A stretch of 64,000 nucleotides of DNA from the human T2T-CHM13v2.0 reference genome, Homo sapiens: the NCBI RefSeq assembly GCF_009914755.1, contig NC_060939.1. One strand, written 5' to 3'. The notes beneath the pieces are model-generated. The model saw only the letters and a list, made by a program, of their open reading frames with translations. It was not told where the DNA came from and made no database searches. The position numbers and the translations under genes are program-made. Below, one piece after another: positions 1-64,000 of the stretch. Positions within the stretch are counted from its first letter, which is position 1, and every line of letters begins with the position of its first letter.

Positions 1-2104
1 CTTCCATCTGGATGGAGGAGAGAAAGTTGACCTGGAGTGAGGTTCAATGTAAGGACAAGATCTGCACCCGGAGAAGCTCTCTCTCGGAGAGCACAGGCGG
101 CCTGAGGAGTCAAAACAGGTGGCCTGTGGAGTCAGCACAGGCAGCCTGGAGGAGGTGAGCCCTGGACAGGCCTTCAGGGATGGGAAGGGTCTGGGCAGAA
201 GGAGCAGGAGGGCCAAAGCCAGCCCCGCTCAGCGGCCTCCCCTGCGTGTGCTGCCCCTGAGAGAAGGAAGCGCTCTCCTCCAGTAGCCCTGCCCCCGCTT
301 CCTCCCTTCCATCTGCCCTTTCCGCTTCAGTTCACCTCCTTTAATCCCACCACAACCGCCCAATGGGACACCATCCTACTCATTCCAGAGAGCATGAAAC
401 TGAGAGGCAGAATAACTTCCCCAAGCCCACACAGCCAGGCTCTGAGAGGAGCGGTGCTGGCCCAAGCCTGCCCTTAAGCCCGGGCTGCAGGCCGGAGCAG
501 CCCCTTCTCTCCTGCCGGCTGCCGCCCCCTCAAGCCTGCAGGTGTCTCTCCGGAGATGCTGGGCATGGGGCAGGGTTTGAGGTACACCCACCTCCACCTC
601 TCTTCCTGGCTCTTTCTCCTCTGTAGCTCCCATTTTAAAAGGAACTGCATTCCTAACATATTTTTCTTTAAATATCTAAATTCGTTGGGGAAAAAAATCT
701 TTCCTTAATGTTACCCTCCCTGCCACCCCTCAGCCCCGTCTCCTTCCCTCACAGCCACGCTCCCTCCCCACAACTAGGCCTCCTGAATCATGCTCCCTCC
801 CAGGGCACCAGCTCCTCCGGCTGCTGCTGAAACCCAATGAGGCAGCTGCCCCTCCTGGGAGGGTGTCCTGGTGCAAAGCTGAGTGCAGTGCCAAGCACAG
901 TTTGAAATCCTCATCTGCATCCCCAGCCTCCTCCACCACTCACTAGCTGTGTGGCCTGAAGCAAATTACTTAACTTCTCTGACTCTGTTTTTCCTCACCC
1001 ATGAGTTGAGGCTAGTAAGGACAGCTCCTTTACAAGGCTGCTGTGAGGTTTGAAGGATCTGTGTAAGAACTTGGCATGCTTCCTTTCTGCATGACACGGA
1101 AGGAACACTTGCATGGTGACACCACCATTGCTGATTCCTCCCCGTCCCTGGCTCCCGCGACAGCGCAGCGCTGTCCTGAGTTTCCGTCTTGTCTCTGATG
1201 TGCCTTTGTCATCAGCTTGTCCTTGGCTCCAGCCACCAGAGTCTGAGACCCTTGAGCTCAGCCTTAGGCATTTTCAAACCTGCACGCATTTGCTCCAGGC
1301 GGCCCCCCAGTCCTGGGGTTACTACCTCTGTGCAGATAAATTGGGGGTGGTTTGGTCTGGGGCATGTGGAGCTGGACTCCACGGTGGAACTGATATGAAG
1401 TGGCCCTGGAAGCCGTGAGTGTGTGTGAAACTGCCCGAGGAGAGAGCGGGAAGGGCTGCTGGGACCAGTCTCTGGGTACATGGAGGTGATGACAAGTTCA
1501 AGGCAAAGACCCGTGTTCCAGAAGAGATGGGAAAGAGCGGCTTCGGGAAGGAGGGAGTGGCCAGTCAAATCCATGGAGGATGGCCTCAGCTTCAGTCTTA
1601 GGTGGAGCTGGAGACCTTGTCCTGAGGGGCTTTTTGGCAGAGGAGGCAGGGAGGGGTGAGGACGGAGGAGAGGAGAACAGGTGAGAGCACCCAGCCCGGT
1701 GGCCTCGATCTTCTGAGGCCCCAGAAAGCGGATTACCCTGCAAAGCCCCTCGAGCTGACTTCCCAAATCCCTAATTGTGCTTCTCTGTCACAGGGAGGGT
1801 TAACCCCACTTACATAAGGGCCAGGCCCCGCCCCCTGTCCCCTTAACTCCATGATCCTTCTGGAAGCTTCACGCTCCGCCCGCTTCCCCTTGGGGTCTAA
1901 GGCTGGACCAACCCCACCCCAGCTCATCCTGAGGTGAGCTCTGGTCTGCTGGGGACAAGTGGTCCCCTCCAGGACAACATGGGCTTTCAGCTCTGTCCCG
2001 GGCAGGGAGGGGGCTGGCAAGTGGGCCTGGGGGTGGAGGAGCAGGCAAGAAAAGGCTGCTGAGTGTGACCTTCTCAGTAACCCCAAGAATATAACAATAT
2101 CAGC

Positions 2105-2320
2105 TGCACACACCATTTATTAGGTTCTTACTGAGTACCAGGCTCTGAAACACATTTCCTGAACCATTGTCTTTAGTTCCCCAACTACACCATAGGACAG
2201 GTGCTCTTCTCATCCTGTTTTACAGGTGAGGAACTGAAGTTTGGACAGATTGAGTCACTTTCTCAGGGACACATGGCTGGCCGGTGATGGAGAAGGTACT
2301 TGAACCTGGGTCTGCCTCTG
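2105..2320. mobile_element. MIR
   Basis: TTTTACAGGTGAGGAACTGAAG...ACTTTCTCAGGGACACATGGCT core. Confidence 0.7.
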
Positions 2321-2940
2321 CTCTCTCCACACTCCCTTGCGGGGGCCCGGGGCTTACTATAAGGCAAGGATGTAAGACAAGTTCCTCCTTCCCTCTCCTT
2401 CCCACAGGAGCAGAGGCATCGCTGGGCTGGAGGTGGGAAGGATGGACCTGGGAGCAGCGCAGGGGGCTGGTGTGGCAAGAGGCAGGCGGAGCTGTGAGGC
2501 CGAGTTCGGGGGGAAGGGGAGGACTCCTGAGAGCCCGTGGCCAGGCTCAAGGTGGCTGTGTCCTCACTGGCTCTAGTCCTGCAGGCCTGGCTCTCCAGAG
2601 GAGCCTGCCAGCTCCTCTTCTGCCCCCTCACAGGCCTGAAGGAGACCCTCCAGATGGGGATCCAGGCCTCTTTCCTCCAGGCCAGCCTCAGACCCTACGG
2701 GGGACGGTTCTGGGAACGTCCTCTGTGCCAGGTGTCTGGGGACTGCTAGCCTTCTGGGGGGGCTGGATCCTCAAATCGTGAGCCCCAAGCAGTCCCTTTC
2801 CAAGGGATTGGAGTGAGAACCTCGTGGGGCAGAGCCAGATCTACCTAGGACCCAAGGGGAGTGTCTCAGGCAGGACCCCCACAGGCAAAGACACACACAC
2901 TGGCCACACACTTGCCTTCGGATGTGTGCCAAGCAGCTCA

Positions 2941-3258
<318 letters not shown>

Positions 3259-3409
3259 TTAAAGTCCTTGGGAGAGGTGGAGTCCACACCTCTCTTCAAG
3301 ATGTGGCATGAAATGGTGAACAGCTGAGCACACAGGGCAGGAGGGCCCCGGGGGACCTTGGGCAGCCCGGGAACCAGCATGGGGTAGCAGGACTGACCGG
3401 CTCCCGGGG

Positions 3410-3500
3410 CACCTTGGTAATGCTGCAGGTGTGGCCAGTTGATCCCCTGTGGAGACAGTAAAGATTAAGAGGATCATAAACTGCGTCCAGCGGCTGCCCC
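3410..3500 (+). promoter_or_regulatory. NR2E3 proximal promoter with CRX/OTX-type site and TATA-like element
   Basis: AAGATTAA at 3461-3468 (TAATC on - strand), CATAAA at 3475-3480, about 220 nt upstream of ATG. Confidence 0.6.
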
Positions 3501-3690
3501 GGGAGAAATCTCCTCAAGCCAGAGCCTGTGCTGTGAGGGGCTTCGGGACCTTGGGGCAGCTCCTGAGTTCAGACAGAGTTCAGGAAGGGAGACAGGGGCA
3601 CAGAGAGACAGAGGTTCATGGACTGAGGCAAAGGCTGGGCCAGGCTCAGCAACCCAGGCCTCCCGCAGGCAGGCAGAGGCTGCCCTGTAA

Positions 3691-3969
<279 letters not shown>

Positions 3970-4272
3970 TAGAAACACGGTGGGGCGGGGATGGGGGTTG
4001 GGGGCGGGCAGGCTGCAGAGCCAGGACAGGACAGCCTAGCCGATGGGGAAGGAAAGAACAGAGAAGCGCCCTTAGGGCTTAACAGCACAGAGGTCCCTAG
4101 TGGCGTTGACAAGAATGTTTCTGTGGGATGATGGAGCCTGAAGCCACCCACAGAGAAGGGATGGGAGCTGGGAAAGTGGAGCTAGGGCTCGGACTCTTGC
4201 TGAAAATTGGCCATTGAGGGAGGAGAGAGGGCAAGGAATGGGGGTGGGGGCTGGGGTGTGGATGCACAGTGA

Positions 4273-4560
<288 letters not shown>

Positions 4561-4614
4561 TGAGTGCGGTGGGCCCTGCTGGGCGTCTGCCCCTGAGGGG
4601 TTCTGGAGGGGTGA

Positions 4615-5143
<529 letters not shown>

Positions 5144-5203
5144 TGAGGGCACAGCAGGGCTTGGCTTCCCGGGTCACAGCAGGGCTGCAGCGCCTTGCCT
5201 TGA

Positions 5204-5605
<402 letters not shown>

Positions 5606-6332
5606 TGATTCAGCGATGGCTGGGGTGCATCTCAGGGATGGTGACGGTGGGGGTGCATGCATCTCTGGCACAGGGATGATGGTCGGGGTGCACACCTAGG
5701 AGATGATGATGGCTAGGGACCTACAGGGCCCAGGGTCTTCTTAAGTTCTGGAAGACCCTCAGGCCCTGCAGACATTCTGTGGGTAACAAGTGACCTGCAC
5801 ACCCTGAACAGGCTGAGTGGCTGACTCTAGGCCCCCTTGGAGCACAAGTGCCTACGACTTCAGGGCTTGCATTTTAGTTCAATCTCTCCAGCTCTGGGCC
5901 ATCCCTCTCGGCTTCTAATGGGCAAGCAGATCTTTCAGGAAAACCAGGAGGAGAGGCATGAGGAGGGTTTGAGGCCCTCAGCCAGTCTGTGTGCTGGGGT
6001 GGAGCAACTCAGAAGAGTCAGGCCACACCACTTGAATACACTCAACTTAGGACACTCATGAGGCATGTCTCTGAGGCTGCCCAACTTCCAATGGCTCTGG
6101 GCGTTCCTAAATGTCCCAGCTGCAGCTCTGGATGGAACCCAGTGTCTCAGATGATAGGCAGCTGAGCCGGATGGTGCCAAATCCCAGAGCTCTGAGCCTC
6201 TGGCTGATGTCAGGAGAGCATTCTCGGGTCCCAGGACAGCACTTCCATTCCTTGGGTGCCTGAGATGGTGGCAGAGGCTCCAGACTGAGCCAGAGAAGCT
6301 GTGTGTCTGCCATAACAGGCACCCCTGTCTGA

Positions 6333-6590
<258 letters not shown>

Positions 6591-6796
6591 TGAGTCTCTG
6601 CCCAAACCTTGAGTGGGAATTCTGGTGACTTCCATCTGCCTCTCACTCTCCCTCCACTACCCCCATGTGTGCAGATGTGTGTAGGCCTCTATCCTGGGGG
6701 GTGGGAGGAGAGTGGTGAGGCTGGACTCCCTTCTCCTTGGGGCCACTCCTGGTTGACTGTGAGGGGACAGGGCAGGCTGGGAGCCCCTGGGAGACC

Positions 6797-7068
<272 letters not shown>

Positions 7069-9091
7069 TGACCTGAGCATGCGCCCACCCACTCATCTGT
7101 CCCTGACCTCTAACCTTTCTCTGCCTCTCCCACACTCTCCCAGAGCTCACTGATTAGACAGCACAAGGGTCTCAGTTCAACAGCATACAGCCAACATCTA
7201 TGGTGTCCCAGGCACAGTGCCAGGCCCCGGGAGTGGGGACCAAGATGTACATAAGACAAAGCTACTGCCTTCTAGAGACAACCGGCAGTGACCTCACTGA
7301 AGACAAAAACTGCCCTAGCCAGGTACTGAGGGTTGCATGAATCTGCAGGAGACAGAGATCCCCTTGCATGGGAAACATAAAGCAGAATTGGGAGGGACTT
7401 TGTGGAGACAGGGCTGGACTTGAAAGGAAGAAGAAGTCTAAAAGAAAACATCATTTGCAAAGGGAGAGAGGGGCAAGCATGATATGTTGTTAGAACAGGA
7501 GCCCACTTTGAAGGTATAACAGGTTCCTGCCAGTGAGAAATGGGGAGAATAAGCCAGAAAAGTACCCTAGGACCAGCCCGTTCAGGACTTTGAATGCCAG
7601 CCAAAGGCCACGTCTGACTTGGGAGGCAGAGGGCAGCTACTGCAGGTTTCCGAGCAGAGGGTCATACACAGGGCTGGACCTCACGCAGACTGGCATGGCC
7701 ATGGGTCCAGAGGATACTACTGGGAAGGGGATGGCAGCTACTGCCACCTTCCAGATGGTTCCATGGAGTTCTGATCTTTGGGCATGGCCAGGGGAAGCAG
7801 AAGGGAGACTCTAGGAGTTGAAATGGGTCAGACCCGGTGTTTGGGTGAAGGTAAGGAATGAGGGAAGAGGAGCTCTTTGGGAGAAGACATTGTTAAAAAT
7901 ATAAAAAGGAAAGCCAGGAGGAAAGACGGTTTTGAGGGAAGATGATAAGGTGTTTTGTAGGTGCACTGAGCATCCTGTAGAGATGCCAAGCACATGGATG
8001 GCCCTGGCTAGGTTTGGGGGAGAGTTGCTGCAGGCTGAGTGTGGCTGCGCGAGGGTGGGGCAGGAGCCGGTGCTCTGGGACTACGCTGTTTGGCCCAGCA
8101 CAGGCAGATGTCATGGAGCCTCAGCAAGGTTGGAACATTTGGCCTTCAGGCATCTACTGGCTATTTTAGACCATGTTATCTGCAATCTTTGGGGCTCCCG
8201 GCAGTTTCTTTCTGAAGAAGCAAGCTAATATGGGCATCCTTGCATCACCTCTAATCCAAGAAATGATTACAAGGAGAAAAGGTAATTTCCTTTTAAGAAA
8301 AGCCACAGTATACAAAGTATATGCCATATAGCACAGGAAGATTTGTGCTGCTTATGAGCATAGGGAGAACGCTGCTACTACTAAGACTTGACTTAGCATC
8401 TGAAGAGTGGGATTCAGAGACATTCAGAAACCAGCAGCCTTTCTCTGCCAAGTTTCTGTTGGAACCAACTCCCAGAGATGTCCTGGCATATTGGTTATGC
8501 GTCAAATTTCAAAATGCTGATTAAGATTTCCTATGTCCCTTTTATAGCGGTTCATTGCCTACTACAAGGGAATTGAGCATGAAGATAGTGGTTTGGGGTT
8601 CTCTAATCCAGCATATTATTTCAGTTTTTAAAAACTGCAACACCCAGGAAGAAACACAATTACCATCGCCCCCTGATATGCACACAGACACCAAAGCGAA
8701 GTTCCACGAAGTAATTCCTACCCTTAGCTTTTACAATTTACCTGATGTTTCTCTTTTCTTTTTTTGAAAAGGCTGATTGTGACCCCCTGAATTTAATTTC
8801 AGACCCACTAGGTGAGGCAATACCTGCAGTTTGGAAAAAACATTCTTTAACTGACTTTATAGTTATTTCTTCTTCCTCCCACTCTAATTTAGATCAGAAA
8901 AACAGAAGCAGGGAAGGCAGATGGGAGGGGTATACGACTTGCTCAGTGCTGCTCACTTGGCACTAGCAAGAGAAAGGAAGGCCTTAGGTTGGCAAAGCAA
9001 GTCCAGCAGATCACTGAGTGGTGGGGAAGTCTTCCCCGAAATTCACGGTGAGAGGAGCATGGGACTGCCCAATGTGGAGTAGCCTCCTTGA

Positions 9092-9509
<418 letters not shown>

Positions 9510-9729
9510 AGCAAATAGTTCTTATTTAAAACAATAAATATTTTTTTCAATGACTATCTCAGTCACCAAAATTATCCTTCAACTTCAGGACATTTTCAGT
9601 AATGGCTATCATCATCCTAGGTGGTATACAGACAGGAATTTGTATTCTTACAAACAATTCTTATCTACTAAAAACTAATCATATAATTATAATACTTATA
9701 TATGAGATTAATAATAATATTTTCATATA

Positions 9730-9890
9730 CAGGTGCTCCTTGACTTATGATGGGGTTACATCTGGATAAACCCATTGTTAAGTTGAAGCTACTGTAAGTT
9801 GAAGATGAATTTTCATACATAACCCATCTTAAGTCAAGGAGCATACTGAATGCTTATCACTTTCACACCATGATAAAGTCGAACCATCTG
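9730..9890 (+). mobile_element. MER47-like Tigger-derived DNA transposon fragment
   Basis: TA-CAGGTGCTCCTTGACTTATGATGGGGTTACATCTGGATAAACCCAT...CATCTG-TA. Confidence 0.7.
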
Positions 9891-10038
9891 TATAGAGTTA
9901 ATATAAACTTCACTTTATAATCTTTACATATAATAAACAATATTTACTCATTATTTTCATTGCACTCCTAAACTAAATAGAGGGTGGCGGCTCACAATGG
10001 GTCGAGGTAGGTGGAGGCAACTCCTCTGGTTAATGCGG

Positions 10039-10347
<309 letters not shown>

Positions 10348-10379
10348 TGAATGTGGCTTTTCCTCGAAATTCCTCCTGA

Positions 10380-10634
<255 letters not shown>

Positions 10635-10649
10635 TGGGGGTGGAGGTGA

Positions 10650-11200
10650 AATGTTTCCAAGCACTCTGGAAAACAATCTACTGAAACGAAACATTTGCCT
10701 ACTCTTTGCCCCAGCAATTCCTCGTAGGTGTGTGTACCCAGCAGAAATGCCCACCGAAAGATATTGTAAGAATATTCATAGCAGCTTTATTCATAATAGC
10801 CCCAAACTGTATATTGATGGTAGGATGAATTAACAAGTTGTGGTATATTCATATAATGAAAAATAATTTAAAAAGAATGAATTACGGATACATGTGGCAA
10901 CACAGGTAAACTTCACAGACATAAAAGTTGAATGAAAGAAGCCAGGCCGAAGTTCCATTTATGCAGAGTTCAGGAACAGGCAAGACTAATTGACAATAAT
11001 AGAAGTTGGAATAGTGGTTACTTCTGGGTGGTGGGGGATTGATACAGAGGGGGCTCATGGGAGCCCTCTGGTGTACCAGAAATGTTGATTTTGATCTGGG
11101 CAGTGGTTTCACAAATGTATTCATACGTAATAATTCATTGAGCTGTGCACTTTATTTTGTTAGACCTCAATAAAAAAGTAAAAAAAAAAAACAAAAAAAA
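10650..11200 (+). mobile_element. Old L1 (L1M-type) 3' fragment forming the NR2E3 3' UTR
   Basis: L1 3'-end motifs CCCAGCAATTCC, ATTCATAGCAGCTTTATTCATAATAGCCCCAAACTG, TGTGGTATATTCAT; ends in AATAAA + A tract. Confidence 0.75.
11169..11174 (+). terminator. NR2E3 polyadenylation signal AATAAA
   Basis: AATAAA about 535 nt after the stop, followed by an A-rich tract. Confidence 0.75.
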
Positions 11201-11550
11201 CCAGAAAAATGAGTGTGGTCAAGGCTCTCCCTTTGGGGACACTGAAGGAATGAGCGCAAGGTCTTTGAGTTCCATCTGGGTTCCACTCCAAGTCAGAGAC
11301 CAGGCGCAATGAATTCAAGCCCAGTGGAAAATCTCCCATAGAATTCAACCACCCAGCTTCTCTCCAGATGGCATCCCATCATCCGCAGCATCTCTCAACC
11401 TTTATCTCCTATCTCCTGCCTCATCTCCTTCCTAAGTAAAGAACACCTTCCAACTCAACATAAGGCAGCTACAGGTACGTTTTGTGAAAGGGACTCTTCA
11501 TCACTTCTCAGGTCCTTATGGAAAGATACAGCTCAGACAAACTTCATCAT

Positions 11551-11845
<295 letters not shown>

Positions 11846-13945
11846 TAATCCTTTTTGAAGATAGACCCAGATGACTGTGAAAATAATATTTTAACATGTT
11901 AACATAGATCAGGCAATGTATATATTAATAGCAGGCAGTGAGCCGGGCACTTTTTAAATTGCCATTTAATCCGCAGATTAACTCTGAGGGAAGAGCCAAT
12001 TTTCTCCATTTATAAGTGAAAAAACTGATGCTTAGAGAGGACTCAAACCTTGGTGTGACTCTACCTAATGCTGCTTAACTTTGGCACCGCCTCTTTCCCA
12101 ACTTCCCCTTCACTTTTGGAATGAAAGACTGAACAATTCTGTTGCATTTTCTGCCTTCAAAGGATAAGTGTTTGAAATCAAGACAGAAAGGGTCATGTGA
12201 GAAGGCTGAGAAATCCTAGGGGTTCCCTGTCCTTTGGCTTGTGTTTGAATTCCCTTAGCTGACAGAAATGCCCTATCTACTCAGGAACTCAGAACCGCTA
12301 GGGCTGGTGCCAGAGAGGAAAGAGTATGGCAAATGCTGCCCAGCTGAAGCCCTTCTTACTTCAGCCCCTAGGCTACTTCAGATTCTCTCCAACTTTTCAA
12401 AGTATCAGAGTGGCCTCAGTTAATCGGTCAACTAATGTCTATAATGCCATTATACAGTCCAATTCCCTATCAAAAGTTTTATCCATATGAGCTAAGCCCT
12501 GAGCAAAGCCACCTTAGTAAGACACATGGTTGAAATATGACATGACCAGCCCTGCGTATGTATCTTACAGTTTGGCTTTGGAGGACATGGTAAGACTGCA
12601 AAGGTAGCCTGCTGAAGTTCACAGGCTAGCATCTGGGATGTGTGAGCCCAGCACATCTACATTGGGAAGGAGATTTGAGGGCTCTCCAAGAAGTCTTGGA
12701 GAATTAGAGGAAGTACATAAGCTGGATTGTCTGCTGTCAATCGGGCATCAATACTACCCCTCCCCCACTTCTAAGGGCTTTTCTTCACTGCAGAGATGCC
12801 AGGAAGGAACTACATTTCCCAGAAACCCTTTCCCCTAGGATTTGCTAATGAAAGACACTCACAGGAGATTTTTTCCCCCCTAATGCCAAACTGATTAAAT
12901 TTGGCATTAGGAAAAAGAGAAGCCATTTTTCTTTGGAGACACTGCAGCCCTGTCGTGGGAAAATAGATTTCATAGCAGCCTCCTGGCTAGAATTGCACTA
13001 GCTTCCAGGCAAGCTCTTGAGAACTCCTCTGGAACTTGTAGCTGAGATTTGCGTTGGCTTTCTTGACCTGTGGGAATATCTCTGACCTTTGTTAGATCCT
13101 AATTTCTGTATTAAGTCCATCTCACCTGGAATACAAAGTGGCCTCTGTTCTCCTAACCTGGTACAGCTCTCAGCATGTCTTACAGACAAGAATACAAACT
13201 CCTGTTTGTAAACCACCTAGGATGATGGCAGCCATTATTCAACTTCTTGTTGTAGATTGGCTCTACAGAAATTCTGATGAGTAATGGCTTTTCCATTGCA
13301 TTTAGGGTCCTTATTAGGAGGGTAGATAATTTGAAAGCTTTTTTTTTTCCCCCTCAATGCCAGAAATATCTTTGGCTATGAAGCACCACAGAGGTAGTCC
13401 CTGTGGGACTATCTGGGCCTTTCTTTTCAAATAAAGCTAGTTTTTAGATTCACGAGACACTCCTCTACCCACAAGGGGATATTTCAAGGTAGGAAGGGCA
13501 GGGAAAGACTCAAAGATGCCAAGAAGCGCAACCTCATAGTCAAACCCAGGTATCATGGATGACTAGTCTCTATCTGGTGGACATCACTGGTGTTCCCCAC
13601 TAGAATGCAGGCTCCACAGGGCAGAGATCTTTGTTTTGTTCACTAATGTACCCTAAGCACCTAGGACAATGCCTGTGGGCACTACCTGGAAGTGACACAC
13701 TCCTTGACTGTGAGTCTGAGATACCTACAAGATTCAACAGTCAGATATTACATGTACTTTATCTACTTTCATGTTTATATCTCTGGCTCTAAGACACTGT
13801 ACTGCCACCCATTCTAGGGGCAAAAGCAATTTAAAAAACAAACCAAACCAAAGCTGTGGTCACTTTATAACTTGCCTCTCCTTATATACCTTTCTGTTCT
13901 CAGGTCTTCATAATCACAATAGTTGTCTTCTCAGTAATCATCTCA

Positions 13946-14290
<345 letters not shown>

Positions 14291-15239
14291 TTATTTGGGC
14301 AACTAAGGGAATTTTAAACAATTAACACTTCATATTTCAATGTAATATAAATTTAATGCAAAAATGAAAATGTAAATGTAACGTAAAAACAAGTGAGAAG
14401 GATGACCCCAGAATTTTAAAAATTGAATACATTTGGCATTAGGGACATGTTTTTTTCCCCATGTAACCTCAGACCTGATTTGGCATTTTGGAACCACTGA
14501 TCCTAGTCAATCCTCTCATCCAATATCTGCCTAGCCAGCACCTTTTATTAGGTGCTGGGATCTAAGAGTCAGCAAGACAGGTAAGTGTTTGACGCTGTGA
14601 AAACTGAGAGCTGTTGAGAACACAGACCTCTAACCCAATTCACAGGGTCAGAGCAAACTTCCTAGGACAACTACCTTTTATACTAAAACCTGCGAGTCAG
14701 TAGGAGTTCTCCAAAGCTGGGAGTTTGGGAAACAGAACTGACTTCCAGATAAGAAAACTAACATTCAGAGAGAGCGAATGCCTTTCCCAGACATGCAGTA
14801 AAGTTGGTAGCAGAACAAAAATGACAAACTGAGTTAAAATTTCTGTTCCTATTGCAATGTGTTGCTTTGAATTTCAGTGAGAATCCTTGGGCCCTCTATT
14901 GGCAACCTCTATTAGCAACTTCTTCAAGTGGCCAATTTAGGGGAGGATCCTAAATGCAGATTTACTGCTTTTCCTCCCTTCTAGCCTTAAACCGATTAAA
15001 TGAAGTCTTGACAGCCAGCAGCCTGCATCCACTACAGAAAAAACGACACCTTGAATCACACCTTCACTTGAATTCAGTTGAGTTCCAGTGACTACCACCT
15101 CTGTGCTTTGTCAACTTTGGGTTGAGTCCTTTCCTGAAAACACATCAGTGTAACTAAGAAGTCACTGCTGTTTCTTGGAGTTGGGTTGGAATAGTTGGAG
15201 TGGGAGCCAGGATGGTTGGAAAACAAACCACACATATTG

Positions 15240-18200
15240 CTGCTTCTGGAAGCTTTGTTCTTTAATGAGCCATGGGGTGATTTGTTCATCAAGCTGCTTT
15301 TGTGTAGCCATACAGTGCATATTTTGAGTGACACAAACTGCACTTTATACAGATGGTATCTTGTTACCCCTCAACCCCCCAGCAAAGAAAAAAAAACAAA
15401 AAGGAAATTACAAAGTGCCTATTGATTGCATCCGGAATGTAATCAGTTCCGTGGGTGAGATAAATCATTCTTCTTATAGAATTATTCTATTAAACAGTAA
15501 AATGTTATATTTCACAGGATATGTCCTTTTATAATACAGTTTTTAAAAAAAATTTACACTCAGCATACTTATAAATTACTTAAAATCCATTAAAATAATA
15601 TAATACGAATCTGTAGTCCACACCTTTCCCATAGTAAATACAAATACTTGGTTCAAAAGGTGCAACTTTTATATGACCTCAGAGGGCTGATAAATAGGCA
15701 TTAAGAATGGATGACTAGCAAGGTGACAGGCCCATTGTTGGGGCTTTTTTGAAAATAGTTTCAACCAGGGGACCAACATGAGACCTAATAGATCCATCTC
15801 CACAATCATCATTTTGCTGTTACCCTTTCAATACCCAATCAAATGTGGGAGTCATTCCAGAGAAAAGTGGTTAAAAGTAGTCTAGGGCATAGAAAAAGAG
15901 GACTCTCACAGATACCAAGGAGTTTTACTACCAAGGCCAGCATGGTATTGCAGGACAGTGCTGGGGAGTTGTCACAAGAGTATGGGTGGACATAACACAT
16001 TTGTCCATACAGAATGATGCATGCCCCGCATCCAGCTTCCCACCAAGAAGAAAAAAGAGAGGAGGATGAGGAAAGCCATGGAGTGAGTATGTATGTTTCT
16101 TTTTAAAATGAAAACTCTCTTAGCTTTGAACACATCCTGAGAATCCTTTCTTCTTTCTAGTTTACCAAAGTGCTTGTTACAGTGAAAAACACAGCCCACA
16201 GGCACTGAGGTGGGACTACAGAACCTTGCTGGACCACATCTTTTCAGCACATTTCTGTGACCCTCTGTTTTTGATGGAGAAAACAACGCTACTGTTATGA
16301 AACACAGAATGGAGTCTTCATTAATCTTCCAGCAGGGTAAGTGCTCTGGCAGGTTTCCAAAGCATGAGAAGGTGGGGGCTCTAGTATTCCATCCCAGGAC
16401 CTCTGGCCCTTTTGTCTCTCTCTGCAAGGCTCATAGTTGGAGGGCTGTATCTCCCTTTGTGTTTTCAGAAGCCCAGAGTGGCAAAATAATTTAAATGGCA
16501 GGAGGTACAAAGTACGTTGTAAACTAAGCCTCCCTGAATCCTGCTGTATTTGCTGTTGATTTGCTTCAATTTGTGATACAGAATGAAATCACACTTCTCT
16601 GCTTTTGTTACATTTTCCATAATAAGTACATACTAAATTACAGGGATACATTCACTTTAATGGGCAGAGTTGAAAATTCAGGTTTTGTTTGGGGCTGGGA
16701 ATGTGTGCTGTGAGAAGAGTGCTCTGCATTTTGGAGTATGGGCTCCAAATGTGGAGCTGCCCCACTGCTGCCATGCAGAGATCAAACAAGCAAAGGAGAA
16801 GCACTATGGAACCACAAATGTGATGCATATTAAGGGCTAACAGTTTCATAAGTGATTGTAATGCGGCATCACTTTGTGGTGACATAACTTTACCATGCAG
16901 AGGGCCAGTGAGAACAGATGGATGCAGACACAGCGTTTGGTTCTGAAGGTTTTTAAGAGTTATGGCTTCATCTCTTGATCAGGCCAACAAGGCCTACTAC
17001 CCTATGTAAACAACGGCTTTCCCTCAAAGGGAGGGCCCCACACTGCTCTCCACTCTTATCATTTTGTGGCTCTCTCCTCCTCACCCACCCACCCCAATCC
17101 TGGCAGATTAAATTACTAGAAATCCACAAATCTAGCAACTGAAAAAACAAGTTTTTTTAATTGAATTTTATCCAAACTGGAGTTTCAGGTCCCTGAGAAA
17201 AATTATAAAGTCTCTTAACATCCATCACCTAGTTCCTTTAAAGTGACCTACATCAGTCGTTTTTTAACTGCCAAAAAACTTATTTTGCCAAAAAAGCCCC
17301 ACAAAGATTTAGAAGGAAGAACATGTGCCAACATATGTTCTTCTGGCCATTCCTCTGGGCCACAGGAAATTATTCCATAAGGGCAATCTCTTTTTTTCAT
17401 ACAGGATTTAACCAACATTCTGGAGCAAGTGCAGAGTAACAATTAATGCCCAGCAGTACACTACTCTCCCAAGAACACTGAAACACAGACTGTGCAACCT
17501 GGCACGGGGCTGAGGAACCAGCAATCCCACTCTAACACACCATGCTGAGGGGTTTTCCTCTATCCTCTAGGAGATTCTCTGAAATTCAGATTTTTAAAAG
17601 CTTAACATTATTTATTACTCCTCAGGACAAGATGAACAAGGTGGCAGATGTCTGTGGGATATAAAGCATAACATTTGCTCATTAACTATCATTATTCTGG
17701 AGATTTTAATGGCTTCCTTTCTCTGGCTCAATTCTGAACCCAAAGTAGGGAGAGGTAAGACTCCTGCTACCTTTAGCTGCCACTCAGAATTATGCTCCAA
17801 GTCTAACCTCTGGGGCTGGCCAATAACCACTGAGGCAGTGGCGTGAGGTTCAGTGTTGTGTAACAGGAGAGAGAGACTCTGCCTTAACAAAAGACTTAAT
17901 ATTTCCACAACTTCAAAGAAGTATGAAAAGGAAGAATACCCAAAATACAGGTTATAGATGGTAAAGGCTCTTTTTCAGAGCAGTGCATGTAGTAGCAAGA
18001 CAAGATGCATTTAGTAACTTTAAAAATAAACATTTCACATACTTATCTCAAGAAAGGCTATCATGTTTCATTTTTTATATATTATAAATAGCAAAAACAG
18101 ATTTCTAATCCCACAAATGCTAAGATACTTAAAATGCTATTATAACTCATGTGTATGAAGACCACCCAGTGGTGAAAATGATGTCTTACTAATTCCCTCA

Positions 18201-19529
18201 ACCCAGGGACGAATGGCTCTCATCCCCCTGTCCAGTGGCCCCTCATCTGTGGGAAGAAATTCCATGGGAAGGAGGGAAGCACAAGGTTAAAAAGAAATAT
18301 GCCTACTATACATACATATTTACAATAAACTTCAGTAACCAGAATATTAACAAAAATAGCTTCAAGTAGTCCTTGATTTTTTTCCATCTATTTAATACTG
18401 ATAGTCTGAGAAAAGGAAGATAAAAGTTAGTTAGTTAGATAGGTCATATTAAAAACCTTTTTATTTTTTGGCAGCTTTCTGTAACACTTACTTACTTATT
18501 CATGCAATATTGTATGTGAATGTTTTTGGAAACTAACTAAACGGTCACATTATTTGTTTGTTTGTTTGAGTCTGAGTCTGTGGTGGGAATCCACCAGCAG
18601 ATGAACAGGCTCATATGCGGTTTTCGGTTTAATCTATACAAAGAGAAAAGCCTGAATGGCTTAGGATGAAACCTTCATAAGTTTAGGGATCACCATGTCT
18701 CTGGGAAACTAAAAAATAATGTAGAAGAATCTGATCCTAGGACCAAGAAACATGAGAACAGTATGGCTACTGACACTTCAGCCCATGCAATGTATTTGGC
18801 AGGAACTAAACAGGAGTTAAACCAGCACTGATTACTATGACATCAAACATCATCAAAAAAAATAGGTATTCTCTTCTTCACTGTATAACAAGATATCTGA
18901 GACACGCTCTGATGGCTTAATGGAAACAATCACGGTTTTTTTTTGTTTTTTTTTTTTTGTTTTTTTTTTTTGTTTTTGCTTTCCCCAGAATATAACATGG
19001 AGTGTTTTTTCAGAAATCTTAAAATAGAGGGATTAGGCTTTTTGTTTGTAAGTAAGTTTTTGGAAAAAAATTATATTCTACCCTAGCTCCTAACTATCCC
19101 AAAATAAACCCAAAGGCTTTTGCTTTCACGGTTAAGAAAGATTTATACGTTTTCTTCAAATGTCAGAAATGAGAGGGTCCCTCAGGACAGCAATATCCCC
19201 CCTAGTTCAACACCCACCTTTGGGAAGGGAAAAGAGGGTGGGGGAGAGGCAACTACAACTGACCCAAATCCCCAGGCCCTAGGTGGCTTTGTATAGTAAA
19301 AATCTCAATTCAAATACAACAGCCAAGGCACAGCTGGCACCATCCCCAGCAGGCTTTCTGCTTCTGCAGGAGGCCCAGGAATTCAGCACATACAGTCTTA
19401 GCCATATGCTTAGAAAAGAGGCAGGACCACAATTAGGATTGACTATTGTGGACGAGGTGATGAAACGCAGCCCCAAAGGTGAGATTTGTTTACCACTCTG
19501 TAGCCACGGAGGGACACACATCTGCCGGT
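15240..19529 (-). other. MYO9A: MYO9A long 3' UTR with several candidate polyA signals
   Basis: Repeat-poor stretch after the stop; on - strand AATAAA at 18465-18460 and 17616-17611, ATTAAA at 15266-15261 followed by GU-rich GTGGTTTGTTTTCC. Confidence 0.7.
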
Positions 19530-19993
19530 TCAGACCATAAATTCATTATTTCCAAAGAGTGCTAGCTGTTGGTTGGAGGTGCAGTCTGGGTCCACAGTTT
19601 TTCTGCGGCCAGACATGACTGTCCCCTCTGGGGTCTCTTTGGTTTTCTGAGGTGAGTTTTTCACATTCTTTAATTTTTGTTTGCCCTTTTCCGGGTTGAA
19701 GGTTCCTCTGCTGATGAACTGAGGCTTGTCTTCCAGGAATTTGGTCTGGCCCAATGGTCCTTCCATTCCCAGGGCCTCATTACCTGAGGCAGCTCGGTAG
19801 AATGGAGATTTGGAATAAATCTGAAATAGTTTTCTGGTCCCATGAGATGATGCCGTGTTAGACAGACATAAAGAGGAGACCGAAGAGTCCACGACATCTA
19901 AAGAGTCTTGCTGCTTTTTAAGTTGCTTTCGCAACTTGCTGGAAGGTTCAGACTTGCCAGCTGTCTTCAGGGAGCTAAGGGCTAAGCTTCTTT
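19530..19993 (-). CDS. MYO9A: MYO9A last coding exon, C-terminal tail ending ...LALFGNNEFMV*
   Basis: ERSLALSSLKTAGKSEPSSKLRKQLKKQQDSLDVVDSS...; acceptor TTTTTTGCATTAG; TGA 19532-19530. Confidence 0.96.
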
Positions 19994-20549
19994 CTAATGC
20001 AAAAAAGAGACCAAAGATGTAAATGACAGTGCCCTCTAAAGCAAATCATCATATAATGAATAGATGCCACTGTTCACACATGAAATTGGGTGGGATAAGA
20101 TTCAGAGGGTCCAGGATGACTTACTATGGGCACAGTCACAGTAAGAGCTCACCATCCATTTCTCTATGTAGCATTTCCGAATCATCTCCAAGGAAATCTG
20201 GTGTTTGACTATGCCATCAGCGGAGGCCTAGAACAGTCACTATCATTTCAAAAACTGCCAGGATATGCAGGTAAGTCCTACATCTCCCTGAGACATGCCA
20301 CCCAGTTAAACACCTCCTTTGTATATGTATATAGTCCCACCTCACAGTGGGGGCACAATGCCTGCCACCCTCAGAAAATGGGTTATGGGTCAGTAAGACA
20401 ACATATATTGTGATTATTGGCTTTTCTCTGTGGTAAGTACAGGATAAAACATTAAATTACCAAAAAACAAAACAAAACAAAACAAAAAACAAAAAACTCA
20501 ATCACGTTGAAGAGTTGGTTTGATAAACAATGTATATGGAAGCTTTACA

Positions 20550-21172
20550 AAGACAACAGGAAAAAAAAGACCTTCCGTGGAAGTCAGGAATCTAAGTAGC
20601 AAAGACAATTATATTTCTTATCCCCTTATATTTCTTATCCCCATCCAGGTCACTACCTGTATGCCAAACGATGAAGGCTAAAATTATATGGATAAAAGGA
20701 CAAAATTCCTCAAGACTTTGTTATTGCTGATGTACAGTCAGTAAATTCTTAAAAGACTTTGTCTTAGTTTTGGAATCTTTATTCCTCCTTTGCAAAACAA
20801 ATCTGGAGTCTTTGGTCTACCATGTTCACTTACCTGATTTCTCAGAGATAGCATATTCAGACTCCATATTCAAATTCTCTGAGCTATCAGCAGTCCCAAT
20901 GGAGGCCTCAGACTCAAGGGTTTCATCATCAGAGGCACGGGGTTCCAGTACAAGCATCTCAAATGTTAGCTCCTCCCTGTAAGACACAATCAAGAAACCA
21001 TTAGCATTTGATAGGAAGTGGAAGGAAGATAACAGAAAAAAAGATCCTCCATGGAAGTCAGGAATCTAAGAAGCAAAGAGAGTCCATTTTTACTGTCCCC
21101 ATCCAGGTGGTGATGAGGACCTGTATGCCAAATATGGTGAAGGCTAAAACTATATGGACTAAAGGACAAAAT
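20550..21172. repeat. Diverged direct repeat of about 150 bp (20550-20706 and 21026-21172) flanking a MYO9A exon
   Basis: Shared blocks TGGAAGTCAGGAATCTAAG, TCCCCATCCAGGT, ACCTGTATGCCAAA, TGAAGGCTAAAA, AAAGGACAAAAT. Confidence 0.92.
20834..20976 (-). CDS. MYO9A: MYO9A penultimate exon (EELTFEMLVLEPRASDDETLESEASIGTADSSENLNMESEYAISEKS)
   Basis: AG and GTAAGT boundaries; 143 nt; phase matches neighbours. Confidence 0.95.
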
Positions 21173-23058
21173 GACAGATAGCCAATCTAGGACCAATAAT
21201 AGGGGTAAGGGTAGGGTGAAGAAAGATGTAGTGGTGAGATCTTTCAGTAAAATGAACTCTGGACTGATAAGCAGGAGATCAGGGCTCTAACCTTGTTCAT
21301 AATATCCATAATGCATCAGGAAAGTACCTTTCTCTTCTGGACCTCAGCTTCCTACCACAAAACAAAGAGATTAAACTAGATAACCTCTAAGATTCCTTCC
21401 AGCTCTTAAACTATTTTCCATGAAGCTTACTAACTGGCTATAGACGATACCCTCTATCTTCACCACAGAGACCTCTAGACGAAGAAAAACACTGATTGAT
21501 CTTTTCTGTCCTTTGAAGCTTATGCCATCTTCAGTTGTCGTATTCTCTAGTCTCCCTTCTTCATCACGGTCACCCAGCTACCTCTCAGTAATGCCCCACA
21601 TTCTGTGAGGTCTTTGGTACTCAGATCCTAATCTTGCTTTTTCACTAATGCCTGACATCACCTGATCTATTCAATTAATATCTTTGTAAAAACTCATCTG
21701 AATATTCTAACACTGAAGTTCCTTTATGTCTGCAACTTCTAACAATATTCTCCTCTACTTTATCTAAGCTACTTTCTCCAATGCACAGATCCTGGAGCTT
21801 GTCATTACTCTGAATCCAACACTCCACCCTGTTCACAACCTCCTTATCCTTCCAATTCTTACTCACCTTCTAATCAAGTCTCTTCCCTAACAGAGCCCCT
21901 TACCTTTACTTCCCCTTTACCTGGCTTGAGATCCATGAACAATCATTTCAAGAACAGTATCACCAGCATTACAATTGTCTGAGGCCATGTGCATTCTGAG
22001 ACTCTGCTCGTTCTTCTTTCTTTTTCTAGAGACTCTCCCCTTCCTTGAAAATTCCTATTAATCCTTCAAGACTGCCAATATCATCTGCATCAAAGCCAAA
22101 CTGGGTCTTCTTTTCAGATCACTCTTCTAGCAAATAGCCCCTGGTCAATGTACATCATCTTTGCCTTATCATGTTTTTTACAGCTGAGCCCCAGCTGCTT
22201 TTTTAGCTGGCCTATATTCCAGAATCAATCATGAGAGACCAAGAAAGTATTTTAACAGTCTTATATCCCCTTATAAACCAAACTCAAGACCTGGGATCCT
22301 GGAACTCAGGAATAAAGATCCCATTAAGACTTCCTAAGAGTCATCAATGTCGACCAGAACTATTACACAGCACCTGTAGGGAGAACCATGGCACGTTCAT
22401 ATTATCCCCAAGGCATACTGTCACCCAATCCCTGCAACAGTGATGAATGGAGGTAAAAGAGCTTCTCATTTGTCTCTCTCCTAAATTGCAACCAATTTCC
22501 CTATCTAGTATCCTAGCACCCTCTAGGGCTATAGCCTTACTATGACCATCTAGTTGCTGTTCCCATGGTCATATGGATCTTTGGCTAATAACCTTCCTTC
22601 ATGGATTTGTGAATAATGCCCATTCTTGAAAGGGACTTTGGCTTAGCCTAAGAATTCCTTCTCTTCTTTGCAAAATAAATCTGTTCATGGAGGCTGGTCT
22701 CCGACCTGTTAGGACTCCAGTACCTCATCTTGGCTCCCCACTGTTACTGCTAGATGAATCGTGACTAAGACTGACATGCCCTGTGGATACTGTGTCCTCC
22801 TCCCAGTCAGCCTCTACAGACCATCACTGTAGCAGCCTCAGGTTTCCCAGCTCATGGAACTGGCTTCCCAGAGGGAACAACTCTCACACTGTTACCTGAG
22901 TATAGACAACACGTCTTTGTCATCTCAACATCTCCTGTATCATCTGACACAGTGTTTAACACACAGGAGATAATAAATAAGAAAAAATAAAGAAACGATA
23001 GAAGGAAGGAAACAAAAACAGACTATAACTGTCTCTCCCCTTCCTCCTGGATACTCAC

Positions 23059-23261
23059 TTCTCCTTCTGTAGGTTCTCAATCTGCTCAGTCAGTACTCTC
23101 TCCTCCTGCTGCATAGCTGCTTGCTGCTGTTCTGTGATGTCAGTCTCCATGGCTGCCTCACTAGTCAAGGTCTCCTCTGAGACATCAGACACAGAAGGCA
23201 ACCGAACTACAACAGGAGACGATGGACCTGGATAGTTTCCTCGACGAATACGCCCCTTTCC
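23059..23261 (-). CDS. MYO9A: MYO9A tail exon (GKGRIRRGNYPGPSSP...QIENLQKEK), coiled coil
   Basis: Within ORF 23055..23306; TCTCTGCAG acceptor, GTGAGT donor; 203 nt. Confidence 0.96.
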
Positions 23262-23584
23262 CTGCAGAGAAAAATTCATGTTAGAAAGTAAATTGAGTGA
23301 CTGCATCAGTTTTACATTGCTCTTTTAGGATAACAAGTGTATTTCCATCACACCAGGTGAATGATAAGAATAAATGGAAACACTCTGCGAGGCCTAGGAT
23401 ATTTAGTGAGACATATTCATACAACACATTTAAGTTAAAATATTTCTTGCAGGAGTACTGGAAAACGGATACTTTGGTAGGTGGGAGTGTAAGAACCCAT
23501 TGTGTACTGAGATGAGTTTCTTCTTTTAATATAAGCTGCATCCATTCCAAACAAAATAGCCACATCTGGGTATTTATTTTTAAA

Positions 23585-23735
23585 TTAATTAAAATTGAAC
23601 TAACATTTCAGTTCTGCAGTCACACTAGCCACATTTCAAGTGCTCAATAGCCACAAGTAGCTTGTGACCCCCACACTGACTGGTACAGATCTACATTTCC
23701 TACCATCATAGTAAGTTCTGATGGATAACAGTGCT
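23585..23735. mobile_element. MER3-like hAT-Charlie element
   Basis: CAGTCACACTAGCCACATTTCAAGTGCTCAATAGCCAC. Confidence 0.75.
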
Positions 23736-24162
23736 CTATAACTGTAGCCTTGGAATGCATAATCTCTCTAGGAAGACCATAGAAGTATGTTCTAAAACTC
23801 AGTTTTGAAAAACAAAAACAAAATGTAGTCATTTATAGAACACAGGGTGCTAGTGAGATATATTTTCTTAGGAAACTTCTATCCTTGAGATCAGAGTGTG
23901 AAAATCTCATTGCTGCTTCTTCCTTTTTTTTTTTTTTTTTTTTTTTTTAAACATTGGTTACTTTATATATGACTTTCTTCTGGTAGTGGCAAACTAAACT
24001 TTTTAGGTTAATCTCCTGCTAAGAAACATAAAAACTCAACATATGCTAGAAGGCACTGAAGAGCTAACAAGATAGATTAAGGAGACACTAGTCCAGCATT
24101 TAGTGCTGATCTAAATGTCAGAAGTGGCTGTGACTCTAAACAGAGCTTTTGACATGCTACAG

Positions 24163-24375
24163 CAGAGGACGGCAAACTATAGCCCGTGTGGCAAATCTAG
24201 CCTTGCACATATTTTGTAAATACAGGTTCACTGGAATACATTTATCTCATTAATTTATTGTTTATTGCTGCTTTTGCAGAACAATGGCAGAGTTGATTGT
24301 TGAGACAGAGATTGGCCTACAAAGACTAAAATATTTATTCTCTAGTCCTTTACAGAAAAAGTCTGCCATCACCTT
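24163..24375 (+). mobile_element. MER58A-like hAT-Charlie MITE
   Basis: CAGAGGACGGCAAACTATAGCCCGTGTGGCAAATCTAGCC...CTTTACAGAAAAAGTCTGCC. Confidence 0.75.
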
Positions 24376-24945
24376 GGGATAGAGAATAAAAGTTGGAGCC
24401 AGACCCACTCAATGGTGTGGGTTGCTGCCTGGCAAAACCTCCGTGCCTGACACTGGGATCCCCAAGGTTTGTTTCTTAGACATAAGAGTAAACTGAAATT
24501 ATAAAAGTCCTTGCAGATACTGTAGTCTAGCTTCAAGTCATCTGAATGGTCCAGAAAATTCTAATCCCTAAAAATGAATTAATCTCAGATTGCTAATACT
24601 TTAGGACCAGGCAGAAAAAAATGAAAACATTCTTGGAAGAAAGTAACATTATCTAGGCCTCAAAATATTTTAAAAATAGTTTTTCAAATACTCTGACAAA
24701 TAATCAAAGGTAACAGGCACAAAAGGAGACAGGACAATGTAAATGAAAACTAGTAAAAATGACAGAAAACAGAAACCCTAAAAGACTCCAGATATTGTGG
24801 CTATCAGATTTAAAATAACCATGCTGAAGGAGACAGGAAGACATAGCTGAAGTAGTGGACTGGAAATTAGGTCAAAAGAAAAATCCTGAACCAAGCAGGA
24901 AGAAACAAAAGAATGGAAAAATTCACAAAAGAAAGTAAAAGAATG

Positions 24946-25204
24946 GCTGGGCACCGTGGCTCATGCCTGTAATCCCAGCACTTCGGGAGGCTGAGGCAGG
25001 CAGATCACCTGAGGTCAGGAGTTCAAGACCAGCCTGGCCAATATGAAGAAACCCCATTTCCACTGAAAATACAAAAATTAGCTCGGTGTGGTGGCATGCG
25101 CCTGTAGTCCCAGTACTCAGGATGCTGAGGTAAGAGCATTGCTTGAACTCGAGAGGCAGAGGTTGCAGTGAGCCAAGATTACGCCACTGCACTCCAGCCT
25201 GGGC
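24946..25204 (+). mobile_element. AluS lacking 3' tail, inside L1
   Basis: Alu body ending at CCAGCCTGGGCAA. Confidence 0.9.
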
Positions 25205-27440
25205 AAATATCAGGACAAGAGAGAGATCCTATAGAATAAATATTGAAGAGATCATGGCAGAGAATTTTTTAAAAGCAGTTAAAGATATTAACCTAGGAAT
25301 TTAAGAAAGCCTACAACCCCTAAGAAAGAAATAAAAAGAAGTCTATACCTAGACAAACTACTGTTAAAAACTAAAGGCCTAAGGCAAAAAAAAGACTTAA
25401 AAGCGTTACAAAAAGCAAATTCCTTGCAAAAAAGGAATAACTATTAGATTCAAAGTTTATTTCTCAACAGAAATAATGGAATGCAGAAAACAATGGAATA
25501 TTTTCATGGTGATGAAAAAGTAACTGCCAAGCTTGATTGTTATATACAGAAAATAATTTTCAGGAATGAAGGTGAAATAAAGACATTTCAGACAGACTAA
25601 GAGGAGAATCTCACACCAGCAGACCTGCACTAAAGGAAATATTGAAGGAAAGATTGAAAATGTCTCGAAGAAAAGTTAGAGGTGTGAGAAATAATGAAAG
25701 GCAATGAAACGTGAGTATGTTTAAATAGTGACTGCATAAAACATAATAGCGATGTGTTGAATTTAAAACATACAGATAATTAAGATACACAACAACAAGA
25801 GGAACAAAATCATATCACAGTAAGGCATATTAAAACACCTGTATTATCTGGGAAAAAGATAAAACTACTAGTTAGCAAATACTGATAGATCACAGATCTG
25901 TTTTCACCATTTGGTTAATGACTAAAATAATAGTAAAAGAGTAAAACTTCCAAACAAAAGAAAAAATGGAATAAAAAAGTAGTAAAAAAATGCAAGAAAG
26001 AGCAAAAAAGGCAAGGAAGAAAAGAAAAAGGAACATATATCAGGCAGGACAAATAAAAAGCACATAAAAAACAGTAGATTTTAAGCCCAAATATATTGGT
26101 GAGTATATTAAATATAAATAGATGAAATGCTCCTATTAAAATTTGAAGATTGTTGGGCCATATAAAAAAAAAGAAAACCTATCTATATGATGTTTATAAG
26201 AGACATGTGAATTCAGAAAGGCTGAGAGTAAAGAAATGGGAAAAAAAAGACATACCATGCAAATACCAAAATAAAGCTAGTACAGCTATATTAACTGTAA
26301 ACAAAGTAAACTTTAAGAAGTATTACCTGTGATAAAGAGGGATACCTCACAATGACAAAGGTTCATATTATGAAGAATAACATTTCCAAATATGTATGTA
26401 CCTAAGAAATTGCTTCAAAAAATTTAAAGTAAAATATTGACAAAACTATTTTTAAAAAATAGACTATAATCAGTACTGAGAGAACAAGTATGCACACGCA
26501 ATCAGAAATGATGTAAAACTGAACTTGATATAAGCAATCTAACAGACATATACAGACTTCAGTATCTAACTAGAGAATACTCATTTTAAAGCGCACACAG
26601 CAAGACAACAAAATTCCAAGGGTTGAAATAATTTATCTGACCGTTAAAGTAATTTAAAACAAGTTTTCTAATAATGTAGTTACAAAGAGAAAATTAAAAA
26701 TTCTTGTATACTCAGAAATTAAGAAATAGACTTTAAAACAAACCATGGTCAAAGAGGAAATCACAATGGAAATTAGAAAATATTTTGAATGAAACAATAT
26801 AAAAACCCATGTAAGCTCTGTCTACTTTAAAGTTACAGCCTTAAATACATACATTAGAAAAGAATTAATTAATTAAAGAATTAATTAATTAAGGATGTAA
26901 GACTCTATTTCAGGAAACTAAAGAACAACATAATAAATTCCCCCTGCAACAAAAGCAATAAAGAAAAGAGCAAACAAACATTAGAATAAAGACAATCAAA
27001 GCCAAATGTAGCTCTTTGAAGAGGCTAATAAAATTTTTAAAACCCTAGCAAGACTAAAAGAAGTCACAAATAACCAAAGGTTGTAATGAAAAAGGGGATA
27101 TCACTACAAATCCTGTAGACCCAAAGAGGATAAGAGACTACTAAAAACAACTTCATGTCAATAAATATAAAATTTTAGACAAAGTGGAGAAATTTCTATG
27201 AAAATCTAATTAATACCATCAATGAAGAAATTAGGAATGTGAATAATATTAAAGAAATTGAATCCAGAGTCAAAATCTTTCCAAAAACAAAACTCTAGGC
27301 CTAGATTTCAGTGGCAAAGAAGAAGAAATAACAAATTCTTCCACAGAATTAAAAAAGAAACTATTCCCTAACTTGTCTTTAGAGGCAGGCGTTAAGTTTG
27401 ATAACAAAACACAACAAATACATTAAAAAGAAGGATTATT

Positions 27441-27745
27441 GCCAGGTGCAGTAGTGCATGCCCACAATCCCAGAACTTTGGGAGGCTGAGGCAGGTGGAT
27501 CGCTTGAGCTCAGGAGTTTGAGACCAGCCTTGGCAACATGGCAAAACCCCTTCTCTAAAAAAAAAAAAATACAAAAATTAGCCAGGTGTGGTGGCACGTG
27601 CCTGTAGTTCCACCTACATGAAGCACTGAGGCGGGAGCCCAGGAGGTTGAGGCTGCAGTGAGCCAAGATCATGCCACTGCACTGCAGCCTGGGTGATAAC
27701 AGTGAGAGCCTGTCTCAAAACAAACAAACAAACAAAAACAAAAAA
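27441..27745 (+). mobile_element. AluJ
   Basis: GAGGCTGCAGTGAG, GCTTGAGCTCAGGAG; TSD AAGGATTATT. Confidence 0.9.
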
Positions 27746-30700
27746 GGATTATTATGGGTTAACTTTACTCATAAACACATGCAAAAATCCTAAACAATAT
27801 CCTAACTACAACGGAATCAAGTAATATAGAAAATGTAATATAAAAATTTTAAATATATGAAAAGTTGGATTTATTGTAGTAGTATGATACTACTACATAC
27901 ACATAATATAATGATACTACTACATTATAATGTAGTAGTCTAATGTAGTCCATTAGAAATGGACTCAGTGTAATGTGTCATATCAATGCAATAAAAAAGT
28001 CTGATAAAACCTCAATACATGCAGTAAAGGCATTTCATAAAATTCAACATTCTGTCACAATAACAACTCTTAGAAAACCTGGAATGGAAGGACACATGCT
28101 TAATCTCATAAAGTACCTACAAAAATTCTATAGCAAACATCACACTTGGTGGTAAAAGGTTGAAAGCTTTTCCTTTGGGGCTGGGAACATGCCAGTAATG
28201 ATCACTATCACCACTTCCATTCAACACTATACTGGAGGTTCTAACTTACATAAGAAAAAGAAAGAAAAGGTATAAGGATTACAAAAGAGCAAATGAAACT
28301 ATCATTATTCATGAATGATATGACTGTACAGGTAGAAAATCCAAAGGAGTCCACAGAAAACTTATTAGAATAAGTGAATTCAGCAAAGTCACTGAATACA
28401 AGATGAAAAATACCAAAATCAATTGTATTTTTATACAATAAGCAACAGAAAATAAAAATTTTAAAATAATACCTATGATTGCATTTAAATATTAAATACC
28501 TAGTAGTAATTCAAACTAAAGATGTGTAAAATCTCAACGTACAAAACTATAAAACACTTTTGAGAGTAGCTAATGATCTACATGAATGAAGAGATATATC
28601 ATGTTCACAGATGGGAAAAATCAGTATCGTAAAAATGTCAGTTCTCCAGAAGGCAATCTATAGATCCAATGCAATCCCAATAAAAATCCCAAGAGAATTT
28701 TTTGAGGCTGATTTCATAATTTATATGGCATATAAAGAGCCAAGAATAGTCAAAACACCACTGAAGAAGGTAGGATGACTTATTCTACCAGTTATTTTTA
28801 GAAAGCTAGGGTAAATAAAATAGTGGTGGTGTTGGTACAAAGATAGTCAAAACAGAGCACCTAGAAACAGACCCACACATAAGAAGGCTCCCAATTTATA
28901 ATAAAAGGGGAACTGCAGGGCATTGTGGAAAGGAAAAATTTTCTTAAACATGACTTTAAAAGGTATTCATCCTAAAGGGAAAGACTGATTAACAACATTA
29001 AAATCCAGAACCTGTGTTCATCAAAAAAGAAAGGAAAAAAGCAAACCATAGAATGGAAGAAAATTTGCAACAAAAGTAACAATAAAGGATTTGTATCTGG
29101 AATTCATAAAGAATCCCTACAGAACATCAGAAAAAGACAGACAATCCAATTAGAAAAACAGGCAAGAGCTTTGAACAGGCTCCTCACAAAAGAGGATACA
29201 GAAATGGCCAACATGTATATATACACACACATTATACATGTTAGAGTCACAACAAAAAATACAATTTTTAAAAATAACACACCCATCAGAATAGCTAAAA
29301 TTAAGGAATCTGGCAAAAGAAGTGCTGGAAGGAGGTGGAGCAATTGGGAATTCCTACACATTGCTAACATATTAACAACCATTTTGGAAGAAAGTTTGGC
29401 ATTATCTACTAAAGCTGAAGACACATATATCCTGTGACCCTGCAAATCCACTCCTGTATATTTCTCCAACAAAAATACATGTATGAGTCCATTAAAATCA
29501 TAATTCCCCAAAACACAACCCAAATGTCCATCAACAGTAGACTAAATTGTGGTATAATGCATACACTGATAAACTATACAGTTATGAAAATGAGCTACAA
29601 CAAAATATGAATAAGTCTTACACACATAAGGTTGACTGAAATGAATCAGAGACAAAATAATACATCTTAGATGATACCATTTATATAAAGCTCAAAGTTA
29701 GGTAAAGCAAAACTACAGTGCTCAGGGATACATATTTTGGTAGCAAACAAAAAATAAAGTAAGTCATTAATGTAAAAATCAGGTTACTGCTTACCTTTGG
29801 AGGAGAAAGAGGATTGTGACTAGAAAGGGAAAGAGGAGAGCTTCTGGGGATGCTGGCAATGTCCTATTTCTTGAGCTGGGGTGGTATGTGGATGTTCATT
29901 TATAATAATTCCTTAAACTGAATATGTTTCTGTGTTTTGTATGTGTTTTGTTGTTATGTATGTGTTGTATTTTGCAATAAAAAAGATATTTAAGAGTTCC
30001 TTTTCAAAGTTAGCTATTTATGGAAATATACGAATAGCCTTTGAAAATTATGTGACTTTAAACTGACAAATTTCTGAGTTGAGTTTGGCAAGAAAGAAAG
30101 GAAAAGTGCTGTCTCAAAAATAGAAATCCATGATCTAGGGCAGGTGATAGGGTAAAGGCTGGAGGGTAGTTCTAAGGGCATTCAGGCTAACTCCTCCAAA
30201 ACTAAAACACTTAATGGGATAAAATCAGGAGGATTACAATATTGCTATTCCACTTTTAGTTCTAAAATCAACAAGGAAAAAACATGTTAAGAAAAACAAG
30301 CTAAAAACAGAAGATCACTCTGCAAATTTAACAAAAAATGACAAAGTATTCTTTATGTTATAAATTCCAGGACATCATCCAGTTCCATTTGACATTGACT
30401 ATTTCTAGCCAAATGAATAAATAATATGATTTAAAAGCCTCAAGGAGCTTGAAAATCTGAGTTTATTCCTAGTGTCCACATTCCAGTATTCAATAAAAGA
30501 GCTGCCTTTTTTCAGTGTTCATACCATCAGCTGGCCACCGGAGTATTTCACCATGAGTTAGCTGCAAATCTTTTAATATGGCTAAAGAAAATCAAACAAG
30601 CTCAACAGATCTGATCTCTTTTAAGAAGCATTAAACAAAACAAAGAAAAATGGAAACTCCTACAGCCTAGAATTATCTTAAAAAGATTAAAGTAATTTTT

Positions 30701-32348
30701 AAAAAGTTGATTACATGGAGCTTTTAGAAACATGAGAAAATACTAATATTGTGTTAAAAACAGTACATAAGGTTGTATACCATTGGTTTTAAAAATGAGT
30801 AATACAAAATTTGCAAATACACTAAATTATTAACAGTAGTTTCCTGACTGGAATAATATCCTTCACTTTCCCACTTTCCTAAAATAAGCATGAATTTACT
30901 TTTTTCAAACTGGAATTTTTTCTTTTGGATCCATGTTCACTGTATATTCTCTTGTAGTGTTTTTTTCCATAATTGTTTTTCTACCACCAGTGTGTCACAG
31001 AGTGAAAAAGGCAAATATTTTCTTGACAGTATCATAAAAATAAATTTGACCTTGTAGACCTCCCTGAAAAGGATCTGTAGATAACACTGAGAAGTGGTTT
31101 ATAGTATCCTTTGTTCATTTTTCACTGGGTAGCTAATCTTTCTATTTACTTATAGGAGCTTCTCTTTATTAAGGAAAATTAGACTTTGAAATAGGAATTG
31201 AAAATATTTTCTTATGGTACGTCACTTCCCTTTTACTTTCCTTATGGTCATTTTTGTCACACAATAATACCTGGTTTTTGTTGCTGAACCTTTCAACTTT
31301 TTTCTTTAATGGTCTTATATAATAGCAAAGCCCTGTCCAAGATTATATTTTTCCATCATAATAGGGATTGTATTGGTTTTGACTGATCACAGACTACATG
31401 AATAATTTGTACCCAACTCTTAATGCAAGTACTGGAAAAAATATAAAGCCATATTGTCATCCTTTTTCTCAGTAACTATTCCAGTGACTTCCTGGCTTAA
31501 ACTTTGCAGGCAAACTGTTCCTAAAATGAGAATATCAAATACAATTATCTTGAACTGTTGATAAGTAGTAGGTCTCAAGTCCTACTAAATCACAATTTAA
31601 TATTATATACAATACCCAGATTTCCAATCCTTTATAGCACATTAACAGGATTATCAGAAAAATCTGGACTGGACTACCACTACCAAAGACATCACAGATA
31701 ATATGCTTTTGACAGAGAGCCAAGATCAGGAAGCAGTTTAAGACATTATTAGGCTTATAGAGAGCTAACTATTCTCAGTTTGTACAGAAAAATAAACTAG
31801 CACTGAATTCATTCCTTTCAAGTGGGAGGAAGTGGAGTTCTCTTCTTAAAAGCTGTGTTTTCAGAGCTCTAAAAAGGTACACTTATAAAATAATTTAAAA
31901 ATTCTTCTGAATTGTACAATGAGATACTGGGACCCCTGACTTAATAAGAGATCTTTAATCACACTTAAGCTTCTTTCTGGCTTGTTTTCAGTTTCTGTTT
32001 TATGAAGATAAATGTTTTTTGGTTAATCTCTTTCCATTTGCTCCCCTTTTCCCTTTTTATTTGCACTTTTTTCACCCTAAAGATGTATCCTCTTCAGCCA
32101 CCTTTTATGGCTTGGTTTCAACTTTTGCATGAAAAGGTTTAGCTGATAACTTTGCTGATTTCCCCTTGTGCTCCTTCCCGATTGCCCTTTGAGCTGAGTT
32201 AAACTACTTGGATATTTTGGCAGTATTAAGGTAGAGAGGTAGGGTACTTGAGTTCTACAGGATGCAGGGCAGTGAGAACCTCTGCCAGGATGGAGTGCCA
32301 GAGCTGTACTTCCAGTACTTTTATGTTTTAGTCTTTGATGTGAATCAG

Positions 32349-32659
32349 GTTTTTTTTTTCTTTCTTTCTTTCTTTAAAGATACAGGGTCTTACTCTTGCT
32401 CAGCCTAGAGTGCAGTGGCACAATCATAGCTCACTGCAGCCTTGAACTCCTGGGCTCAAGGGATCCTTCTACCTCAGTGTCCCCAATTCGTCGGACTATA
32501 GGCATGTACCACCATGCCCAGCTAACTTTTTAAATTTTTTGTAGAGATGATATCTCGCATTGTTGCCACGGCTGGTCTGAAACTCCTGGCTTCAAGCAAT
32601 CCTCCTGCCTTGGCCTTCCAAAGTGCTGGGATTATAGGCATGAACTACTGTGCCTGGCC
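32349..32659 (-). mobile_element. AluJ
   Basis: CATAGCTCACTGCAGCCTTGAACTCCTGGGCTCAAG; TSD TGAATC..TTTT. Confidence 0.9.
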
Positions 32660-33522
32660 TGAATCGGCTTTTTTTTTGTTTCTTTTCTTCCCTACATGGA
32701 TATTCATTTTCCCCACATCATTTAGTGAATCCCAGACCTTTGAAATGCCACTCACATTATAATCCTTTATTTTTCTCTTTTAGAATTTTCCTATTCTGCT
32801 TCTTTATTTTCTTATGAATTTTAGTATCAACTTGTAAAGATCCCCAAAGTATTCTTTTGCTGTTTTTGTTGAGACCTCATTTGTAAGTAGTTATGAAACT
32901 CTTTCCTTGTCTGTGTAAGAACTGATCTTTGGTCAAATGTTCTAGCTCAGGACCCCTGGAAACCTGATAAAGGCAGGATGCAAATGATGTTATTAGGCAA
33001 CATCACCTCTGGCAAAAATTAATCTGATTGATAAATCGCATCTGGAGAAGTAATTTATAAATATCCCATAGGAAGTCATATATTTCCAATTCCCTGAAAG
33101 TGGAGTCTGTTGTAACTGGACATACCCCTTGAGGGGACCCTGGAAACAATATCTATGGAATTTCACAAGAGGTTAATTCCTGTACAGGCATAAAACTTCT
33201 AAGGCAGAATAGTTCTGCATCCATTGGATGTGGAGTCCTTTTTCCTTGCACCTGAGTTGTGACTTAGAAGCCAAAGATAACTCATTGATGGTTGTGTGGA
33301 CTGCTGCAAGGGCTCCCACACGAGGATGATCTTAGGCTCTCTGCAGGCATGCTATACTCCCAGTCCCATATCCTCAGTGATTCTGATGCCAAGTGGAGCC
33401 CATGGTAGTCATATGAGTCTGAAAGTTGAGCCTAAGAAAATATCCTCTTTCCCTCCTAGTGGGTATTGAAACAATATATGAATAGATTAATTTAGAAGAA
33501 CTGACACCATTACAAAATTTAG

Positions 33523-33880
<358 letters not shown>

Positions 33881-34569
33881 TTAAGGCTTTCTTTGTACAA
33901 ATCTTTTACATTTCTTGTTAAGTGTGTTCTTTGGTATTTGATGTTGATGTTTAAAGTGTGTGTGTGTACAATATACAAATGGGCATTTTTCTTCCATCAT
34001 ATCATCCAAGTGATTGTTTGCATAAGTAAAATTTATTAATTGTACTCAGACACCTTATTGAATTCTCTTATCATCTTTAAGTTCCTTCATTGATTTTCTT
34101 GAGTTTTGCATGTATATAATCATAATGGAAATGGTGATAATTTTATTTCTTTATTTTATATCTCCAATTCTTTTTCTTAATTGCTTTATCTAGTACCTTC
34201 AAATCAATGTCAAATAATAGTGGGGATAATGGATAGCATTGCCTTTTCTGATTTTAATCAGAATGCTTCCAGTGTTCTTCCATTAAGCAAGATGTTGGAT
34301 TTTGGGTTCAGATATATTTTTTATCATGCTAAGAATGTAAGATATCCCTGTTTTAATAAGAATGTTTTTAAAAAGAATGCTAATATATCAAATGCTTTTA
34401 AAATATCTATGAGGATAATACGATTTTTCTCCACAGATCAACAAACATGGTGAATTACATTAACAGCTATCCTAACATAGAGTCATCCTTGCATTCCTAG
34501 GTTAAACCCTCCTTGGTCAAGATTTATATTTTTATATTTATAGGCTATTGAATTCTGCTTGCTGATTCA

Positions 34570-34865
34570 TTTTTATTTTATTTTAAATTTTTCTTTATTT
34601 TTTATTTTTTTGAGATAGGGTCTCCCCCTGTCACCCAGGCTGGAGTGCAGTCATGGCTCACTGCAGCCTTGACTTCCTAGGCTCAGGTGATTTTCTCATC
34701 TCAGCCTCCCTAGTGGCTGGGACTATAGGTGCTCGCCACCAGGGGTAGTTTTTTTTTTTGTTTTTTTTGTTTTTTTTGTAGAGACGGGGTTTCACCATGT
34801 TGCCCAGGCTGGTCTCAAACTCCTGGGCTCAAGGATCCACATGCCTTGGTCTCCCAAAGTGCCGG
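34570..34865 (-). mobile_element. AluJ, degraded
   Basis: Antisense Alu with T-rich tail. Confidence 0.85.
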
Positions 34866-35040
34866 TGATATTTTAACCTAGGATTTTTGAATTAATATTC
34901 ATAGATGAGGCAGTCCTACATTTATATATCAAGTGCTATCTGTGTATGGGGGTGTGTGTATAAGAACTCTCTTTCTCTCTATGGAGAGAGGTCCATAACA
35001 AGCATAATTCTTAATGGTTTTACAAATATTAACTCATTTA

Positions 35041-35347
<307 letters not shown>

Positions 35348-35527
35348 TTAACTCATTTAATCCTAAGTTTGGTACTATTAACCAATTTATAGATGAGAAC
35401 ACTGAGGCATGGAGATTAAATAACTTGCCCATATCACAACTACTAGTAAACTAGAGCTAGGATTTACACCCAAAAGTCTAGTCCAGAGTCCATGCTGTGC
35501 TCTGCTGCTTTTAATATTTCTATATGT

Positions 35528-35827
<300 letters not shown>

Positions 35828-36083
35828 CTATATGCAATTTTTATTAGCTTTTCTTTGTGTATGCATGTGTGTGTGTGTGTATGGGGCGGGGGGTGGTGAG
35901 GATCAATGTTAGACTCTTTTAGTTAAAAAAAAGACCTTTTCCCCTCTCTGCTCTGAGACAGCTTAAATTATATTGTAATTATGTATTTAAAGAGTTGGTA
36001 CGTTTTCTCTGTGAAACTATTTATGTCTGATGTTTTTATGAGAGGAAGTTCTTAGACAACTCTCCTATCTCTTCTTCTTTTTA

Positions 36084-36410
<327 letters not shown>

Positions 36411-36420
36411 TTAGTCTTAG

Positions 36421-36720
<300 letters not shown>

Positions 36721-38364
36721 CCTTTTTGGCTATTCTTATTGAGAACCTTGAAGACGACCCAGGAGGAAATTGTTTTTATGGCTAAAAAATAGTAGCTAAC
36801 ATCAGTTCCCATTCCCTATCATAAATATAAGATATAAAGCACCAAAATTTACATTAAGTACTAAACTCTGAGACTTTGTGAGTCCTGGCTCACTCTTCAA
36901 GACCCCATAGTACTAATGTCTTAGAGTTTGCTTCAAAACAAAGCCTATTTTGGTTTTAACTTAAGGTTTCCCTTCTGCACAATTATATATACAAGTTTAT
37001 ATGTAAGCTATATAGCTTTTTACAGAATTAAACCTTGTTGACTTTTACCAACTGGTAGTTCTTTCTCCATCTGCTTAATTTAAACTCATCCCTTAAGAGC
37101 TAGCTCACATGTCACTTCTACAGCCTTTCCCTGTGCCACCAGGCAGAATTAAGTACTTCTTCCTTAGTATTCTCACCATATTTGGCACACAGTACTGTCT
37201 AATCCATCTCTCCCTCCTTCCTTTTGGGACAGGCTTTCTAATACCCACATTCAATCACCTAATCATATAGATTTGCCATGCTCTGTCTAAGGAAGTCTAT
37301 ATATGATTCTATGGTCTATTTTTTCTAAGAATGATATTCTGAAACAGACAGTCTTAATTATTTAATTTGGGTGAGAATTCTGTGAGACCAGTCCATTACA
37401 GGCTTCTCAGACTGTAACAAAAATATTGAGAGTCAAATGCTCTAATGTGGGGGATCTGAGTGATACCTATTTGAGGGAAACAGGATACCCTATTTGAGGG
37501 AATCAGTTGAAACTCACTTTTTCATTTTCTCCTAAGACTTTAAGAAGATAACAGTGGAAACAAATAGAAGATACTCCAGTGTTAGAATGAATAAGGCCTA
37601 TGAGGAGAGCTTTGATTTCTTCTGAAAATTCTGTAAGGCTCACGATAGCGAAAGAATGCAAGAAGGAATGGCAAGGCATGATTGATGGGCACAAAGAAAT
37701 TAAATACTATAAATCGAAGTAAGCCTAAACAGTAAAAGAGACTCATGGTGATAATGAAGGAATGAATTGCATTGCCTTTAGTAAACCTGATGACTATTTA
37801 GAAAAAGACATATATTACCCTCATGCAGAAAGTCATGATACTTTATGAAGACCCAAAGAAAGTACACGTTACTAGGGTTTGTCTATGGGTTAAATGTGTG
37901 AGGAGGAGGAACTATGCATTATCTAGACAGAATAATAATATAACTAGCTAAAACACAAATCTCAGAATCCTAATGAAATTTTACTCAAAAATAGCACTTC
38001 AGGGCAAGACGGAAGATCACTGTTGAGTGCCTTTTGTTAAGTCACAAAAATAGGAAGGAACTGAATTATCAGACCACTTCCTGAGGAGTTTGCTTTCCTG
38101 ATAAGGAGAGATCCTTTATCCAAGGCTTTTTTTTGAAAAGACTGGTTGTTTTGTGTGGTATTATAACTAGGTATCCAAGCTTGTTCAAAAATCATATCCC
38201 AATGCCTGCAGTTATGGTTCACCAGATAATCAGGGTTAGTAAGCACTTTAAATACAGCTAGTATCTGTTTGTAGGTATTTATATCTTGCATATGAAAAGG
38301 AATTATTCTCATCAAATATTTCTGTGAAGTGCAGTGAGCCGGTAGTATTATATGTATTATAGTG

Positions 38365-39040
38365 CAGTGGTTCTCAGAGTGTAGCCCACAGATCCCCAGC
38401 AAAGATGCTGGGGTGTGATGATGTCCTCAAAACCATTTCACAGGGTCTACAATGTCAAAATTATTTTCATAATTATACTAAGATGCTATTTGCCATTTTC
38501 ACTTGTTGACATCTGTACTAATTACATACAAGCAATTGTGGGTTCAACTGCTGTCACCGTTACGTGAATCAAGGTAATGATACCAAATGGTTCTAGCAGT
38601 CTTCATATTCTTTTGCTACCACACATTTAGTTTTTAAAAAGTCAGTTTCACTTCATGTCATTGAACAAGAGGTGTAAATTAATTTTATTTACTTCTTAAC
38701 TGTTAAATTAACTATTTTCAACTTTCTGTATGATTAACTGGAAATTACACATACAGCAACTCTGTCACATACTAATGGTTATCTCAAGAAAGAGTATTAG
38801 TGCAATTCTTTGAATTGCAAGCCAAATTAGCTGCTTTATTAATGAAACAGTATTTACAATAATTGACAAAGTTTGATTATTCTTCTTGAGTACGTGGTTT
38901 GAAATTATATGAAGGGAATCTGTTACTGCAAGTGAAACAAATGGCGATATTTGTTGTCAGTGAGTAAATTTCAAGCTTTCAAACAAATATGAGAATTTTG
39001 GAAAACTTGTATCTGCCCTGTGAGTTTGACAGCTTCCCAT
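38365..39040. mobile_element. hAT-Charlie family relic
   Basis: CAGTGGTTCTCAGAGTGTAG terminus; TTTTGGAAAACTTGTATCTGCC shared in reverse with 58080-58110. Confidence 0.6.
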
Positions 39041-41125
39041 ATGGTGTGAATGCCAACACCCAGGATTTAGCCAGAAGATGTAACCATATCTTGCAAGGGA
39101 CTATCAGTGCCTACAGAAATGAGATAGAACTGAGTTCACTGTCAACAGGGTAAACTGGAGCTACTACTTATCTTTACTTAGCCTACTGACAATGAGCCGG
39201 AATAGCAGTGTTGAACAACCAAGAAAGTGGACTGCCATCTCAACACCAAGATATCATACAGAATTCTGCCTCCCCTATCACTCCTCCCAGTCTCAACATC
39301 AGGGGAGAAAGGGTCAAGAAAGACGAAAGGCAGAAGTGTCTGACAAACAGAAATTACCCACCTACCCTCCAAAGTTTTAAGTTCCAGATAAAGGTCTAGT
39401 CTGCCCTGGGAGGAAGTGAGAAGAGCACTGGATTAAAACTGACTGAAGTTTTAATATGAAGAGAACTGACTCTTAAATACTAGAATGAAATGAATTTTTG
39501 AAAATTATAGAATTGGTTTCAAGATGCTGTTAAGGTAACTGATATCTAATGGGAAAGGGAAGTTTGACAGGCTGGAGTTAAGAGGCAGTTATAGACAAAA
39601 AGAAAAACTGACTTGTATTAGCATCCCAACAAGTTAAGCCTCCTCAATAAAATGGTTACAACACAGGTGGACAGTTTTCCACAAATATTGGTGTTCTCAG
39701 CCTTCCATCCCCCCATTCCTTTTTTTGTACAATCAATGGAACTGAAGAGGGATACCAGCAATGAGATCCTGGTATGAGTTCTAGCATACCATAATATTTA
39801 AGTCTAGAACTAGTCCACCAATTTGGATTAGTTCACTCCTATTTGTAGCTCTGTCTGATAAATGCTAAGTGGATAAGAACCATATTTCTACATCTGGGAG
39901 GACACCATCGGAGTCACAGATATGAATGGACAAATAAGCATTACTAATGATAGGAGATGCTGAAAGTAATAGTAAGTATTTCAAATAATAAAGTGGAGGA
40001 GATTGCTGGGAACACAGCTCATAGAGCAGAAATTAATTTGATATCTCAATGCTTTTAACTTTCACCTTTTAATGATTCAACCAAAGAAGAAACCCAAAAG
40101 GAGGCTCATCTAACAAAGAGGAAAAACCAGTGTATTTTAAATGGATGCTGTTCAACTACACAATACAGAGGAAGGAAAATGAAGGATCTAAAGAAAGAGA
40201 TTAAGAGAAAAGCAAGTGAAAGGTAATCAAAAAGTAGAACCTGACTTGGGGCCGAACATGGAGGGTGGACAGGCATGAATGATAGACAGGGCGGAACAAT
40301 TCCTGGATGAACGAGAGACAATAATGTAGAGTGGCTGTGACACATTGCATTATTAATACATACCGAGACTGAATTGCGGGTAATGTTCATGAATCTAACT
40401 GCAATTAGTACAGGTTTCTGGATTAGGAAGGACATGAAAAGGAAAGCAGAAGGTTAGAATGTACATGTCATTGCCTCATTAAAAGAGAAGGTTTAATCTT
40501 GCAATGGACTGAATATCCATCTTCTGCAGCACTGGAAAAAAGCGCAGCTTATCTATCTGCTTTGAAAAGTAGGTTTATAGCAAAAGGCTCTTCCCTTCCT
40601 GCCTGGATAGCCACCACTAAATTGGGCCTCTCAGAACTGAGCTCCTGAAAATTCATACTACAGAAATGTTTCACTTTTAAGTGGGATTTCTGTTTTTAAT
40701 TTCTGGGGAAAAGATTTAGATAGTATCCCCTATGATGAGTTTTATTTAATATCTTTACTGCCTGCAAAAAGCCCATGCTTATGTTTGTTTTTACAGAAGA
40801 CCCTTCACTACCTTAATCAACAGACCTTTGTTAAGCACTTATTCTGTGCCAGGCAGATTAAATAATAAAGGAAGAAAAAGAATTATTTTAGTGCTAATTT
40901 GCAAACTGTGAAGATATGGGAGGAAGTACTGCTGGACCCCTGAAAGAGTAAGGGCATGATGAAGCCTGCTTCTCTTTAGAGATTTATTGGGAATCTGAAA
41001 TGCGTGCTCATTGTCACAATTTTATTTTACAACTGAGAGGAAGGGTGGCAAATGGGCAATAAATAAACCTTAATGCAGCAGTTTTCCAGTTATCCTGAAA
41101 ACTGACTTCAGGGTAACATATATGG

Positions 41126-41201
41126 ATAACTCCAGTTCTCAATGACCACTAATCAATAAGGCTGAAGCTATTGATTAGTGGTCATTGAGAACTGGAGTTA
41201 T
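41126..41201. repeat. Perfect 33-bp inverted repeat with 10-nt loop
   Basis: ATAACTCCAGTTCTCAATGACCACTAATCAATA / TATTGATTAGTGGTCATTGAGAACTGGAGTTAT. Confidence 0.97.
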
Positions 41202-41793
41202 ATGTTACTGGTTGCAAAGGAAGATATTAAAAAGTGGGCAAACCAAGGAAATAAATTATCGGTTTTACAAGGACTGTCTCAAAACCTAACCCTAAACTCA
41301 AAGAAATACTTTTTGATTACAGTAGACTCATAGATGGAATTCCATTTCCTTAAGAATCAAATGATTCCATTTAAATTCAGTTACAAATGATTAAGTTCTC
41401 TACATCCCAGGGGTCTTGGCAGGACCACCAAAAGTGACACGATTAAAGGCGGGAACAGACAGTGGAAGGAAGTGGAGAAAAAAGTTAGAAGAGGATTACG
41501 TTTTCATAGAAAGGACATGAAAAGAAAGCAAGGCAGATTATTAAGACACCAACATTTTATCTAAATACTTGATTTGAAAAATTCTGCACACTTAATCACA
41601 TAGATTCTATAATGTAACTAAAGAGAGCCAGCAGATTAAACATGAGGAATCCATAGCACCTTGAGATTTGGTGACGTTTTACTTGTTTTTTATAAAAAAG
41701 ATTCTGATAATAATCCTTGTATACACCACAAAAGCACATTTAAATTCCCAAGACAACTCCCATTTTTCCACTATTCCATGTGTTGCATCTTAC

Positions 41794-41917
41794 CATTGAT
41801 CTACGAATCAGTGACAACCTGGTCTTTGCCTTATTCTCAGCAAATTCCAAGCTACTGATATCTTTGAGACGAGCCTTGTATTTATTCATTTGTTCCACAA
41901 CAATCAGTTCCACACAA
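41794..41917 (-). CDS. MYO9A: MYO9A exon after RhoGAP core (CVELIVVEQMNKYKARLKDISSLEFAENKAKTRLSLIRRSM)
   Basis: Manual translation; TTCTGTTTCAG acceptor, GTAAG donor; 124 nt. Confidence 0.95.
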
Positions 41918-42115
41918 CTGAAACAGAAGGAAAGAGAAAAAAACTGTTAAGAGGTGAAGTAAATAAAGTATAGCACTCACAGACTGTTTTTGTGGTAGAC
42001 AGTTGAAAGATGAAGGAAAAAATTAACATCCCTTACTTGATAAACTCAGAGACAAGGTTTAGAATGGTGGTTCACAACTTTGGCTGCACTTTAGAAGCCA
42101 TCTAAAGAGCAGTTA

Positions 42116-42440
<325 letters not shown>

Positions 42441-42960
42441 AGAGCAGTTACAAATCCCAATGCCCAGGCTACACGCTACACCAATTAAATCAGACTCTCT
42501 GGGGATGGGATCCAAATATTGATATATTTTTTAAAGTTCCTTTTGCAGTCAAGATTGAGGAGAGCAAAAGAAAACCATGTTAGAAGGAAAGCAGAGCCTC
42601 AAGAAAAAAGACCAAGGTGAAATACAGGAATACTGAAGTATTAAGACCACAGTTAGACTAGATTACAGGAAGATACTAAGTGTCCATAATTTGGTAAAAT
42701 GGAAATTTAAAATCTATTTAGAAACTACAAGCAGTCCTAAAGAAAAGCCAGATTTTAAAAATAAGATGCTTTAAGACAAATGATGCTCAGTTGAATCCAG
42801 GAGTTTGCATCCTCAGCATAAGAAAACCCAGCAGTGTCCAACAATCTTCTTAAAAACACCTGAATTTATGAACCCATTCACTATGTTTGATATCTGGATA
42901 CAGTGACTACATAGTCAGAAGTCCCTGAGGTCTTGCAAAGGTTATGGTAACTGGCCTTAC

Positions 42961-43092
42961 GTGGTAGTCTTACTGATGTCCTGTACACTTTGTAGTGGGT
43001 CAGTGGTGTCAGGGCAGCGGAGAATGCAGGGCGCAAACACAATGGCCAAAGCATTAGCAGACATTCGATTAGTGTCTTCCTGCAGAGCAATC
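42961..43092 (-). CDS. MYO9A: MYO9A RhoGAP exon ([43 protein letters not shown])
   Basis: RhoGAP NRMxxxxLAIVFxP motif; canonical splice sites; 132 nt. Confidence 0.97.
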
Positions 43093-43319
43093 CTAAGAAT
43101 TAAAACAAAACAAAAAACAAATGAGTAAGGGATAAAAAGGGAGCACCATAGGGAAATAGGCAGAAGAGATGAGCAAAAGAAGACAGTATGACATGAACTG
43201 CATAGTACTAGAAGGATATCCATTAAGTTTAAGGGTCTGCAGACTTTTCCCAAGTTGTTCCTTTGTTCCTTTGTCTCTGGAAAATGTATTTTCACTTGTT
43301 CTTTCCTTGAAGCAGTCTA

Positions 43320-43775
<456 letters not shown>

Positions 43776-44176
43776 CTACTGCTGATATTTACACACAGGG
43801 GAAGAGACACTACTCCTGACGCCTCTTTGGTCAATTCCTGAGAATGATCTGAACCCCTCATATGAATTAGGTCATTTCAATAGATTATATATCCTTTCTA
43901 GTTCAGCTGTTAGAAAACAGGCTAAACTACACACTGCCACCATGAGGCTGAAGCTGTTACATGGTTCAAACAAGGGCAGAAAAGCAACTGCCATGCATTC
44001 CAGCTCAGCTGAATATTTCTGCTCCAAGGTATCCTAACCACCTGTTTGAGACACTGACTTTATAAATAGAAGAAAAAATAAATACCTGTCAGTCTTCCAA
44101 ATGGAGAAATTCCTTATCTATTTAAAATAATCCAAGAGAAACTATTAAAAATCGTTCCCTTGCTTCTTAAAGTTAC

Positions 44177-44282
44177 CTGACTAGATGAAAGATGAGGCGT
44201 TCCAGTGTATTGAGATGAGTTCGGGAGAGTTGATCAATCACAGAGTATACACCACGGATTGTCTCCTTCCTCTCCTGAAGGC
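44177..44282 (-). CDS. MYO9A: MYO9A RhoGAP exon (LQERKETIRGVYSVIDQLSRTHLNTLERLIFHLV)
   Basis: Manual translation; 106 nt; phase consistent. Confidence 0.96.
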
Positions 44283-45055
44283 CTAAAAACAGTAAGAGCA
44301 GAAACTAAGACTAAATATCCCCCCTTATACAGTGTATCTTCCTCCCAGACACTATGAAGCAAAGAAGGCTGGCTACAGAGTTTTAGGAGTAGTTGTACCT
44401 GTAGGGCAGGAGAAGAGCAACTCACAGTAACTATTTAACTCCTTTTGCTTGAGTTCTATATTCATAAACAGTCTCCTTAGTTTGAACCTATATCACAGTA
44501 ATCCTTAATAACAGCAAGGGGATAGAGATGTTCTAGTTTTTCAGTCATTGTGTAGCAGATTGATTTACCATTAAAGTCAACATAATTTATGAATCCTCAG
44601 GGCCTAAATACCTCTAGGAAGGCCTTTATCAATATCCTACGCACTTACAGCACTGAGAAACTAAACTCTGAAACCTGTTAAGCTTGGCATAAAACAGCCA
44701 GCTTTACACATAGTTCTTGCCTAGATTTCCAATTTAAATGAACATAAGCCTAATCTTAAAACTTATTTTTAATATTTTAATCTGTTTTATAACCCCAGTC
44801 TTTCCATTTCTTTGTAAGAAGCAACCAAGTGTCTCACTCAGAAAATTTTTAGGACACTAACGTTTTGATGAGTCTCTAAAAAGTCAACATTTGAATAGGT
44901 GACAGTATACTAGCCGTTTTGTATTCACTGTCAAAAGCTTACCTTTGAATCTATAAGAATTAAACCACTAGAGGATGGCTTGATAATCTATACTCAAGAT
45001 GGCATTTCTTTCCCAACTATAGGCCTTCTCTCTAACCCAGGAAGCCTATGCTTAC

Positions 45056-45184
45056 CCATAGCTCGAAGAAATTCCTCATAGAGTTCAAAGGTCATGAGAG
45101 GATTGGGCAAATCTCGAAGCCATTGTTTGAATACACTTGCAATGACGTGTATGTTATAGTCATCTAGATTTACACTCTCAGCAT
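45056..45184 (-). CDS. MYO9A: MYO9A RhoGAP exon (AESVNLDDYNIHVIASVFKQWLRDLPNPLMTFELYEEFLRAM)
   Basis: RhoGAP K-x-W/F-LRxLPxPL motif; 129 nt. Confidence 0.97.
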
Positions 45185-45286
45185 CTATTTAGAGACAAGA
45201 GTTAGATTAACAGAGCCAAAACATGCAAAGAGATTCAAATAATTCACTTTAGAAACTATCATCATTAAAGGAAGGCTTCATGTTTC

Positions 45287-45632
<346 letters not shown>

Positions 45633-45738
45633 TAATTCCATGCTTTGGAACTGTGCTTCTAACTGTGGTGAAAGAATACGTCTTGTGTATTTGTTTTCCA
45701 AACCTGTTGTGGACTGAAATGTGTAAAATAAAAGATCA

Positions 45739-46098
<360 letters not shown>

Positions 46099-47300
46099 TC
46101 AATTTCTGTACTTACCTGGTTTTGGATTTGTCCACAGACCACACTTTGAGTAACAATGGTTTACATGACAAATGAAAAAACGCATACAGGACACTTTCTG
46201 AAAGTAAGGCTAATTTTAAGTCATTCTTAGAGATAAAAGGACAGTGATAACTGAGCTTAGAAAATGTAAAGGAAACACCTTCACCCGTTTCACTTATAAA
46301 CTCCCTAAGGATATACAGATTAGATGACTGGGGAAGATTCAGGATGATTGATTTTCACTTGTGCTATTTCAAGGTATCAGAGACAAAGTCAGTAACTGCC
46401 TGTAAACCAAAGTAGACCAAGTCTCTTGTAGACGGAACCTCCTGCCTGAGTCTTACCAGTCATTGTTATTATTTTCATACTCAATTCATTTCTCATTGAT
46501 TTGTTCATAAGAAACAGCACTGAACACAGGTTCTTGCCCACACAAGGACATGCTTTACTCTGTTTAGTTCAAAAAGATCTATTCCTTCCCAACAGTGGTA
46601 AAATGTAGAAGTTGAGAATGAAACCAGAGTCAGTCCCCTGCATGAATTCCAGTACTAAAACTACAGCTCTACAAAGATACATGCTCAACTCACTAATTAT
46701 CAGTTTGAGTAACTGTCATCAGTGTAGGCAGGCAAGAAGATGATACACAGGAAAGAGTACCCCTTGGAGTCAGAATAATAAAGAGAAAGGGGAAATAGAT
46801 TATGAATTCAGAAGATCTGGGGTTAACTCCAATTTGGTCACTTATTGGCGATCAGTCTTTGGGCAAGATCTTCTGTAAGCCTCAGTTCCTTTTTCTGTAA
46901 ATGGGGATAATAATATCCCTAATTCATAGGATTGTTGTGAATATTATAAAAACATTAGTACAGCACCTTGCATCATCATCAGCAGCTCATTATTTAATTT
47001 CCCTATACCTTAGTTTTTCTCTTTGTCAATCAGAGGTATCACAATCTTACTAAATTATTACAAAAATTAAATGAGATCTGTCCCAAGTGCAAATTATATG
47101 CTCAATATATGTCTGCTGAGTTGACCAAATGAAACCAAAGACTCTTTAGAAAGCCAAAAAATGATAACAAAGCATCACAGAAAAGAATGCATTCTTCTGG
47201 CTGCTAAGTAAAGGATTGACATGTAATGAAAACTTTAAGAGCATGAAAGGAACTATTTAAATAAAAGTATTTCATTATGATTTAGAGGGCACTATCTTAC

Positions 47301-47493
47301 CTGTATCTAGACCCTGCCGAAGCTCCTTGATTTTATTAGTCGAACCAGACTTTCGATAAATACCTTCTGTATACAGTCCATGCATTTCAATGTAGTTTAT
47401 GAGCTTTTCCACTACTAAAGGAACAGTTCGGTCTTCACTGGTCAAACGGGACAGTTCAACCCCAAATTGTCGAGATGACAGCTCTGGATCATA
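47301..47493 (-). CDS. MYO9A: MYO9A RhoGAP exon with arginine finger (FGVELSRL...[12 protein letters not shown])
   Basis: [64 protein letters not shown]; 193 nt. Confidence 0.97.
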
Positions 47494-48021
47494 CTAAATG
47501 AAAGATAATTTTTAGTTTCCAAATGCATTCAAACATCTTGAAACATGTTTAACCATTTCTTTACCAGGAGCTACTTTTTTATTTCTCTGAAGTTTTATGA
47601 GCATAGTTAGAAGAGTTGGGAGAAAGGGAATTATGTTTAAGTAAGTATAAATGAGATATTAGTTTCAATCCTTTTCCACCAGAATCTCCAAAAGAAAATA
47701 ATGGAGTGAAGAATGAAGGCAGTGGCAAAGGGCTACAGCTTCTCCTATCAAAAAATTGCTTCAAAAGCAAAGGTGGGATTTGGGTGTGGGGAAAAGGGTT
47801 GGATTTTATATGCAAACAGCTTGACCACCTACCAGATACCACTAGAAAATCTACTAATTTGATAAGAATTAGAGTTGTCAGCAAGTTCTTAAGCATAAGA
47901 ATGCTTTGATGTTTATATAAACTTTACGGAAGTTTAACTGAAAAATGATTTCATAATTAAAGGCAGAGGTACACACAGATCAGCCCATGACTACTGTTAC
48001 AGCTCTTTTGTATGGACTTGA

Positions 48022-48359
<338 letters not shown>

Positions 48360-48952
48360 AATATTATACTTTATTAACCTATAGGTTACTTTATATCCTA
48401 TGTGACTGCAACATAACAGCTTACCCTTAAGATTATTTGAAGTAATTCACTGAAAAGAAAAATGGCAGGTATTATCTCTGAGACTGAAAATTGTTTTGCA
48501 AATCTGTCTTTCCTTCTCCTGTACCATTGTCCTTCCCTAACTATATATTCCATTTTCTCCTTTAACCTGCATCCAACCAGTTGCCAAGTCAATCAGTTCA
48601 TCCTCTTTATTGTTTCTTTTCTGTTCTAAGTGTCATCACCCCAGCTCAAAACTATATCACTAACCAATTAGACTATTTCAACACTTTCTTGGCGAGTTTT
48701 CCCCATATTCATATGTCTCCTTTTAATATATTCTGTAGTATATATAATCTGTTTTATTATCCTCAAAAACCTTTAGCGGCTAATTAGTATATAGCAAACT
48801 AAAGTGCAAACATTCTTGAGTCTCATACTCAAGAACTTACTTGAACTGATTCTAATTTCTACTTTCCAGCCTTACATTCATACATTTGTCATTTATGTGT
48901 TAGGTACCAAGGAAACAAAATCAAGGCCTTCTGCTTAAGACTAGTAGTGTTA

Positions 48953-49255
48953 GGCCCGGCACAGTGGCTCACACCTGTAATCCCAGCATTTTGTGAGGCT
49001 GAGGTGGGTGGATCACCTAAGGTCAGGAGTTCAAGACCAGCCTGGCCAACATGGTGAAACCCCATTTCTACTAAAAATACAAAAATTAGCCAGGCATAGT
49101 GGTGGGCACCTGTAATCCCAGCTACTCAGGAGGCTGAGGCAGGAGAATCACCTGAACACAGGAGGCAGAGGTTGCAGTGAGCCAAGATCACGCCACTGTA
49201 CTCCAGCTTGGGCAACAAGGGCAAAACTCTGTCTCAAAAGAAAAAAAAAGAAAAA
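48953..49255 (+). mobile_element. AluS
   Basis: TSD AAGACTAGTAGTGTTA. Confidence 0.93.
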
Positions 49256-50682
49256 GACTAGTAGTGTTAGTGTGTGGAGATAAGTAAAATTATAAATAGA
49301 TTAACTATTATGGAAACACAGAAGAGAGACAACTAGATCAGGAAAGACTGGGCTGGATAACAAACAACTAATGATCTTGAAAAGACCTGATGTTCAACCT
49401 TAGTGTTGGAAAGCAAGTAATAGATAAGTAAAGAAAGCAAGATCTTTTAGGCACAGGAAATATAAAACTACAAAGGTAGGCAGAGCAAAGTGGCTACGGA
49501 AATGAAGCTACCAGATAATTTTAAATAAAGGAATAATCAGTTTATTAGTTTTAGCAGTATTATCAGTATTATTTTGCATCATTCATGCATGTATCTACAT
49601 GCTCTGCATTCCAGCTCTTAATCCTTAGAGTATTAATTTCATGTCTATTTTGACATACATTAAATTATCTTAATATCACACAACATCTCTGAAAAGCATT
49701 TCCAAGTCTAAGGCAGAATAGGACACAATCTTGGAATATTTAGAGGATGCATATTAAAAGTTTTGCCTTGTCACTATGTGAACTTGGCTAGGTTATTTCA
49801 CATTTGCAACAGAAATACCTCCTTTCTACTTCAGAGGGTTGTTGTAGAGATTAAGTTGAACATACACAGCATGACAACCTGGTATACGTCAAATACTGAA
49901 AAAATTATTATAGAAATAGAATAGAATAAGGCTTGCTGTAATGATTAAATTTTAGTCAAATGTTTTCCTAATGCTGGGACACAGATGTGCAAATACATAT
50001 TCTGTTTATTTAAATCCCTATGGCATTAGAAATGTTATGACTTGTGGAAGCAAAATAACAAAATACTTTTAGGTATTAAACAAAAACTTTAAAAATAACT
50101 TGATTTGAAACTAAGTAATCTAAAGCAAACATGCTAGAACATTCTATTTCTTGAAATGAAGAGACAAATTAATCTTACTATTTTCAATGGAAAAAAAAAT
50201 TCTGAGTATTTTTCTAAAAATATATTTTTATAGTTTTTGTTTCATAGTTATTTTTCATTTAAACTAACTTCAATGTGTATTTTAAATAAAATCTTTATTG
50301 AGCTGTGACATACACACATTGCAAGTTACAGCTTAATGGATTTTCACAAAGACCCAGATTAAGAAACAGAATATTACCAAGCAGTTTAAAATTCCCCCAG
50401 GTCCCTTCCAGCCACTATGCCCTTTACCCTTCACAAATAACCAGTATCTGTACTTCTGTCACTAAAAATTAATTTTACCTGCTTTTGGATATTATATAAA
50501 TGGAAAAACAGAGTATGTGCACCTTGAGTTAGTTTAATCTATTTTTGAACTTTGTTTAAATGTACTCTTTTGTCTCTAGCTTTCAGTCAACATTATGTTT
50601 GTATCGACAGTTTTTTTTTTTGCACTTTTTACATTTAGTGAATATTGATAGGTAAAAGTATATAAAGGTACATGGAAAAATA

Positions 50683-51792
50683 ATCTAATTAAACTAAAGA
50701 GCTTCTACACAGCAAAAGAAACTACCATCAGAGTGAACAGGCAACCTACAGAATGAGAGAAAATTTTTGCAATCTACTCATCTGACAAAGGGCTAATATC
50801 CAGAATCTACAAAGAACTCAAACAAATTTACAAGGAAAAAACAAACAACCCCACCAAAAAGTGGGCAAAGGATATGAACAGACACTTCTCAAAAGAAGAC
50901 ATTTATGCAGCCAACAGACACATGAAAAAATGCTCATCATCACTGGCCATCAGAGAAATGCAAATCAAAACCACAATGAGATACCATCTCATACCAGCTG
51001 GAATGGCGATCATTAAAAAGTCAGGAAACAACAGGTGCTGGAGAGGATGTGGAGAAATAGGAACACTTTTACACTGTTGGTGGGACTATAAACTGGTTCA
51101 ACCATTGTGGAAGACAGTGTGGTGATTCCTCAAGGATCTACAACTAGAAATACCATTTGACCCAGCCATACCATTACTGGGTATATACCCAAAGGATTAT
51201 GAATCATGCTGCTATAAAGACACATGCACACATATGTTTATTGCGGCACTATTCACAATAGCAAAGACTTGGAACCAACCCAAATGTCCATCAATGATAG
51301 ACTGGATTAAGAAAATGTGGCACATATACAGCATGGAATACTATGCAGCCATAAAAAAGGATGAGTTCATGTCCTTTGTAGGGACATGGATGAAGCTGGA
51401 AACCATCATTCTCAGCAAACTATTGCCAGGACAGAAAACCAAACACCGCATGTTCTCACTCATAGATGGGAATTGAACAATGAGAACACTTGGGTCTATG
51501 GCCATACTACCCTGAATGCGCCCGATCTCTTCTGATCTCAGAAGCTAAGCAGGGTCAGGCCTGGTTAGTACTTGGATGGGAGAACACTTGGACACAGGAA
51601 GGGGAACATCACACACTGGGGCCTGTCGTGGGGTGGGGGGAGGGGGGAGGGATAGCATTAGGAGATATACCTAATGTAAATGATGAGTTAATGGGTGCAG
51701 CACACCAACATGGCACATGTATACATATGTAACAAACCTGCACGTTGTGCACATGTACTCTAGAACTTAAAGTATAATAAAAAAAAAAAAAA
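50683..51792 (+). mobile_element. 5'-truncated primate L1PA (ORF2 C-terminus, 3' UTR, polyA), interrupted by 5S retrocopy
   Basis: ORFs [24 protein letters not shown] and MFIAALFTIAKTWNQPKCPS are L1 ORF2; stop at 51476; G-rich 3' UTR; A tail. Confidence 0.95.
51494..51583 (+). pseudogene. 5S rRNA retropseudogene, nt 1-90, 3'-truncated and tailless
   Basis: GTCTATGGCCATACTACCCTGAATGCGCCCGATCTC...CTTGGATGGGAGA; 6 mismatches in 90 to human 5S as recalled; TSD GAGAACACTTGG. Confidence 0.96.
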
Positions 51793-52658
51793 GGAAAATT
51801 CCCACTAGAAGAAAAACATCTCACAGATGTAGATTCACTACTCTGCATTCTCTTCTCTCTAAAATCTAGTCTCCTAAAGTACAATTTGCCTGTGCAGCTC
51901 CCTGATGCTTGCCAACAAACTTTTTTAGTATTTGTCTGACATAAGCTGCTCCATCTTAGCTGGAAGCAAATGTCTCACTCATATTCTTTGCATTTTAATT
52001 CCTGAATCAAATTTCTCTCTGTACTTTGCCATGATTTGTCTACTGCAAACAACATGCACACACATTTATATTTCAGATTTGCATGCTATTGTAACAACTG
52101 TCAGTATGTGATTAATGAATAAGAAAATGTTGTGATCATACATCGATAAAAGCCTGAATTTTTTAAAAAGATTACCTCCTTGAAACATAAGGTATCAAAC
52201 AGTATGTGTACAGTATATTTTAGATCTCTGTGTATCCAAGAGATATATGTAAAAACACCAACCATCCATGCTGGTGAATTTTGCTACTCATGTTTAAATT
52301 TGTTCATCTTTAATTGTAGCTTACTGCATTAAGGATAATTCCTAGAAGATTTATGAGCATTTAAGGAAGTATGAAACCTCAATGCAGTGTTCTTCAAATT
52401 GTGGTTTACGAAATTAATTTAGTAACTCACATATAGTAACGGTAAAATAATTCTATGAAAATCAATTCATTTTTGTACATATATCACCAAACATATGAAC
52501 TGGATCATGGCATAAAACATATTTCTACTGTGATTTGTGGTCAAAAAGTTTAAAAACCACTCATCTGTAAAACTATCAAAAAGGCCTTAATTTATTTCCA
52601 TAAGGCACAAAAGACCAACAGGTCTGTTATCTATTACTGATAGGTGATAATTTCTTAC

Positions 52659-52720
52659 CTTTTTAGAGCACTTGGCTGTGGTTTTCAGACAGCACTTCTT
52701 ATGGCAAGCATACTTGCATA
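52659..52720 (-). CDS. MYO9A: MYO9A exon, C-terminal half of C1 zinc-binding domain (CKYACHKKCCLKTTAKCSKK)
   Basis: C1 pattern CxxxCHxxC; TTTTTCAG acceptor, GTAAG donor; 62 nt; next upstream exon not found in window. Confidence 0.94.
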
Positions 52721-53606
52721 CTGAAAAATAGGTGAGGAATGCAACATTTTTAGAAGTCTGTACATCAGTGATAATAACTTATCAAGTATACTTTATTTTA
52801 GACCTACGTTTTTTTCTTTAAATCTCAGACTGCTGTAATATGACATACATACTTTGTACAATGGTGTAATTAAAAAGAATTTTAACCCATTCTATTGGGT
52901 ATAATGAAGTTGAAAACATGATCAAAATTTCTAGCCACAGTCAATGAAAAAGCTTTTTGTTCTTTCAAAGCTGCTCATCCTGCCCCTATGCCATACAGTA
53001 CCACTCCCCAACAAATTCCAGCAGGATACTTATCTTTGTGGTTTGATTCACAAATTAGTGTTCATGTTCTACCACATATATGCTCTACAACATACTAAAA
53101 TCTCAGAAATGCCTATTAAGAATCATTCCTATAGATAAGGAAGGCATTACTGTCAAAGATCCCTCCTGAAATGAAAACTAATTGGGTAGCACAGTTTAAG
53201 ATATAAGAAAGGTCTTATTTATGATCTCTAAAGGTTCAGAACAGAGCTCTGAAGAACCAGAACATGAAGAATATTGAGTTGTGATTGGGAAGATGGGATA
53301 AAGAAAATGTTCAGAGCTAAAATAATTTAGAGGAGTGGTGATAACCCAGAGTAGCTGGGCAGCTGGTGAACAGGAAGAGGCACATTTAGAGGAAGGTATT
53401 GAGAACACAGCTGGCTTATGTCATTTTGTTACACTAGCTCTGGCTTCTGTGTACCAATACCTGAATATCCTTTCTTGAGCTTGTAAAATATAACTTGTAG
53501 GCTTTTGAAGGCCAAGATCAAGTAAGGGAGGCCATGTCATTGTACTGGTGAAATAATCAGGATAACAACAAAGAAAGTTAGCTAATTCTATTAAAAAATC
53601 AAATCA

Positions 53607-53937
<331 letters not shown>

Positions 53938-54502
53938 TCATAAAAAAGAAAATTATTTAAATTTTTAGCTTTAAGTTACAGAAGAAACTAAACCTACAAG
54001 AATCATAGTTACACTAAAGGGTCAAATACATTACAAACTACTTCCTATTTTCAGACTCATTATAATTTTTTAGACTACTGATAATAAAACCAAAGCAAAA
54101 CTGCTGTTGAACCATGGAATAAGTAAATATATAGTAATAGTGGCAATTTTTCTGTGGCAAACTGCTGTCATATTGGTTCCAGTCCTTTCCTAGTATTTGC
54201 TTCATTCAATTTTAGCCCACTAGTAAAAGCAAAGCTTCACAGAACTAATAATAGCACCAGAGCAGATGTATAAAATAAGATGAGTGGAGGCTAAAGGTTC
54301 ACTGTAAGCCAGAACCAAGTTGATCTACAAAGAATCTCTACTCACGTTTTAGGATTTATATATTTAGATATATATTTATATGTAAAATAATATATATATT
54401 ATATTTATATATATTTTATATATTTATATTTTCTACTGTAATCTGCTAAAAGGATTACAGTAGAAAAAGTACCTTTTTGACTGTAATCTAATTTATTCAT
54501 TT

Positions 54503-54528
54503 ATCCATCCATCCATCCATCCATCCAT
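54503..54528. repeat. (TCCA)n microsatellite; AT-rich low-complexity tract at 54355-54430 nearby
   Basis: Read directly. Confidence 0.9.
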
Positions 54529-54777
54529 CTATAGGTTTATCTAACCAACAAATATTTATTAAAACTTACTATGTGCCATCACCGTTTTAGGCACTGATGA
54601 TATAAAAAAAAAAAAAAAAAAAAAACAAATAAGTTTCCTGACCTATAGAGCATATATTTTAGAGGTGTAGACTGAAAAACAAGAACACAAATACTTAATG
54701 TAATTTTGGGTGGTAATAAGTTCTATAAAGACTATTAAGTCTAAGTGAAAGAACAGAGAATTTCGGAGGCTGGAGGG

Positions 54778-55070
54778 GCGGGCGCAGTGGCTCACGCCTG
54801 TAATCCCAGCACTTTAGGCCAAGGCGGGAGGATCATCTGAGGTCAGGAGTTCAAGACCAGCCTGGCCAACATGGCAAAACCCTGTCTCTACTAAAAACAC
54901 AAAAATTAGCTGGGCATGGTGGCACATGCCTGTAATCCCAGCTACTCGGGAGGCTGAGGCAGGGAGAATCACTTGAACCTGGGAAGCAGAGGTTGCAGTG
55001 AGCTGAGATCACACCACTGCACTCCAGCCTGGGCGATGGAGCAAGACACCATCTCAAAAACAAAAAAAAG
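54778..55070 (+). mobile_element. AluS
   Basis: Dimeric Alu. Confidence 0.92.
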
Positions 55071-55832
55071 AATAGCGAATTTGGGGACAAGGTGGCATTT
55101 AAACTGGGGGTAGAAAAGAGAGCTCTCTGAGAAGGTGAGATGTGAGTGTAGGCATGAAGTAATTGAAATATTAAGTCATACTAAAATCTGGGACAAGACC
55201 ATTTTAGACAGAGTGAATTACATGTACAAGACTCTCAGTGACCAAATAACATCAAAATATCTGGTTTAGAGACAAAGAGTAGGTGAAGAGAGTATAGCAA
55301 GAGATGAGGTTAAAAATTTAGGTAGTGTAAATAACTCCTTTATGTTAAAGGAGATATAAGACAACTCAAGGAAACAGAAATGTCAGTGGTTAAAAATATT
55401 CCTCAAAGATCTCTCATACTTACATTTGCAAACAGAGGCTCGGTCCATTATCCATATCAAAGAAGAACAGTATTCACAGTATGTAGGGATGCTATATTGG
55501 GTGGCTTTAAAGATGTGACCATTGTGTTCTTCCACCTGAATGAAAAAATTTAGCTACTTATATTAAAGCCAACACAGTAAATGCTGCCCTAACGTGGTGG
55601 GAAATCCTTCAATCTCTTGTTAAGTCTTCACTAGGCACTAATTCCAGGGGGACAATTAGGATCTTTTGAGAAATAACATAAAATAAAATATATTTTTCCT
55701 GCTTTCCAAAAGCTAACAATCTAGATAAACATGACCAAATTATATGAAAAACAGAAAGCAATGCAACAGACATATAATAGCTGTCTTACATGACTCTAAT
55801 GTTACATTAAAAGCAGCAGTTCTCAAAGTATG

Positions 55833-56157
55833 TTTTCTTTTTCTTTTTTTGGCTTTTTTTTTTTTTTTTGAGACTTAGTCTTGCTATGTTGCCCAGGCTG
55901 GAGTGCAGTGGTGCTATCAGCTCACTGCAGCCTCCGCCTCCTGGGTTCAGGCAATTCTCCTGCTTTTGCCTCCCAAATAGCTGGGATTACAGGCGCCTAC
56001 CACTACGCCTGGATAATTTTTGTATATATTTTTTTTTACTAGTGACAGTGTTTCACCATGTTGGCCAGGCTGGTCTTGAACTCCTGATCTCAAGTTATCC
56101 GCCTGCCTCAGACTCCCAAAGTGCTGGGATTATCAGCGTGAACCACTGCGCCTGGCT
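55833..56157 (-). mobile_element. AluS
   Basis: Antisense Alu with T tail. Confidence 0.92.
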
Positions 56158-56899
56158 AAAATATATATTTTTTTGTAATCTCAGGAAACTTTTACAGTTG
56201 AAAATTACTGATGACCTCAGAGAGCTTTTGTTTACATGAGTTATACCTGTTAATATTTACTATGCTAGCAATTAAAGCTGAAAAAAATTTAAAGTATATA
56301 TTCATTAATTTATTTAAAATGAACAATAAATGTATTATACATGAACATAACATTTTAATTAAAAACAACTATATCTTTAAAGCAAAAAAAAATAGTGGCA
56401 AAAGGGGTATTGTTTTACATTTTTGTAAATTTCTTTAATGTCTGGATTAACAAAAGACACCTGGATTCTCACATCTACTACTGCACTCAATCTGTTGCAA
56501 TATGCAGTTTAGTTTGAAATATATAAAGAAAATCTAGCTTAATACAGATATGAAAGTGGAAAATGAAGGAATATAATTTTTTAATTAAAATTTTTTTATT
56601 TGTATAAATGTATGTGGTACAAGTGTAATTTTGTTACATGCATAGGTTTCATAGTGGTGAAGTCAGGGCTTTTAGGGTATCGACCACTCAAATAACGTGT
56701 ATTGTACCCATTAAGTAATCTCTCATCATCCATCCCCCTCACACCCCCTCACTCTTCCGAGTCAGTGGAGTAATATTTTAACAGTCCTTTCAGATAGTAA
56801 TACGGCACCAAAACTTTACATATGGTAACTTAAAAGTTAAGTAAAATACCATAACCAATGAACCCTTCCTGTCCTATGACAGTAAAATCTATTGTTTTG

Positions 56900-57900
56900 G
56901 ACTTAATTAAAACTTAAAACTTTAACCTTCAAAGACACCATTAAGAAAAAAAGATAAACCACAGACTCGGAGAAAACATTTGCAAATCATATATCTGATA
57001 AATGACTTCTAGTCATTATATTAGAATGTTATGTAATTATGTTAGAAATGTTAGAACCCAATAATAAGGCAACCCAACTCAAAAATGGGCAAAATACTGA
57101 AGAGACAGCTCATCAAAGAAGCCGTTCAAATGGTCAATGGGCACATGAAAAGATGTTCAACATCATTAGTTATCAAAGAAATGCAAACTAAAACCACAAT
57201 GAAATACTACTTCATACCTACCAGAATGGCTATAACAAAAAAGGTAAACAATAGCAAATGTTGGTAAGAATGTGGATAGACTAGAACCCTCAGGTACTGC
57301 AGGTGGGATTGTAAAGTGGTGCAGTCACTTGGAAAACAGCATGGCAGTTTCTGAAAACTGGAAGCATAGAGTTGCCACTTGACCCAGAAATTCCACTCTC
57401 AGGTTTATACACAAGATAACTGAAAATGTACGTCCAAGAAAAAACCTGTACGTAACTGTTCATAGTGGCATTATTCATGGTAGCCAAAAATACAAAACAA
57501 CTCAAATGTCTGCCAACTGATAAAAGGATAAATAAAACGTGACATATCCATGCAATGGAATTCTATTTAGCATTAAAGAAGACTGAACTATGGATAAACA
57601 CAATGATATAGATGAACTTCAAAAACATTATGCTAAAAAGCCACATGCAAAAACCACAGTGTATTATTCTATTTACATGAAATATCCAGAAAAGGTAAGA
57701 CTATAGAAACAGAAAGTAGAGTAATAGTGCCTGAGGCTAGTAAAGAGCAGTGACTGTAAACTGGCATGAAAAATCCTTTTGGGATTTTTCTAAAATTGGA
57801 TTGAGATGATGGGAAAACTATGTGAATTTACTGAAATCACTGAATTGTACACATAAAAAGGGATAAATTTGTGGTAAGTAAATTTACCTCCAGAAAGCTG
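56900..57900 (+). mobile_element. L1MB-like 3' fragment
   Basis: HMKRCSTSLVIKEMQTKTTMKYYF ORF2 remnant followed by L1M 3' UTR motifs. Confidence 0.8.
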
Positions 57901-58254
57901 GTTTACAATACCAATTGGTCTATTTTGTATTTGGACATTTAACCTGTATATGATTTTACAGTGGTACATGTTGATCATTTGGAATATACTGATTCACTAA
58001 ATTAAACTTCCAAATGTTGACACATTTCATTATACACTAGCAGAAAGTCATAGTCCTTAACTTTATAACTGACCTCATTAGAAAACTTGGCAGATACAAG
58101 TTTTCCAAAATTTGAATTTTTGCTTGAATACACAAGTTTTACTGGTAATAAATATTGTCAGTTGTTTTCCTTGAAGTGACAGGATAACTGCATATGCCAA
58201 AATCTTAATGAATAGTTTAAGTAAAAATAATGTTCTGTGAAAAAAGTGGCTAGA

Positions 58255-58770
58255 AACATGCTGCCACAAAAACTTGTTCATGAATTTTCATAGCAGCATT
58301 ATTCAAACAAAAAGTAGAAACAACTGAAATGTCCTTCAATTAATAAACAGATATATGAAATGTTATATATCCATACAACAGAATATTTGGCTTTACAAAG
58401 GAATGATGTACTGACACATGCTACAACACGAATGAACCTTGAAAACATTATGCTAAGTGAGAGAAGGCAGACACAAAAGGCCATATATATGATTATTTAA
58501 GTCAATATGAAAATTTCAGAATAGGCAAATCCATACAGACAAAGTAGACTGGTGGTTGTGAGGGGCTCAGAGGAAGAGAGAAGAGGGATTGAGTGAGTGC
58601 TCAGAAAGTACAGTTTCTTTTTGGGATAATGTTCTCAAATTATATAGTGGTAATGATTGCTTAACATAGTGAATATACTAAAACCCACTAAATTGCACAC
58701 TTTACGTAGTTAAAATGGCTAAATAGTTAAATTTTGTTATATGAATTTTATCTCAGTTTTAAAAAATGCT
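58255..58770 (+). mobile_element. L1MB-like 3' UTR fragment
   Basis: GAACCTTGAAAACATTATGCTAAGTGA, GAATAGGCAAATCCATA motifs. Confidence 0.75.
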
Positions 58771-59306
58771 AGATCAGCCTGCAATCTAATTGTACAAGTA
58801 ATTTCTTGAGACAACCATCATATCATGGTTTTGCATCTTTCCCATTTCATTACACAGAATATTAAAGAGATGTGAATTCAAGAATCAAAACTTAATATAA
58901 TTAACGTTTTTATTATTTCACCTTCTTCAGTAAAGCTTCTCTATTTTTCTTAAACTATGAGTGTGTGACTGTAAAAATTATAATGCCCATTAACAAAGTT
59001 TGCAGGCACTGCCTTGATTCACGTTGATGGCAGTTTTACCCATGTTTGCTTTTGTGTCAACTCAATGAAAAAGGAAAATGATGTTTTATTATTACAAAAA
59101 GAGTTGTAATATCATAAAACCCCTAAAAGTCTACCAGAAACCCCTGTAGACCACACTTTGAAACGCTGGATCATATATAAACTAGACTCGAGTTTATACA
59201 GACTATGTATGTTTATAAATGATCTAGTACAAAAGGATATATGTTATACTGTTAACTATAGTGATTATCCGTGCTGAGATAAAACACTCAATAGTAAGTG
59301 TAACAT

Positions 59307-59430
59307 GACTGGGCATGGTGGTGTGTGCCTGTAGTCTGAGCTACTAGGGAGGGTAAGGTGGGAGGATCACTTGAGCTCAGGAGTTTGAGGTTGGTCTGGG
59401 CAACAGACCCCATCTCTTAAATAAATAAAT
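59307..59430 (+). mobile_element. Monomeric Alu (FLAM-like)
   Basis: Single arm of about 120 bp with (TAAA) tail. Confidence 0.75.
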
Positions 59431-59700
59431 GTATGTATGTAACACGAAGTTTTTTTTTTTTAAACCTGTATATGAAACACTTTAAAACCCTCTTGAAGGA
59501 CACAAAAATAGACTTAATCAGAAGAAAAGATTCAAAATAATAAAGATGTCAGTTCTCTCTACATTAATTTATAAATATAAGGTAATAGAAATAGAAGTAC
59601 TAATAGATCTTTTTTCTGCTCAAACTAGACAATCAAATAGTTGGAATGGCTCACGACTATTTAGATCAACTAATGAAACAAGATAAAAAAGATCAAAGCA

Positions 59701-60000
59701 GGCCAGGCGCAGTGGCTCACGCCTGTAATCCCAGAACTTTGGGACGCCGAGGCGGGTGGATCACAAAGTCAGGAGTTTGAGATCAGCCTGACCAACATGG
59801 TGAAACCCCATCTCTACTAAAAATACAAAAATTAGCCAGGCGTGGTGGCGCACACCTGTGGTCCCAGCTACTCAGGAGGCTGAGGCAGGAGAATAACTTG
59901 AACTCGGGAGGTGGAAGCTGTGGTGAGCCGAGATTGCACTACTGCACTCCAGCCTTGGCAACAGAGTGAGACTCTGTATCAAAAAAAACAAAAAACAAAA
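59701..60000 (+). mobile_element. AluS followed by (CA)n
   Basis: Dimeric Alu; (CA)n at 60001-60026. Confidence 0.93.
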
Positions 60001-60721
60001 CACACACACACACACACACACACACAAAACAAGCATAATGGGAAATTTAGAATGTAAAAAGGGTGACATCTCAAAGTTGATGAGTAAAGACGGACTTTAA
60101 AATAAATGATGTTGGTAGCCATTGATAAGAGGCAAAATTAGATTCATATCCCACACTGCACACCAGGACAATTCCATAAAGATCGCAATTTAAATGTAAA
60201 AAATGTGACCACTAAATTATTGGAAGAAAACACTGAGAATTCCTTTATAACCCTGAAGTGAGGAAAGTCTTAACTATGACTCAAAATTCAGAAGCTATGA
60301 AAAAAGAAGATTCACAAGTTTAATTTCTTAAAAATCTTCCACATGACAAAAAATATAATAAGCCAAGTGAAAAGACAACTGACAAACCAGGAAAACATAC
60401 TTTCAACTTATATCACAGACAAAGGGTAATCTCTCTAATGTACAGAGTTGCTACAAATTGAGAAGGAAAAGACCAAAGCCAAAAGAAAAATGAGTAACGA
60501 ACAAAAACAGACTGCAGTTAAAAAAAAAAAAAAGCAAATGGTACTTGAGTATAAGAAAAGATACTCAATCTCACTGACAGTATGAGAAAAGCAAATAAAA
60601 ACTGTGTAGAGATACAAACTACAAAATGAGACTACCTTTATTACAGAGAAATGAAGCAATATTTATCAAAATAACAAATGCATTCACCCTATGACCCACT
60701 AATTTCAATTCTGGGAATCCA

Positions 60722-60722
<1 letters not shown>

Positions 60723-60771
<49 letters not shown>
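60723..60771. repeat. (CA)n microsatellite, about 24 units
   Basis: Read directly. Confidence 0.97.
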
Positions 60772-60773
<2 letters not shown>

Positions 60774-60877
60774 TTATTCATTGTTCACTCTTTGTAATAG
60801 CAGAAGACTAGAAGCAGCCTAATAGTCCGGTAAGGAATGGTAGCCAGTTGTGAAATAGATTTCTGTGTATAGCTACT

Positions 60878-61541
60878 GTATTAGTTTTCTATTGCTGCTG
60901 CCACAAATTACCATAAATTCAGTGGCTTAAAACAACACCTATCATTTGTTATCTCACAGTTCAGTAAGCTAGAAGTCTGACGCTTCTCAGAGTCAGAGAC
61001 TTTTAGTCTCACCAGGCTAAAATCAGATATTGACAAGGGCGTGTGCCCTTCTGGATGCTCTGTGGAACAATCTGCTTCCAATCTCATTCAGGTTGTTGGC
61101 AGAATTCAGTTCCATGTGGTTGTTGGACTGAGGTCCTATTTCCTTGCTGACTATTAGCTGGTAGTTGTTCTCAGCCTCTAGAGGCCGGTCACATTCCCTT
61201 GCTCAACACCCTCCTTTCTCCATCTTCAGAGACATCAAAAGAGGATTGAGTCCTTCTCATGCTTGTATTTCTCTGTCTTCTACTACCTATGTCTCCTGCA
61301 TCATCTTCTACCTCATCTCTCTTACTGACTCTTCTGTCTTCCTCTTCAGCTTTTAAGGGCCTATGTGGTTACACTGGGCTCATCTGCATAATCCAAAATA
61401 AACTGTTATGTTAAAGTGAGTTGATTAGCCATCTTAATTCCATCTGTGAAGTCCCTTCACAGCAGTACCCAGATTATGTGTGAATGAATAACCAGGTGAC
61501 AAGAACCTTGGAGGGAACATCTTTAGAATTCTGCCTACCAT
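60878..61541. mobile_element. MLT1-family MaLR LTR
   Basis: TGTATTAGTTTTCTATTGCTGCTG...AGTGGCTTAAAACAACA start and GAATTCTGCCTACCATA end. Confidence 0.75.
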
Positions 61542-63507
61542 AGACAGAGAAGGGTCTTCTGAATATATTGTTCAATGATAAAAGCAAAGCACAAAAGAGT
61601 ACTAGCTGTTATTATATAACATGCTACATTTTATGTGAGAAAGGATAGCAAATAAGTTTATACTGGAGAAAGAAACACTAGAAAGTTATAACAAAAATTT
61701 ACCACTAGAAGACAAAGGGGGTTGGAGTTAGACTTCTCAGTATATATATTTTAAAAAAAAGTTTGAATGGTAAAAATATATCTATTAGAAAAAACACTGT
61801 AAAAATAAATTATATCAGTGCAGGCTAAGGAATTCTTCTTTTATTCAATAGTTCTACTCTCATTTAGTTTGATGCTCTAATTATCACAAATTTGTCCAGT
61901 GGCACTTCCTTTGAGCTAAATAAATAAAAAGGGAATGCTTGTCTTTAGAGCAAAAATTCAACTAATAAATGTAGAATGACTGATGGAATTTTTAAAAAAT
62001 CACTATTTAGCAACCATCACAGCAATTGATTCAGTCAAGAATCATCAAGTAATAACAAAACTAGTAAGAGTTTGAGGAATAAGAGGACACTTATTTACAT
62101 GGTCTGAAGTATATCCCCACAAGATAATAATTACAAGGGAAAATAGTATCTTTGCTGAGTTTTTTGAAACAACCTTGCAGATATCAACCACAATAGGACA
62201 AATAGATATCATATATCTCCTGATACCACACAATGAAAAATCACAGCATTTCTTCTGTGATGTTTCATGCCAAAAATGTGTAATCTGAATCTAATCATGA
62301 GGAAATATAAGACAAACTCAAATGGAAAAACATGCTCTAAAAAAACTGACCTATGTTCTTCAACAATGCCAATGTCACGGAAACTAAGAAGGCTAAGGAA
62401 CTGTTCTTGATTAAAAGAGATTTAAAAGGCATAACAATTAAGTGTAACAAATATCTTGTTAAAAAGGAACAATAGTGGGATGAATGGTGGAATCTAAATA
62501 AATCTGGGTTAAGGGATACGGTTTATTTGTACTTCTCTTGCAACTTTTCTATAACACTGCAATTATATTATGTCAAACAAAAAGAAGGGGAGAGGAGGGA
62601 ATGGAAGGAAGGCAAAACCAAAATGAAACAAAAAGAACTGATCCAGGACAGTGAGACAATTACAGCTGCTAGAACAAGTTGGTAGAGAGTAATGAAAAAT
62701 AAGGCTGGACAGTAGTGTAGCAGGGACCATGAAAGTCTTTCAAGTCACTCAACATTTACTCATTCAATTAAACATTTATAGATGCTTACTATGTGTCAGG
62801 AACTGGCATGAACTTGTTGTGGAAAAGAATGCTAACTGCCTACTAATATCCATTCTTTGTTTCTTCCTTAAATACAGATTTCCCAAGCCCTATCTGGGCA
62901 TGTGACAATCTATCTAAACTTTACTTCTCAGCTTCTCTTGCATCTATAAATGGCTGCATAAGTAGCTCTGAATAATGAAATGTGAACATATGTGATGAGT
63001 GACACTTCCAAGCCATGCCTAACATTATGGGCTCTCTTGTCCTTTTTTCTGTCCTGCAAGCTAAGATGGGAATCAAGAAATTGAGACCTGAAGCAGTGAT
63101 TTTGAAAGTCTGTATTACTTTCATGGTAAAAGTGGTTAAAAAAAAAAAAAGTGGTAAAAGTTCCAAAGTATAGTGGAAGCACAAAGAAAGGAGTAATTAA
63201 ATGGTTCCATAGGAAAAAAGGTGTCACAGAGGGAATGCTTGAGATGAATACAAAGAACTGAGCAAAGACAAAAAAAAGAATGATATATTTAGGGAATAGT
63301 AATTGTTTCTATTTAAGCTGGAAAATATGCAACAATAGCCTTTAAGACTTTTTAGAGTCATGTGTATATAGGGGTATACATGTACATATATATTTGATAA
63401 AATAAAAAGTAATTTAAGAGATTTGGTACTGATACAAGAATAAACACATCAATGAATAAAAAGAGAGACTAAAAATTTAAATCCAAATACATTAAGATTT
63501 GAGTATA

Positions 63508-63822
63508 CTGTTGTCTCTCAGTAGCTGTGGGGAATTAGTTCCAGCAACCCCCTGCAGATACAAAAATGCAGATGCTGAAGTCCCTTATATAAAATGGCAC
63601 AGTATTTGCATATTATTTAGACATATCTGCATATCCTTCCATATACTTTATATCTAGATTACTTACAATGCCTAATACAATGCCTATACATCACTTCATT
63701 TGTGTGGATTCACTCAATGGACAGCAAATTCAAGTTTGTTTTTTGGAACTTTGTGGAATTTCTTTTTCTAAATATTTTGGATTCATAGTTGGTTGAACCC
63801 ATGGATGTGCTGGGCCAACTGT
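63508..63822 (+). mobile_element. MER2 Tigger-derived MITE
   Basis: TGTGGGGAATTAGTTCCAG...GATGCTGAAGTCCCTTATATAAAATGGC...GGCCAACTG-TA. Confidence 0.8.
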
Positions 63823-64000
63823 ACTATAAAAATGGTATTTCAAACCAGTGAAAAAGAAATATATCATTCAACAGTGGGCAGACAACTGATACACTATTAA
63901 AGAAAAAAAGCATCATCCCTTGGTGCCTTGGTCCATAACTCGATCTTGAGACTAAAATAAATTCAAGAATGATTAAATATTTTTGTAGGAAAAAATGAAA

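What the first reader, a model, noticed from the sequence alone, without database searches (positions are those of the whole stretch)
41113..41208. Perfect 33-bp hairpin of pre-miRNA dimensions in a MYO9A intron
Seen: 41126-41158 is the exact reverse complement of 41169-41201, with a 10-nt loop AGGCTGAAGC; pairing extends by GTAACAT/ATGTTAC past a 6-nt bulge, giving a stem of about 40 bp. The arms are complex sequence, not an Alu or a MITE I recognise. Known: Drosha substrates have stems near 35 bp with loops of 10 nt or more, and replication template switching can create such hairpins in one step. Inference: a young template-switch hairpin that is transcribed within MYO9A pre-mRNA and may be a de novo miRNA/endo-siRNA precursor, an ADAR substrate or a cruciform.
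Basis: partly seen in the sequence, partly recalled or inferred. Interest (0 to 1): 0.7.

Follow-up and report, generated by a model that had tools for sequence, protein, structure and literature searches.

The report
Copy-error DNA hairpin in MYO9A intron
A perfect 33-letter inverted repeat sits once in a human MYO9A intron; it likely arose from a single DNA-copying error, like thousands of similar hairpins already described, and is probably an idle scar rather than a working microRNA gene.

Summary
The hairpin is real: 41126-41158 and 41169-41201 pair perfectly (33 bp, 10-nt loop), with 7 more pairs past a 6-nt bulge. Chance expectation is about 1e-8 per genome. It is single-copy in T2T-CHM13, so not a MITE family member, and reaches no Rfam gathering score. 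All pairs are Watson-Crick on both strands, the repeat runs past any TA, and the bulge sits between ATA microhomologies. This is the anatomy expected of a template-switch (fold-back) copy. Published work counts 6,054 such miRNA-sized hairpins in human genes, only 57 (0.9%) in miRBase. The geometry suits Drosha (11 + 22 bp), but the MYO9A-sense RNA has no basal UG, apical UGU/GUG, CNNC or mismatched GHG. The locus is absent from RefSeq's miRNA genes, a published novel-miRNA candidate table and the template-switch miRNA list. Perfect arms suggest an age younger than the simian radiation; absence from a great-ape catalogue weakly suggests it predates the human-gorilla split. No primate alignment or small-RNA data could be examined, so origin and neutrality are inferred. 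Verdict: a new member of a known, common kind; low interest.

The parts
41126..41158 (.). Left arm of the perfect 33-bp inverted repeat (3' arm of the RNA hairpin on the MYO9A strand); more likely the source arm (inferred)
   Evidence: polarity inferred from the bulge
41159..41168 (.). 10-nt spacer/loop; can form 2 more pairs around a 4-nt loop; no UGU/GUG on either strand
41169..41201 (.). Right arm of the perfect inverted repeat (5' arm on the MYO9A strand); more likely the copied arm (inferred)
41113..41119 (.). Outer helix, left side
   Evidence: pair probability 0.86-0.98 in 400-nt context, MYO9A strand
41120..41125 (.). 6-nt bulge present only on the left side; slides to 41123-41128; bounded by an ATA microhomology
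41202..41208 (.). Outer helix, right side
41135..41190 (-). Predicted 56-nt pre-miRNA-like product if Drosha cut 11 bp into the perfect stem (22-bp upper stem); hypothetical
   Evidence: 11-bp rule from PMC6298569 passage
40418..41793 (-). Host MYO9A intron (1,376 nt); hairpin centre is 631 nt from the 5' splice site and 746 nt from the alternative exon's 3' splice site
   Evidence: hub annotation
40364..40417 (-). 54-nt in-frame MYO9A alternative exon (18 aa), context only
   Evidence: hub annotation

Best explanation
This single-copy, perfect 33-bp inverted repeat in a MYO9A intron was likely made in one step when a replicating DNA strand switched template and copied its neighbour backwards, and it is probably a neutral scar. 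Shown: the repeat, its uniqueness, its all-Watson-Crick symmetry, the microhomology-bounded bulge, and the lack of Microprocessor motifs on the transcribed strand. Inferred: the new strand folded back (or jumped to the opposite strand) at the spacer and copied about 40-46 nt. Six bases were lost by slippage between two ATA words, during the copy or later. That makes the left arm the more likely source (about 65%). The event likely fell in the catarrhine or ape lineage. The intron RNA is predicted to fold into the hairpin, and would mostly be degraded with the intron, giving at most trace Drosha products.
For: Chance excluded. Single copy: 121-nt and 1,331-nt queries hit only themselves. A 28-mer (3 mismatches), an arm-plus-loop 24-mer (3 mismatches) and an outer 22-mer (2 mismatches) hit only this locus. 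A 22-mer gave 16 other hits at 3 mismatches against 17 for the reversed control; none of those 16 extends or forms a comparable hairpin (MFE -4.5 to -27.0 against -55.5). Two split-arm patterns match only here. No G-U pair among the 33 on either strand, as expected of DNA copying rather than RNA-level selection (inference). Removing 6 nt between ATA words turns the left side into the exact reverse complement of the right. Base rate: 6,054 template-switch hairpins with 30-55-base stems in human genic regions, 57 (0.9%) in miRBase (PMC10710096). A template-switch length near 40 lies within the range of that paper's miRNA cases (20-88 in the part of Dataset S1 read). No UG, UGU/GUG, CNNC or mismatched GHG on the MYO9A strand in any of 16 registers at the expected places.
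Against: No orthologous sequence was seen, so the abrupt appearance of one arm is untested. The locus is not in the great-ape template-switch catalogue (no chr15 row from 71.7 to 72.1 Mb among about 4,000 events; hg38 position rests on a recalled hg19-to-hg38 offset). That fits an older event but is not positive support. No other complex hairpin of 30 bp or more was found in 248,352 further bases, so such perfect hairpins are not common locally. The stem is exactly 11 + 22 bp, with a paired CUC/GAG at the mGHG place, and motif-free perfect stems are still processed at lower yield (PMC12379101), so 'neutral' is not proven.
Confidence: 0.75

Rival explanations
1. Same inverted self-copy, but made during double-strand-break repair (snap-back or templated insertion of the polymerase-theta type) rather than at a replication fork; equally neutral.
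For: Short microhomologies at the junctions: the ATA pair at the bulge and an 8-bp inverted match 41088-41095 / 41124-41131 that could template the bulge. The repair mechanism is recalled knowledge.
Against: The 8-bp match is within chance for a 220-nt region (another 8-bp inverted match lies at 41079-41104). A single switch-and-return explains the pattern (four-point model, PMC5453318).
Confidence: 0.08
2. The hairpin has a local RNA-level effect on MYO9A: an ADAR-edited duplex, or a structure that hides a QKI-type ACUAAY motif and shifts inclusion of the 54-nt exon.
For: A 33-bp duplex with pair probability near 1 in context. The only ACUAAY in this intron on the MYO9A strand (41179) lies inside the stem (motif recalled).
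Against: 631 and 746 nt from the nearest splice sites. If the right arm is the copy, the motif was created already hidden. The search for MYO9A with A-to-I editing and intron gave 2 papers, seen as listings only, neither pointing to this site.
Confidence: 0.05
3. An unannotated de novo miRNA gene: Drosha cuts 11 bp into the stem and releases a 56-nt precursor whose 22-nt product is loaded on AGO and has targets.
For: 11 + 22 bp geometry and a 10-nt loop. Both predicted strands begin with U. 81 of 99 intragenic template-switch miRNAs are sense-intronic. On the + strand the same register has UG at -14/-13.
Against: No motif on the sense strand. The dominant fold is a roughly 40-bp stem with an asymmetric 6-nt loop, beyond the 35 +/- 1 bp optimum. 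The UG-bearing + strand has no annotated transcript here, and its canonical basal fold has probability 0.04-0.09 against 0.78 for the outer helix. No Rfam gathering hit, no MIR gene in the hub's RefSeq table, not in the PMC4054668 candidate table or PMC10710096 Dataset S1. The one seed match (NR2E3 3' UTR, 11136) is within chance: 0.83 hits expected over the sites tested.
Confidence: 0.04
4. A relic of a palindromic MITE (Made1-like, Tc1/mariner) or other DNA transposon.
For: Size resembles Made1 (37-bp inverted repeats around 6 bp; PMC1784062). TA flanks three possible boundaries or their shifts.
Against: Made1 has 7,850 annotated copies; this has one. TA is self-complementary, so it appears on both sides of any inverted repeat. 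The repeat continues outward past the TA, and no longer target-site duplication exists. An old low-copy relic would not keep 33 perfect pairs.
Confidence: 0.04
5. An assembly or cell-line artefact, or a private variant of CHM13.
For: Only one haplotype was examined.
Against: The flanks are unique, ordinary sequence, and the pattern matches a documented natural mutation class.
Confidence: 0.02

Closest known systems
Template-switch mutation (TSM) hairpins in human genic regions (PMC10710096; four-point model PMC5453318; PMC7954356)
   Same: Single-locus inverted repeat with a short spacer, stem within the 30-55-base class, intronic, no repeat family.
   Different: Not verified here by ancestral reconstruction; the list of the 6,054 loci was not seen, so whether it is one of them is unknown. 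It has a 6-nt bulge that needs a slip or a later indel.
TSM-born miRNA genes such as hsa-mir-4713, -576, -5690 (PMC10710096 Dataset S1)
   Same: Sense-intronic, stem and loop of pri-miRNA size, probably the same origin.
   Different: Those have read stacks and miRBase entries, and 105 of 111 gained later mutations. This one has no entry in the catalogues checked and its 33-bp core is unmutated.
Made1 MITE and the hsa-mir-548 family (PMC1784062)
   Same: About 80-nt near-palindrome that folds on both strands.
   Different: Made1 is a 7,850-copy family; this is single-copy, with the repeat running past the TA.
Motif-free artificial pri-miRNA A2.1 (PMC12379101)
   Same: Perfect Watson-Crick stem without UG, UGUG, CNNC or mGHG.
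   Different: A2.1 is a designed construct on a plasmid and gives lower but measurable yield. This hairpin has a competing outer helix with a 6-nt asymmetric loop.

Membership tests
Template-switch mutation hairpin | Inverted copy of a nearby sequence (at least 15 nt, within about 100 nt) | tested here: met
   33 nt perfect, 10 nt apart; thresholds
Template-switch mutation hairpin | Not explained by a repeat family or simple sequence | tested here: met
   dinucleotide entropy 3.49 bits against 1.2-2.5 for the other hits
Template-switch mutation hairpin | One arm absent in the ancestor; inverted alignment beats forward alignment | not testable with these tools
   No other mammalian genome is held for this window
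Template-switch mutation hairpin | Listed in a published TSM catalogue | tested here: inconclusive
   Not in PMC7954356 s015 or PMC10710096 supplements; 11 of 22 files of PMC9435742 not searched; the 6,054-locus list not seen
Canonical (Drosha/Dicer) miRNA gene | Stem of 35 +/- 1 bp with a loop of about 10 nt or more | tested here: inconclusive
   33-bp core (11 + 22) and 10-nt loop, but the dominant fold is about 40 bp with a 6-nt bulge
Canonical (Drosha/Dicer) miRNA gene | Basal UG, apical UGU/GUG, CNNC, mismatched GHG (enhancers, not absolute requirements) | tested here: not met
   0 of 4 on the MYO9A strand; UG only on the + strand; GHG present but paired. Motif list; the -14/-13 and +3..+5 positions are recalled
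Canonical (Drosha/Dicer) miRNA gene | Precise 22-nt reads from both arms, 2-nt overhangs, AGO loading | not testable with these tools
   No read data; absent from the PMC4054668 candidate table, which lists hairpin sequences and 84 chr15 rows
Canonical (Drosha/Dicer) miRNA gene | Match to a described family | tested here: not met
   Best Rfam score 34.1 bits against gathering 144; structure-only matches; none at gathering
Palindromic MITE (Made1-type) | Many dispersed copies | tested here: not met
   (the DNA search skips very common words, but the pattern scans agree)
Palindromic MITE (Made1-type) | Target-site duplication bounding the inverted repeats | tested here: inconclusive
   Only 2-nt TA/AT flanks, which lie inside the larger inverted repeat; none longer
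Palindromic MITE (Made1-type) | Match to a Dfam/Repbase consensus | not testable with these tools
   No repeat library available

The most novel reading that the evidence does not exclude
An unannotated proto-miRNA caught just after birth. The 11 + 22 bp stem is cut by Drosha from MYO9A pre-mRNA (or better from an antisense or NR2E3 read-through transcript, where UG sits at -14/-13), gives an AGO-loaded 22-mer, and is one substitution away from a mismatched GHG motif.
Probability: 0.05. Interest if true: 0.35.

Novelty: new member of a known kind. Interest (0 to 1): 0.14.

Why it matters
As a neutral scar it matters little: it is one example of a class counted in the thousands. Its modest use is as a clean natural test substrate: an unmutated, single-copy stem of Drosha geometry without motifs, for asking why about 99% of such hairpins never become miRNAs. 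If processing and targets were shown, it would add one more lineage-specific miRNA to the 111 template-switch miRBase loci already reported, not a new principle.

Tried and rejected
Rfam: 14 weak matches in 40500-41800, none at gathering score; those over the hairpin reflect structure alone. Whole-window scan found only an Alu/SRP-type match and the 5S pseudogene. Repeat family: rejected by genome searches and by inspecting the 16 chance loci. Literature: arm sequences in full text, 0 papers; MYO9A + hairpin + intronic + miRNA, 11 listings, nearly all circRNA reviews; MYO9A + novel miRNA + host gene, 1 horse paper; MYO9A + chr15 + alternative exon, 0; MYO9A + A-to-I editing + intron, 2 listings, not read. 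Retina miRNome supplements (PMC4770244): no hit, but 'chr15' also gave none and file 1 was not searched, so this negative is weak. The 'chr15 71' phrase search had no working positive control and was replaced. Two further papers wanted (a large novel-miRNA catalogue and the original motif study) were not held. A random genome-wide sample for the hairpin base rate was not obtained, so the rate rests on 312,352 held bases and on PMC10710096. NR2E3 seed match rejected as chance. The + strand UG was not taken as evidence: TG has background frequency 0.065 per position and two strands and several registers were examined. Cruciform: not testable; a 10-nt, 60% G+C loop is not the favourable type (recalled).

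Full report
Observation. The repeat is as described. Arms 41126-41158 and 41169-41201 are fully complementary over 33 nt with a 10-nt spacer. Seven more pairs (41113-41119 / 41202-41208) follow a 6-nt bulge on the left side. Both strands fold with z near -13 and 0 of 200 shuffles as stable. The chance expectation over the whole genome is about 1.5e-8. In a 400-nt context on the MYO9A strand, 29 of the 33 core pairs have probability 0.99 or more and the outer helix 0.86-0.98. It lies in the 1,376-nt intron upstream of a 54-nt in-frame alternative exon, 631 nt and 746 nt from the splice sites.

Is it a repeat? No family was found. DNA searches of the own genome with 121 nt and 1,331 nt hit only this locus; that search skips very common words, so pattern scans were added. 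A 28-mer, a 24-mer and an outer 22-mer matched only here. A 22-mer at 3 mismatches gave 16 other sites against 17 for the reversed control, and none of the 16 extends in sequence or folds comparably. Two patterns asking for both arms around a variable gap matched only here. The only flanking direct repeats are 2-nt TA/AT words that are part of the inverted repeat itself. Made1, the closest MITE in shape, has 7,850 annotated copies (PMC1784062, passages). Dfam could not be searched.

Origin. All 33 pairs are Watson-Crick on both strands, which fits DNA copying better than selection on RNA structure (inference). Deleting 6 nt between two ATA words makes the left side the exact reverse complement of the right over 40 nt. 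The simplest history is one inverted copy of about 40-46 nt with a slip, or a later slippage deletion in the right arm. Losing six bases by slippage is easier than gaining them, so the left arm is the more likely source; an 8-bp inverted match upstream leaves a templated gain open. This is the product described for short-range template switching (PMC5453318, first part of the text; PMC7954356, passages). Break-repair synthesis could leave the same mark and cannot be told apart from one sequence. The defining test, an ancestor lacking one arm, could not be run: no other mammalian genome is held.

Age. With 66 sites and no substitution, the 5% bound is 0.045 substitutions per site. On recalled human-lineage branch lengths that points to the catarrhine ancestor or later, unless repeated switching re-perfected the arms. 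The locus maps to about hg19 chr15:72,140,516 (anchor from PMC7716234, passage) and, by a recalled offset, to about hg38 71.848 Mb. The great-ape catalogue (PMC7954356 file s015, about 4,000 events; part 1 read and the file searched) has no chr15 row between 71.7 and 72.1 Mb, the nearest found being 72,164,796. That weakly suggests an event before the human-gorilla split; the authors call their catalogue conservative.

How common. PMC10710096 (parts 1-4 of 6 read; Dataset S1 part 1 of 3 read, three supplements searched) reports 53,666 template-switch events in human genic regions, 6,054 giving miRNA-sized hairpins, of which 57 (0.9%) are miRBase loci. Its supplements do not name MYO9A or this position (MYO9A's Ensembl id and the hg38 position are recalled; the largest dataset file could not be read). 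In 312,352 held bases, 6 inverted repeats scored 16 or more: this one, 4 AT-rich microsatellites and one AT-rich 16-bp repeat. So no second complex hairpin was seen in the 248,352 bases outside the window, which is compatible with one per few hundred kb or fewer.

Is it a miRNA? For: Drosha measures 11 bp from the basal junction (PMC6298569, passages), and 11 + 22 equals the 33-bp core; the loop is 10 nt; both predicted strands start with U; motif-free perfect stems are still processed, at lower yield (PMC12379101, passages); fewer than 1% of real pri-miRNAs have all optimal features. Against: on the MYO9A strand there is no basal UG in any of 16 registers, no CNNC within 30 nt, no UGU/GUG in the loop, and the GHG-position triplet is paired (motif list from PMC9856966, PMC8616936 and PMC6298569 passages; exact UG and GHG positions recalled). 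The dominant fold is about 40 bp with an asymmetric 6-nt loop, and large asymmetric loops in the lower stem hinder 3' cleavage. The + strand has UG at -14/-13 in the 22-bp register, but no transcript is annotated there, that basal fold has probability 0.04-0.09 against 0.78, and UG occurs by chance at 0.065 per position. No Rfam family reaches gathering score. The hub's RefSeq table has no MIR gene here. Neither arm occurs in the novel-miRNA candidate table of PMC4054668 (supplements searched; the one 11-letter hit is an unrelated bait) or in full text. The PMC4770244 and PMC9435742 supplement searches were negative but incomplete. A 7-nt seed match in the NR2E3 3' UTR (11136) has P = 0.047 alone, but 0.83 hits were expected over the two seeds and two UTRs tested. 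No read data could be examined.

Other roles. ADAR editing of a 33-bp duplex is plausible from general knowledge and untested. The stem hides the intron's only ACUAAY motif (motif recalled), but far from the exon. Cruciform extrusion is untested.

Verdict. A real, non-random, single-copy hairpin, most likely a template-switch scar without function (0.75). It works like the raw material for de novo miRNAs but fails the tests of miRNA membership that could be run here. New member of a known kind; interest 0.14. Supplements not seen (the full 6,054-locus list, the human polymorphic TSM list, other novel-miRNA catalogues) could already contain this locus.

Noticed in passing
window 41507-41531 and 40424-40448: A 23-of-25 copy of the polypyrimidine tract of the 54-nt MYO9A alternative exon lies 1,083 nt away. 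Local score 38, reached by 0 of 300 shuffles and 0 of 140 other MYO9A tiles. On the MYO9A strand it is followed by a branch-point-like word (41490) and a long pyrimidine tract ending at an AG near 41415: possibly a duplicated or cryptic 3' splice site.
   Followed up: partly
window 40364-40417 (-): The alternative exon is in frame, adds 18 residues and itself contains an ACUAAY motif (motif recalled as QKI-type).
   Followed up: partly
window 41090-41116: A small hairpin directly upstream of the main one (6-bp core 41094-41099 / 41107-41112), plus 8-bp inverted matches 41079-41086 / 41097-41104 and 41088-41095 / 41124-41131; each within chance alone.
   Followed up: no
window 54429-54467: Perfect 15-bp inverted repeat with a 9-nt loop in another MYO9A intron, second longest in the window; perhaps a smaller template-switch scar.
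   Followed up: no
window 40223-40236 and 41307-41320: Perfect 14-bp inverted pair 1,070 nt apart that brackets both the alternative exon and the hairpin; AT-rich, possibly chance.
   Followed up: no
window 11136-11142: 7-nt match to the predicted 5p seed in the NR2E3 3' UTR; judged chance.
   Followed up: yes
L028:9004-9069, L030:4146-4299, L030:6896-6949, L033:5233-5266: AT-rich microsatellite palindromes in MYO9A introns; simple-repeat hairpins.
   Followed up: no
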